Shown here piece by piece: positions 1 to 64,000 of a stretch of DNA of 64,000 bases. The notes under the pieces are model-generated. The model was not told where the DNA came from and made no database searches. It saw nothing but the letters and a program-made list of their open reading frames with translations. A program made the position numbers and the translations under genes. The DNA comes from Octopus bimaculoides (taxonomy: Eukaryota), in the NCBI RefSeq assembly GCF_001194135.2, contig NC_068995.1, forward strand, positions 40,122,221-40,186,220. The letters run 5' to 3'. The stretch's first letter is position 1; each line of letters opens with the position of its first letter.

Positions 1-47
<47 letters not shown>

Positions 48-511
48 TCTACATACATACATACATACATACATATATGTATATACATATTTACACATGT
101 ATGCATACACGCACGAACACATAAACACTCACACGTACACGCACAATGAAAAAGGTTGGCACGGTCTCGAAGTCTCCCAAGTTTCGGCAAGTGTATGATG
201 TACTGAAACTGTCGGTTGCAATAAATTATACGCCCGACGAAACTGACCATAAATTTATTTTAATTATTGCATTCTGCATTTGTACTGAGTACTTAACTCA
301 ATTATTTTTCATTGTGTTTATACCGATAAACGCAGTCTCTTTAACCATATATACATGCATGCATAGCTGCATGTACATATGCATACATGCACAAAATATA
401 TAAGGATAAAGTCAGGAGGTGTGAGAGGTGAATATAGATATTTTTAACCATGTGACGTCCGTAGGATTACGGCCGTTTCGCAACCTTTTTCGTGCATGTA
501 AGAGAGTATAC

Positions 512-542
<31 letters not shown>

Positions 543-749
543 CATACATACATACATACATACATACATACATACATACATACATACATACATACATACA
601 TGCACAAAGGTTACAAACCTCCTATGAAAGTACTGGTTAGTTACCTGTACAGGGAATGTTGAACATTACAGTTAATAATCACCTGCAAGGTAACTATATA
701 TACCGTGGTTTATATATATTTATTTATGTATATCTATGTATATTTATAA

Positions 750-809
<60 letters not shown>

Positions 810-2481
810 ATATATATATATATATNNNNNNNNNNNNNNNNNNNNNNNNNNNNNNNNNNNNNNNNNNNNNNNNNNNNNNNNNNNNNNNNNNNNNNNNNNN
901 NNNNNNNNNNNNNNNNNNNNNNNNNNNNNNNNNNNNNNNNNNNNNNNNNNNNNNNNNNNNNNNNNNNNNNNNNNNNNNNNNNNNNNNNNNNNNNNNNNNN
1001 NNNNNNNNNNNNNNNNNNNNNNNNNNNNNNNNNNNNNNNNNNNNNNNNNNNNNNNNNNNNNNNNNNNNNNNNNNNNNNNNNNNNNNNNNNNNNNNNNNNN
1101 NNNNNNNNNNNNNNNNNNNNNNNNNNNNNNNNNNNNNNNNNNNNNNNNNNNNNNNNNNNNNNNNNNNNNNATATATATATATATATACATATATATACAC
1201 ATATACACACATATATATATATATTAGTTGCACCATCGAATGGTAACAAAAGGATAATAGAAATAAATAATAAATTATTTCATCTGTTAGGAAAACCCCT
1301 GAACTCACGAACAGATGAGGGAAATTCTGTAGGTTATGGCTCTCGGTGTTTTGGTACGCAAATGAGATTTGAGGGATGTCCACATTGTCCGATCTATGAG
1401 AGGTGCAGGATGCTGGACAAACTATAGGCTAGTGAGAGGGAAGTTTAATTTTTTAACTCTGGCCAAAATTAGAAAGGAAGGCTTTAAAAAAAAAACCTAG
1501 CAAACCTTAATTCCCACACTTAATTGCAAAGTGTTCATGACATATGAGCTGTCTCACTTTCTATGATTGTGACATCCGGTGGTGCATAAAGTTTGTATCC
1601 CACAAAGTGATCTCATCAGTCTTGTGGAAATGACAATTTTCATCTGTCCGAAGTGAAAAATTGGAAGAATACATAGAAAGAATATAGCCGTAAGTGAATG
1701 ATAAAATGATGTCTGTAATACCGTTGATTATAGCTCAGCTCAACCAGAGCTGGGTAGTGACTAAACAATAAATACAGCCATTGTTGAAACAGAATAACTT
1801 AACTGACACAACTTAAACAGCGTAGCGCAAACAGCATGGATAGAATATCAGAGTTCAAATAACAGCTTGAATATTATGATTTAAATGGCATGTTTTAAAT
1901 ATCAGAATTTCAATGACATGGCTAATTAACGTAGTTTAGACTAGCTTAAATGTCACAGTTTAAATGGCAAAGCTTATGTACCATGGTTTAAATCACATAA
2001 TTTAATTACCATAGTTTAAATGACATAATTTAATTATCATAGTTTGAATGACATAGCTTAGAAATTTAACAAATCGTGCAGTTTTAAAATTTGGTTACTT
2101 GATGTTTAAAATGGGATTGATGAGGAGCTGATGTTAAGGAAAACATATGGCATTATACAAAGTATGGTAAGATGGTGGAATTGAATGAAACGTGAGGTTG
2201 TCAGAATTATTATCGTACATAGCAAAGGCGGACCACATATCAACCGACACGTTTCCATACTAACACAGCTAACTCAACAATGTTTGACATCTATACACAC
2301 GCGCACATACCCATATATACACTCTCACATTGAGCACACACATATCACAAACGGAAGTACTCGAATGCACCAAGTGATATATAATGCAAGCACGTACGCG
2401 CATATACAATCGAACTAACGCACACACTCAATCGAACGAACACTTACATACACATTTACGCAAACATAAATTCACACGATA

Positions 2482-2539
<58 letters not shown>

Positions 2540-2868
2540 NNNNNNNNNNNNNNNNNNNNNNNNNNNNNNNNNNNNNNNNNNNNNNNNNNNNNNNNNNNNN
2601 NNNNNNNNNNNNNNNNNNNNNNNNNNNNNNNNNNNNNNNNNNNNNNNNNNNNNNNNNNNNNNNNNNNNNNNNNNNNNNNNNNNNNNNNNNNNNNNNNNNN
2701 NNNNNNNNNNNNNNNNNNNNNNNNNNNNNNNNNNNNNNNNNNNNNNNNNNNNNNNNNNNNNNNNNNNNNNNNNNNNNNNNNNNNNNNNNNNNNNNNNNNN
2801 NNNNNAAAAGAATAACAATTGTAAACAAACCATTTTAATACATATACTCAAACGTGTTAGTACGTAGA

Positions 2869-3217
2869 GTGGAGGCGCAATGGCCTAGTGGTTAGGGCAG
2901 CGGATTCGCGGTCGTAGGATCGCGGTTTCGATTCCCAGACCGGGCGTTGTGAGTGTTTATTGAGCGAAAACACCTAAAGCCCCACGAGGCTCCAGCAGGG
3001 GATGGTGGTGAACCCTGCTGTACTCTTTCACCACAACTTTCTCTCATTCTTTCTTCCTGTTGTGCCTGTAATTCAAAGGACCAGCCTTGTCACACTCTTT
3101 GTCACGCTGACTCTCCCCCGAGAACTACGTTAAGGATACACGTTAATTTCACGAGTAGGCTGTTACGCTGATCGGATCAACTGGAACCCTCGTCGTCGTA
3201 ACCGACGGAGTGCCAAC
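2869..3217 (+). mobile_element. tRNA-derived SINE family A, near full length
   Basis: A box tggcctagtggttagg and B box ggtttcgattcc. Body is shared with eight other copies. TSD tagtacgta at 2858-2866 and 3218-3226. Confidence 0.88.
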
Positions 3218-3967
3218 TAGTACGTATACATGGGCGGTACACACACGCGCGCGTGCGGAGAGTAAAAGTTAGAGATTCGAACGTATATATAAAGTCAGAA
3301 ATAGAGCAACTTCGTGAAACGTTGAGGAGGGAGAAAACAAGTTCGTTAGAAGCACAATTGAGGAAACAACCACTACACTACTTTGATGTATCGCTATGTT
3401 GTGTGTTTGTATAATACGCGTGTGTGTTTAGATATGTGTCTCTAATGTATGTGAGCGTGAATGTATATAAGTATGCATGTATGTATGTATGCACGTACGT
3501 ATATCTATGTGTGAAAGTATGTCTACAGGGAGAGTGGAACAGATGACTCTAGTGTACAAGTGTATTAGGAGTACTTCATATCCACCTACACACATGCACA
3601 CGCATATATGCGTATGTCTGCATATATATATAAACACACGCTTATATATATATATGCAAATACTTCAACCCATACATCCATACATACTCACATACACGCA
3701 CATGCACACACGCACACACACACACACACACCCGCATATATTCTTGTAAGAGAAAAATAAAATGGAGAAATTAATATATTGACATCAGTTTATTTGAACA
3801 AATTCCATTCAGCATAACATCAAATTCTTTACACCTACAGTTGTTTCCATACCCAATTAATTAAATTTTCATATCGAATATCGTAAACTGGGGAGTTCGT
3901 CAGGGGATAGAATTTGTTAGAAAGGAGCTACATGGAGCAGTAGAACAAAAGGAAAAAAACCACTTAT

Positions 3968-4625
3968 ATGTATCTTTTTATAAGAATAACATTATTTGAG
4001 TTATTATTCCATTCGCCAAGCAAATTAAGAATAATTCAGTTGGATCCTTGTACAAACTTTTTTACAAACATTTACCAAGGAAAATATAGATATTATGAAA
4101 TAATTAACCCCAGATTTCTCAGAGTTGCTTATTTAGTTTCTGATAACTTGTCCCAGATTATTTCTTCCCTGAATGAGCGAAAATTTTGTCTGATTTTTAT
4201 AACAATAATCACCCTAATTAAATACAACAATTATTATTCTCTAGGAAAAAATGTTAGTGATACAGGAATTCATAATTCCTCTAATGTACAAGGGGAAGCA
4301 ACCCACATTAAATCCTATCTCAACCTGAAAGATATAGGTAACACTGTAAATAACAATTGCACCGAATGTTAAGATATAATTCAAAATAATAATATGAGTA
4401 GTAATGATATGCATTGTGATTGCAAGGTTAAAAGTAACTGTTTATTTTAAAATCACTGTGAACAAAAGAATGTTGTATATAGATGTAGAGTAATGTCTGA
4501 AGGTAAGAGTTTCTTTTACATCGGAGCAACGGAAAATGATATCAAGAAACGCATCTCTAATCACATTTACACCTTCAATAATAGAAACAAGTTATCTTGT
4601 ACCAGCCTCAGTAAATTTATTATAA
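3968..4625 (+). mobile_element. Penelope-like element remnant with GIY-YIG endonuclease
   Basis: From about 4451: NHCEQKNVVYRCRVMSEGKSFFYIGATENDIKKRISNHIYTF (VVY...YIG.T...K.R...H pattern), preceded by CDCKVKSNC; frame broken. Confidence 0.7.
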
Positions 4626-5010
4626 TTTAAATGGCATGTTTAAATTATAATATCTGACCGGCAGACATACAGACATCACACACGTAATTAGCGGCTGCCT
4701 AAAAGAGTCATCAAGGTACTACCTCCTTATGCGACATGTTGTCGCAAAAACAATATACAATGCCATTCAGAAAAAAGACTGTCCTGGAATAAATATAGAG
4801 AATCCCCCTGTTATTGAATACGTACACAAATATCAGCACAAGGAATACTGGTGAAATACTTTTTATTAAAACATATGTTCGTCTTTTCTCAAGTTTAAAA
4901 TGTTACATTGCTTTCATTATCAACATTCCAAAGATGGAGCTTTGTACCTTTGTTAAAAACCAGCTCCTTCTTCAGAGGAAGAATTCGAATGATTAATAAC
5001 AAAAGAGATA

Positions 5011-5041
<31 letters not shown>

Positions 5042-6379
5042 GATGTGTATGTGTGTATCTGTGGCCATTACTATTTGCCCGGTGAGCAATCAAGACTCTC
5101 AAATAACTACGACTTAGATAAAGAGGGCTGCGTTGTTAAATGCATGTTTTGCAGCAACATGCACAGAAAACAAAGGGTAAGGTACCGGTCGCTACTGCAT
5201 CGTGAACATATGCGAACTATTATTCTGGGAGCGTAAACAGGGCAGATACGGTGACAAACATATTACAAGCAGACATACCGAATGATGTTATCTGATAAGC
5301 TGCACAGGGATACTAATTACCACAACCTGCTAAATATAGAGAGTAAAAGGTTTCAGTATAAACTAATGTAAAGTGTTAGATTTCTTGATTTCGAATCTCA
5401 GTGACGTCGGCAAATGAAATGTTTGGCATTGGGCGGTTGGGTAGATTGATGTACGATAGAGACTAGGAAAGAGCGTGTGGGGAAGAGGGTTTAAAGGGGT
5501 ACTACAATCATTAGTTATCTCTCTTTTCGCGTTATATATGTATGCGTGTATTAGTGTGGATATTTGCTCACAAATACACGTGCACGCTCAGATATGAGTG
5601 AGTGCATATATATANNNNNNNNNNNNNNNNNNNNNNNNNNNNNNNNNNNNNNNNNNNNNNNNNNNNNNNNNNNNNNNNNNNNNNNNNNNNNNNNNNNNNN
5701 NNNNNNNNNNNNNNNNNNNNNNNNNNNNNNNNNNNNNNNNNNNNTGTATATATATATACATATATAGCAATAAGAAAATGGAGGAGAATATGCGGTATCC
5801 ATCGACTTGCAGACAGTGTATTCCGTTGATTAATTTGTTTATTTTATAACTAAAATGGCAAAACCCACAATATACAGATGCTTATGACATACCATGTCAT
5901 ATTAACAATTAAGGTTACAAATACAAAGTACATTTAGCAATTGGAGAATATACAGAAACTTACAGCTGTTTCGGCCTAGCGTTAGCATGCCCCATTCTAT
6001 CTCTATAGCTACTGTGCGCCGGAGCAATTAGCAGATGAAAATGATGTAATGAGGGTACATGCATGATTCGCTAGGCCTCTTCAGAGATTCACAAAATTCA
6101 ATACAAATATAAATAAAAAATAAAAATGAAAAGAAGAATAAAGTAAAAATAAAGTAAAAATAAAAATAAAAATAAATGAAAAATGGAAATATAAAAAAAA
6201 ATATACGGGGATGTGCCGAAAAAATTTTGATAAACGATACTGTACTGTCTGAAGTGAGAAAAACAGCAAAGAAGCCTTGTAACAGTATGACTTGATTATA
6301 AGAAAGCATTCGACTCTGTACTCTAGTCATAGCTGCTGAAGTTTCTACATTTGGTAAAGTGCCTGCTAAGTTAATTACT

Positions 6380-7460
6380 GCTATTGAGAGGCTCACAAAC
6401 ACTTGGACAACAATTCCTACAGTTAAAACTGAGAGCGGAATGATCTTCTTCAGTGTTATAAATATTTCAAAGGGAATATTCTAAGGAGATAGTCTTCCTG
6501 TAATTCTATTTATTTTGGCATTAAATCTACTATCATTTCTGCTATAAAAATCAAATGGCTATATGTTAGAAACATTAAAACAACTGCTAGAAATATTAAG
6601 ATAGCTCATAATTTCTTTGTGAATGACACCCAAGATTTATGCAAAAAGTGTTAATAATACCAAAAACACAGGTAGAATTAATAACATTTTCAGCTGACAT
6701 AACAATGGAATTTGGCTAAAAGAAATGTTAATATTTGATTGTTCAACAGAGAAAATCAGTTCCTCAGATCCAAAATCTGTGCACCAATGGTCTCACTATC
6801 TCTCTCAGCGCACACAAAGAAAGCTACAAGTACCTAGGCATTCATGAAAACATATACAAAAGTAGTGTGAATAAAGATGTGACCGGGAATATTGTGCCAG
6901 AATATTGTAGAAAAATATGGTAGTCGGAATTCTCCTCTAACAACAATATTTCACAATGCATTTGCAGTACCAGTGCTGATTCCAACATTTTGGATTCTGG
7001 ACTAGTCTGTAGAAGTAATCCACTCCATAGACGTTAAAACCCGCAAGATATTGACATTAACTGAAAAATTTCCACAGGAAAAGTGATATCGATGGGCTCT
7101 ACCTAAGAAGAGATGAAGTACGTAGAGACTTCAGAATAGTGCAGACAGACTTAGGATATCGTGTTGTATCTCTCAGATAGCACTTGCTAAACAACAGCAG
7201 CAAAAAATAAATACATTAACTTAGTGAGGAAAAGGGAAGAGAACAGTATCATACGTGTCGGAAGTGAGCTCGTCAGGAAGCACTCTCTTCTTGATGACAT
7301 TCCATACAACCCCAAAACCTTCAACGAAGACCTGAATGTGAAACTCTCTGCATACCAAAAAAAAAACTACTATGCATGGGCATGTTTCCTGAAGACTTGA
7401 AGAATGTAATATCGGCCCGAAATGCAGCCTTTCTGGGACACGTGACCGCTACATCACATC
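6380..7460 (+). mobile_element. Decayed R4/Dong-like non-LTR retrotransposon RT
   Basis: Degenerate GI.QGDSL..ILFILALN, YKYLGIHEN, NAFAVPVL and LYLRR motifs across frameshifts. Confidence 0.6.
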
Positions 7461-7545
7461 ACAATTCGAAGGCGAGCTAGCAGAAACGTTAGCACGCTGG
7501 GCGAAATGCTTAGCGGTATTTCGTCTGTCTTTACGTTCTGAGTTC

Positions 7546-7581
<36 letters not shown>

Positions 7582-7596
7582 GTATGTATGTATGGG

Positions 7597-7688
<92 letters not shown>

Positions 7689-9549
7689 GTTATATTTTAC
7701 AGATTTAATGTTTTAGCAAACCATCTACGTTTTCACTAATTCAATAGCACCTCGGAAACTGAATATCTTGAATCTGTAAAAGCAGTTATGCTATAGGGTG
7801 CGGCAACAAACCTCCAAGATTCACCATTTTTGATAACTGTTTCTATAACAAACGCACAATGTGCCCCGGTCTAAACCATGTTGGGTACTGAATATAGAGA
7901 AAAACGATAAAACGTTAGCTACATGAAGATGCCATTACTACCAAACTAACTTCTCTTGCACCACATCAACAGCCATGTAAAATACGAGGGGTTTTGTGAT
8001 TTGTAGGAAAATTTCCTCACGAAATATGACTTCACAGAACTAGCGTCAGAGAATCAAAGAACATAAATATATCGTAGGTGAAAATACGTACTGCTATTTT
8101 TGTAATCATATACCGATATTCAAATATACACAAACATCTCAATGTAACAAAATATATAAGTAAACAGAAAAAATAATTTAGCGAAAATGTGATACCTAAT
8201 TAAATCAATTATGATAGCTTATAATAAATTGGTTAAATATATAAACAAATGGAACTTGAAATCTATGAGTGATACAGCAGACCTAATCTTAAGCATGTGC
8301 AAACACTCAAGTGACGCGTATTTGCATATAAAACGCTATCTACGTCTTTGCTCTTTTATATACTTATATATACTTCTAAATATACATGCACATTCTTGCA
8401 CTGTCCCATACATACATACATACATACATACATACATACATACATACATACATACGTACGTACGTACATACATGCTACATGGATGCATACGTAAAAATAT
8501 ACATACGTATATGCGCACACACACAACATACTATTATACAGACATATATAGACTTATGTGCATTCACAAGCATACCCGTATGCACAAATATCAATACATC
8601 TATACATACACACGCACATGCACACAGACCCATACACATACATGGAAATATTACGTTCCACACGCATACATACATACATACATACATACATACATACGCG
8701 CGTGTGTGTGTGTGGGCGTCTTTATATGGACGGATATATAGTTCTTTACGCATCATTATTACGGCTCAGATTTACAAAGGATGCGTTGATGGCTGGTTAA
8801 TTATGTCATTACGGCACCGGTAATGTATAATATAATAGCCACTGATGGGATTTGAAAGTAGTTCCTTCTCCTTCGTAAACTCCCTCATTAACAGATTTAC
8901 TGTCTACTAATGGCAAACCCCACATTAAGTATCATATTCCACTAAGCTGCTTTATGTACATACATATATACTCACATACATATCTGTCTATATATACACA
9001 TATATTTATACATGTGTGTGTGTATGCATGCACGCACACATACATACACACATGTATGTATGTATGTATGTATGTATGTATGTATGCTTGTTTGTATGTA
9101 TGTATGTGTGTGTATTTGCATGTATGAATGTATGTATATGACAGCGTAGTACAGTCATTCAAGCAGATATATATTATTTTGCGCAAACAGATGTTTGCAG
9201 AAGCTCATACGCAAACGCACGAATATAAATGCGAACACGCGCTCGCACTCGCGCTCACACACCAACGCGCGCGCTCACACTCATGCCGACGCACACACAT
9301 TAAGCAAACACTTGCGCAGACACACGTACGAGCGCGTACACACACACANNNNNNNNNNNNNNNNNNNNNNNNNNNNNNNNNNNNNNNNNNNNNNNNNNNN
9401 NNNNNNNNNNNNNNNNNNNNNNNNNNNNNNNNNNNNNNNNNNNNNNNNNNNNNNNNNNNNNNNNNNNNNNNNNNNNNNNNNNNATATATATGTATGTATA
9501 TATATGTGTATATATATATATATATATACGTATATATTTATCTATATAC

Positions 9550-9583
<34 letters not shown>

Positions 9584-9794
9584 GCACACACACATATCTT
9601 CTTTTCTTTTTACTTGTTTCCGTCATTTAACTGCGGCCATGCTGGGGTACCGGCTTCAAGGATTTTAGTTGAACGAATCGAACCCAACGCTTGTATCTTT
9701 AAAAGCCTGGTAATTATTGTATGCAATGACTAAGAAAAATAGTCTAATAATGGGGCATATAAGACCTCGATAGAAAAAAAAAACTAGGGTTTTC

Positions 9795-9860
9795 TCTCCG
9801 TGTGGGACTCGAACCCACATTCCTTTGTTAACGCGACTGTGTTACCACTACACCAGCGAA
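9795..9860 (-). pseudogene. tRNA-like (Pol III A/B box) head or tRNA pseudogene
   Basis: Minus strand tggtgtagtggtaacac...gtgggttcgagtcccacacgga; cloverleaf incomplete. Confidence 0.5.
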
Positions 9861-9932
9861 TTAGCTTCCCTGTGTCTGTCAAATTCAAGAACTATATTAG
9901 TTCGTAGTTGTTTTTGTAAACAAACTTTCTAT

Positions 9933-10075
9933 GTACTTTCGATGCTGATGGTTTTGTTATACGGTACAGGGTTTTAAAATCCTGTAAATAATAATTATAG
10001 TAATTGTATAAGCCTGTTATTATTTACAAGATTTTAAAACCCGGCACGTATAACAAAACCTTTCGCACCGAAGTA
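9933..10075. repeat. Imperfect palindrome (MITE-like)
   Basis: ggttttgttatacg...gggttttaaaatcctgtaaataata at 9950-9995 is the reverse complement of 10017-10060. Confidence 0.75.
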
Positions 10076-10130
10076 TATATATATATATATATATTATAAT
10101 AGAATAGTTACTATGAAGCATTGTGTAGAA

Positions 10131-10436
10131 TATATTGTATAAAAGATCGTGAATGGCCAAAGCAATGTGAAGTAAATGCAAAGTATATCACAAGAAAACA
10201 AATATGTGAATTAATGTAGACTTACCTTGTATTCAATATTTTGGGGTTATAACCCATTTTCAAGAAATTCACGAATGTTGCGGATGTGCGTCGTCAATCT
10301 CTTGAAAATGGGATCATAGCCCCGAAATATTGAATACAAGGTAAGTCTACATTAATTCACGTATTGTTTTCTTGTGATTTACCTTGCATTTACTTCGCAT
10401 TGTTTTGGCCTTTTCCACGATCTTTTATACAATATA
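10131..10436. repeat. Long foldback, arms about 135 bp, loop 34 nt
   Basis: 10131-10265 and 10300-10436 are reverse complements with scattered mismatches; a perfect core gtgaattaatgtagacttaccttgtattcaatattt. Confidence 0.85.
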
Positions 10437-11276
10437 TATANNNNNNNNNNNNNNNNNNNNNNNNNNNNNNNNNNNNNNNNNNNNNNNNNNNNNNNNNNNN
10501 NNNNNNNNNNNNNNNNNNNNNNNNNNNNNNNNNNNNNNNNNNNNNNNNNNNNNNNNNNNNNNNNNNNNNNNNNNNNNNNNNNNNNNNNNNNNNNNNNNNN
10601 NNNNNNNNNNNNNNNNNNNNNNNNNNNNNNNNNNNNNNNNNNNNNNNNNNNNNNNNNNNNNNNNNNNNNNNNNNNNNNNNNNNNNNNNNNNNNNNNNNNN
10701 NNNNNNNNNNNNNNNNNNNNNNNNNNNNNNNNNNNNNNNNNNNNNNNNNNNNNNNNNNNNNNNNNNNNNNNNNNNNNNNNNNNNNNNNNNNNNNNNNNNN
10801 NNNNNNNNNNNNNNNNNNNNNNNNNNNNNNNNNNNNNNNNNNNNNNNNNNNNNNNNNNNNNNNNNNNNNNNNNNNNNNNNNNNNNNNNNNNNNNNNNNNN
10901 NNNNNNNNNNNNNNNNNNNNNNNNNNNNNNNNNNNNNNNNNNNNNNNNNNNNNNNNNNNNNNNNNNNNNNNNNNNNNNNNNNNNNNNNNNNNNNNNNNNN
11001 NNNNNNNNNNNNNNNNNNNNNNNNNNNNNNNNNNNNNNNNNNNNNNNNNNNNNNNNNNNNNNNNNNNNNNNNNTAATGTAATATAAAGCTGAAGCAAATT
11101 AACACCAAATATACAGTGCGTGTGTTTTTATTGGCTAAACTGGCAATATGACCATCCCCAAGTACAACAATATATATATATGTATATATATATATGTATA
11201 TATATATATGTATATATATATGTATATATACATGTATGTATGTATGTATGTATGTATGTATGTATGTATATATATA

Positions 11277-11445
11277 CAACGGACTTCTCTCAGTTTCCGT
11301 CTACCAAATCCACTCGCTGGGTTTTGGGCAGCCCGAGGCTATAGAAGAAGACACTTGTTCAAGATGCCACGCAGTGGGACTGAACCCGGAAAGACAATGT
11401 GTTTGAGTAGCGAGTTTCTTACCATACAGTAACACTTGCACCTAA
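11277..11445 (-). mobile_element. tRNA-derived SINE family B, 5' half
   Basis: Reverse of the ggatttggtagacggaaactga core plus the gggttcagtcccactgcgtggca head, adjoining a TA/TATG microsatellite. Confidence 0.75.
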
Positions 11446-11928
11446 AATATGTATTTGCGTGTTTGTGTGTGCGTGTGTGTGTGAAGAATGGACCTCTCAA
11501 AAAAAAAAAAGACTCAACACATGGTGATACTTATATTCTTAGAACTCTTTGACATGTCTACCTAAACAGAAACCTGCAGAGGAACACATGGTGTACATCA
11601 ACAATAAACTATGCAAAGGTATTTTACCGTAAAACTTGTAAATGTTGCCATTATTGGCTCATGTCTTACAGTCTACATCTCGTCACACATCGAATGATAT
11701 GACTTTGCAACACAACAGCAAGAGATAATTTCAAAATACCTCATCAAGTAAGGAGATAATGAAGCCTTTTTTGCCAATCTACATCTCTTGCTATGCATAT
11801 TCAGGCGCGCGCGCGTGTGTGTGTGTGTGTGTGTGTTTGTTTGTTTGTGTTTGTGTGTACATGTAGCTGTGTACCTGTAAAACGTAAAAAACATGAGTGT
11901 GTGCGAGTGCATATGTATATACCTATAT

Positions 11929-11986
<58 letters not shown>

Positions 11987-12266
11987 NNNNNNNNNNNNNN
12001 NNNNNNNNNNNNNNNNNNNNNNNNNNNNNNNNNNNNNNNNNNNNNNNNNNNNNNNNNNNNNNNNNNNNNNNNNNNNNNNNNNNNNNNNNNNNNNNNNNNN
12101 NNNNNNNNNNNNNNNNNNNNNNNNNNNNNNNNNNNNNNNNNNNNNNNNNNNNNNNNNNNNNNNNNNNNNNNNNNNNNNNNNNNNNNNNNNNNNNNNNNNN
12201 NNNNNNNNNNNNNNNNNNNNNNNNNNNNNNNNNNNNNNNNNNNNNNNNNNNNNNNNNNNNNNNNNN

Positions 12267-12305
<39 letters not shown>

Positions 12306-12948
12306 TGTATGTGCATGTATGTATCTATACATACAAACACATCTACGTAAATATACATATGTGCAAATACAAGGAGTAATACACACACATAAGCAAGTGT
12401 GCACGCAATCAAACTTCGACAGTCTATCTCTTACACACCTTCACACACGAAAACAAATGCACACACCTTCGTAGACACACACACACGCACACACACACAC
12501 ACAAGGAAATACGCACTCACACAGGTACGGTAAGCGTCGATTAATTTAATCTAACGATCTAAGCTCGCTCTAGAAGCTGAGCTGCGCTGAGCTAAGCAGA
12601 GATAGACAACTATTTGATAACAACACATCTCAATGTTTCTGAAATAATTTCAACGATATTTTTGTAGTTATCTATTCAGGTGCAATATAAACTACACCAA
12701 TAGGTGAATGTTCGCGAGTAACTTATGTGTGTGCCAATGTCTATACACTCGCGCGTACATACACAATGTACGTGTGTGTATGGTGAGGGAGGGTTAGGAA
12801 CACAGGTCGAAAATATTTGCTGATGTATTACCCGAATACTAAGTTGAAAGAAAGACATGACTCTAAAAAGAGAGAAAAATTTATCGGAAGACAAATAGAT
12901 TGAAAGTATCAGAGCAAAAGAGAGAACAAAACATTCCACGGTAATATT

Positions 12949-13176
12949 GATTTCAAATTTTGGTACAAGACCAGCAATTTTCGCGAAATAAATCGATTAC
13001 ATCGACCCCCGTATATCTATTTCTTTATTGCCCACAGGGAGCTAAAGATATATGGGACAAACAAGGACAAACAAAGGGATTGAGTCGATTACATCGACTC
13101 CAGTGCGTAACTGGTATTTATTTAATCGACCCCGAAAAGATGAAAGGCAAAGTTGGGGGAAATTGAACTCAGAACG
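12949..13176 (-). mobile_element. SINE family C
   Basis: Reverse of ttctgagttcaa...ctttgcctttcatc..ttcggggtcgattaaataa.taccagttacgcactgg.gtcgatgtaatcgac. Confidence 0.75.
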
Positions 13177-13395
13177 TGAGTCGTAATATTAACTTTCGTT
13201 GTAATATTAACTTTTTTACAAAGTCATTCGTGAAAATATATTGAAAAAGTAACATAACGCAATGCTTCATTGATATTTGAATTAACTGCAACAACGTTTT
13301 AAAGTTGTGTTCTGGTCGTTTCTCTATGTAAGAAATAACTATTACTAAGTCGATAAGTGGCGTTGCAATGTTTTCTGCCTTATAGTGACGACAGG

Positions 13396-14007
13396 GGAGG
13401 CGCAATGGCCCAGTGGTTAGGGCAACGGACTCGCGGTCATAGGATCGCGGTTTCGATTCCCCGACCGGGTGTTGTGCGTGTTTATTGAGCTAAAACACCT
13501 AAAGCTCCACGAGGCTCCGGCAGGGTATGGTGGTGAACCCTGCTGTACTCTTTCACCACAACTCTCTCTCACTCTTACTTCCTGTTTCTGTTGTGCCTGT
13601 AATTCAAAGGGTCAGCCTTGTCACACTGTGTCACGCTGAATATCCCCGAGAACTACGTTAATGGTACACGTGCACTGTGGAGTGCTCAGCCACTTGCANN
13701 NNNNNNNNTATTGAGCTAAAACACCTAAAGCTCCACGAGGCTCCGGCAGGGTATGGTGGTGAACCCTGCTGTACTCTTTCACCACAACTCTCTCTCACTC
13801 TTACTTCCTGTTTCTGTTGTGCCTGTAATTCAAAGGGTCAGCCTTGTCACACTGTGTCACGCTGAATATCCCCGAGAACTACGTTAATGGTACACGTGCA
13901 CTGTGGAGTGCTCAGCCACTTGCACGTTTATTTCACGAGCAGGCTGTTCCGTTGATCGAATTAACTGGAACCCTCGACGTCGTAAGCGACGGAGTGCCAA
14001 CAACAAC
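13396..14007 (+). mobile_element. SINE family A; internal part duplicated across a 10-N gap (assembly overlap)
   Basis: Same consensus with a (caa)n tail. TSD agtgacgacaggg/agtgaagacaggg at 13384-13396 and 14008-14020. Confidence 0.85.
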
Positions 14008-14482
14008 AGTGAAGACAGGGCTCCTGCGATTCCGAGAGCGATGCCGTCAGAAACATTAATTTGGTTAAAGCTACCCACAGTCGGAAGGTCAAAATCAATA
14101 AAGTCTTGAGAATGACCCAAAGTACCATCGAGATGATCTTAACGCTAGATTCAACGGAAAAAGTTTATTTGAACTAAACAGCTGTGAAGATGAATGAAGG
14201 TTGTAACAGTCCCATCGTCTTTGGTTTGTTATTGGATTTAATTCGTACCGATCTGTGAAGCATAGTGTGCAGTACGCGTTCGAGTGTGAAGTTCTCGTTT
14301 AATATATACATGTAGAAGTTTATTCGTTCTGTAATTCAGCACATGCTCTTTTGGTGATCGCTGAAAAGAAACAGAATTAACCAAATAACAGCTGGAAGCA
14401 GCAGCTAGTCAAGAATCGGCATGAAGGTTTTGCGAATCTGTATATAGATCCAATCTCACTTGACTTTGTGAGTGTGTACTTC

Positions 14483-14622
14483 TGGCACTCCGTCTGTTAC
14501 GACGACGACGACAGTTCCAGTTGATGCTATCAACGGAACAGCCTGCTCGTAAATTTAACGCGCATGTGGCTGAGCACTCCACAGACACCGCGTACCCTTA
14601 ACGCAGTTCTCAGGGATATTCA
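14483..14622 (-). mobile_element. SINE family A 3' fragment
   Basis: Reverse complement of the family A 3' end (tggcactccgtc...gaacagcctgctcgt...gtggctgagcactccacagaca). Confidence 0.75.
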
Positions 14623-17459
14623 ACAAGACACAGAATGTGGCAAAGCTCGCCTTTTGAAATACAGAAACTACTCATTTTTGCCAAATGACCAGACTGGAGC
14701 AACGCGAAATAAAGTGGATATCGAACTCACGACCTTAAAATCGTGAGCCGAATATACTAACCACTAAAACACGCGCCTTCATTCTATACTTCTAGTTACT
14801 ATATTAAATCTGTAAACTGGTGAGCCTGATCCTAATCTTTCCCAGTGCGCTGAATTTATCAACAAACTCTAGAATTTTCCAGTAGTTGCATTGGAACGCA
14901 GTATCTTAAGCTAACAAAATACTCAAGTTTATAGTGCTACTACTGCTAACATTGTTGAATTTATTGTTAGTGCTGTTTTTTTATATATATATATACTCCA
15001 TAAGTCAGGTGCTCTGGGCTATTTGAGAATTAAGTCTCTCATGTATAGACAAATTGTATCAAAATACGAACTACAAAACTTTTGATTTACTATTGTTCTT
15101 AATACCCACGATGGCTTTGATAAAGCATATACATAATCAGAGTGTGCCAGCCACAACCATCCCATCTTATTTGTTGACAATTTATTCAGGAGTACATCGT
15201 CCACTGTGCCATTCCCTTTTTATATTAGTAAAGTGTGCTTTGAATGGAATATAGTTGCTATTTCTGGTGTTTCCTAGTTGCCTCGAACGACATCTTGAAA
15301 ATGATTGCTATGATGCCTTATTCATTCGGCCCTCCTCATTCTCTTAATATTGTAAAACAGGAACTGTTATGACCAATTTAATAGTTTTGATATAGACCGC
15401 ATGACAATTTCTGTTGCCTTCAATTGCTTTTTACCACTGGGCTACAATGGTTACTAAGTCACAGTGTGCTGACTAAGTTTCTGTAAATGTCATATGTCTA
15501 AATAACGGCAGACAGTATTATAAATAGCGAAGAAAATGTGGGGTTTATGTACAACAGATAAGATAGAGGGGAGAAGGAATTTATATTTACACGTGACACT
15601 AAAATAACAATCAAACATTTCACTCTAAAACAGGGCTGAAAAAACTGTCTCACCACTGCACTTGATGTTGTTCAGCTGTAAACTGCCGGCCGTATTTATT
15701 CAACATCATGAAGTGAGGTTTTGATTGTGCTGGAGCAGGCTGCAGCTGTAGGCACAGTGAGCGCTATCAACTTCTCATATACTACCGAAAGTAAACAAAC
15801 CAACGGTACACCCTATACATGGTCGCTTGCACGGCTAGAATTAACAGTGGAATCCCTCTCAGATTATACCATAATCTTTTTCAAAGAAAGATTCATCGCG
15901 TAAAGTAGTCCTCCTTTGAGTGTACCTTAAAAAAGACAAGATTTTGAAGGATGAGACACTTTGAGTTATCCGTTTACTCGATCAAACCTTCCCTAAGCCA
16001 CCACACTTGTTGCAGAGGGGATTTTGTAGTTAAGAAGTTAGTTTCATTACTACGGAATTTCCCGTTCAATCTCACTGCGCGACACCTTTGACATGTATAT
16101 TCCACCGTAGCCTCGGATCTACTACAGCAGTGTGCATATCAATCGGGTTGATAGAAACTGTGTGGAAGGAATCTTGTTCCTTTTTTTTTGGGTGGTTAAC
16201 TCTGTTTAATACTATCTTCTAAACTGTGGATACCTTTAACATAGTCAAATTCCGTTGCAAACAATCGAGTCAAGTGTCGGCTCTTAAAAGATTTCTTTTA
16301 ATTAATTGTGTTTAATTACATCGCCTGTAATTTTATCACAAGTTAAACGCCTGAAAAGCCAAATACTTGTCGGTAAATTCATCGTTTTGCTTTTATATCT
16401 ACAGAGTGAATGTATCCCTCTTGATTAATAAAATAACTAAACTAATTAATTAAACGACAAAAAAATCCATCCTACTAACTGGAAATATTTTAAAATCTTG
16501 AAAAGGCGCAATGAAGAATTGCAAAATGAACAAATATATAAAAAGAAAGTTAATAGAACAAAAATTTAAGACATTATGAATGCATACCAGCATTTGCGAA
16601 ATACAGGATTAGTTAAGAGTTTCTTTCTCCTCATTTGTCTTTTTTAGAATGGTTTTTCTTTCTCTAGCTTAAAATAATCCTCTAATAACACTTTTCTTGA
16701 ATTTTGTTTTAAAAATAAACTTGGAATGCTTTCAGGTAACGACGCGTATTTTGAAAATCTTTGATTATCCTTTATTTGAAGAATGGAATCTTTCCCGAAA
16801 TATTTTCATTAAACAATCTATGTAACGTACTACAATATATTTTCTCTTTGTTTTTGTTTACCAAGATCTCTTTACAAAATTTGCCTAATTTCTCACTTGA
16901 ATTGCTGAAAGGCTTTTTCAAACATTTAAATCATTTGCACACATTACAAGGTTTCAAGTAAATTATAATACACATTTAGACTTCGATTTGTTTTTCATCT
17001 ATATATTTTGAATACATTTCACATCAATAATTTTTCGTATTTGAATTTATTCTTCTTTGATAAGAAATACGACGTACTTAATCTGTCAATAAAACTTTAA
17101 ATAAATAAATAATGTTTAATGACGCATTTACTCAACGAATAAAAGTTTTCAAAATGTTAACTGGTGTAATTATTCTGACGATAAAATCTTTAAGTAATTT
17201 AGCAACCATTTTACGATTAAAAAAAGAAGCTTGCAAATTTATCGCCGACCTATTAGGCACAATATGTAAATTATCTTACGATAAAACTACAGGCTATGTA
17301 TGTTACTGCTATGAACTTTTCGGACACCGTTCGTCTAAAAATAAGTTCACAGGCGCTCTTCTCTTCTGAGTAAGTCACTTAAAAAAGGCACCGTATGTAA
17401 AACAGTATGAACATTCATAAAATTAATTGTAATAAAATTTCAGAAAGACTATTTACGTA

Positions 17460-18150
17460 CAATTGACGTCCTGTATCACTATAAACTTGGCATAGCGAAG
17501 GTTTCTGCTCGGTGGTTGCCACGTCTTCTGGGCTGATCAGGTCACGGGAAAATCTGACATTGTTTGAGGCAGATCCAACTGTTTTCTTGGACGGTTTTCT
17601 AAGCCAAGATGAATGTTGTCTTCAACTCTTTGAGCTAGAAACAAAGAGGTAATCCTTGAAGTGGAAACGCCCTCTCCTCACCTGCTCCAAAGAACTCCAA
17701 GGTCGTTTCATCTGCAGGGACGGTGATTTGTGGGGGTGCAAAAGGCATTGTGTTCATTGCCTATCTCCAAAAGGGCCACGCCATCAATGGAGAGTACTAT
17801 GCCAACTTACAGAGGCATTTACGAAAGGCTATCAAGACCAAACGCTAAGAAAAACGGACGAAAGGGATCTTGTTTCGTTAGGACAATGCTTCAGCACACA
17901 AACCATTGGTTTCAATGACTGCTGTCCATAACTGTGGATTCGAACTGGTTGAACATCGACCCTATTCTCCTGATTCGGCTGCATCTGACTATCATCTATT
18001 CCCCGATATGAAAAGACACTTGGCTGGGAATAAGTGTCGCTGTGAGAATGAAGTCATATTTGCTGTTGACTTTTTTGGCCAACAGGGTGAAAGCTTCCTC
18101 ACCAACGGAATCCAAGCACTTCAACATCAATGGAAGAAGTGTATAGACAG
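17460..18150 (+). mobile_element. Decayed mariner transposase, C-terminal DDD region
   Basis: KVSARWLPRLL (WVPR motif), DNA, HRPYSPDSAASDYHLFP (YSPDL motif) and GIQALQHQWKKC; frameshifts. Confidence 0.8.
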
Positions 18151-18220
18151 ACAGGCAGACTGACAGACAGACAGACAGACAGACAGGAGGTGCACGGCTT
18201 AGTGATTGCATAAATTCTGT

Positions 18221-18602
18221 GTTGGCACTCCGTCGCTTACGACGTGGAGGGTTCCAGCTGATCCGATCAACGGAACAGCCTGCTCGTGAAATTAACGTGC
18301 AAGTGGCTGAGCACTCCACAGACACGTGTACCCTTAATGTAGTTCTCGGGGATATTCAGCATGACACAGTGTGACAAGGCTGACCCTTTGAAATACAGGT
18401 ACAACAGAAACAGGAAGTAAGAGTGAGAGAAAGTTGTATTGAAAGAGTACAGCAGGGTGCACCACCATCCCCTGCCGGAGCCTCGTGGTGCTTTTAGGTG
18501 ATTTCGCTCATTAAACACTCACAACGCCCGGTCTGGGAATCGAAACCGCGATCCTATGACCGCGAGTCCGCTGCCCTAACCACTGGGCCATTACGCCTCC
18601 AC
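18221..18602 (-). mobile_element. SINE family A, full length, about 240 bp upstream of the amine oxidase exon
   Basis: Full consensus in reverse. TSD gattgcataaatt at 18204-18216 and 18603-18615. Confidence 0.9.
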
Positions 18603-18838
18603 GATTGCATAAATTACAAAGAGAATAAAATACAATATTTAATGTGAAAGACGCAGCCAAATGACAGAAAGTGATTAAATGCTAAATAGTATTTAGTTTC
18701 TTTTATTTCGGAGTTCAAATCTTGTCCAAGTTGACTTTAAATCGGTTATCCCCTATATTCTATAAATTTGTGATATACTACCAACTCAATTCCACACTAT
18801 ATTCTTGAATAACGTAATTTTTTTTTGTTGTTTTTCAG

Positions 18839-20902
18839 ATGACGGAAAAAGAATGCAATTGGAAACTATGCGGTTCTGTGTTCTTTATTTTCACACTTGG
18901 TCTAATTGTAGGCTTTGTGACTTTTTCAATTCTGTCAGTGATCGAGTTAAAGCGATTACGTGCTGAAGTGTGTAACGAAGGTCTTGCCAGTTATATAATC
19001 GCTAATCCAGAGAAACCTGTAATATTTGCGGATTTATCACCCAAAGAAATACGTTCAGTATTCGATTACATTAAAAACCAGTCTGATTTAAATATCGTAC
19101 ATCCAGAAAAAGTTAACAGTATTAATGTTAGTTACGTGAATAATATTGAATTAATGTTACCCAAGAAATCTGAAGTTGTTGCTTATTTAGAAGGTAGGGC
19201 TGAACAGCCGCAAAGAAACGCTAAAGTTGTTATCTTTCGTGGAGACAAAAGAAAGCCTGTTGTTGAGGAGTATAATGTCGGCCCACTACCTGAGCCGACA
19301 CAGCATACCTTACAAACAACAATCCCATTTTCTTTTAGACCTGCTAGCGAGACAGAGTGGTTCATTGAAAACGACCGATTTATTCAAAAATTAGAACGAG
19401 ATTTGGGTAGAATAATGAGAGAAAGTTACGGTTCTTCCTTGTTAAACTGTGGAGACCGATGCTTGACATTCTATTTGGCAACACCTGTTTCTTCCGCCAT
19501 TACTAGAACCGAAGAAAGACTGAAGTGGATCATGCTTTCCTATCAGATGGAATATTCTTCTCTGTATCCTTTGGACATGAATATTTTATTGGATTTAACA
19601 GGGAACGATCCGATGGATTTCTCGATAAGGGCAATTTGGTACGAAGGACAACTGTTCAAAACTATCACTGAATTTGTTGACCGTTATCAAAACGATCCAT
19701 CTGTTAAAAAAGTGCGGAGGAAATTTCCGGTTAAGAATGGAAACTTATTTTCTACAGCAAATTTACGAGGCGAAACCTTTCCAACTACAGGTCAACGCCG
19801 TGTTTACCAAACAGAGCCAGACGGTAAAAGGTACCGGGTTGTTGGATCAGAAATTGAATATATGAAATGGAAATTTATCTATAGACTATCCCCAGTTACC
19901 GGGCCTCAATTATTTAATATACGCTATCAGGAAGAACGAATTATCTATGAACTTAGTCTCCAAGAAGTAGCTGTCCATTATTCAGGACAAAATCCAGGAA
20001 CAATGCTTGCTAATTATTATGATAGCTTTGCTATGTACGGCAAAGCAAATAACGGTCTGATACCAGGTGCCGATTGCCCAGAACATTCTTTGATGATCCC
20101 AACTTACTATTTTTCTCAACGAAGTAAAGACATAGTTGAAAAGAACCAATTTTCAATCTGTGTTTTCGAACAAAACACTGGGATTCCTCTGCGACGTCAC
20201 CATTCTTCAACAAAACAATCAGGAAGATTCTATACAGGAATGATGGATGATGTTTTGGTCTTTCGAACAATCACAACTGTGATCAACCGCGATTATATTT
20301 TTGACTTTGTTTTCCACCAGAACGGAGCAGTGGAAGTTCGCAGCATTCCCACAGGTTATATAATGGGGACCTACCCTAAAAACGATGAAAAACGTTACGG
20401 TAGTCACCTCCATAAACACTTACACGGAAATATTCACCAGTATTTATTCAATTACCGAATTGATATAGACATCAAAGGGATCAAAAATCGATTTGAAATG
20501 TTAAATATTGAAGGTGATAAAACTGAGAACCGAAAATGGGGAGGTGAAAAATATTATTATCAAAATAAATTTAGGAGAAAACTTGTTTCTACAGAAAAGG
20601 AGGCTGCGTACAAATTTGACTTTTCTAAACCGAAATATTTAGTCTTTAGCAACGACAAATTTAGAACCGAACAAGGTATTCCTAGATCATATAGAATCCA
20701 AATTAATTCAATGAGCAAAGAATTATTACCCCTTGATCGCAGCACGGAACGAAGTCGATCCTGGAGTCGATACCAATTAGCAGTAACTGTCCATAAAGAC
20801 AATGAGACTCGAAGCAGTTCTGAATATGTAACGTATGATGGCCTGAACCCACTTGTTGACTTTCAGAAATATATGGATGATGACGAGAGCATTGTTGATC
20901 AG
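18839..20902 (+). CDS. Copper amine oxidase (AOC1/AOC3 family) homologue, large coding exon, aa 1-688; type II membrane anchor; cofactor site degenerate
   Basis: Open frame of 688 codons. Acceptor tttttcag ends at 18838 directly before ATG; donor GATCAG|gtaaga at 20903, phase 0. N-terminal hydrophobic segment LCGSVFFIFTLGLIVGFVTFSILSV. Family motifs LSLQEVAVHYSG, YYDS, GADCP, GIPLRRHH, FDFVFHQNGAVEVR, GNIHQ.LFNYRIDIDI, RYQLAVT and ESIVDQ. Confidence 0.93.
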
Positions 20903-21293
20903 GTAAGAATCTTCTTTCGATAGTAGGTAACTTACAAGATAAGCCGAGGTCTAATCAAACCCAAATATATCCACATTTGTTGCTGTTTTACTGAACATTA
21001 CACTGATTACATACAGCATTCTTTATTAAATAAATTTTGATTAATTAAAATTTCAAGGTGGCGAGCTGGTAAAATGCTTGGAGGTATTTCCCTCCCACAA
21101 ATTTGAGGCCTTGTGATTCCAGTAGAAAGGATTATTATTATCATTATTATTATTACTATTATTCAGTAGTTTTATTCTTATAACGTGCTTTCACTTCACT
21201 ACCGAGCGCAGCTCTGTGTGCCTTGGGTATGGAGCCAGTGCATGCCATCAAAGTGACACTGGGTTAAAATATACAAAGCCCAGTATACCCATT

Positions 21294-21462
21294 GTGGAGG
21301 AGCGTGGCTTAGTGGTTAGGGTGTCAGCATCATGATCGTAAGATTGTGGTTTCGATTCCTGGACCGGGCGGCGCGTTGTGTTCTTGAGCAAAACACTTCA
21401 TTTCACGTTGCTCCAGTCCACTCAGGAAACCGGGCCCATGAGCCTGGCTTGGCTTTAAAAGG
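21294..21462 (+). mobile_element. tRNA-derived SINE family E nested in repeat D
   Basis: tgtggaggagcgtggcttagtggttagggtg...ggtttcgattcctggaccgggcg...tgttcttgagcaaaacacttcatttcacg, shared with 34830-35070. Confidence 0.8.
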
Positions 21463-22112
21463 GCACATAAAAAAATAAAGTATACCAACCATGAGTACCC
21501 GTGTGATAAGGGTACACCAGGCACATGCATCACAACCATATGTGCACGACATGGTGTTTTCATATGAAAATAAACATCGCATGAGCTTCCAGGTGGGGCC
21601 CAGTTTCTTCAGGTTGAGTAGCCCATCCTGCTGAAAAGGTCCCTGAATAAGGTTTGTTTAAGTATGTTACCAGAGGTAAATTATCCAAACTCCAAATAAT
21701 TCCTCTCAACACATGGCTATGATGCTGTGCCACTACTTCTGCTCATGATCAGAGATGCAGATATCCTCAGCCTCAAAGTGACATGCTCAAATGGTTATGG
21801 TGAAACAACTGACAAGCAAATCTGTGGTATTGAGCGGAATATTTGTTGTAGCCCATCTTTTATGTATGATTATTATTATTATTGAGTGAGAGAGCAGTGC
21901 ATGCCATCAAAGTGACACTGGGGTAAAATATACGAAGCCCATTATACCCATCATGACTACCCGTCTGATAAGGGTACACCAGGCACATGCATCACAACCA
22001 TATGTACGCGACATGATGATCTCATATCAAGATAAACAGCGCATGATCTCGCAGGTGAGGCCCAGTTAGAATTTTCTCCAGGTCGAGTAGTCCATCCCGC
22101 TCAAAAGGTCCC

Positions 22113-22183
<71 letters not shown>

Positions 22184-22185
22184 TT

Positions 22186-22636
22186 CAAGGCCGCGAGCTA
22201 GCAGAATCGTCAGCNNNNNNNNNNNNNNNNNNNNNNNNNNNNNNNNNNNNNNNNNNNNNNNNNNNNNNNNNNNNNNNNNNNNNNNNNNNNNNNNGCCTTC
22301 CAGCCTTCCGAGGTCGATTAAATAAGTACCAGTTATGCACTGGGGTCGATGTAATCGACTTACTCCCCTCTCCCAAGCTGCCCTAGTGACAACAATTTGA
22401 AATAATAATAATTATTATTACTATCAAGGCGACGAGCTGAAGAATCGTTAGCGCGCTGGACGAAACGCTTAGTGGTATTTCGCCTGTCGCTACGTTTTGA
22501 GTTCGAATTGCGCTGAAGTTGACTTGCCCTTTCATCCTCTCAGCGTCGACAAAATAAGTACCAGTTGAACACTGGGGTCGATGTAATCGACGCATCCCCT
22601 CCCCCAAAATTACTGTCCTTGTGGCAAAATTTGAAA
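22186..22636 (+). mobile_element. Two adjacent SINE family C copies separated by (TAT)n
   Basis: aaggc(c/g)gcgagct.gcagaatcgt.agc heads at about 22186 and 22427, each with the gtcgatgtaatcgac core. Confidence 0.75.
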
Positions 22637-23349
22637 CCATTATTATTATTATTGAGTGAGAGAGCAGTACATGCCTACAAAGTGAGACTGGGGTACAAAT
22701 ATACGAAGACCAATATACCCATCCGGATTAGTCCGCTGATAAAGGTACACCAGACACGTGCATCACAGCCATATATGCACGACATGGTGATTTCATATCA
22801 AGAAAAACTTGCAGATGGGGCCCAGCTAGAATTTTCTTCAGAAAGGTCCCTTAATAAGATTTGTTTAAGGACGTTGAACGAAACGCCCATGTTTCCAGAC
22901 GTGAGTTATTCAAACTCCAAAGAATTCCTCTCAACACATGGCTATGATGCTCCCCCACTACTTCTGCTCATGATCAGAGATGCACATATTGTCAATCACC
23001 CAGGGACAGACTCAACTGGTTAAGGTCAAACAACTGACAAGCAAATCTGTGGTATTGAGCAGAATATTTGTTGAAGCCCTTCTTTTACATCAACACAAAC
23101 ATGTACATGATAACACATCCAATCAGCTAATGTCTGAAGCCATGAGAACCAGTGCTTGGTACTGCATCCATCAGATGGTCAGAATCTTTCGGCTTCGCAT
23201 CACACAAAAATCTATAAACTTTCTTTCCCTTCCTTCTCCCATAGTCCTTCCATTCATCGCACCTTCTTTTATGGTTCTGCTGATCTAAAGATCTGTGGAA
23301 TAATACCAAACTAAGATCAACAACAAGTAGTCCTTGGTAAATCACGCGG

Positions 23350-23453
23350 TCGTAAACATACCAACACCGGTCGTCAAGTGGTGTGGGGAAACAAACACAG
23401 AGACACGCATAGATATATACATATACTACGTACATACATACGTATATATATAC

Positions 23454-23519
<66 letters not shown>

Positions 23520-23670
23520 GACGGTCTTCTTTCAGTTTTCGTCTACCAAATCCACTCTCAAAGCTTTCGCCTGCTCGAGGCTATAGTAGAAAAGACACTT
23601 CTCCAAGGTGTCCCGCAGTGCGATTGAAACTGGAACCATGTGATCGAGAAGCAAACCATGCCTGCGCCTA
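23350..23670 (-). mobile_element. SINE family B with internal (TA)n
   Basis: Core gtctaccaaatccactc and internal microsatellite. Confidence 0.75.
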
Positions 23671-24272
23671 CATCTAATTAATTTTTAATCAATTAAAATT
23701 TCGGGTACTTCTCCCCCTCCTCCCCCATTAGAATTAGTAATTTAGATAAAGATTATTCTCGTCGCAAACAAGGTTATTTTCTTTAATTAAGGCTAACTTC
23801 AATAAATATCCTATTGTCTACTTTACTATTAAGTTTTCATGCAGCAAGTGATTTTCTTTCAGCCATTCTTTTAAGTTATTCGACCACTCGGTTTTAAATC
23901 ATTAATAATCTATATATTCCCTAAACATTGTCAAATCTGAAGTAACGAATAAGATATGATTTGCTGAGAACGCCTAATAAGACCGAAACGTGTACGAAAT
24001 TGCCATTCCTCTGCTTGAGATCAAACTCACTGACTGCCGCATTCTATAGTCTATTAATTTTAATTAATTAAAATTTCTTAGCTAACTCCATTAGTAATTG
24101 TTAGGGCCTACTTTAATATCCATCTGTCTCACTGGTTGCTTGTATGTCAGTCTTTCTGTCTGTTAGAGTGGTTGTCTACTTGGCTGTCTACGTTCTTGTC
24201 TGTCTATTTCTTCGTCCAGTCGTCTATCTAACTTTCTGACTAACTCTCCGTTTGCTTGTCTATCTATCTACC

Positions 24273-24565
24273 CGTGGTTAGAGCGTCGGGCTCACAATCA
24301 CGAGGTAGCGAGTTCGATTCCTGGACCGAGCTGTGGGTTGTGTTCGTTAGCAAGTTCACTCGGCTGTAGAAATGAGATGCGAAGTCACCAGTGCCAAGCT
24401 GCGCCAACCTTTGCCTTTCTCTTGGATAACATCGGTGGCATGCAGAGGGGAGACTGATATGAATGGGAAACTGCTAGTCTTCCATAAAACAACCTTGCCA
24501 GGACTTGTGCCTCGGAGGGTAACTTTCTAAGTGCAATACCATGGTCATTCATTACCGAAGGGGGT
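24273..24565 (+). mobile_element. tRNA-headed SINE related to family E
   Basis: gtggttagagcgtcgggctcacaatcacgaggtagcgagttcgattcctggaccg head. Confidence 0.6.
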
Positions 24566-24689
24566 TCTTTACCCTTTTTATCTACCCGTTTGACAACCTT
24601 TCCCTGCATCTCCGTTTGTTCATTTCCTTGGACTCCTTTCTTGATTTATTCTTTACAGCAGAACTCTCCCTCTCATTGTCTCTCCACCT

Positions 24690-24884
24690 CCTCTCTTTCT
24701 CTTTCTTCTGTACTTCTCTCTTCTCTCTTAAGTTACAGCAGATCTTTCACTTTCTTTCTGTCTGTCTGTCTGGTTGTTTGTCTCTCCTTCTGTCTCTCTG
24801 TCTCTCTCTCACTCTCTCGCTCCATCCCCTTTTCCTCCTCTGGCTTGCACACGCACGCACGCACGCACCCTTTCTCTTTTTCCA

Positions 24885-24920
<36 letters not shown>

Positions 24921-25206
24921 TTTTTCTCTTTCTCTCACTCTTGCACTCTGCTTTCGTATCTGTCTGTATATCTCTCTCTCTTTCTCTTTCTCAAACACAC
25001 ACACACTCACACACACACGCACACACACACTCTCACACACACATACACACACGCACATACACTCTGTCTCTCCCATAAATTCTTACGACAGATCTTTCTC
25101 ACACACACACTCTCTCTCTCTCTCTCTCTCTCTCATTCTCACTCTATCTCTCTCATTCTCTCCACTCTCAATTCTTCCTTCCTTGGCTAATACATACACA
25201 CACACA

Positions 25207-25249
<43 letters not shown>

Positions 25250-25250
25250 C
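24690..25250. repeat. Compound (CT)n/(CA)n low-complexity tract
   Basis: Direct observation. Confidence 0.9.
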
Positions 25251-25837
25251 TCTTATATTCCTCAACAAAACGTTTGTGTTTAACTTCCGTTTTATATATC
25301 TGATAACTGTCGTCTGAAACCTATCAATACCATCTGCATGCAATATCCTGCAAAGATTATTTTCATTTTCCTTATCTTTAGTTCTGATGAAGCGGTTAGG
25401 GCGGTAGAAACCAGACTGTCGTTGTTTTTGTAATAACTTGTTGTTGTTGTTGCTGCTGCTGCTGCCGCACTGTTTGTCTTGCTCTTGTTGATGTTACAAT
25501 TGTTATTGCCGTTGTTTTGTCCCAGGATCCTGTCACTTCCCGGAAGTTTTGTAAATCTAGAACTAATATTGTACAATGTCTTTACTTTTTATTTTGTGCA
25601 TCATTTTTTTAATCTACATTTTTTTTTTTTTTTGAATTCCAAGAAATTTGAAATCTTGCAAATAATTTATGGAATCAAACGTTTTTAGGATGCCATTTTA
25701 ATGGTCACTTGAAACAGATGTGAAAAAAAAAACAAACGGGTGCTACGTTGCAGCAATGTTAGATTACACAACATTTCCTGTGTTAAGACAGGAATAGCAA
25801 CAATGATAACATTGTATCATAGCAGACGAGACAGAAA

Positions 25838-26212
25838 TACTCTTTTACTCTTTTACTTGTTTCAGTCAATTGACTGCGGCCATGTTGGAGCACCGCCTTT
25901 TAGTCGAGCAAATCGACCCCAGGACTTATTCTTTGGAAGCCTAGTACTTATTCTTTCGGTCTCTTTTGCCGAACGGTTAAGTTACGGTTGTCAAGCGATG
26001 CTGGGGGGACAAACACAGACACACATATATATATATATACATATATACATATATACGACGGGCTTCTTTCAGTTTCCGTCTACCAAATCCACTCACAAGG
26101 CTTTGGTCGGTCCGAGGCTATAGTAGAAGACACTTGCCCAAGGTGCCACGCAGTGGGAATGAACCCGGAACCATGTGGTTGGTAAGCAAGCTACTTACCA
26201 CATAGCCACTCC
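25838..26212 (-). mobile_element. SINE family B, full length
   Basis: Head, core, internal TA/CA microsatellite and tail ending (gtaaaaga)n, all in reverse. Confidence 0.85.
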
Positions 26213-26256
26213 TGGTTATCTTTATGACAAAAATATGCCAATATTCAACGTCGATA

Positions 26257-26472
26257 AGGCAGCGAGCTAGCAGACTCCTTAGCACGCTGGGCAAAATGCT
26301 TAGCGACATTTCATTCGTCCTTACGTTCTGAGTTCAAATGCTGCTGAAGTCAGTTTTGCCTTTCAACTTTCTGGAGTCGATGAAATAAGTACTAAATGAA
26401 CACTGGAATCGATATAATCGACTTACCCGCTCCCCCGAAATTGCTGGCATTGTGTCAAAAATTTGAAATCAA
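26257..26472 (+). mobile_element. SINE family C
   Basis: aaggcagcgagctagcaga...ttacgttctgagttcaaat...ttttgcctttca...ggcattgtgtcaaaaatttgaaa. Confidence 0.75.
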
Positions 26473-27069
26473 TATTCAACATTAATCACATTTTAATTAT
26501 GCCAAAGTACAAGGCTACTCTGGCTTTCTTACCTAATCTTTACGTAGCTTTATAATAATTTCCAAAATTGATTTTTAATGTGTTCAATATTATAGAATAG
26601 TGAGAAAATCAAAGAAACTCATACGCTATTTTTGAAAATTATTCCTTTCTTCCATTTATTATGATAATTTTCTGTTTGTTTTGTTTTTAAGAGTACATTT
26701 CATGTTCTGCAATTTTTTTTCAAGGTACGACTACATTTTTGCCTATATGCTTTCCTTGGCGTGGCACCTCTGTTTGTCAGAATTTGTGTCTGGAAAACTT
26801 TTTACTAGAGATCGCACAGTGACTGGCCAGTCACGTGTGTAACACTTCGGATGACTGCCCTATTAGCTAGAACTAGTGTCTCTGCAAGCAGTGGATTTCC
26901 GGAGGCACACCCTCAGCCACACTCAGTTGTCCTACTTAAAGACACCAAATTATTGGTTTTTGACAAATCGTAGACACTTCTTCCCCTTCCTTTGCAAACA
27001 TTAGTGTGAATAGTCCATAAAATCTCAATTAAAATATGAATTACGTTCAATCTCCTATACAGTCATTCG

Positions 27070-27101
<32 letters not shown>

Positions 27102-27458
27102 TGTATGTATGTATGTATGTATGTATGTATGTATGTTGCACTGTTCCAAAGGTCCCAGTTGTCCCATCTAGAGTGAGGCCATGTCAACAGCTTGTGATTC
27201 AAAGGCCCACAGCTATTTAACGCCTTTCCAAAACATCTGGGGGATCTTCATGGAGTGGGGTTAGATGTTTTCAAGAAACAACTTGATCTCCTGTTGTCCA
27301 AGGCCCCACATGAACCAATATCAAAACTGGAGACGCAAAAGAGGGCAGCACTGTCGACAACCCTTCTTCACCAAAAGCTAATCACTTAAGATTAGCCATT
27401 AAAAAATTGATTACACTTGCGGTGCCTCAGCATGCCCACAGCCTTAGGGCTGAAACGC

Positions 27459-27852
27459 TGTTGTTGTTGTTGTTGGTACTCCGTCGCTTACGACGTCGAT
27501 GGTTCCAGTTGATCCGATCAACGGAACAGCCTGCTCGTGAAATTAACGTGCAAGTGGCTGAGCACTCCACAGACACGTGTACTCTTAACGTAGTTCTCGG
27601 GGATATCCAGCGTGACACAGTGTGACAAGGCTGGCCCTTTGAATTACAGGTACAACAGAAACAGGAAGAAAGAGTGAGAGAAAGTAGCGGTGAAAGAGTA
27701 CAGCAGGGTTCACCACCATCCCCTGCCGGAGCCTCGTAGAGCTTTAGGTGTTTTCGCTCAATAAACACTCACAACGCCCGGTCTGGGAATCGAAACCGCG
27801 ATCCTATGACCGCGAGTCCGCTGCCCTAACCACTGGGCCATTGTGCCTCCAC
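27459..27852 (-). mobile_element. SINE family A, full length, in the amine oxidase intron
   Basis: Full consensus in reverse with (caa)n tail. TSD gggctgaaacg at 27447-27457 and 27854-27864. Confidence 0.9.
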
Positions 27853-27949
27853 TGGGCTGAAACGTATAAAAGAATAAATGAATAAAAGCGCGCGCGTGTG
27901 TGCACGTCCGTGGACTTCTGGCCAACCTGACTGATGCTCATCGCTTCTT

Positions 27950-40860: not shown

Positions 40861-41112
40861 TACATACATCGCACTAATTCTTAAACATTAGCAGTTTTTA
40901 GTTGCCATGCAAAAACTTGTCAGTATATAACCATTTCTGTCCATTTGTAACGTGAACACATCGACAAAGTTCTTTGTTCATGTTTTCTATTGGTTGTCCT
41001 TGTTTTCGTCTTCATTCTTCCTTAATTTCCAAATATCAATCAACCTCTTCACTGGTTACAACATGGTGCACTGGCTCTGCTTTGTCTGTCTCTTGGCAAT
41101 ACAGAATTTAAT

Positions 41113-41183
41113 TTATGGATTGGCTGTCGTTGATACTGATGAGTAATTATTGTGATTTTCCAAACTCTGTGTATCGTTCGAAG
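41113..41183 (-). CDS. FST: Candidate terminal coding exon of follistatin (short Ser/Asn/Thr-rich tail)
   Basis: Strong minus-strand acceptor tttccttttattttaaattttttccag|. In phase 1 it reads (S)SNDTQSLENHNNYSSVSTTANP-stop. There is no homology support; the call rests on the splice signal and phase only. Confidence 0.4.
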
Positions 41184-41608
41184 CTGGAAAAAATTTAAAA
41201 TAAAAGGAAATAGTATTCAAGTAAGAAAATGAAGAAATATATTATTTAGTAATATTTATGATCAAGTGTACGTATGCATGTATGTATGTATTTGTATGTA
41301 TATACGTGTGTAGATCGCTGACCACTACATTTATATTTTTTTCTCCTTATTTCTTTCTGTGTTCCTTTCAGTTGAAGAGCGTAGCTCGAAACGTTAAAGA
41401 CTTTCTCTATTCCCGAGCGTTAAACTAATACATCCTTTTGTTGTTTACATCACCTGTCCTCGTCTGTTGTTTTTTTTTTCGTAAATTATCCCATATGTAT
41501 GTATAAATACATACATACATTTACGTGTGTATATATGTATGTATGTATGTATGTATATATGTACATATGTATTAGTGTATGCATTGTGTATGTGTATATG
41601 TATGTTCT

Positions 41609-41946
41609 GTGGAGGCGCAATGGCCCAGTGTTTAGGGCAGCGGACTCGCGGTCATAGCATCACGGTTTCGATTCCCAGACCGGGCGTTGTGAGTGTTTAT
41701 TGAGCGAAAACACCTAAAGCTCCAGCTCCACGAGGCTCCGGCAGGGGATGGTGGCGAACCCTGCTGTACTCTTTCACCACAATTTTCTCTCACTCTTACT
41801 TCCTGTTTCTGTTATACCTGTAATTCAAAGGGTCAGCTTTTTGTCACTCTGTGTCACGCTGAATATCCCCGAGAACTACATTAAGGGTACACGTGTCTGT
41901 GGAGTGCTCAGCCACTTGCACGTTAATTTCACGAGCAGGCTGTTCC
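41609..41946 (+). mobile_element. SINE family A, 3'-truncated
   Basis: Runs from gtggaggcgcaatggcccagtg to gcaggctgttcc. Confidence 0.85.
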
Positions 41947-42289
41947 TTTGATTTTCCACTTTCACCAAATACAAGCATTTCTTTTAGCTAAATTGCATTC
42001 CTATGTCAGCTGAAAATTTTGTTATTAACTCCAGCTGTTTTTTTGACATTGATAACATTTTTAGCATAAATCTTCAGGTCGTACACACAAAAATAATGGG
42101 TTACATTAAGATTTCTAGCTGTTGCAAACCCTTTTTTTTTTGTCATTTATAGTAGGAATGATAATGGGTTTAATATCAAAATGAAAAGAATTGGAATATT
42201 CTTTCTGAACTATATATGATCGGAGACGGTCCACTCGCTCACAGTTAAGCGTGAGAATTGTTGCTCAGATCTTTAGGAGCTCCTCAAAA

Positions 42290-42470
42290 ACAGCATCTAT
42301 GGCTGCAAGTACTTTCGCCAAATGTAGCAACCATGAATGAAGAAGTCAAATGCTTTCCTATAATCAAGCCATACTGACACCAGCGTTTCTGTTGTTTCCT
42401 TATTTGAGATTGTACAGCTTTGTTTATCAAAAGTTATTTGACACATGCCCAAGATCACTTCTTTCCATCT
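42290..42470 (-). mobile_element. Non-LTR RT fragment (R4-like)
   Basis: Minus-strand SVWLDYRKAFDF matches the W.DY.KAFDS motif. Confidence 0.55.
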
Positions 42471-42795
42471 GCCTGCACACGTACGTATGTATGTATGCAC
42501 GCATGTATATGCATGCATGTATGTACGTATGGTCTCACATTGGTAATAACTTTGAACAAACGACATGCGCACAAACAGAAGACAAAAATCTCGTGTTTAA
42601 AAATCTGAAGCCATAAGGCAAGGGAGAGAATTTCTACACTCTCAACCCATGTCAGGAGAGGAATGCTGATCCCCGAATAACCACAAGTTTTGTTTCTGTC
42701 GATATCTTCCTAGAGGACGCTCTATTACACATTATATATGTCATGAAGAATGCTCAGTCCAGTTACTTTTCCGTTGCCTACTGTTGATATACACG

Positions 42796-42827
<32 letters not shown>

Positions 42828-42839
42828 GATATATTTATA

Positions 42840-42999
42840 TATCAGGTTGAGTATAAAGTAAGCAACGTTTTGAACCATGAAGAATTTGTACCAGGTTTTT
42901 ACAGAGTTTTGAATTTTGTTTTAAACAGTTTTTTTTGCAATTGTCTGATAATACAGACATAGACTTTCGCAAATACATCAATAAATTAACATTGGTATT

Positions 43000-43032
<33 letters not shown>

Positions 43033-44070
43033 CACCTTTGTTAAAATCATCTGAAATGGAACTGTCAAAGCGCGGTATTCAAGCAATTTTGTTATTCAAC
43101 TTCAAAAAAAGAGCGTAAAGCAGCTGAAACTGCTCGCGATATCAACGAAACGTTTGATGAGGAAATGACCAGTGAGTGGTCAGCTCGAAAATGGTTTAAA
43201 CGATTTCGCAGCGGAGACCTGGGCCTTGAAGATTGTGAGCGTAGTGGAATGCCCATCTGTCATCGATGACGATCAATTAAAGTCCGTCATTGAGAAAGAT
43301 CCACGTAAAACCACTCGAGAACTAGCAAAAGAACTAGCAAAAGTTAGCCAGAAAACTGCCTGCAACCATTTTCATGCGATCATAAAATCAATAAAGTACG
43401 AAAAATAGGTACCTCGCAGTTTGAATGAAAACCAGAAAATGCGCAGATATGAAATTTGCTCGTCGCTTCTTCTCCACAACCAGACCGATCCATTTCTCGA
43501 CCCTATTGTAACTTGCGATGAGAAGTGGATACAGTACAATAATGAAAAAAAAATGTTCTTCGCAGTGGTTGGACCAAAATGAAGCACCAAAAGCCTTCCC
43601 TAAACCCGAGCTCTTCACAAAAGAAGGTTATGGTGACTGTTTGGTGATGTACTGCTGGACCCATCCACTAAAACTCCTTAAAACCTGGAAAAACCATTAC
43701 TGCAGAAACGTATTGCCATGAAAAGGCCAAAGTGAACGAAAAACTGCTATTCCTCCGTCTCAGACTGGTCAGCAGAAGAGGGCCAATCATTCTTCATGAC
43801 AATGCTTGACCACACGTTTCACTAATGACGCTTCAGAAGTTGAGGGAACTTCGCTATGAAGTCCTTTCCCACATGTTTATTTCCCAGACCTTTCTCCTAC
43901 CGACTACCACTTTTTCACTCTCCTTGATGGTTTCCTGCGAGAGAAGGAGTTAAAAAATCAAACCGATACTGAAAGTGTGTTCAAAGAGTTCATCAGTTCC
44001 AGGACTCCAGATTTTTATGTTACCAGAATAAACAAACTTGTAACTCGTTAGCAAAAACCGGTTGAGTACT
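42840..44070 (+). mobile_element. Decayed mariner element (Hsmar1/SETMAR-like) with left TIR
   Basis: TIR-like tatcaggttgagtataaagtaagcaacgtttt. KAAETARDINETF, WFKRFRSGD, TCDEKWIQYNN, HDNA, PDLSPTDYHFF and INKLVTR motifs, with stops. Confidence 0.82.
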
Positions 44071-44971
44071 CTACCATTAAGGTAAACGGCTATGGTCCAG
44101 GCTGTGTCCTCTTCAGCCACATCTGGTTTTTCGAGTACTCCAGAGTTGTATGTAGATACTGCGTTTGTGCTTAACATTTGAAAATACTTGAAAATAGTTT
44201 TTGCAGAGTAATTCCTGGAAAAAGTTTTGGTACCATTTATTCACCATTATGCGTGTGCTCATCCTTTAGGGGTCGATGAAATAAGTACTCATTGTGCACT
44301 GGGGTTGGTGTAATCGAGGTACCCTGTCCCCGAAATTGCTGTCCTTGTGCCAAAATTTGAAATCAATTATTTGAATCCTTCATATTTTGCTCTTGTTAAT
44401 TTGTCGTATTTTGCGATGTTTTTATTATTTCTATAATAATAAACGCGAAATTTTGTCTCTCCGTCCGTTTGGGACCCCTGTATCTCAGTCTACATTTTGC
44501 TCTACATAGACATATGATACCTTTTGGGAATCAGGATAATCCTGGGATTGAAAAATCTGCCCTTAATTTAGTTCTTGAACATCGAGCATTGGGATCGGGT
44601 CTGGATGAGGACCAGTTATGTACTAAAAATTGAAAATTCTAATTTTAAGGGAACTCCAAACATTTGTGAACTTCCAAGTTTTTCATTTAAATTGAATTTA
44701 GAATAATACCATATTGGTAGGGTACCAATAAATGCTTTATCATTGCTCTCTTTAGTTTGAGCCACAGGCGCAATTAGCCCTTCGTAGGAGCCAGCTTAAA
44801 AGTCCGTACGGAGTGCGGTTTTATCATATTCGGGTTCAGTAAACAACTTTTATCTCCTAAACACCTCTTGTCTCATTTCCACATATTGTCAATTTGTGTT
44901 TCAAAAAAAATAAATAAAACGAAAGAATAATAAAAAAAAAAGAAATGTTCCGAAAAAAAAATACAACTTAC

Positions 44972-45199
44972 ATTTACAGCTCCCTGTATGTACAGCTTTA
45001 ATATAAATTCCCTGTTTGCAAGCACTGGCGCTGAGATCGCAGTAGTTCTCATAAGTGCGGTTGTTTGTGCCACACACTCTAACACTTGGCACATGTTCAC
45101 AATGGCGGTTGCAACCGTAGCACACAGGGCGGCCATTTCTTGGATCGGTTAGACACGTCTTGCCAGACGGACAAACAATATTACTACAATTAGCATTTT
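44972..45199 (-). CDS. FST: Follistatin FS domain 3 exon
   Basis: Acceptor catttacag| and donor AAAT|gtaagt; 228 nt, phase 1/1. NCSNIVCPSGKTCLTDPRNGRPVCYGCNRHC...VCGTNNRTYENYCDL...CKQGIYIKAVHTGSCK. Confidence 0.92.
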
Positions 45200-45357
45200 C
45201 TGTAAATGATATAAAGTTTGAAATGAGACAAAAACATACGGCAATAAATCATTGGTTGCGTTGCTAATAATTCATCAGAACTTTAAAAGAAAACGCGATT
45301 GATGTTACTTAGTGTGACTGCATAGTCGCATAATTAATAGGGTAATGAATTAAATTA

Positions 45358-45650
45358 TTCTTTTCTACTCTAGGCACAAGGCCCGAATTTTTGCGGGAAG
45401 GGGGCCAGTCGAATAGATTGATCCCAGTACTTAATTTATCGGCGGCGAAAGGATGAAAGGCAAACTTGATCTCGGCGGAATTTGAACTCAGAACGTAGAG
45501 ACAGACGAAATACCGCGAAGCATTTCGCCCGGTGTGCTAACGTTTCTTATTTCTTTACTGCCCACAAGAGGCTACTCACAGAGAGGACAAACAAGGACAG
45601 ACAAACGGATTAAGTCGATAATATCGACCCCAGTGCGTAACTGGTACTTG
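45358..45650 (-). mobile_element. SINE family C dimer fragment with a tail-to-head junction
   Basis: The minus strand reads core, tail ...aaagaaataagaaac, then gttagcacacc head; junction at 45541/45542. Confidence 0.75.
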
Positions 45651-45803
45651 GGATCTTTTTTAAAACGGGGGCCACATTTTTCATTAACGAAACACTTTGA
45701 AACTTGGAACACTGGTAGAATGTGTCATATAAAACATCTTTTTCTCTTAGTCTTCTTAAAAAAAAAAGAAAGAAAGAGACTGAGAAAAATGTAAACGTGT
45801 TAC

Positions 45804-45974
45804 CTCGACACCTTCCATGATATGCTAATCTGATACTGCGTCCCTGTTGGCAAGCTGTTGATATGAGATGACAGAAACTGTTATGCGTATTGCCGTTTTC
45901 GTCACAGAGATAACGTCGTATTTGGTTTGGACTGCAGTGTTGGTTACAATAGACACAGTGGGGTAATGTCGTGC
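45804..45974 (-). other. Second, identical partial copy of the follistatin FS2 exon next to a gap
   Basis: 45758-45974 is identical to 47057-47273, including the donor site. It runs into the N gap at 45975-46717. Confidence 0.85.
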
Positions 45975-47102
45975 NNNNNNNNNNNNNNNNNNNNNNNNNN
46001 NNNNNNNNNNNNNNNNNNNNNNNNNNNNNNNNNNNNNNNNNNNNNNNNNNNNNNNNNNNNNNNNNNNNNNNNNNNNNNNNNNNNNNNNNNNNNNNNNNNN
46101 NNNNNNNNNNNNNNNNNNNNNNNNNNNNNNNNNNNNNNNNNNNNNNNNNNNNNNNNNNNNNNNNNNNNNNNNNNNNNNNNNNNNNNNNNNNNNNNNNNNN
46201 NNNNNNNNNNNNNNNNNNNNNNNNNNNNNNNNNNNNNNNNNNNNNNNNNNNNNNNNNNNNNNNNNNNNNNNNNNNNNNNNNNNNNNNNNNNNNNNNNNNN
46301 NNNNNNNNNNNNNNNNNNNNNNNNNNNNNNNNNNNNNNNNNNNNNNNNNNNNNNNNNNNNNNNNNNNNNNNNNNNNNNNNNNNNNNNNNNNNNNNNNNNN
46401 NNNNNNNNNNNNNNNNNNNNNNNNNNNNNNNNNNNNNNNNNNNNNNNNNNNNNNNNNNNNNNNNNNNNNNNNNNNNNNNNNNNNNNNNNNNNNNNNNNNN
46501 NNNNNNNNNNNNNNNNNNNNNNNNNNNNNNNNNNNNNNNNNNNNNNNNNNNNNNNNNNNNNNNNNNNNNNNNNNNNNNNNNNNNNNNNNNNNNNNNNNNN
46601 NNNNNNNNNNNNNNNNNNNNNNNNNNNNNNNNNNNNNNNNNNNNNNNNNNNNNNNNNNNNNNNNNNNNNNNNNNNNNNNNNNNNNNNNNNNNNNNNNNNN
46701 NNNNNNNNNNNNNNNNGATTAATTTAACTTTAGTTACACCTTTAATGCTCTTGGGAAAGGTGTAACAATCAAATCATTTTCTTCGAAAATATGGGATCTT
46801 TGTTAAAAGGAAAAATGCTGTTTTATTCAGTATCGATGTTATCGAAAGGTATTGAGTTGTATAAAGTAAACTTCAAAAGCAGGAAAACATTTTTTAACTG
46901 ATTAATGAAACGAGAAATATCTATAAATAAGGTATTGGAAACTTAAACTGTTACCACTTGACATAATGGATTCGTTTTCACATCTGATTAATGTATTGAT
47001 TAGAAAGCATTTTATTTTTCAGATAATACTGTAAATTTTTCATTAAACTGAAAAAAAAAAAAAAAAGAAAGAAAGAGACTGAGAAAAATGTAAACGTGTT
47101 AC

Positions 47103-47327
47103 CTCGACACCTTCCATGATATGCTAATCTGATACTGCGTCCCTGTTGGCAAGCTGTTGATATGAGATGACAGAAACTGTTATGCGTATTGCCGTTTTCG
47201 TCACAGAGATAACGTCGTATTTGGTTTGGACTGCAGTGTTGGTTACAATAGACACAGTGGGGTAATGTCGTGCGATCCTCGATACACCGCTTTCTAGTGC
47301 TGTAGCAGCTGACACCTTTGCACGAAT
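47103..47327 (-). CDS. FST: Follistatin FS domain 2 exon
   Basis: Acceptor tttgtttag| and donor CGAG|gtaaca; 225 nt, phase 1/1. SCKGVSCYSTRKRCIEDRTTLPHCVYCNQHC...YLCDENGNTHNSFCHL...CQQGRSIRLAYHGRCR; the GRSI.LAY.G.C motif is typical of follistatin FSD2. Confidence 0.92.
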
Positions 47328-47684
47328 CTAAACAAACAAAACAAAAAAAAAAAGCAATAAAGAAAACGGATTAGAATGATTGGAATGAGACTGTTATATT
47401 ACAGAAGACTGTGTCTCCGGCATATTTCTGCAGAAAGCTATACTGATATAGCTAAGCAATCAATTGCTTCAATGACAGAGAAAAGCAAATGAAGCGAGCC
47501 AAAGGAATTGGCACAATCAGGCATAGAAACTGTGCCGTGAACAAATAGGTTGCAAGGGCTCTAGCGCCACATTACTATGCAAGGGCAATGAGCGAGGAAA
47601 TTTTCTATGATTAACAACAAAACTAAGGGGAGTAGTCCGGAATTATAATTATTCAGTCAGTAACTAGGGGGAAAATTAGATCAT

Positions 47685-48381
47685 AACCACATGGTTCCGG
47701 GTTCAGTCCCACTGCGTGGTACCTTGGGCAAGTTTCTTCTACTATAGCCTCGGGCCGACCAAAGCCTTGTGAATGGATTTGGTAGACGGAAACTGAAAGA
47801 GGCTCGTCGTATATATGTACATATATATATATGTATGTGTGTGTATATGTTTGTGTGTCTGTGTTTGTCCCCCCAACTTCGCTTGACAACCGATGTTGGT
47901 GTGTTTACGTCCCCGTAACTTAGCGGTTCGGCAAAAAGAGACCGATACAATAAGTACAAGGCTTCCAAAGAATAAGTCCTGGGGTTGATTTGCTTNNNNN
48001 NNNNNGATCATAACCACATGGTTCCGGGTTCAGTCCCACTGCGTGGTACCTTGGGCAAGTTTCTTCTACTATAGCCTCGGGCCGACCAAAGCCTTGTGAA
48101 TGGATTTGGTAGACGGAAACTGAAAGAGGCTCGTCGTATATATGTACATATATATATATGTATGTGTGTGTATATGTTTGTGTGTCTGTGTTTGTCCCCC
48201 CAACTTCGCTTGACAACCGATGTTGGTGTGTTTACGTCCCCGTAACTTAGCGGTTCGGCAAAAAGAGACCGATACAATAAGTACAAGGCTTCCAAAGAAT
48301 AAGTCCTGGGGTTGATTTGCTTGACTAAAGGTGGTGCCCCAGCATGGCCGCAGTCAAATGACTGAAACAAGTAAAAGAATA
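47685..48381 (+). mobile_element. SINE family B, duplicated across a 10-N gap (assembly overlap)
   Basis: About 47679-47995 repeats as 48006-48322; the tail is completed only in the second copy. Confidence 0.85.
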
Positions 48382-48439
48382 TAGTGTTATCACAATATTT
48401 GTTGACGAAGCCCTTTCTGCCCCACTCTCGATCATTTTA

Positions 48440-49148
48440 ATAGTTTCTCAAAGATAGCTTTTGTCCCCCACTTTCTTGTTCTTATAAAGCAATGATTTAC
48501 CGGATGGTCTTTAAATTGCCCCCGAACTTTTTGTAATCACACCACATCCACAGAGAACCTTCACACCACACACCTAATCTGCATGGGTTCCTTGAAAGAA
48601 GATCTTCAGATCGTCTTCCAGGAAGACCATGCCAACTTTATCTCTTTTAACATCAAAAAGTAACTCACGAACTACTCACATCAAGGAAACATTACTGCAC
48701 CTCCTATCAAACATGAGTGGCTCTCAGTTAGAACCAACACTGTCACTCCAAATACTGGTCACATCCTTAACATAATTAGAATCGCATCTCCAAAACTTCG
48801 GGGGTAAGAAAATATTTTCGTCCCCAGCAGCTATTGTCGTTCTGCAAGGCTCAAGTGAGAGCCACAATGGAGTACTACTCCTACACATGGGAAAGTGTTG
48901 CTGTTACGCTCACAGACATTTGGACCGCATTTAGAGAAGATTCACTTGTGTCATGAGTATTCAAACACTAATACGGATACATTATAGCCTCTGGTATACA
49001 GCTATACTGTCTCTTCTCTGTGTTTTCTATCACCACTTTTACGGCCTCTGTTCTTTGGAGTTGGCAGGTGTTGTACCTCCATCATTTTGGCACCCACGAC
49101 CCACTCTTCACACTTGTTGCACCCCACCCCTGGTCTCGCGCTAACTAT
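48440..49148 (+). mobile_element. Decayed CR1/Jockey-group LINE RT C-terminal fragment
   Basis: KAQVRATMEYYSYTW at about 48846-48895 matches YKAQ.RP.MEY.S.VW. Confidence 0.55.
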
Positions 49149-50041
49149 NNNNNNNNNNNNNNNNNNNNNNNNNNNNNNNNNNNNNNNNNNNNNNNNNNNN
49201 NNNNNNNNNNNNNNNNNNNNNNNNNNNNNNNNNNNNNNNNNNNNNNNNNNNNNNNNNNNNNNNNNNNNNNNNNNNNNNNNNNNNNNNNNNNNNNNNNNNN
49301 NNNNNNNNNNNNNNNNNNNNNNNNNNNNNNNNNNNNNNNNNNNNNNNNNNNNNNNNNNNNNNNNNNNNNNNNNNNNNNNNNNNNNNNNNNNNNNNNNNNN
49401 NNNNNNNNNNNNNNNNNNNNNNNNNNNNNNNNNNNNNNNNNNNNNNNNNNNNNNNNNNNNNNNNNNNNNNNNNNNNNNNNNNNNNNNNNNNNNNNNNNNN
49501 NNNNNNNNNNNNNNNNNNNNNNNNNNNNNNNNNNNNNNNNNNNNNNNNNNNNNNNNNNNNNNNNNNNNNNNNNNNNNNNNNNNNNNNNNNNNNNNNNNNN
49601 NNNNNNNNNNNNNNNNNNNNNNNNNNNNNNNNNNNNNNNNNNNNNNNNNNNNNNNNNNNNNNNNNNNNNNNNNNNNNNNNNNNNNNNNNNNNNNNNNNNN
49701 NNNNNNNNNNNNNNNNNNNNNNNNNNNNNNNNNNNNNNNNNNNNNNNNNNNNNNNNNNNNNNNNNNNNNNNNNNNNNNNNNNNNNNNNNNNNNNNNNNNN
49801 NNNNNNNNNNNNNNNNNNNNNNNNNNNNNNNNNNNNNNNNNNNNNNNNNNNNNNNNNNNNNNNNNNNNNNNNNNNNNNNNNNNNNNNNNNNNNNNNNNNN
49901 NNNNNNNNNNNNNNNNNNNNNNNNNNNNNNNNNNNNNNNNNNNNNNNNNNNNNNNNNNNNNNNNNNNNNNNNNNNNNNNNNNNNNNNNNNNNNNNNNNNN
50001 NNNNNNNNNNNNNNNNNNNNNNNNNNNNNNNNNNNNNNNNN

Positions 50042-50120
<79 letters not shown>

Positions 50121-50233
50121 TGTATGTATGTATGTATGTGTGTATGTATGTATGTTTGTATATATGGAACAATTGCAGCGTGGACGAGGTTTAGTACTAT
50201 ATATATATACATAGATATAAACATACATATGTA

Positions 50234-50870
50234 TACGAGGTCTGATCAATAAGTATCCGTATTGTTGCTATAGTAACGAAGCTAAAGTCCGCTGAGTGAA
50301 GCGGCTTGGCAAAGACTGACCTTGAACTCTGCTGAGCATAAGCAGTAAGTTTTAGTGTTCTAACTCACTTCTACTGTTTACAACAGTGCTTGAAAGGATC
50401 GCGTATGGCATGTGATCGTCGCATTGACCGTGACAGAGAAAGTTTTCATGGTGATACCTGCTCAGAGGCTGACGCAAAGATGCAGAAAAGGTATGAAGAG
50501 GAGTGTATGAGCCGCACACAAATGTACGAATGGTTCAGACGTTTCCAAGATGGCCGAAAAATGTCGATATTGACGAACGTTTTGGGAGATACGCAACCAT
50601 CAGAACTGAGAAAAACATTGCAGAATTGCGTGCAGCTGTGATGGCAAATCGTCGAATCTCCATCCATGAGTTATCAGAGGATATGCAGATTAGTTACGGT
50701 TCAGTTCAATTCATTATCACTGAAGATTTGAGTATGAGACGCGTGTGTGACAAGTTAGGGACAAAACTGCTTTCAGCTGACCAAATAGACACACGGGTTT
50801 CAGTTGCACAAGATTGTGTCGGGAACGAAGAAAACTTTTTGAAAACTCTGTTCGTCTTTCTCTTTCATGG
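50234..50870 (+). mobile_element. Mariner 5' portion (TIR plus HTH region)
   Basis: tacgaggtctgatcaataagtatccg TIR. MSRTQMYEWFRRFQDGR, VMANRRISIHELSEDMQISYGSVQFIITEDLSMRRVCDK. Confidence 0.8.
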
Positions 50871-51132
50871 TCATTGTGACGATCACACGCTACACACCTT
50901 CCTTCCAAGCACTGCTATAAACAGAGGAAGTAAGCTAGAACGTTGAAATTTAGTGCGCATGCACAGCAGTGTTCAGGGTCAATCTGCACCAAGCAGCTTT
51001 ACTCAGCGAGCGTCAGCTTCGTTTCTATGGCAACAATTCGGATACTTATTGATCAGACCACTTATATATTTATATATATGTACATATGCATGTATACATA
51101 TGCATATGCATGTATATATATGCATATGCATG

Positions 51133-51197
<65 letters not shown>

Positions 51198-51520
51198 TAC
51201 TCAAAGAAATTCCACTTTCGATTTTCACGTTTTACTTACAATCTTATAATCAGACAAGATAACATAACATAATGAATTTACAGTTGTAAATTGTAAAACA
51301 TAACAGTCACCACTACTATATAAAACACCTGAAGATTGCATAGTTTAATGCATGAAAGTACTAGTTCAATCTGAATGGACATCTAATATTCTATCATTTC
51401 ATTATATTATATTATCTTATATTATTATAGGATTGTAAATAAAATGTGGAAACCAGACAAAGTTGGAATTTCTTTGAGTAATATATTCTTCTATACATAA
51501 CCATACACACCTGTGTATGC

Positions 51521-51595
<75 letters not shown>

Positions 51596-51874
51596 GNNNN
51601 NNNNNNNNNNNNNNNNNNNNNNNNNNNNNNNNNNNNNNNNNNNNNNNNNNNNNNNNNNNNNNNNNNNNNNNNNNNNNNNNNNNNNNNNNNNNNNNNNNNN
51701 NNNNNNNNNNNNNNNNNNNNNNNNNNNNNNNNNNNNNNNNNNNNNNNNNNNNNNNNNNNNNNNNNNNNNNNNNNNNNNNNNNNNNNNNNNNNNNNNNNNN
51801 NNNNNNNNNNNNNNNNNNNNNNNNNNNNNNNNNNNNNNNNNNNNNNNNNNNNNNNNNNNNNNNNNNNNNNNNNN

Positions 51875-52100
51875 ACATGTGTGTGTGTGTGGACTGTGTC
51901 TGTATTTGGCCCCCATCATCGCTTGACAACCGGTTTTGGTGCGTTTACGTCCACGTAACGTAGCGGTTCGGTAAAAGAGATTGATAGAATAAGTACTAGG
52001 CTTTACAAAAAATAAGTCCTGGGGTCGATTTGTTCGACTAAAACCCTTCAAGGTGGTGCTGCAGCATGACCGCAGTTAAATGGCTGAAAAAGGTAAAAGA
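51875..52100 (+). mobile_element. SINE family B, 3' half
   Basis: cgcttgacaaccgg...aataagtcctggggtcgatttg...ggtggtgctgcagcatgaccgcag tail. Confidence 0.8.
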
Positions 52101-52114
52101 ATAAATATTTATAC

Positions 52115-52148
<34 letters not shown>

Positions 52149-52189
52149 TCTGCAAACGAAAACCAAACAAGATGGTAGAGAAAACTCAC

Positions 52190-52417
52190 TGCGACACGAT
52201 CCCAAGTAAGCAATGCTGACGGACTTTCTATGTCGACAGTTATATTTCAGTAGACTGCAATGGTTCCGATATTCTTTGCCATCAGAACCACATAGTTTAC
52301 CACGATAGTTCTGGAAGCGGGATGGCAGTGTACAATTAGGAGCGCAAATACAGCGCGGTTGCCCTCCTCGCATGCGACAGACTTTGTTTGCACCACAGTT
52401 TACGTTTTCGCAGTTTG
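52190..52417 (-). CDS. FST: Follistatin FS domain 1 exon (EGF-like plus Kazal)
   Basis: Acceptor tttcag| and donor CGCA|gtgagt; 228 nt, phase 1/1. NCENVNCGANKVCRMRGGQPRCICAPNC...LCGSDGKEYRNHCSLLKYNC...IAYLGSCR has the 10-Cys FS pattern. Confidence 0.92.
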
Positions 52418-53019
52418 CTGAAATGTAAAATAAATATTACAGAACAATTACATGAAATTAATCAAGGGATTCGATAGGTGTATATAGTGTTCAGGCTAAA
52501 TTTGACGATTTTTTAAGTTTCCTTTTTTTATAACTTTTTCAGATCGCCAGATCATGAGTTCAATTCCCTAAGCGAGCGCGTATGGTAGGTATTCTTTAGA
52601 AAACCATTTCATTTCAGGTTCCTCGATTGGTGTATACCGGGTGCTCAAGCTAAATTTGACGTTTTTAAGTCACCTTTCTTTTCAAATCGGCAGATCAGAA
52701 GTTTGATACCCGAACCGAGCAGCATATTGTGTTCTTGAGCAAAACATTTCATTTCACCTTCCTCTGTTGCTATGTGGGGACCGGCATATCACAGAATAGA
52801 CCCAACCTTACCTCTGCATGTCGTAATAGGCGACTAAAAGAGGTTGAGGGAGGATTTGCACTCCGGCCTTGTAAAACCCTCACCAGCAACGGCTACCCAA
52901 ACAGACCCGTGGGCTGGAGGGTTATCACTTTGGTGGTGCAAAAGTGTCAACTGTCTCGAGGAGTAGGGAATCACCAACAAGTGGTGGATGCAGCAACACG
53001 TTGTTACAGCACATGGTCC

Positions 53020-53163
<144 letters not shown>

Positions 53164-53199
53164 ATTTTGATGCATTGGTTAATAGTCATCAACGTTAGA

Positions 53200-53900
53200 G
53201 AATATAAAGGTTAACGTTGATAATTGAGGAAAAGCTAGCTGCCATGGAGGATCGGAAGCCATCTGGATATCGGAAAAGAGTTAGCCTTATCTGGACGATT
53301 AGCACTGGATATCAAAATGCCGATATCATGACAGCTGCTCAATGTTCTGCGAACCCTGTAAAGGTTGTAAGATGTGACATGGATATCATGGAAACAAAGT
53401 CCTTCCAATCTGCGTTGGTCTTTGGTTGTGTCCCCAGTGAAGGAGACGCCATGCCATCCACGTCTATGAACAGGGCCTTAGGCTCAACTTAGACAACTAT
53501 GTGAAGCTGTTGGAGACTGTGATAAATCCCTGGCTGGAAAGGGTTGCTGCTGGATGGCTAAACTTGTGACAGCAGGGTTCGGCGCTTTGGAATACCTCTG
53601 CAAAGAGTCAGAAATGGTTGACGGAGAATTTCTACATCTTCACCAGCTCCAGTTTCTGGTCTTCTAATTACCTCTATTGCAGTTCAATGGATTACTATGT
53701 CTGGCGAGGTTGAGAGAAATACTCATCTCTCCTACCTGCAATATCAAGGGCCGAGTTCGTAGCCAAGATCAAGACGGTATTTGAAGATTTCCCAGGAGCG
53801 CAGTGAGAACACATGTACCAGGTTTTGGATCCGTTTTGGGGCTCTGGTGAAAGCTGAGGACAGCTACTTTGAGTAAATGCTATCTCCCAGTCATAATCTG
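53200..53900 (-). mobile_element. Possible decayed LINE (L2/CR1-like) fragment
   Basis: GC-richer, coding-like segment with weak similarity to the pre-RT region; no intact motif. Confidence 0.3.
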
Positions 53901-54069
53901 GCTCATATTTTTATATTTTTCAAATGATTTCATTTTGGGATGAGAGATCACATTCTCTTTTCATTTTATGCAAAATGTCAAATTTAACCCAAGCACCATG
54001 TATATTTATGTGTGTGTGTGTGTGTGTATGTATGTACCTACGTACGTATGTATGTATGTATGTATGTAT

Positions 54070-54456
54070 GTTGTTGGTACTACGTCGCTTACGACGTCGA
54101 GGGTTCCAGTTGATCCGATCAACGGAAAAGCCTGCTCATAAAATTAACGTAAAAGTGGCTGAGCACTCCACAGACATGTATACCCTTAACGTAGTTCTCG
54201 GGGGAGATTCAGCGTGACACAGATTGTGACAAGGCTGACCCTTTGAATTACAGGCACAACAGAAACAGGAAGTAAGAGTGAGAGAAAGTTGTGGTGAAAG
54301 AGTACAGCAGGGTTCGCTACCATCCTCTTCCGGATCCTCGTGGAGCTTTAGGTGTTTTCGCTCAATAAACACTCACAACGCCCGGTCTGGGAATCGAAAC
54401 CGCGATCCTATGACCGCGAGTCCGCTGCCCTAACCACTGGGCCATTGCGCCTCCAC
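54070..54456 (-). mobile_element. SINE family A, full length, in a follistatin intron
   Basis: Full consensus in reverse. Confidence 0.88.
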
Positions 54457-54744
54457 TGTTGAACTAAATCACAGAAATAATTGTCAAATATTCTGAAGTT
54501 GTCTCCCTTCCACTTGTAGGTGAAATTTTAACAAATTTTATTTGATCTATTACACAAAGCGTATCAGCACGGATCTTACAAATTAACTGAGATAGGTTGT
54601 ATGGAGAACGATGCAGTCTGTATTTAATCTAGGGAGCTTGTTATAGATTAATTGATCTATTTAGCCTATATAATTGTTAAATTTATTTAAATGTTAAAAA
54701 TGCTAATAAAGCTAAATGAAGAAGCAAAACGAAACGTTACTTAC

Positions 54745-54942
54745 TGCGGCAACTATTGCAGTTTGATATCCCACCATGAAGCGCATGGTAGCGTACAATA
54801 TCGCTGAAGGCGAGATTCTCGGGTGTCCAGTAAGTGAAAGGGTTATAGGTCAGTTGAAGTTGACAGCATTCATCCTTCGTCATATTCATTTGGTAAGTTA
54901 TCGTACATACATCACGAATTCGATGTAACCAACATATTCCAC
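54745..54942 (-). CDS. FST: Follistatin, N-terminal (TB-like) domain exon
   Basis: Minus-strand acceptor ttttag| and donor CGCA|gtaagt; 198 nt, phase 1/1. GGICWLHRIRDVCTITYQMNMTKDECC...WTPEN...HGGISNCNSCR aligns with follistatin GNCWL...C...Y......EECC...WT......NGGAPNCIPCK. Confidence 0.9.
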
Positions 54943-55296
54943 CTAAAATTTGAAAACAAAACAAAAACAACAAAAATCAAGTATCTACTGCAAGCAAACA
55001 TGCACAGAAATAGACTCACGACCTAATAAATAAAGGAATATTAACGAAATATTAACGAATATTAACGAGTAGCATATTACCACGGTACATAAATACACTG
55101 CTTTTGAGATTTAAGGTACTTTGAAGGAATGAATGTTACTCATGGTTAGGATATGGGGTGAGGATATGGGGTGAGGATATAATGAAAAGAAGTTCTACAT
55201 AGTTGTTTGATTAGCAGGAGATAGTAGCCAAACCTACCTCAAAAATTATTCCCTTGTGTTTTAAGTAAGGAACGGGCGTATGTGATAACGCAGTTT

Positions 55297-55400
55297 AAAA
55301 AGAAATGAGCCTCTAAAAAGAAATGAGCCTCTAAAAAGAAATGAGCCTCTAAAAAGAAATGAGCCTCTAAAAAGAAATGAGCCTCTAAAAAGAAATGAGC
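55297..55400. repeat. Perfect 18-bp minisatellite (aaaaagaaatgagcctct) x5.8
   Basis: Units read directly at 55297, 55315, 55333, 55351, 55369 and a partial unit at 55387. Confidence 0.95.
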
Positions 55401-56990
55401 GTCATAGCTAGAATGGTTGATCATATATATCTACTTCATTAGGATTTATTTAGGACAAAGTAGCAAAACGATGTGATTCTGTCGGTCTGTAGAGTAGCAC
55501 CCAAACAACTCCCGCTAACAGAAGCATTATTTTATGGGTAAGCCAGAGGAAGAAGAGCAGCTCTCACAACCCTGGGGCTGATGGGAGGAAGGAATGATAG
55601 ATTCTGCTATAGGTGGCCAAGGACTAAATAAAGGTGCTAAAGGAGAGGACAAATTAAATCTATCAACTTGAACATAAGCTTTGGAAGACGCTATGCTAAG
55701 AGATGCTTGTCCAAGGTACTGGCTGTGCGATCAAACTAAAATTTCGAAGTTGCAAAATGAACTTCTTGACCACACAGACACTCCTGTACTTATACTTCGT
55801 ATAACAGTAACAGTAATCTTGTAGCATCTATTCAATAACTGGAGCACTGGTGCAGGCCGAGTGTTCGTATAATGATTCAAGATTGTAAAAAAAAAAAAAA
55901 AAAAAATGAACGGTGCTTTACCCAGTTTCCTGACCCACGTTCAGGAGAATTGAACTCGGCTCGAAAAATATAACGAAACGCTCGTCAGTTTTAGAGTACC
56001 ACTGCCAATAACGGGACTGAACTGTTTTACTACATTTGTGTTGAAGAATGTCTTGCTGCCTGAACTCTAATGAATCACTGAAAATAAAGATTCGCAACCA
56101 TAATTATTTAATTTCGTGGTGAAATTCGAAGCTCGATGGTCGTTTTGAAGACTTGAAATAAAAATCAAACTGAACTGTTTTATTGCCATTTAGCAATTCA
56201 TTAGGATTCATTCACCTTATTAAGATTCCAAAGCATAAAGGGAGCGAATACTATACAATGAAAGCGAACAGTTCAGTCGTTATCCCAAACAACCGTATAG
56301 GCCCTCTGCCTAACATTAGAACGTCTGCCTAACATTAGAACGAGGCTAACCTGTATGGATGTAACTCGGTATAGTTGTTTATTCATCAGCCACGTTGTAC
56401 TGATGCACAAATAACTTTAAATCTAAGCCAATTAGATTTGTTGTTTGTTGTAGTTATCCGTGGGAAACTGCTCAATCAGACACGTGAGACGTCAACTGTA
56501 TTATAAGGTGTGATTCACAGATTTAGTGTTCCGACGATGAAGTTGATTGATAAGTGGATTCAGTGATTTGATAATCTTAATACTGAACAAAAACAATCAC
56601 AGATTACTGAATAAGAAGAGTTTTTAGGAGGTTCTCTTAGGTGACAACAGTTCAAATCTGGACGCCGTCACTGAATCGTATTCGATGGTTGAAGCATTGA
56701 ATCGCCAGTATGACAGTTGGCTGAGTTATTGATGTTGTGGTGGTTGCTTCGCCCCTGATTGGCTCTCATTATATATCATCCTTGATCAAAGGTGTCCATG
56801 CCTGATTTTTAAGAGAGTCATGTGTGATTTAGAAGGTATTTGGAACATTCAACAACATCACGAGAAACTTAAAACAACAACAAAAAAAATGCAAATAATA
56901 AGCACTTAATTCACTGTTTTTTTTGTGTTGGCATTTCACCTAGTCGATTAAACTTTATTTTTCCGATCAAGAAACCAGTAAAGATTGTCT

Positions 56991-57029
<39 letters not shown>

Positions 57030-57194
57030 CGTACGCCCACACAAAAAAGAAGTAATGCAGAAAAAGCAAACTAAAATGTGCGAGACATAATGCAAGGGAG
57101 ATTACTTTGATTGACTTATGTATAAAGGGAGGTAAATATATAAACATTATTGAAATGACGTTATTTGGTGATACTGATATTTGTATAAAGTTAC

Positions 57195-57267
57195 AGCCAC
57201 CATTGCCACCACCGCTGCTACCGCTGTAATGACGACAACGACCACGACCACGACCTCGACCACCATG

Positions 57268-57303
<36 letters not shown>

Positions 57304-57470
57304 GCTGCTACTACTGCTGCTGCTGCTGCTGTTGCTGCTACTGCCAAGGCCGAAGAGGATTTCCAATTCTTTTTCGAAATGTAAAACTTTTGTAATTCCG
57401 TAGTAGTAGTAGTAGTAGTGGTGGTGGTGGTGGTGGTGGTGGTGGTGGTGGCGGCAGCAGTAGCAGAGCT
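57195..57470. repeat. Compound trinucleotide tract (ACC/ACT/GCT, then GTA/GTG)
   Basis: Direct observation. Confidence 0.9.
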
Positions 57471-58477
57471 GCCAGCTAAACAAACAGCTAATACTGACAG
57501 CTTTCGTGTAAATGTCAATAAACAAGATGTCTGTCTGTCTATCTGCTTGTCTGCTTATCTGCTTGTCTNNNNNNNNNNNNNNNNNNNNNNNNNNNNNNNN
57601 NNNNNNNNNNNNNNNNNNNNNNNNNNNNNNNNNNNNNNNNNNNNNNNNNNNNNNNNNNNNNNNNNNNNNNNNNNNNNNNNNNNNNNNNNNNNNNNNNNNN
57701 NNNNNNNNNNNNNNNNNNNNNNNNNNNNNNNNNNNNNNNNNNNNNNNNNNNNNNNNNNNNNNNNNNNNNNNNNNNNNNNNNNNNNNNNNNNNNNNNNNNN
57801 NNNNNNNNNNNNNNNNNNNNNNNNNNNNNNNNNNNNTCCTCCGATGATGGAAACAGGCAGCGAACGCGCTGTTTTCCGATTGGCTGAAAATTCTGAAACT
57901 TATCAAATTTGAACACCTGTAACATTTTCGCAATTTTTTTCTGGAATAAATGAATGCGAAATTCGAATTCAGCGTCAAAAATTACATCTGTATGATACAT
58001 TAAATTTTTTTTTTAAAGGTAATTGTAAACAGTTCCGAAATCCATAAAGATCCGTCATTAGATTAATGGTTAATTTATTTTTCAAAGAATTGAGGACGCA
58101 GCGCTGAAATTTTAATTCATTAATATCAAAATAAAATGAATACGGTATAGCAAGGAAAGTAATCCTGGTTTTGTCAGTAAAATAGAGGTGGTCTTGTTAG
58201 AGATCTTCAATGAAGTACCGTTCTTTACTAAAAGGTATAGACTGTTTAGCAATAATAAGCTTCTAATTATCGCTTCCAACACTACAACCCTACTATATTC
58301 TATTATAATATACCGATTGTTCTCCTGTTGCAATATCTCTATACTTCATTATTTAAGACATGCCTTAATCTTCGTGAAAAACATCAAGTTATCGTTTATT
58401 CTCCACAAGTATTGATTATAAACTCTTGTGACAGAATAATGAATCGGGTGGTATTTAGAATTGTTTTACTTTATTTG

Positions 58478-58866
58478 GTGGAGGCGCAATGGCCCAGTGG
58501 TTAGGGCAGCGGACTCGCGGTCATAGGATCGCAGTTTCGATTCCCAGACCGGGCGTTGTGAGTGTTTATTGAGAGAAAACACCTAAAGCTCCACGAGGCT
58601 CCGGCAGGAGATGGTGACGAACCCTGCTGTACTCTTTCACCACAACTTTCTCTCGCTCTTACTTCCTGTTTCTGTTGTGCCTGTAATTCAAAGGGTCAGC
58701 CTCGTCACACTGTGTCACGTTGAATATCCCCGAGAACTACGTTAAGGGTACACGTGTCTGTGGCGTGCTCAGCCACTTGCACGTTAATTTCACGAGCAGG
58801 TTGTTCCGTTGATCGGATCAACTGGAACCCTCGACGTCGTAAGCGACGGAGTGCCAACAACAACAA
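58478..58866 (+). mobile_element. SINE family A, full length
   Basis: Full consensus ending in (caa)n. Confidence 0.88.
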
Positions 58867-59184
58867 GCGACAAAACTCTATTCGAAAACACTCCATCAAC
58901 ACCACAACTTTGTATTTGTATACACCTCTCATTTGTTCCGCAAACTTTCGTCTGATATCTCTGACTGCGATGATTGTTCTGTCTATAATGCAATATATGC
59001 GGAAATGTATCCCAGTTTGACTGTGTAATGAGACAGCACACATCTAGCATTCTTTCATTACAGTTTAGGGAAGTCGGATGACAATATTTAATAAATACAT
59101 TGCAATGTACTTCTTCCATCTTCGAGCTTGGAAAATCTGGGCATTATAGTCATGATTAAGTTCATTTCTTTATTGTTAGACACT

Positions 59185-59537
59185 GTTGTTGGCACTCCGT
59201 CGCTTACGACGTCGAGGGTTCCAGTGGATCTGATCAACGGAACAGCCTGCTCGTGAAATTAACGTGCAAGTGGCTGAGCGCTCCACAGACACGTGTACCC
59301 TTAACGTAGTTCTCGGGGATATTCAGCGTGACACGGCTGACCCTTTGAATTACAGGCACAACAGAAACAGGAAGTAAGAGTGAGAGAAAGTTGTGGTGGA
59401 AGAGTACAGCAGGGTTCGCCACCATCCCCTGCCGGAGCCTCGTGGAGCTTTAGGTGTTTTCGCTCAATAAACACTCACAACGCCCGGTCTGGGAATCGAA
59501 ACGGCGATCCTATGACCGTGAGTCCACTGCCCTAACC
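59185..59537 (-). mobile_element. SINE family A, head cut off by a gap
   Basis: Reverse consensus up to ccctaacc, then N gap. Confidence 0.88.
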
Positions 59538-60560
59538 NNNNNNNNNNNNNNNNNNNNNNNNNNNNNNNNNNNNNNNNNNNNNNNNNNNNNNNNNNNNNNN
59601 NNNNNNNNNNNNNNNNNNNNNNNNNNNNNNNNNNNNNNNNNNNNNNNNNNNNNNNNNNNNNNNNNNNNNNNNNNNNNNNNNNNNNNNNNNNNNNNNNNNN
59701 NNNNNNNNNNNNNNNNNNNNNNNNNNNNNNNNNNNNNNNNNNNNNNNNNNNNNNNNNNNNNNNNNNNNNNNNNNNNNNNNNNNNNNNNNNNNNNNNNNNN
59801 NNNNNNNNNNNNNNNNNNNNNNNNNNNNNNNNNNNNNNNNNNNNNNNNNNNNNNNNNNNNNNNNNNNNNNNNNNNNNNNNNNNNNNNNNNNNNNNNNNNN
59901 NNNNNNNNNNNNNNNNNNNNNNNNNNNNNNNNNNNNNNNNNNNNNNNNNNNNNNNNNNNNNNNNNNNNNNNNNNNNNNNNNNNNNNNNNNNNNNNNNNNN
60001 NNNNNNNNNNNNNNNNNNNNNNNNNNNNNNNNNNNNNNNNNNNNNNNNNNNNNNNNNNNNNNNNNNNNNNCGTGGAGAATGTTTTATACTTGAGAGAGTA
60101 AAGCAACAATTTTATGAATTTGGACTGTCTTCTCTGAGAAAAGACTTTAAAAAGAAAAAAAAAAGAAAAGAAATAGAAAAAAAAAGAAAGCCATCCATTG
60201 AAATCGAAATCGAGTGTTGTATTGTTCCATATTGAGTGACGGAAAATAACGTAGTAGAGAAGAGAGAAGATTGACGACTCTTGTACAGAAGCGAAACACT
60301 CCAGTCTATCTAGAAATAGAAGCGCAAAAGCGTCAAACATGAGACCAATAATAACAATAACACCAGTAAAAATAGCAGCATTATAACAGCAACAACAATA
60401 GCAACAATAGAAATAACTAAAATAGCAGCAGCAGCAGCAGGAACGACAATAGCCACAACAATAGCCACAAAGGTGTCTAAGGACAGACTGTACATAATTC
60501 GGTGTATTGAATTAGCGATATGGGTGGGGTGGATTTTGAAAAGAAACATCTATGAAGGAG

Positions 60561-60616
<56 letters not shown>

Positions 60617-61278
60617 GGTAGTAGTAGTAGTAGTAGCAGCAGTAGTAGTAGTGGTGTTGGTCTTTGTTTCCTTCTCACCCTCACAGCAAATTGGAGGGTT
60701 ATGATGAAATACTAGTTTGTTCGGGGTTTTTTTTTTGCTTTTCTTTTTTTATAAAACCACTACCACCACTACCACCACTACCATCACCAACACCACTACC
60801 TAAAAGAACAACAACAACAAAAATATGAATGATGAAATGTTGCTCTTTGATATTTGCAAAATCGCCCTAAATGTAATTCATTTCGTTAATATCTCATTCA
60901 TCGTTCCTGAAAAGGTAGAAGAATAAATAACTGGGCCAGATGTTTTAATCGACACTCCACCGATTCTCCGCCAAAGCCCTTATATGATGAAATATTGATT
61001 TGGTATTTGGGAGTAGAAATCAATATTTCAAATGTTATGGTTACCATATAATCGTTTAAACCAGCGATTCCCAAACTTTTCGGGGCTGCCGCCCCCTTGA
61101 CATCCAGGTCACATTCCTAACGACCCCACCTCCAACTAACCATCACAAACATAGACCTCTTTCTCAAACAAATTCAAAGCAACTTTATTCCACAAATAAA
61201 ACTTTACCGAATGAACCCTTTATTTTGTTGTTTTTACATGAATCGCTACCCCATTATCGCCCCGCTTTTCTTCAACAC

Positions 61279-61680
61279 CCCCTTTGTCTGTCCTTGTTTG
61301 TCCCCTCTATGTTTAGCCCCTTGGGGGCAATAAAGAAATAAGAAACGTTAGCACGCCGGACGAAATGCATAGCGATATTTCGTCTGCCGTTTCGTTCTGA
61401 GTTCAAATTCCGCCGAGGTCGACTTTGCCTTTCATCCTTTCGGAGCCGATTAAATAAGTACCAGTTACGCACTAGGGTCGATGTAATCGACTTAATCCCT
61501 GTGTCTGTCCTTGCTTGTCCCCTCTGTGTTTAGCCCCTTGTAGGCAATAAGGAAATAAGAAACGTTAGAACACTGGGCGAAATGCTTAGCGATAGTTCGT
61601 CTGTCTTCACTGTGTGTCGATGTAATCAACTAACCCCTCTCCTGAACTTGCTGTCTTTGTACCAAAATATGAAACCAACA
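61279..61680 (+). mobile_element. SINE family C tandem concatemer, period about 217 bp
   Basis: Junction gaaataagaaac|gttag at 61346/61347 and 61563/61564. Confidence 0.8.
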
Positions 61681-61749
61681 GTTCATCACCTCGCCGCACT
61701 TGGATGATGAAATATTCATACAAATTTCAAAATGAAAATAAGATTTCTC

Positions 61750-61955
61750 ACTGGTTTCAAATTTTGCGACATGATCAACAATTTTAGGAGAATGATAAGT
61801 CGATCATATCGACTCCAATATTCAACTAGTACTTATTTTATCGACCCCGAAAGGATGAAAGACAAAGTCGACCTCGGGGGAATTTAAACTCAGAACGTAA
61901 ACACGGATAAAATGCCGCTAGCCATTTTGTCCGGCGTGCCAACTCGCTGCCTTAA
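61750..61955 (-). mobile_element. SINE family C
   Basis: tcgaccccgaaaggatgaaagacaaagtcgacctcgg...aactcagaacg. Confidence 0.75.
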
Positions 61956-62053
61956 AATAAAAAGATTTCATGCTAAAAAGACTATCAATTCTTTCTATAT
62001 TTTTCCCCTTTTTACTGTTCTAATTTGTTTTATATATATATATACACACACAC

Positions 62054-62170
62054 ACATGAAGTGGTGCTGAAATGTTCCTGGCTTTAAGGGTATCGCGAAA
62101 CTCCTGGTTGGAGGTCCAACCTTCTGAGTTCTTTCATCACGGGGCTTAGAAACGAAACTGAAAAGTTGAG
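62054..62170 (+). mobile_element. Mariner-type terminal fragment or MITE end
   Basis: catgaagtggtgctgaaatgttcctggcttt resembles mariner TIRs. Confidence 0.4.
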
Positions 62171-62656
62171 GAAAAGAAAATCTCATACAAAATAAAACTA
62201 AATGGAATATATGGGAAATTAAAAGAACTGTATACTTTAAAAGTCGATAAAACACAAGGGTATTAATGAATATTAGAATTGTTATAACAATCATTGTCTT
62301 TGTTTATATAAACATGTATAAGAAAAATAATTGCGATTGTAACTGAAACTCAGTTGATTGAGAATTTACCAACGACACTACGGGATGCAAAGCTATCCAG
62401 TCTTTTCAAAAATCGAATCCCTTTACAAATACATAAGCATCGGTATTACTAATGCTAGTCCCTGGTTTCTGATCCGGGAACTAAACGAGATATTACTCTC
62501 TCTCTCTATGGGTAGGAAACTAATTTAGATAAAACAACTTTTCCGAAAAGCCTCATGCCGATCTCTTATATTTAACTACAGCTCAACAAGAGAAATATTT
62601 GGTGTCCAGCCATAGGCTCACAAAACTCCTAACGTAATTCGGTGCCCTAGCCATAA

Positions 62657-62691
<35 letters not shown>

Positions 62692-62930
62692 NNNNNNNNN
62701 NNNNNNNNNNNNNNNNNNNNNNNNNNNNNNNNNNNNNNNNNNNNNNNNNNNNNNNNNNNNNNNNNNNNNNNNNNNNNNNNNNNNNNNNNNNNNNNNNNNN
62801 NNNNNNNNNNNNNNNNNNNNNNNNNNNNNNNNNNNNNNNNNNNNNNNNNNNNNNNNNNNNNNNNNNNNNNNNNNNNNNNNNNNNNNNNNNNNNNNNNNNN
62901 NNNNNNNNNNNNNNNNNNNNNNNNNNNNNN

Positions 62931-62967
<37 letters not shown>

Positions 62968-63599
62968 ACAAAACCCAACAGATCTAAACGTCCTATCTAC
63001 AGATGCACTAAATCTCAACAGATCTAAGTACCGCAGCCATTGACACTCAAAACTCCCAGAAATGTGTTTAGCACTTTTGTTTTTCACTTTCTTCTCGTTG
63101 ATGTTAATATTTCGTTCAGAAGACTGAAACATCCGCGACTCGTTTTAGGGACCACGAGACGGAGGATGAGTAGAATAAAAGGAGTAAGTTGCCTCCAGAT
63201 CGGAGACCCGGCCAAAATAGGTTTAAATTGTGCAACGGATCACATCTGTTGCCAAAACATTGGAGCAGTTTCTTGGATGGAATTCCAAACAGCTTCAGCT
63301 TAGCTTTGATTGTAACAAGTGCCACACCTTGTACCAAAGACGACATGCAGATAGATCGAACACGAAACTAGTTTCGAAGCGATCTTATTAACGACACAAG
63401 TATGACAGCTATATTTACATATGCCACTGGAGAAAGTCATCAGTTTCTTCAACTTATGAAGAAGCCCTAGTGTTTCGTTCATTTCTTCATTCTGCCATTT
63501 TATTTGTCACTTCTTTTGGTTCATATGTTCCTTCAATCATTCTTTATTCATTCGTTCATGTTTCCATTCAACCATATTTCTTTAATATTTCTTCTATTT

Positions 63600-64000
63600 G
63601 AATAACCTCCTTGGAGAGCTTCCCAGGTAAAATCTACTCTGGGTGATTAGAAAAGAGAGGAAATTGTCGAGACCAAGCTTGCAAAAGAACGGTGTGGCTT
63701 CCGTCCTGGACACAGGTCGACTGACCAGATATTCACTTTACGGCAGGTCTTCGAGAAGAGGTAAGGCGGCGAACTGGCAGAATCGTTAGCACCGGGGAAA
63801 TACCACTAGGCATTTCGTCCGTGTTTATGTTCTGAGTTTAAATGCCGCTGGGATTGGCTTTGCCTTTCATCCTTTCGAAGTCGACACAAGCCACTGGACA
63901 TGCAGCGCAAGGTCTTACAGGAGGTTGGGATTAATAGGCAAGTTCTGGTTGCCGAGAAGTCCCTATACAAATACCCAAATGTTTGTGTTCGGATAAATGG
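63600..64000 (+). mobile_element. RTE-clade LINE RT fragment, split by SINE C and continuing past the window end
   Basis: LPGKIYSG, ERCGFRPGHRSTDQIFTLRQVFEK, then VLQEVGI...KSLYKYPNVCVRING. Confidence 0.75.
63764..63888 (+). mobile_element. SINE family C inserted in an RTE LINE remnant
   Basis: aaggcggcgaactggcagaatcgttagcac...ttgcctttcatcctttcgaagtcga. Confidence 0.75.

What the first reader, a model, noticed from the sequence alone, without database searches (positions are those of the whole stretch)
20279..20296. TPQ precursor tyrosine replaced by arginine (N-R-D-Y)
Seen: GTG ATC AAC CGC GAT TAT gives V-I-N-R484-D-Y inside VLVFRTITTVINRDYIFDFVFHQNG. The family consensus is T-x-x-N-Y-D-Y. 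CGC differs from TAC at two bases, so a single sequencing error is unlikely. A-to-I editing reads A as G and cannot turn CGC into a Tyr codon.
Basis: partly seen in the sequence, partly recalled or inferred. Interest (0 to 1): 0.8.

Follow-up and report, generated by a model that had tools for sequence, protein, structure and literature searches.

The report
Octopus copper amine oxidase turned pseudoenzyme
The only copper amine oxidase gene found in octopuses has lost the tyrosine that becomes its quinone cofactor and two of its three copper-binding histidines, yet natural selection has kept the rest of the protein intact, so it is most likely a conserved "dead enzyme" with a non-catalytic job.

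Summary
Window 20279-20296 reads V-I-N-R-D-Y, and CGC (20288-20290) encodes Arg484 of a 783-aa, two-exon copper amine oxidase (CAO) homologue. It is identical to Octopus bimaculoides XP_052829248.1. Alignment to human diamine oxidase crystal sequences puts Arg484 exactly on the topaquinone (TPQ) residue.

This is not an error or a decaying pseudogene.
- O. sinensis and O. vulgaris share all three changes.
- Another octopodid and Argonauta have Gln at the TPQ site.
- Cuttlefish and squid-like orthologues are fully canonical.
- dN/dS is 0.12-0.19 among octopodids and about 0.05 against Argonauta, as low as between the intact decapodiform orthologues.
- Of 76 family-invariant columns, the only three that differ between Octopus and Argonauta are cofactor sites.
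- No intact octopod paralogue appeared in two large searches.

Best reading: a membrane-anchored CAO-fold pseudoenzyme fixed before the Octopus/Argonauta split. What it actually does (binding or adhesion) is inferred, not shown. Expression could not be demonstrated here.

The parts
18839..20902 (+). Coding exon A (codons 1-688) of the CAO-like gene. Starts at ATG right after 'ttttcAG' and ends at CAG|GTAAGA.
   Evidence: Open frame; splice donor read directly; Pfam PF01179 E=5e-85, PF02727, PF02728; spliced product identical to XP_052829248.1.
20903..33148 (+). Single 12.2-kb intron (718 N in gaps; microsatellites and SINE copies). The intron position is conserved in O. sinensis (7.0 kb) and Argonauta (5.2 kb).
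   Evidence: No alternative canonical exon was found in it or in the gap-free orthologous introns.
33149..33436 (+). Coding exon B (codons 689-783 plus TAA stop), after the acceptor 'ttttgtAG'.
   Evidence: aligned to the human DAO C-terminus, E=8e-19.
20288..20290 (+). CGC = Arg484, at the position of the TPQ precursor tyrosine (human DAO TPQ461).
20435..20443 (+). CAC CAG TAT = His533-Gln-Tyr535. This is the copper-ligand H-x-H motif with the second His (hDAO His512) replaced by Tyr.
33182..33184 (+). CGA = Arg700, replacing the third copper-ligand His (hDAO His675). Fixed as CGA in all octopods examined.
20021..20023 (+). GAT = Asp395, the retained catalytic-base aspartate (hDAO Asp373).
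   Evidence: Asp373 is described as the catalytic residue in PMC7144023.
18872..18943 (+). Residues 12-35, a hydrophobic N-terminal segment (putative type II signal-anchor) conserved across coleoid orthologues.
   Evidence: Strongest 19-residue Kyte-Doolittle window starts at residue 14 (mean 2.55); N-termini alignment. No dedicated predictor was run.

Best explanation
The gene encodes a copper amine oxidase (CAO) homologue that can no longer make or use its cofactors. The tyrosine that is auto-oxidised to topaquinone is Arg484. Two of the three histidines that hold the Cu(II) needed for TPQ biogenesis and for turnover are Tyr535 and Arg700. It therefore cannot be a TPQ/Cu amine oxidase.

The rest of the protein is kept by purifying selection: the N-terminal membrane anchor, N2/N3 and catalytic-domain fold residues, cysteines, glycosylation sites, the D-x-D motif and the catalytic-base Asp. 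It is thus a pseudoenzyme, not a pseudogene.

Most parsimonious history (inferred):
1. On the octopod stem, after the split from decapodiforms and before Argonauta and Octopodidae diverged, Tyr became Gln (TAC to CAA, probably via His) and His3 became Arg (CAT to CGA).
2. Once catalysis was lost, the remaining cofactor sites drifted independently: His1 to Tyr in Argonauta, His2 to Tyr in Octopodidae, and Gln to Arg in the O. bimaculoides/sinensis/vulgaris lineage.

Shown: loss of cofactor residues, lineage distribution, purifying selection, and site-specific release of constraint.

Inferred, lower confidence: the protein works as a cell-surface or secreted CAO-fold scaffold that binds something (an amine, peptide or partner protein) without oxidising it. 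This is comparable to the adhesive, non-enzymatic side of VAP-1/AOC3. Arg700 may fill the former copper site structurally.
For: - **Active-site mapping:** R484 = TPQ461, H533 = His510, Y535 = His512, R700 = His675, D395 = Asp373 (Asp373 catalytic in PMC7144023).
- **Family membership by sequence:** PF01179 at 286 bits; human DAO E=2e-109.
- **Lineage pattern:** O. sinensis and O. vulgaris are identical at all sites. A third octopodid (L007) has CAA (Gln) plus HQY. Argonauta has CAA (Gln), YQH and Arg700. The Sepia/Acanthosepion AOC1 cluster and a second decapodiform are canonical: NYDY, HQH, HHIPH.
- **Selection:** dN/dS is 0.19 (O. bimaculoides vs O. sinensis), 0.12-0.13 (vs L007, dS 0.27) and about 0.05 (vs Argonauta). 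The intact decapodiform pair gives 0.087. Fisher p ranges from 2e-10 to 1e-151.
- **Intact ORF:** the probability of no stop codon under neutrality is 3e-6 to 6e-40 or lower. Length (783 aa) and intron position are conserved.
- **Specificity of the loss:** of 65-76 columns that are at least 95% conserved in 85-119 intact CAOs, octopods differ at only 4-6, and the cofactor positions are among them. The only conserved columns that differ between Octopus and Argonauta are 484, 533 and 535: 3/4 cofactor sites vs 0/72 others, p=5.7e-5.
- **Other checks:** no alternative canonical exon. Precedent: VAP-1 Y471F is inactive with expression and structure unaffected, and VAP-1 has a separate adhesive role (PMC6306676).
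Against: - No direct evidence of transcription, splicing or protein was obtained here. The exact octopus product is on record only on genome contigs, while the Sepia orthologue is on 142 transcript-sized contigs. Expression may therefore be low or tissue-restricted.
- dS against Argonauta is saturated, so that ratio is only approximate.
- No 3-D model could be made, so the roles proposed for Arg700, Arg484 and Asp395 are conjecture.
- The proposed binding or adhesion function has no direct support.
- The octopod lineage evolves about 1.6 times faster than Sepia (Tajima test). This shows some relaxation of constraint or a functional shift.
Confidence: 0.82

Rival explanations
1. It is a decaying pseudogene: a CAO gene that lost its function and happens not to have picked up a stop codon yet.
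For: Three catalytic or cofactor residues are lost. No octopus transcript contig was found for the exact product. Amino-acid change is about 1.6 times faster than in Sepia.
Against: The ORF is intact at 783 aa with the same intron position in four octopod genomes that span saturated synonymous divergence. P(no stop | neutral) is 6e-40 or lower. dN/dS is 0.05-0.19 with Fisher p of 2e-10 or lower. 72 of 72 non-cofactor invariant columns are unchanged between Octopus and Argonauta.
Confidence: 0.03
2. It is a sequencing, assembly or annotation artefact, or a private variant of the sequenced individual. The real gene would have Tyr.
For: The window comes from a gapped draft with 5,875 N. Raw reads were not available.
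Against: The same CGC codon is in the independently assembled O. sinensis genome, and the O. vulgaris protein also carries VINRDY. Another octopodid and Argonauta carry CAA. Two other cofactor residues are changed as well. The site lies in the middle of a 2,064-nt exon, far from any gap.
Confidence: 0.01
3. It is still an enzyme, but with different chemistry: a new cofactor or a metal-independent activity built on the CAO fold using the retained Asp395, Tyr486, His533 and His703.
For: The catalytic-base Asp and the rest of the N-x-D-Y motif are invariant in octopods, although the other 'dead' mollusc clades lost the Asp. Arg700 is fixed in all octopods.
Against: The replaced positions are not conserved among octopods (R or Q at 484; H or Y at 533; Y or H at 535). 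That is the signature of relaxed sites rather than a new catalytic centre. TPQ biogenesis needs Cu(II) held by the three histidines (established CAO biochemistry; PMC6306676). No known CAO-fold enzyme works without TPQ.
Confidence: 0.07
4. RNA editing or alternative splicing restores a canonical active site in the mRNA.
For: Octopus recodes many transcripts by A-to-I editing (general knowledge). The intron is long and contains assembly gaps.
Against: CGC has no A. TAT can only become TGT (Cys), and CGA only CGG (Arg); this follows directly from the codons. tblastn with the canonical Sepia C-terminus and TPQ region finds only the known exons in the window and in the gap-free O. sinensis and Argonauta loci.
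Confidence: 0.01

Closest known systems
Human diamine oxidase (AOC1/hDAO; PDB 3HI7, 3MPH)
   Same: It is the best solved-structure match (E=2e-109 over residues 57-688, E=8e-19 for the C-terminus). It has the same N2/N3/catalytic domain order, and the catalytic Asp, N-x-D-Y frame, D-x-D motif and C-terminal H-x-E-D are retained.
   Different: hDAO has TPQ461 and Cu ligands His510/512/675; the octopus protein has Arg484, His533/Tyr535/Arg700. hDAO is secreted with a signal peptide (general knowledge), whereas the octopus protein has a long N-terminal hydrophobic anchor. The hDAO channel residues Asp186 and Trp376, named in PMC7144023, align by my reading of the alignment to Leu213 and Ala398, so they are not conserved.
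VAP-1 / AOC3, and its engineered Y471F mutant
   Same: It is a type II membrane-anchored CAO ectoprotein with a documented adhesive role alongside catalysis. A single change at the TPQ tyrosine abolishes activity without disturbing expression or structure (PMC6306676). The octopus protein is a natural equivalent of such an inactive form, with an N-terminal anchor.
   Different: VAP-1 is catalytically active in nature. Sequence similarity is lower than to AOC1 (E=2e-85). The octopus protein has also lost copper ligands. No counter-receptor is known.
Decapodiform orthologue (Acanthosepion/Sepia pharaonis 'AOC1', CAE1290654.1 cluster; P0004, P0003)
   Same: It is the one-to-one orthologue (58-60% identity). 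It shares the length, N-terminal anchor, cysteine pattern, glycosylation sites and RGD134.
   Different: It is fully canonical (NYDY, HQH, HHIPH) and is found on many transcript-sized contigs.
Other mollusc CAO-like proteins with degenerate active sites (scallop P0057/P0062/P0115; Tegillarca P0059/P0061; planorbid P0063/P0069/P0162)
   Same: They are members of the same family that have lost the TPQ Tyr and/or Cu ligands. At least one clade is conserved between genera (81% identity, similar to an intact paralogue pair at 84%).
   Different: They arose independently (separate clades). They have also lost the catalytic Asp. They coexist with intact paralogues in the same genomes, whereas no intact octopod paralogue was found.

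Membership tests
Copper amine oxidase, TPQ-dependent (Pfam PF01179; EC 1.4.3.21/22) | Catalytic-domain sequence homology above the Pfam gathering score | tested here: met
   PF01179 scores 286.3 bits against a cut-off of 27 (E=5e-85). Human DAO E=2e-109.
Copper amine oxidase, TPQ-dependent (Pfam PF01179; EC 1.4.3.21/22) | N-terminal N2/N3 domains | tested here: met
   PF02727 scores 42.5 bits (cut-off 21). PF02728 scores 22.7 bits (cut-off 22.6).
Copper amine oxidase, TPQ-dependent (Pfam PF01179; EC 1.4.3.21/22) | TPQ precursor tyrosine in the N-Y-D/E-Y motif | tested here: not met
   The window has Arg484 (CGC), aligned to TPQ 'X' of 3MPH and Tyr of 3HI7. The column is Y in 112 of 121 relatives.
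Copper amine oxidase, TPQ-dependent (Pfam PF01179; EC 1.4.3.21/22) | Three copper-ligand histidines (H-x-H plus the C-terminal His) | tested here: not met
   Only His533 is kept. His2 is Tyr535 and His3 is Arg700.
Copper amine oxidase, TPQ-dependent (Pfam PF01179; EC 1.4.3.21/22) | Catalytic-base aspartate | tested here: met
   Asp395 aligns with hDAO Asp373.
Copper amine oxidase, TPQ-dependent (Pfam PF01179; EC 1.4.3.21/22) | Amine oxidase activity, bound Cu(II) and quinone | not testable with these tools
   This needs purified protein, with activity, ICP-MS and quinone-staining assays.
Pseudoenzyme (catalytically dead homologue kept by selection) | Loss of residues essential for the ancestral catalysis | tested here: met
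   The TPQ Tyr and 2 of 3 Cu ligands are lost.
Pseudoenzyme (catalytically dead homologue kept by selection) | Intact ORF and purifying selection after the loss | tested here: met
   dN/dS is 0.05-0.19 with Fisher p of 2e-10 or lower. P(no stop | neutral) is 3e-6 or lower. 72 of 72 non-cofactor invariant columns are unchanged.
Pseudoenzyme (catalytically dead homologue kept by selection) | Expressed as mRNA and protein | tested here: inconclusive
   RefSeq models exist. The exact product is on record only on genome contigs. The fragment search returned nothing at all.
VAP-1/AOC3-type membrane-anchored CAO | Short cytoplasmic tail plus N-terminal signal-anchor helix | tested here: met
   A hydrophobic stretch of about 24 residues (12-35) has the highest hydropathy in the protein and is conserved in coleoid orthologues. 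Only hydropathy was used, with no dedicated predictor.
VAP-1/AOC3-type membrane-anchored CAO | Closest sequence relationship to AOC3 rather than AOC1 | tested here: not met
   AOC1 chains score 370 bits against 291 bits for AOC3. The cephalopod clade sits among invertebrate CAOs.

The most novel reading that the evidence does not exclude
Incirrate octopods have no working TPQ/copper amine oxidase at all. Their single CAO gene was converted into a membrane-anchored, non-catalytic CAO-fold protein before Argonauta and Octopodidae diverged, and has been kept under strong purifying selection ever since. This would be the first natural CAO pseudoenzyme lineage to be recognised. It would also be one of at least three independent origins in molluscs. 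The retained Asp395 channel would bind an amine, peptide or partner without oxidising it. The timing would coincide with the loss of the mineralised shell in octopods, since CAOs are shell-matrix proteins in bivalves (PMC4660305, PMC8059625).
Probability: 0.4. Interest if true: 0.65.

Novelty: new variant of a known kind. Interest (0 to 1): 0.5.

Why it matters
CAOs (diamine oxidase, VAP-1) are textbook self-processing cofactor enzymes and drug targets. I found no paper on a naturally occurring, evolutionarily conserved CAO that lacks both TPQ and the copper site (0 papers for 'copper amine oxidase' plus 'pseudoenzyme').

- **A natural experiment.** The octopod protein can show what the CAO fold does apart from catalysis. 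That bears on the long-debated enzyme-independent (adhesive or receptor) roles of VAP-1.
- **Annotation.** RefSeq and UniProt call these proteins 'putative amine oxidase [copper-containing]'. For octopods, and for several bivalve and snail paralogues, that name implies an activity they almost certainly lack.
- **Physiology.** If octopods really have no other CAO, they must clear histamine, putrescine and other primary amines by different routes.

The finding is solid but incremental. Pseudoenzymes are common in other families, and the function remains unknown.

Tried and rejected
- **Structure prediction.** There is therefore no 3-D model or fold search, and the structural role of Arg700/Arg484 is untested. 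The crystallographic SEQRES alignment was used instead.
- **Transcript-fragment search.** A search with the 163-aa junction-spanning C-terminus returned nothing, not even the known orthologues. This is a limit of the word pre-filter and carries no biological meaning.
- **Exact look-ups.** The spliced product and the exon-A read-through product gave only the genome contig or nothing.
- **Literature.** No paper links CAO with 'pseudoenzyme'. None cites the accession numbers. None concerns cephalopod CAO genes. The eggcase papers found for Argonauta do not mention amine oxidase. The hDAO structure paper was not held under the PMC id I recalled.
- **Rejected readings.** Alternative canonical exon; A-to-I rescue (codon content); pseudogene.
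- **Not informative.** hDAO channel residues Asp186 and Trp376 are not conserved in any cephalopod orthologue, so they say nothing about the pseudoenzyme's ligand. RGD134 is a family-wide motif in molluscs, not octopod-specific.
- **Side checks.** ARAGORN found no tRNA in the SINE copies. Pfam did not recognise the mariner-like remnants.
Full report
**1. The observation**

Window 20279-20296 on the + strand reads GTG ATC AAC CGC GAT TAT, which is V-I-N-R-D-Y. It lies in the peptide VLVFRTITTVINRDYIFDFVFHQNG, inside a 694-codon open frame at 18839-20923. The stated sequence, coordinates and codon (CGC, 20288-20290) are all correct.

**2. The gene**

The window is eukaryotic: low GC and 19 assembly gaps totalling 5,875 N.

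- The open frame ends at a consensus donor, CAG|GTAAGA, at 20902/20903.
- A six-frame motif scan found the missing C-terminus at 33149-33436, behind the acceptor ttttgtAG.
- Joining the two exons gives a 2,352-nt CDS and a 783-aa protein.
- That protein is identical to Octopus bimaculoides XP_052829248.1, 'putative amine oxidase [copper-containing]'.
- The window is base-for-base identical to GCA_001194135.2 chromosome CM046615.1 at about 40.14 Mb over the gene.
- Pfam finds Cu_amine_oxid (PF01179, E=5e-85) plus the N2 and N3 domains.
- The best solved-structure relative is human diamine oxidase (E=2e-109), followed by bovine and human AOC3-type enzymes.

**3. The active site**

HMMER aligns Arg484 to the TPQ residue of human DAO within a long ungapped block. 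In 3MPH the chain sequence has the modified residue 'X' in T-V-Y-N-X-D-Y-I-W-D-F, and in 3HI7 it has Tyr.

Counting along the printed alignments gives a self-consistent mapping. The review PMC7144023 describes Asp373 as the catalytic residue.

| Window residue | Human DAO residue | Role |
|---|---|---|
| Arg484 | TPQ461 | cofactor precursor |
| His533 | His510 | Cu ligand 1 |
| Tyr535 | His512 | Cu ligand 2 |
| Arg700 | His675 | Cu ligand 3 |
| Asp395 | Asp373 | catalytic base |

- G-N-I-H-Q-Y, where the family has H-x-H.
- S-Y-R-I-P-H, where the family has L-H-I-P-H.

In an alignment of 121 relatives these columns are Y (112), H (115), H (116) and H (93 of the 101 sequences that reach this column).

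A-to-I editing cannot repair any of them. CGC has no A, TAT could only become TGT (Cys), and CGA only CGG (Arg) (codons).

**4. Distribution**

| Sequence | TPQ site | H-x-H | Third Cu-ligand position |
|---|---|---|---|
| O. sinensis, O. vulgaris | Arg (CGC read in O. sinensis) | H-Q-Y | Arg |
| Third octopodid (genomic contig L007, 91% nucleotide identity) | Gln (CAA) | H-Q-Y | not covered |
| Argonauta hians (79% identity; also Incirrata but a different family) | Gln (CAA) | Y-Q-H | Arg (CGA) |
| Acanthosepion/Sepia pharaonis AOC1 cluster (58%) | Tyr | H-Q-H | His |
| Second decapodiform (60%) | Tyr | H-Q-H | His |

- A neighbour-joining tree recovers (decapodiforms, (Argonauta, Octopus)) with a long octopod stem.
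- Parsimony puts Tyr to Gln and His3 to Arg on the octopod stem.
- Later, independent changes followed: His1 to Tyr in Argonauta, His2 to Tyr in Octopodidae, and Gln to Arg in the O. bimaculoides/sinensis/vulgaris lineage.

**5. Pseudogene or pseudoenzyme?**

All four octopod genomes keep an uninterrupted reading frame. The product is 783 aa and the intron sits at the same codon boundary in the three genomes where both exons are covered.

Nei-Gojobori estimates:

| Pair | dN/dS | Notes |
|---|---|---|
| O. bimaculoides vs O. sinensis | 0.19 | 34 nonsynonymous vs 47 synonymous differences, Fisher p=2e-13 |
| Either Octopus vs L007 | 0.12-0.13 | dS about 0.27, unsaturated |
| Octopus vs Argonauta | about 0.05 | pN 0.113, pS 0.715, dS saturated |
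| Two intact decapodiform orthologues | 0.087 | no weaker constraint in the dead copy |

- 5.4% of point substitutions in this CDS create stops. The chance of no stop under neutrality is therefore 3e-6 even for the closest pair, and 6e-40 or lower for Octopus vs Argonauta.
- Regional pN/pS profiles of the dead and intact pairs are similar along the whole protein.

**6. Specificity of the loss**

- Of 65 columns at least 95% conserved in 85 intact non-cephalopod CAOs, octopods differ at six: P322V, Y484R/Q, H533Y, H535Y, K540R (shared with decapodiforms) and H700R.
- With a larger reference set of 119 sequences, the only three of 76 conserved columns that differ between Octopus and Argonauta are 484, 533 and 535. 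That is 3 of 4 cofactor sites against 0 of 72 others (Fisher p=5.7e-5). The two decapodiforms differ at none.
- Constraint has therefore been released at the cofactor sites and essentially nowhere else among the family's core positions.
- The N-terminal hydrophobic anchor, the eight cysteines, three N-x-S/T sites, the D-x-D motif and the catalytic-base Asp are all retained.
- A Tajima relative-rate test shows the octopod lineage has accumulated about 1.6 times more amino-acid changes than Sepia (93 vs 57 with the chiton P0005 as outgroup, p=0.003). This is consistent with a functional shift.

**7. Pitfalls checked**

- tblastn with the canonical Sepia C-terminus and TPQ region finds only the known exons in the window, in O. 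bimaculoides v2, and in the gap-free O. sinensis and Argonauta loci. No alternative canonical exon exists.
- The window holds no second CAO copy.
- Two database searches gave the same result. One used the octopus protein and one an intact chiton CAO, whose hit list extends down to fish diamine oxidases at about 40% identity.
- In both, the only identifiable cephalopod entries were the single Octopus cluster, Argonauta and the decapodiform orthologues. Other molluscs contributed up to four paralogues each.
- This suggests the dead gene is the only CAO of octopods. Only the best 120 hits are listed and whole genomes could not be searched, so this is not proven.

**8. Mechanism**

What is shown: the protein cannot form TPQ because there is no precursor Tyr. 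It also lacks two of the three histidines that hold the Cu(II) required for TPQ biogenesis and re-oxidation (reaction outline in PMC6306676). Yet it is maintained by selection.

What is inferred: it acts as a non-catalytic, probably membrane-anchored CAO-fold scaffold.
- The engineered VAP-1 Y471F mutant shows that a CAO with the TPQ tyrosine replaced keeps its expression and structure. VAP-1 also has an adhesive role beside catalysis.
- The invariant Asp395 and the fixed Arg700 contrast with the drifting positions 484, 533 and 535. This hints at a retained channel or ligand-binding role and at a structural substitute for copper.
- No structure could be computed to test either idea.

**9. Context and novelty**

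- Other mollusc CAO-like proteins also have degenerate active sites: scallops (Asp to Tyr, Tyr to Gln, His1 to Ser; 81% identical between genera), the ark clam Tegillarca, and planorbid snails. They fall in separate clades, and those species also have intact paralogues.
- CAOs are recorded as shell-matrix proteins in bivalves (PMC4660305, PMC8059625). The coincidence with shell loss in octopods is only a speculation.
- Full-text searches found no paper describing a CAO pseudoenzyme or these accessions.
- The gene itself is annotated, so this is a new variant of a known family rather than a new kind of system.

**10. Weak points**

- Expression is not demonstrated. The exact octopus product is on record only on genome contigs, while the Sepia orthologue occurs on 142 transcript-sized contigs.
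- A search meant to find transcript fragments failed technically.
- The function remains unknown.

Noticed in passing
window 20435-20443 and 33182-33184: Besides the TPQ tyrosine, two of the three copper-ligand histidines are replaced (H-Q-Y535 and R700-I-P-H). Octopus and Argonauta each lost a different His of the H-x-H pair, each by a single C-to-T change to Tyr.
   Followed up: yes
proteins P0057, P0062, P0115, P0059, P0061, P0063, P0069, P0162: Several other mollusc CAO-like proteins (scallops, ark clam, planorbid snails) also lack the TPQ Tyr, the catalytic Asp and/or Cu ligands. They fall in separate clades from the octopod one. The scallop pair is 81% identical between genera. Dead CAOs therefore seem to have arisen repeatedly in molluscs.
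   Followed up: partly
window 2869-3029(-), 13396-13554(-), 13709-13780(-), 18441-18602(+), 21291-21370(-), 27692-27852(+), 41609-41775(-), 54296-54481(+), 58478-58638(-), 59400-59537(+): A SINE-like repeat of about 160 bp with a tRNA-like core is present in 9-10 copies at 90-95% identity. One copy lies about 240 bp upstream of the CAO-like start codon and two lie in its intron. ARAGORN calls none of them a tRNA.
   Followed up: partly
window 39483-39586 (+): A full-length U6 spliceosomal RNA match (Rfam RF00026, 98.9 bits, E=2e-24), about 6 kb downstream of the CAO-like gene. Whether it is a gene or a retro-copy was not examined.
   Followed up: no
window 52041-52373 (-): An exon-like ORF with a Kazal-type domain (PF07648, E=2e-9). 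In O. sinensis a follistatin/Kazal gene lies on the minus strand downstream of the orthologue, so the synteny appears conserved.
   Followed up: partly
window 17906-18163 (+) and 50503-50946 (+): ORFs that look by eye like mariner-type transposase remnants (for example 'YSPDSAASDYHLFPDMKRHLAG'). Pfam gave no hit. The older RefSeq model XP_014786636.1 (P0124, 850 aa) had fused the first remnant to the N-terminus of the CAO-like protein.
   Followed up: partly
loci L003-L005 (Sepia transcripts) versus L002, L008 (octopus genomes): The intact cuttlefish orthologue is on record on 142 transcript-sized contigs. The octopus proteins are on record only on chromosome-scale genome contigs. This may mean low or restricted expression of the dead copy.
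   Followed up: partly
window, whole: The assembly is a gapped draft with 19 N-runs totalling 5,875 bases, three of them in the gene's intron. It has abundant di-, tri- and tetranucleotide microsatellites, for example (TTA)n at 22113-22183 and (GT)n at 29368-29499.
   Followed up: no
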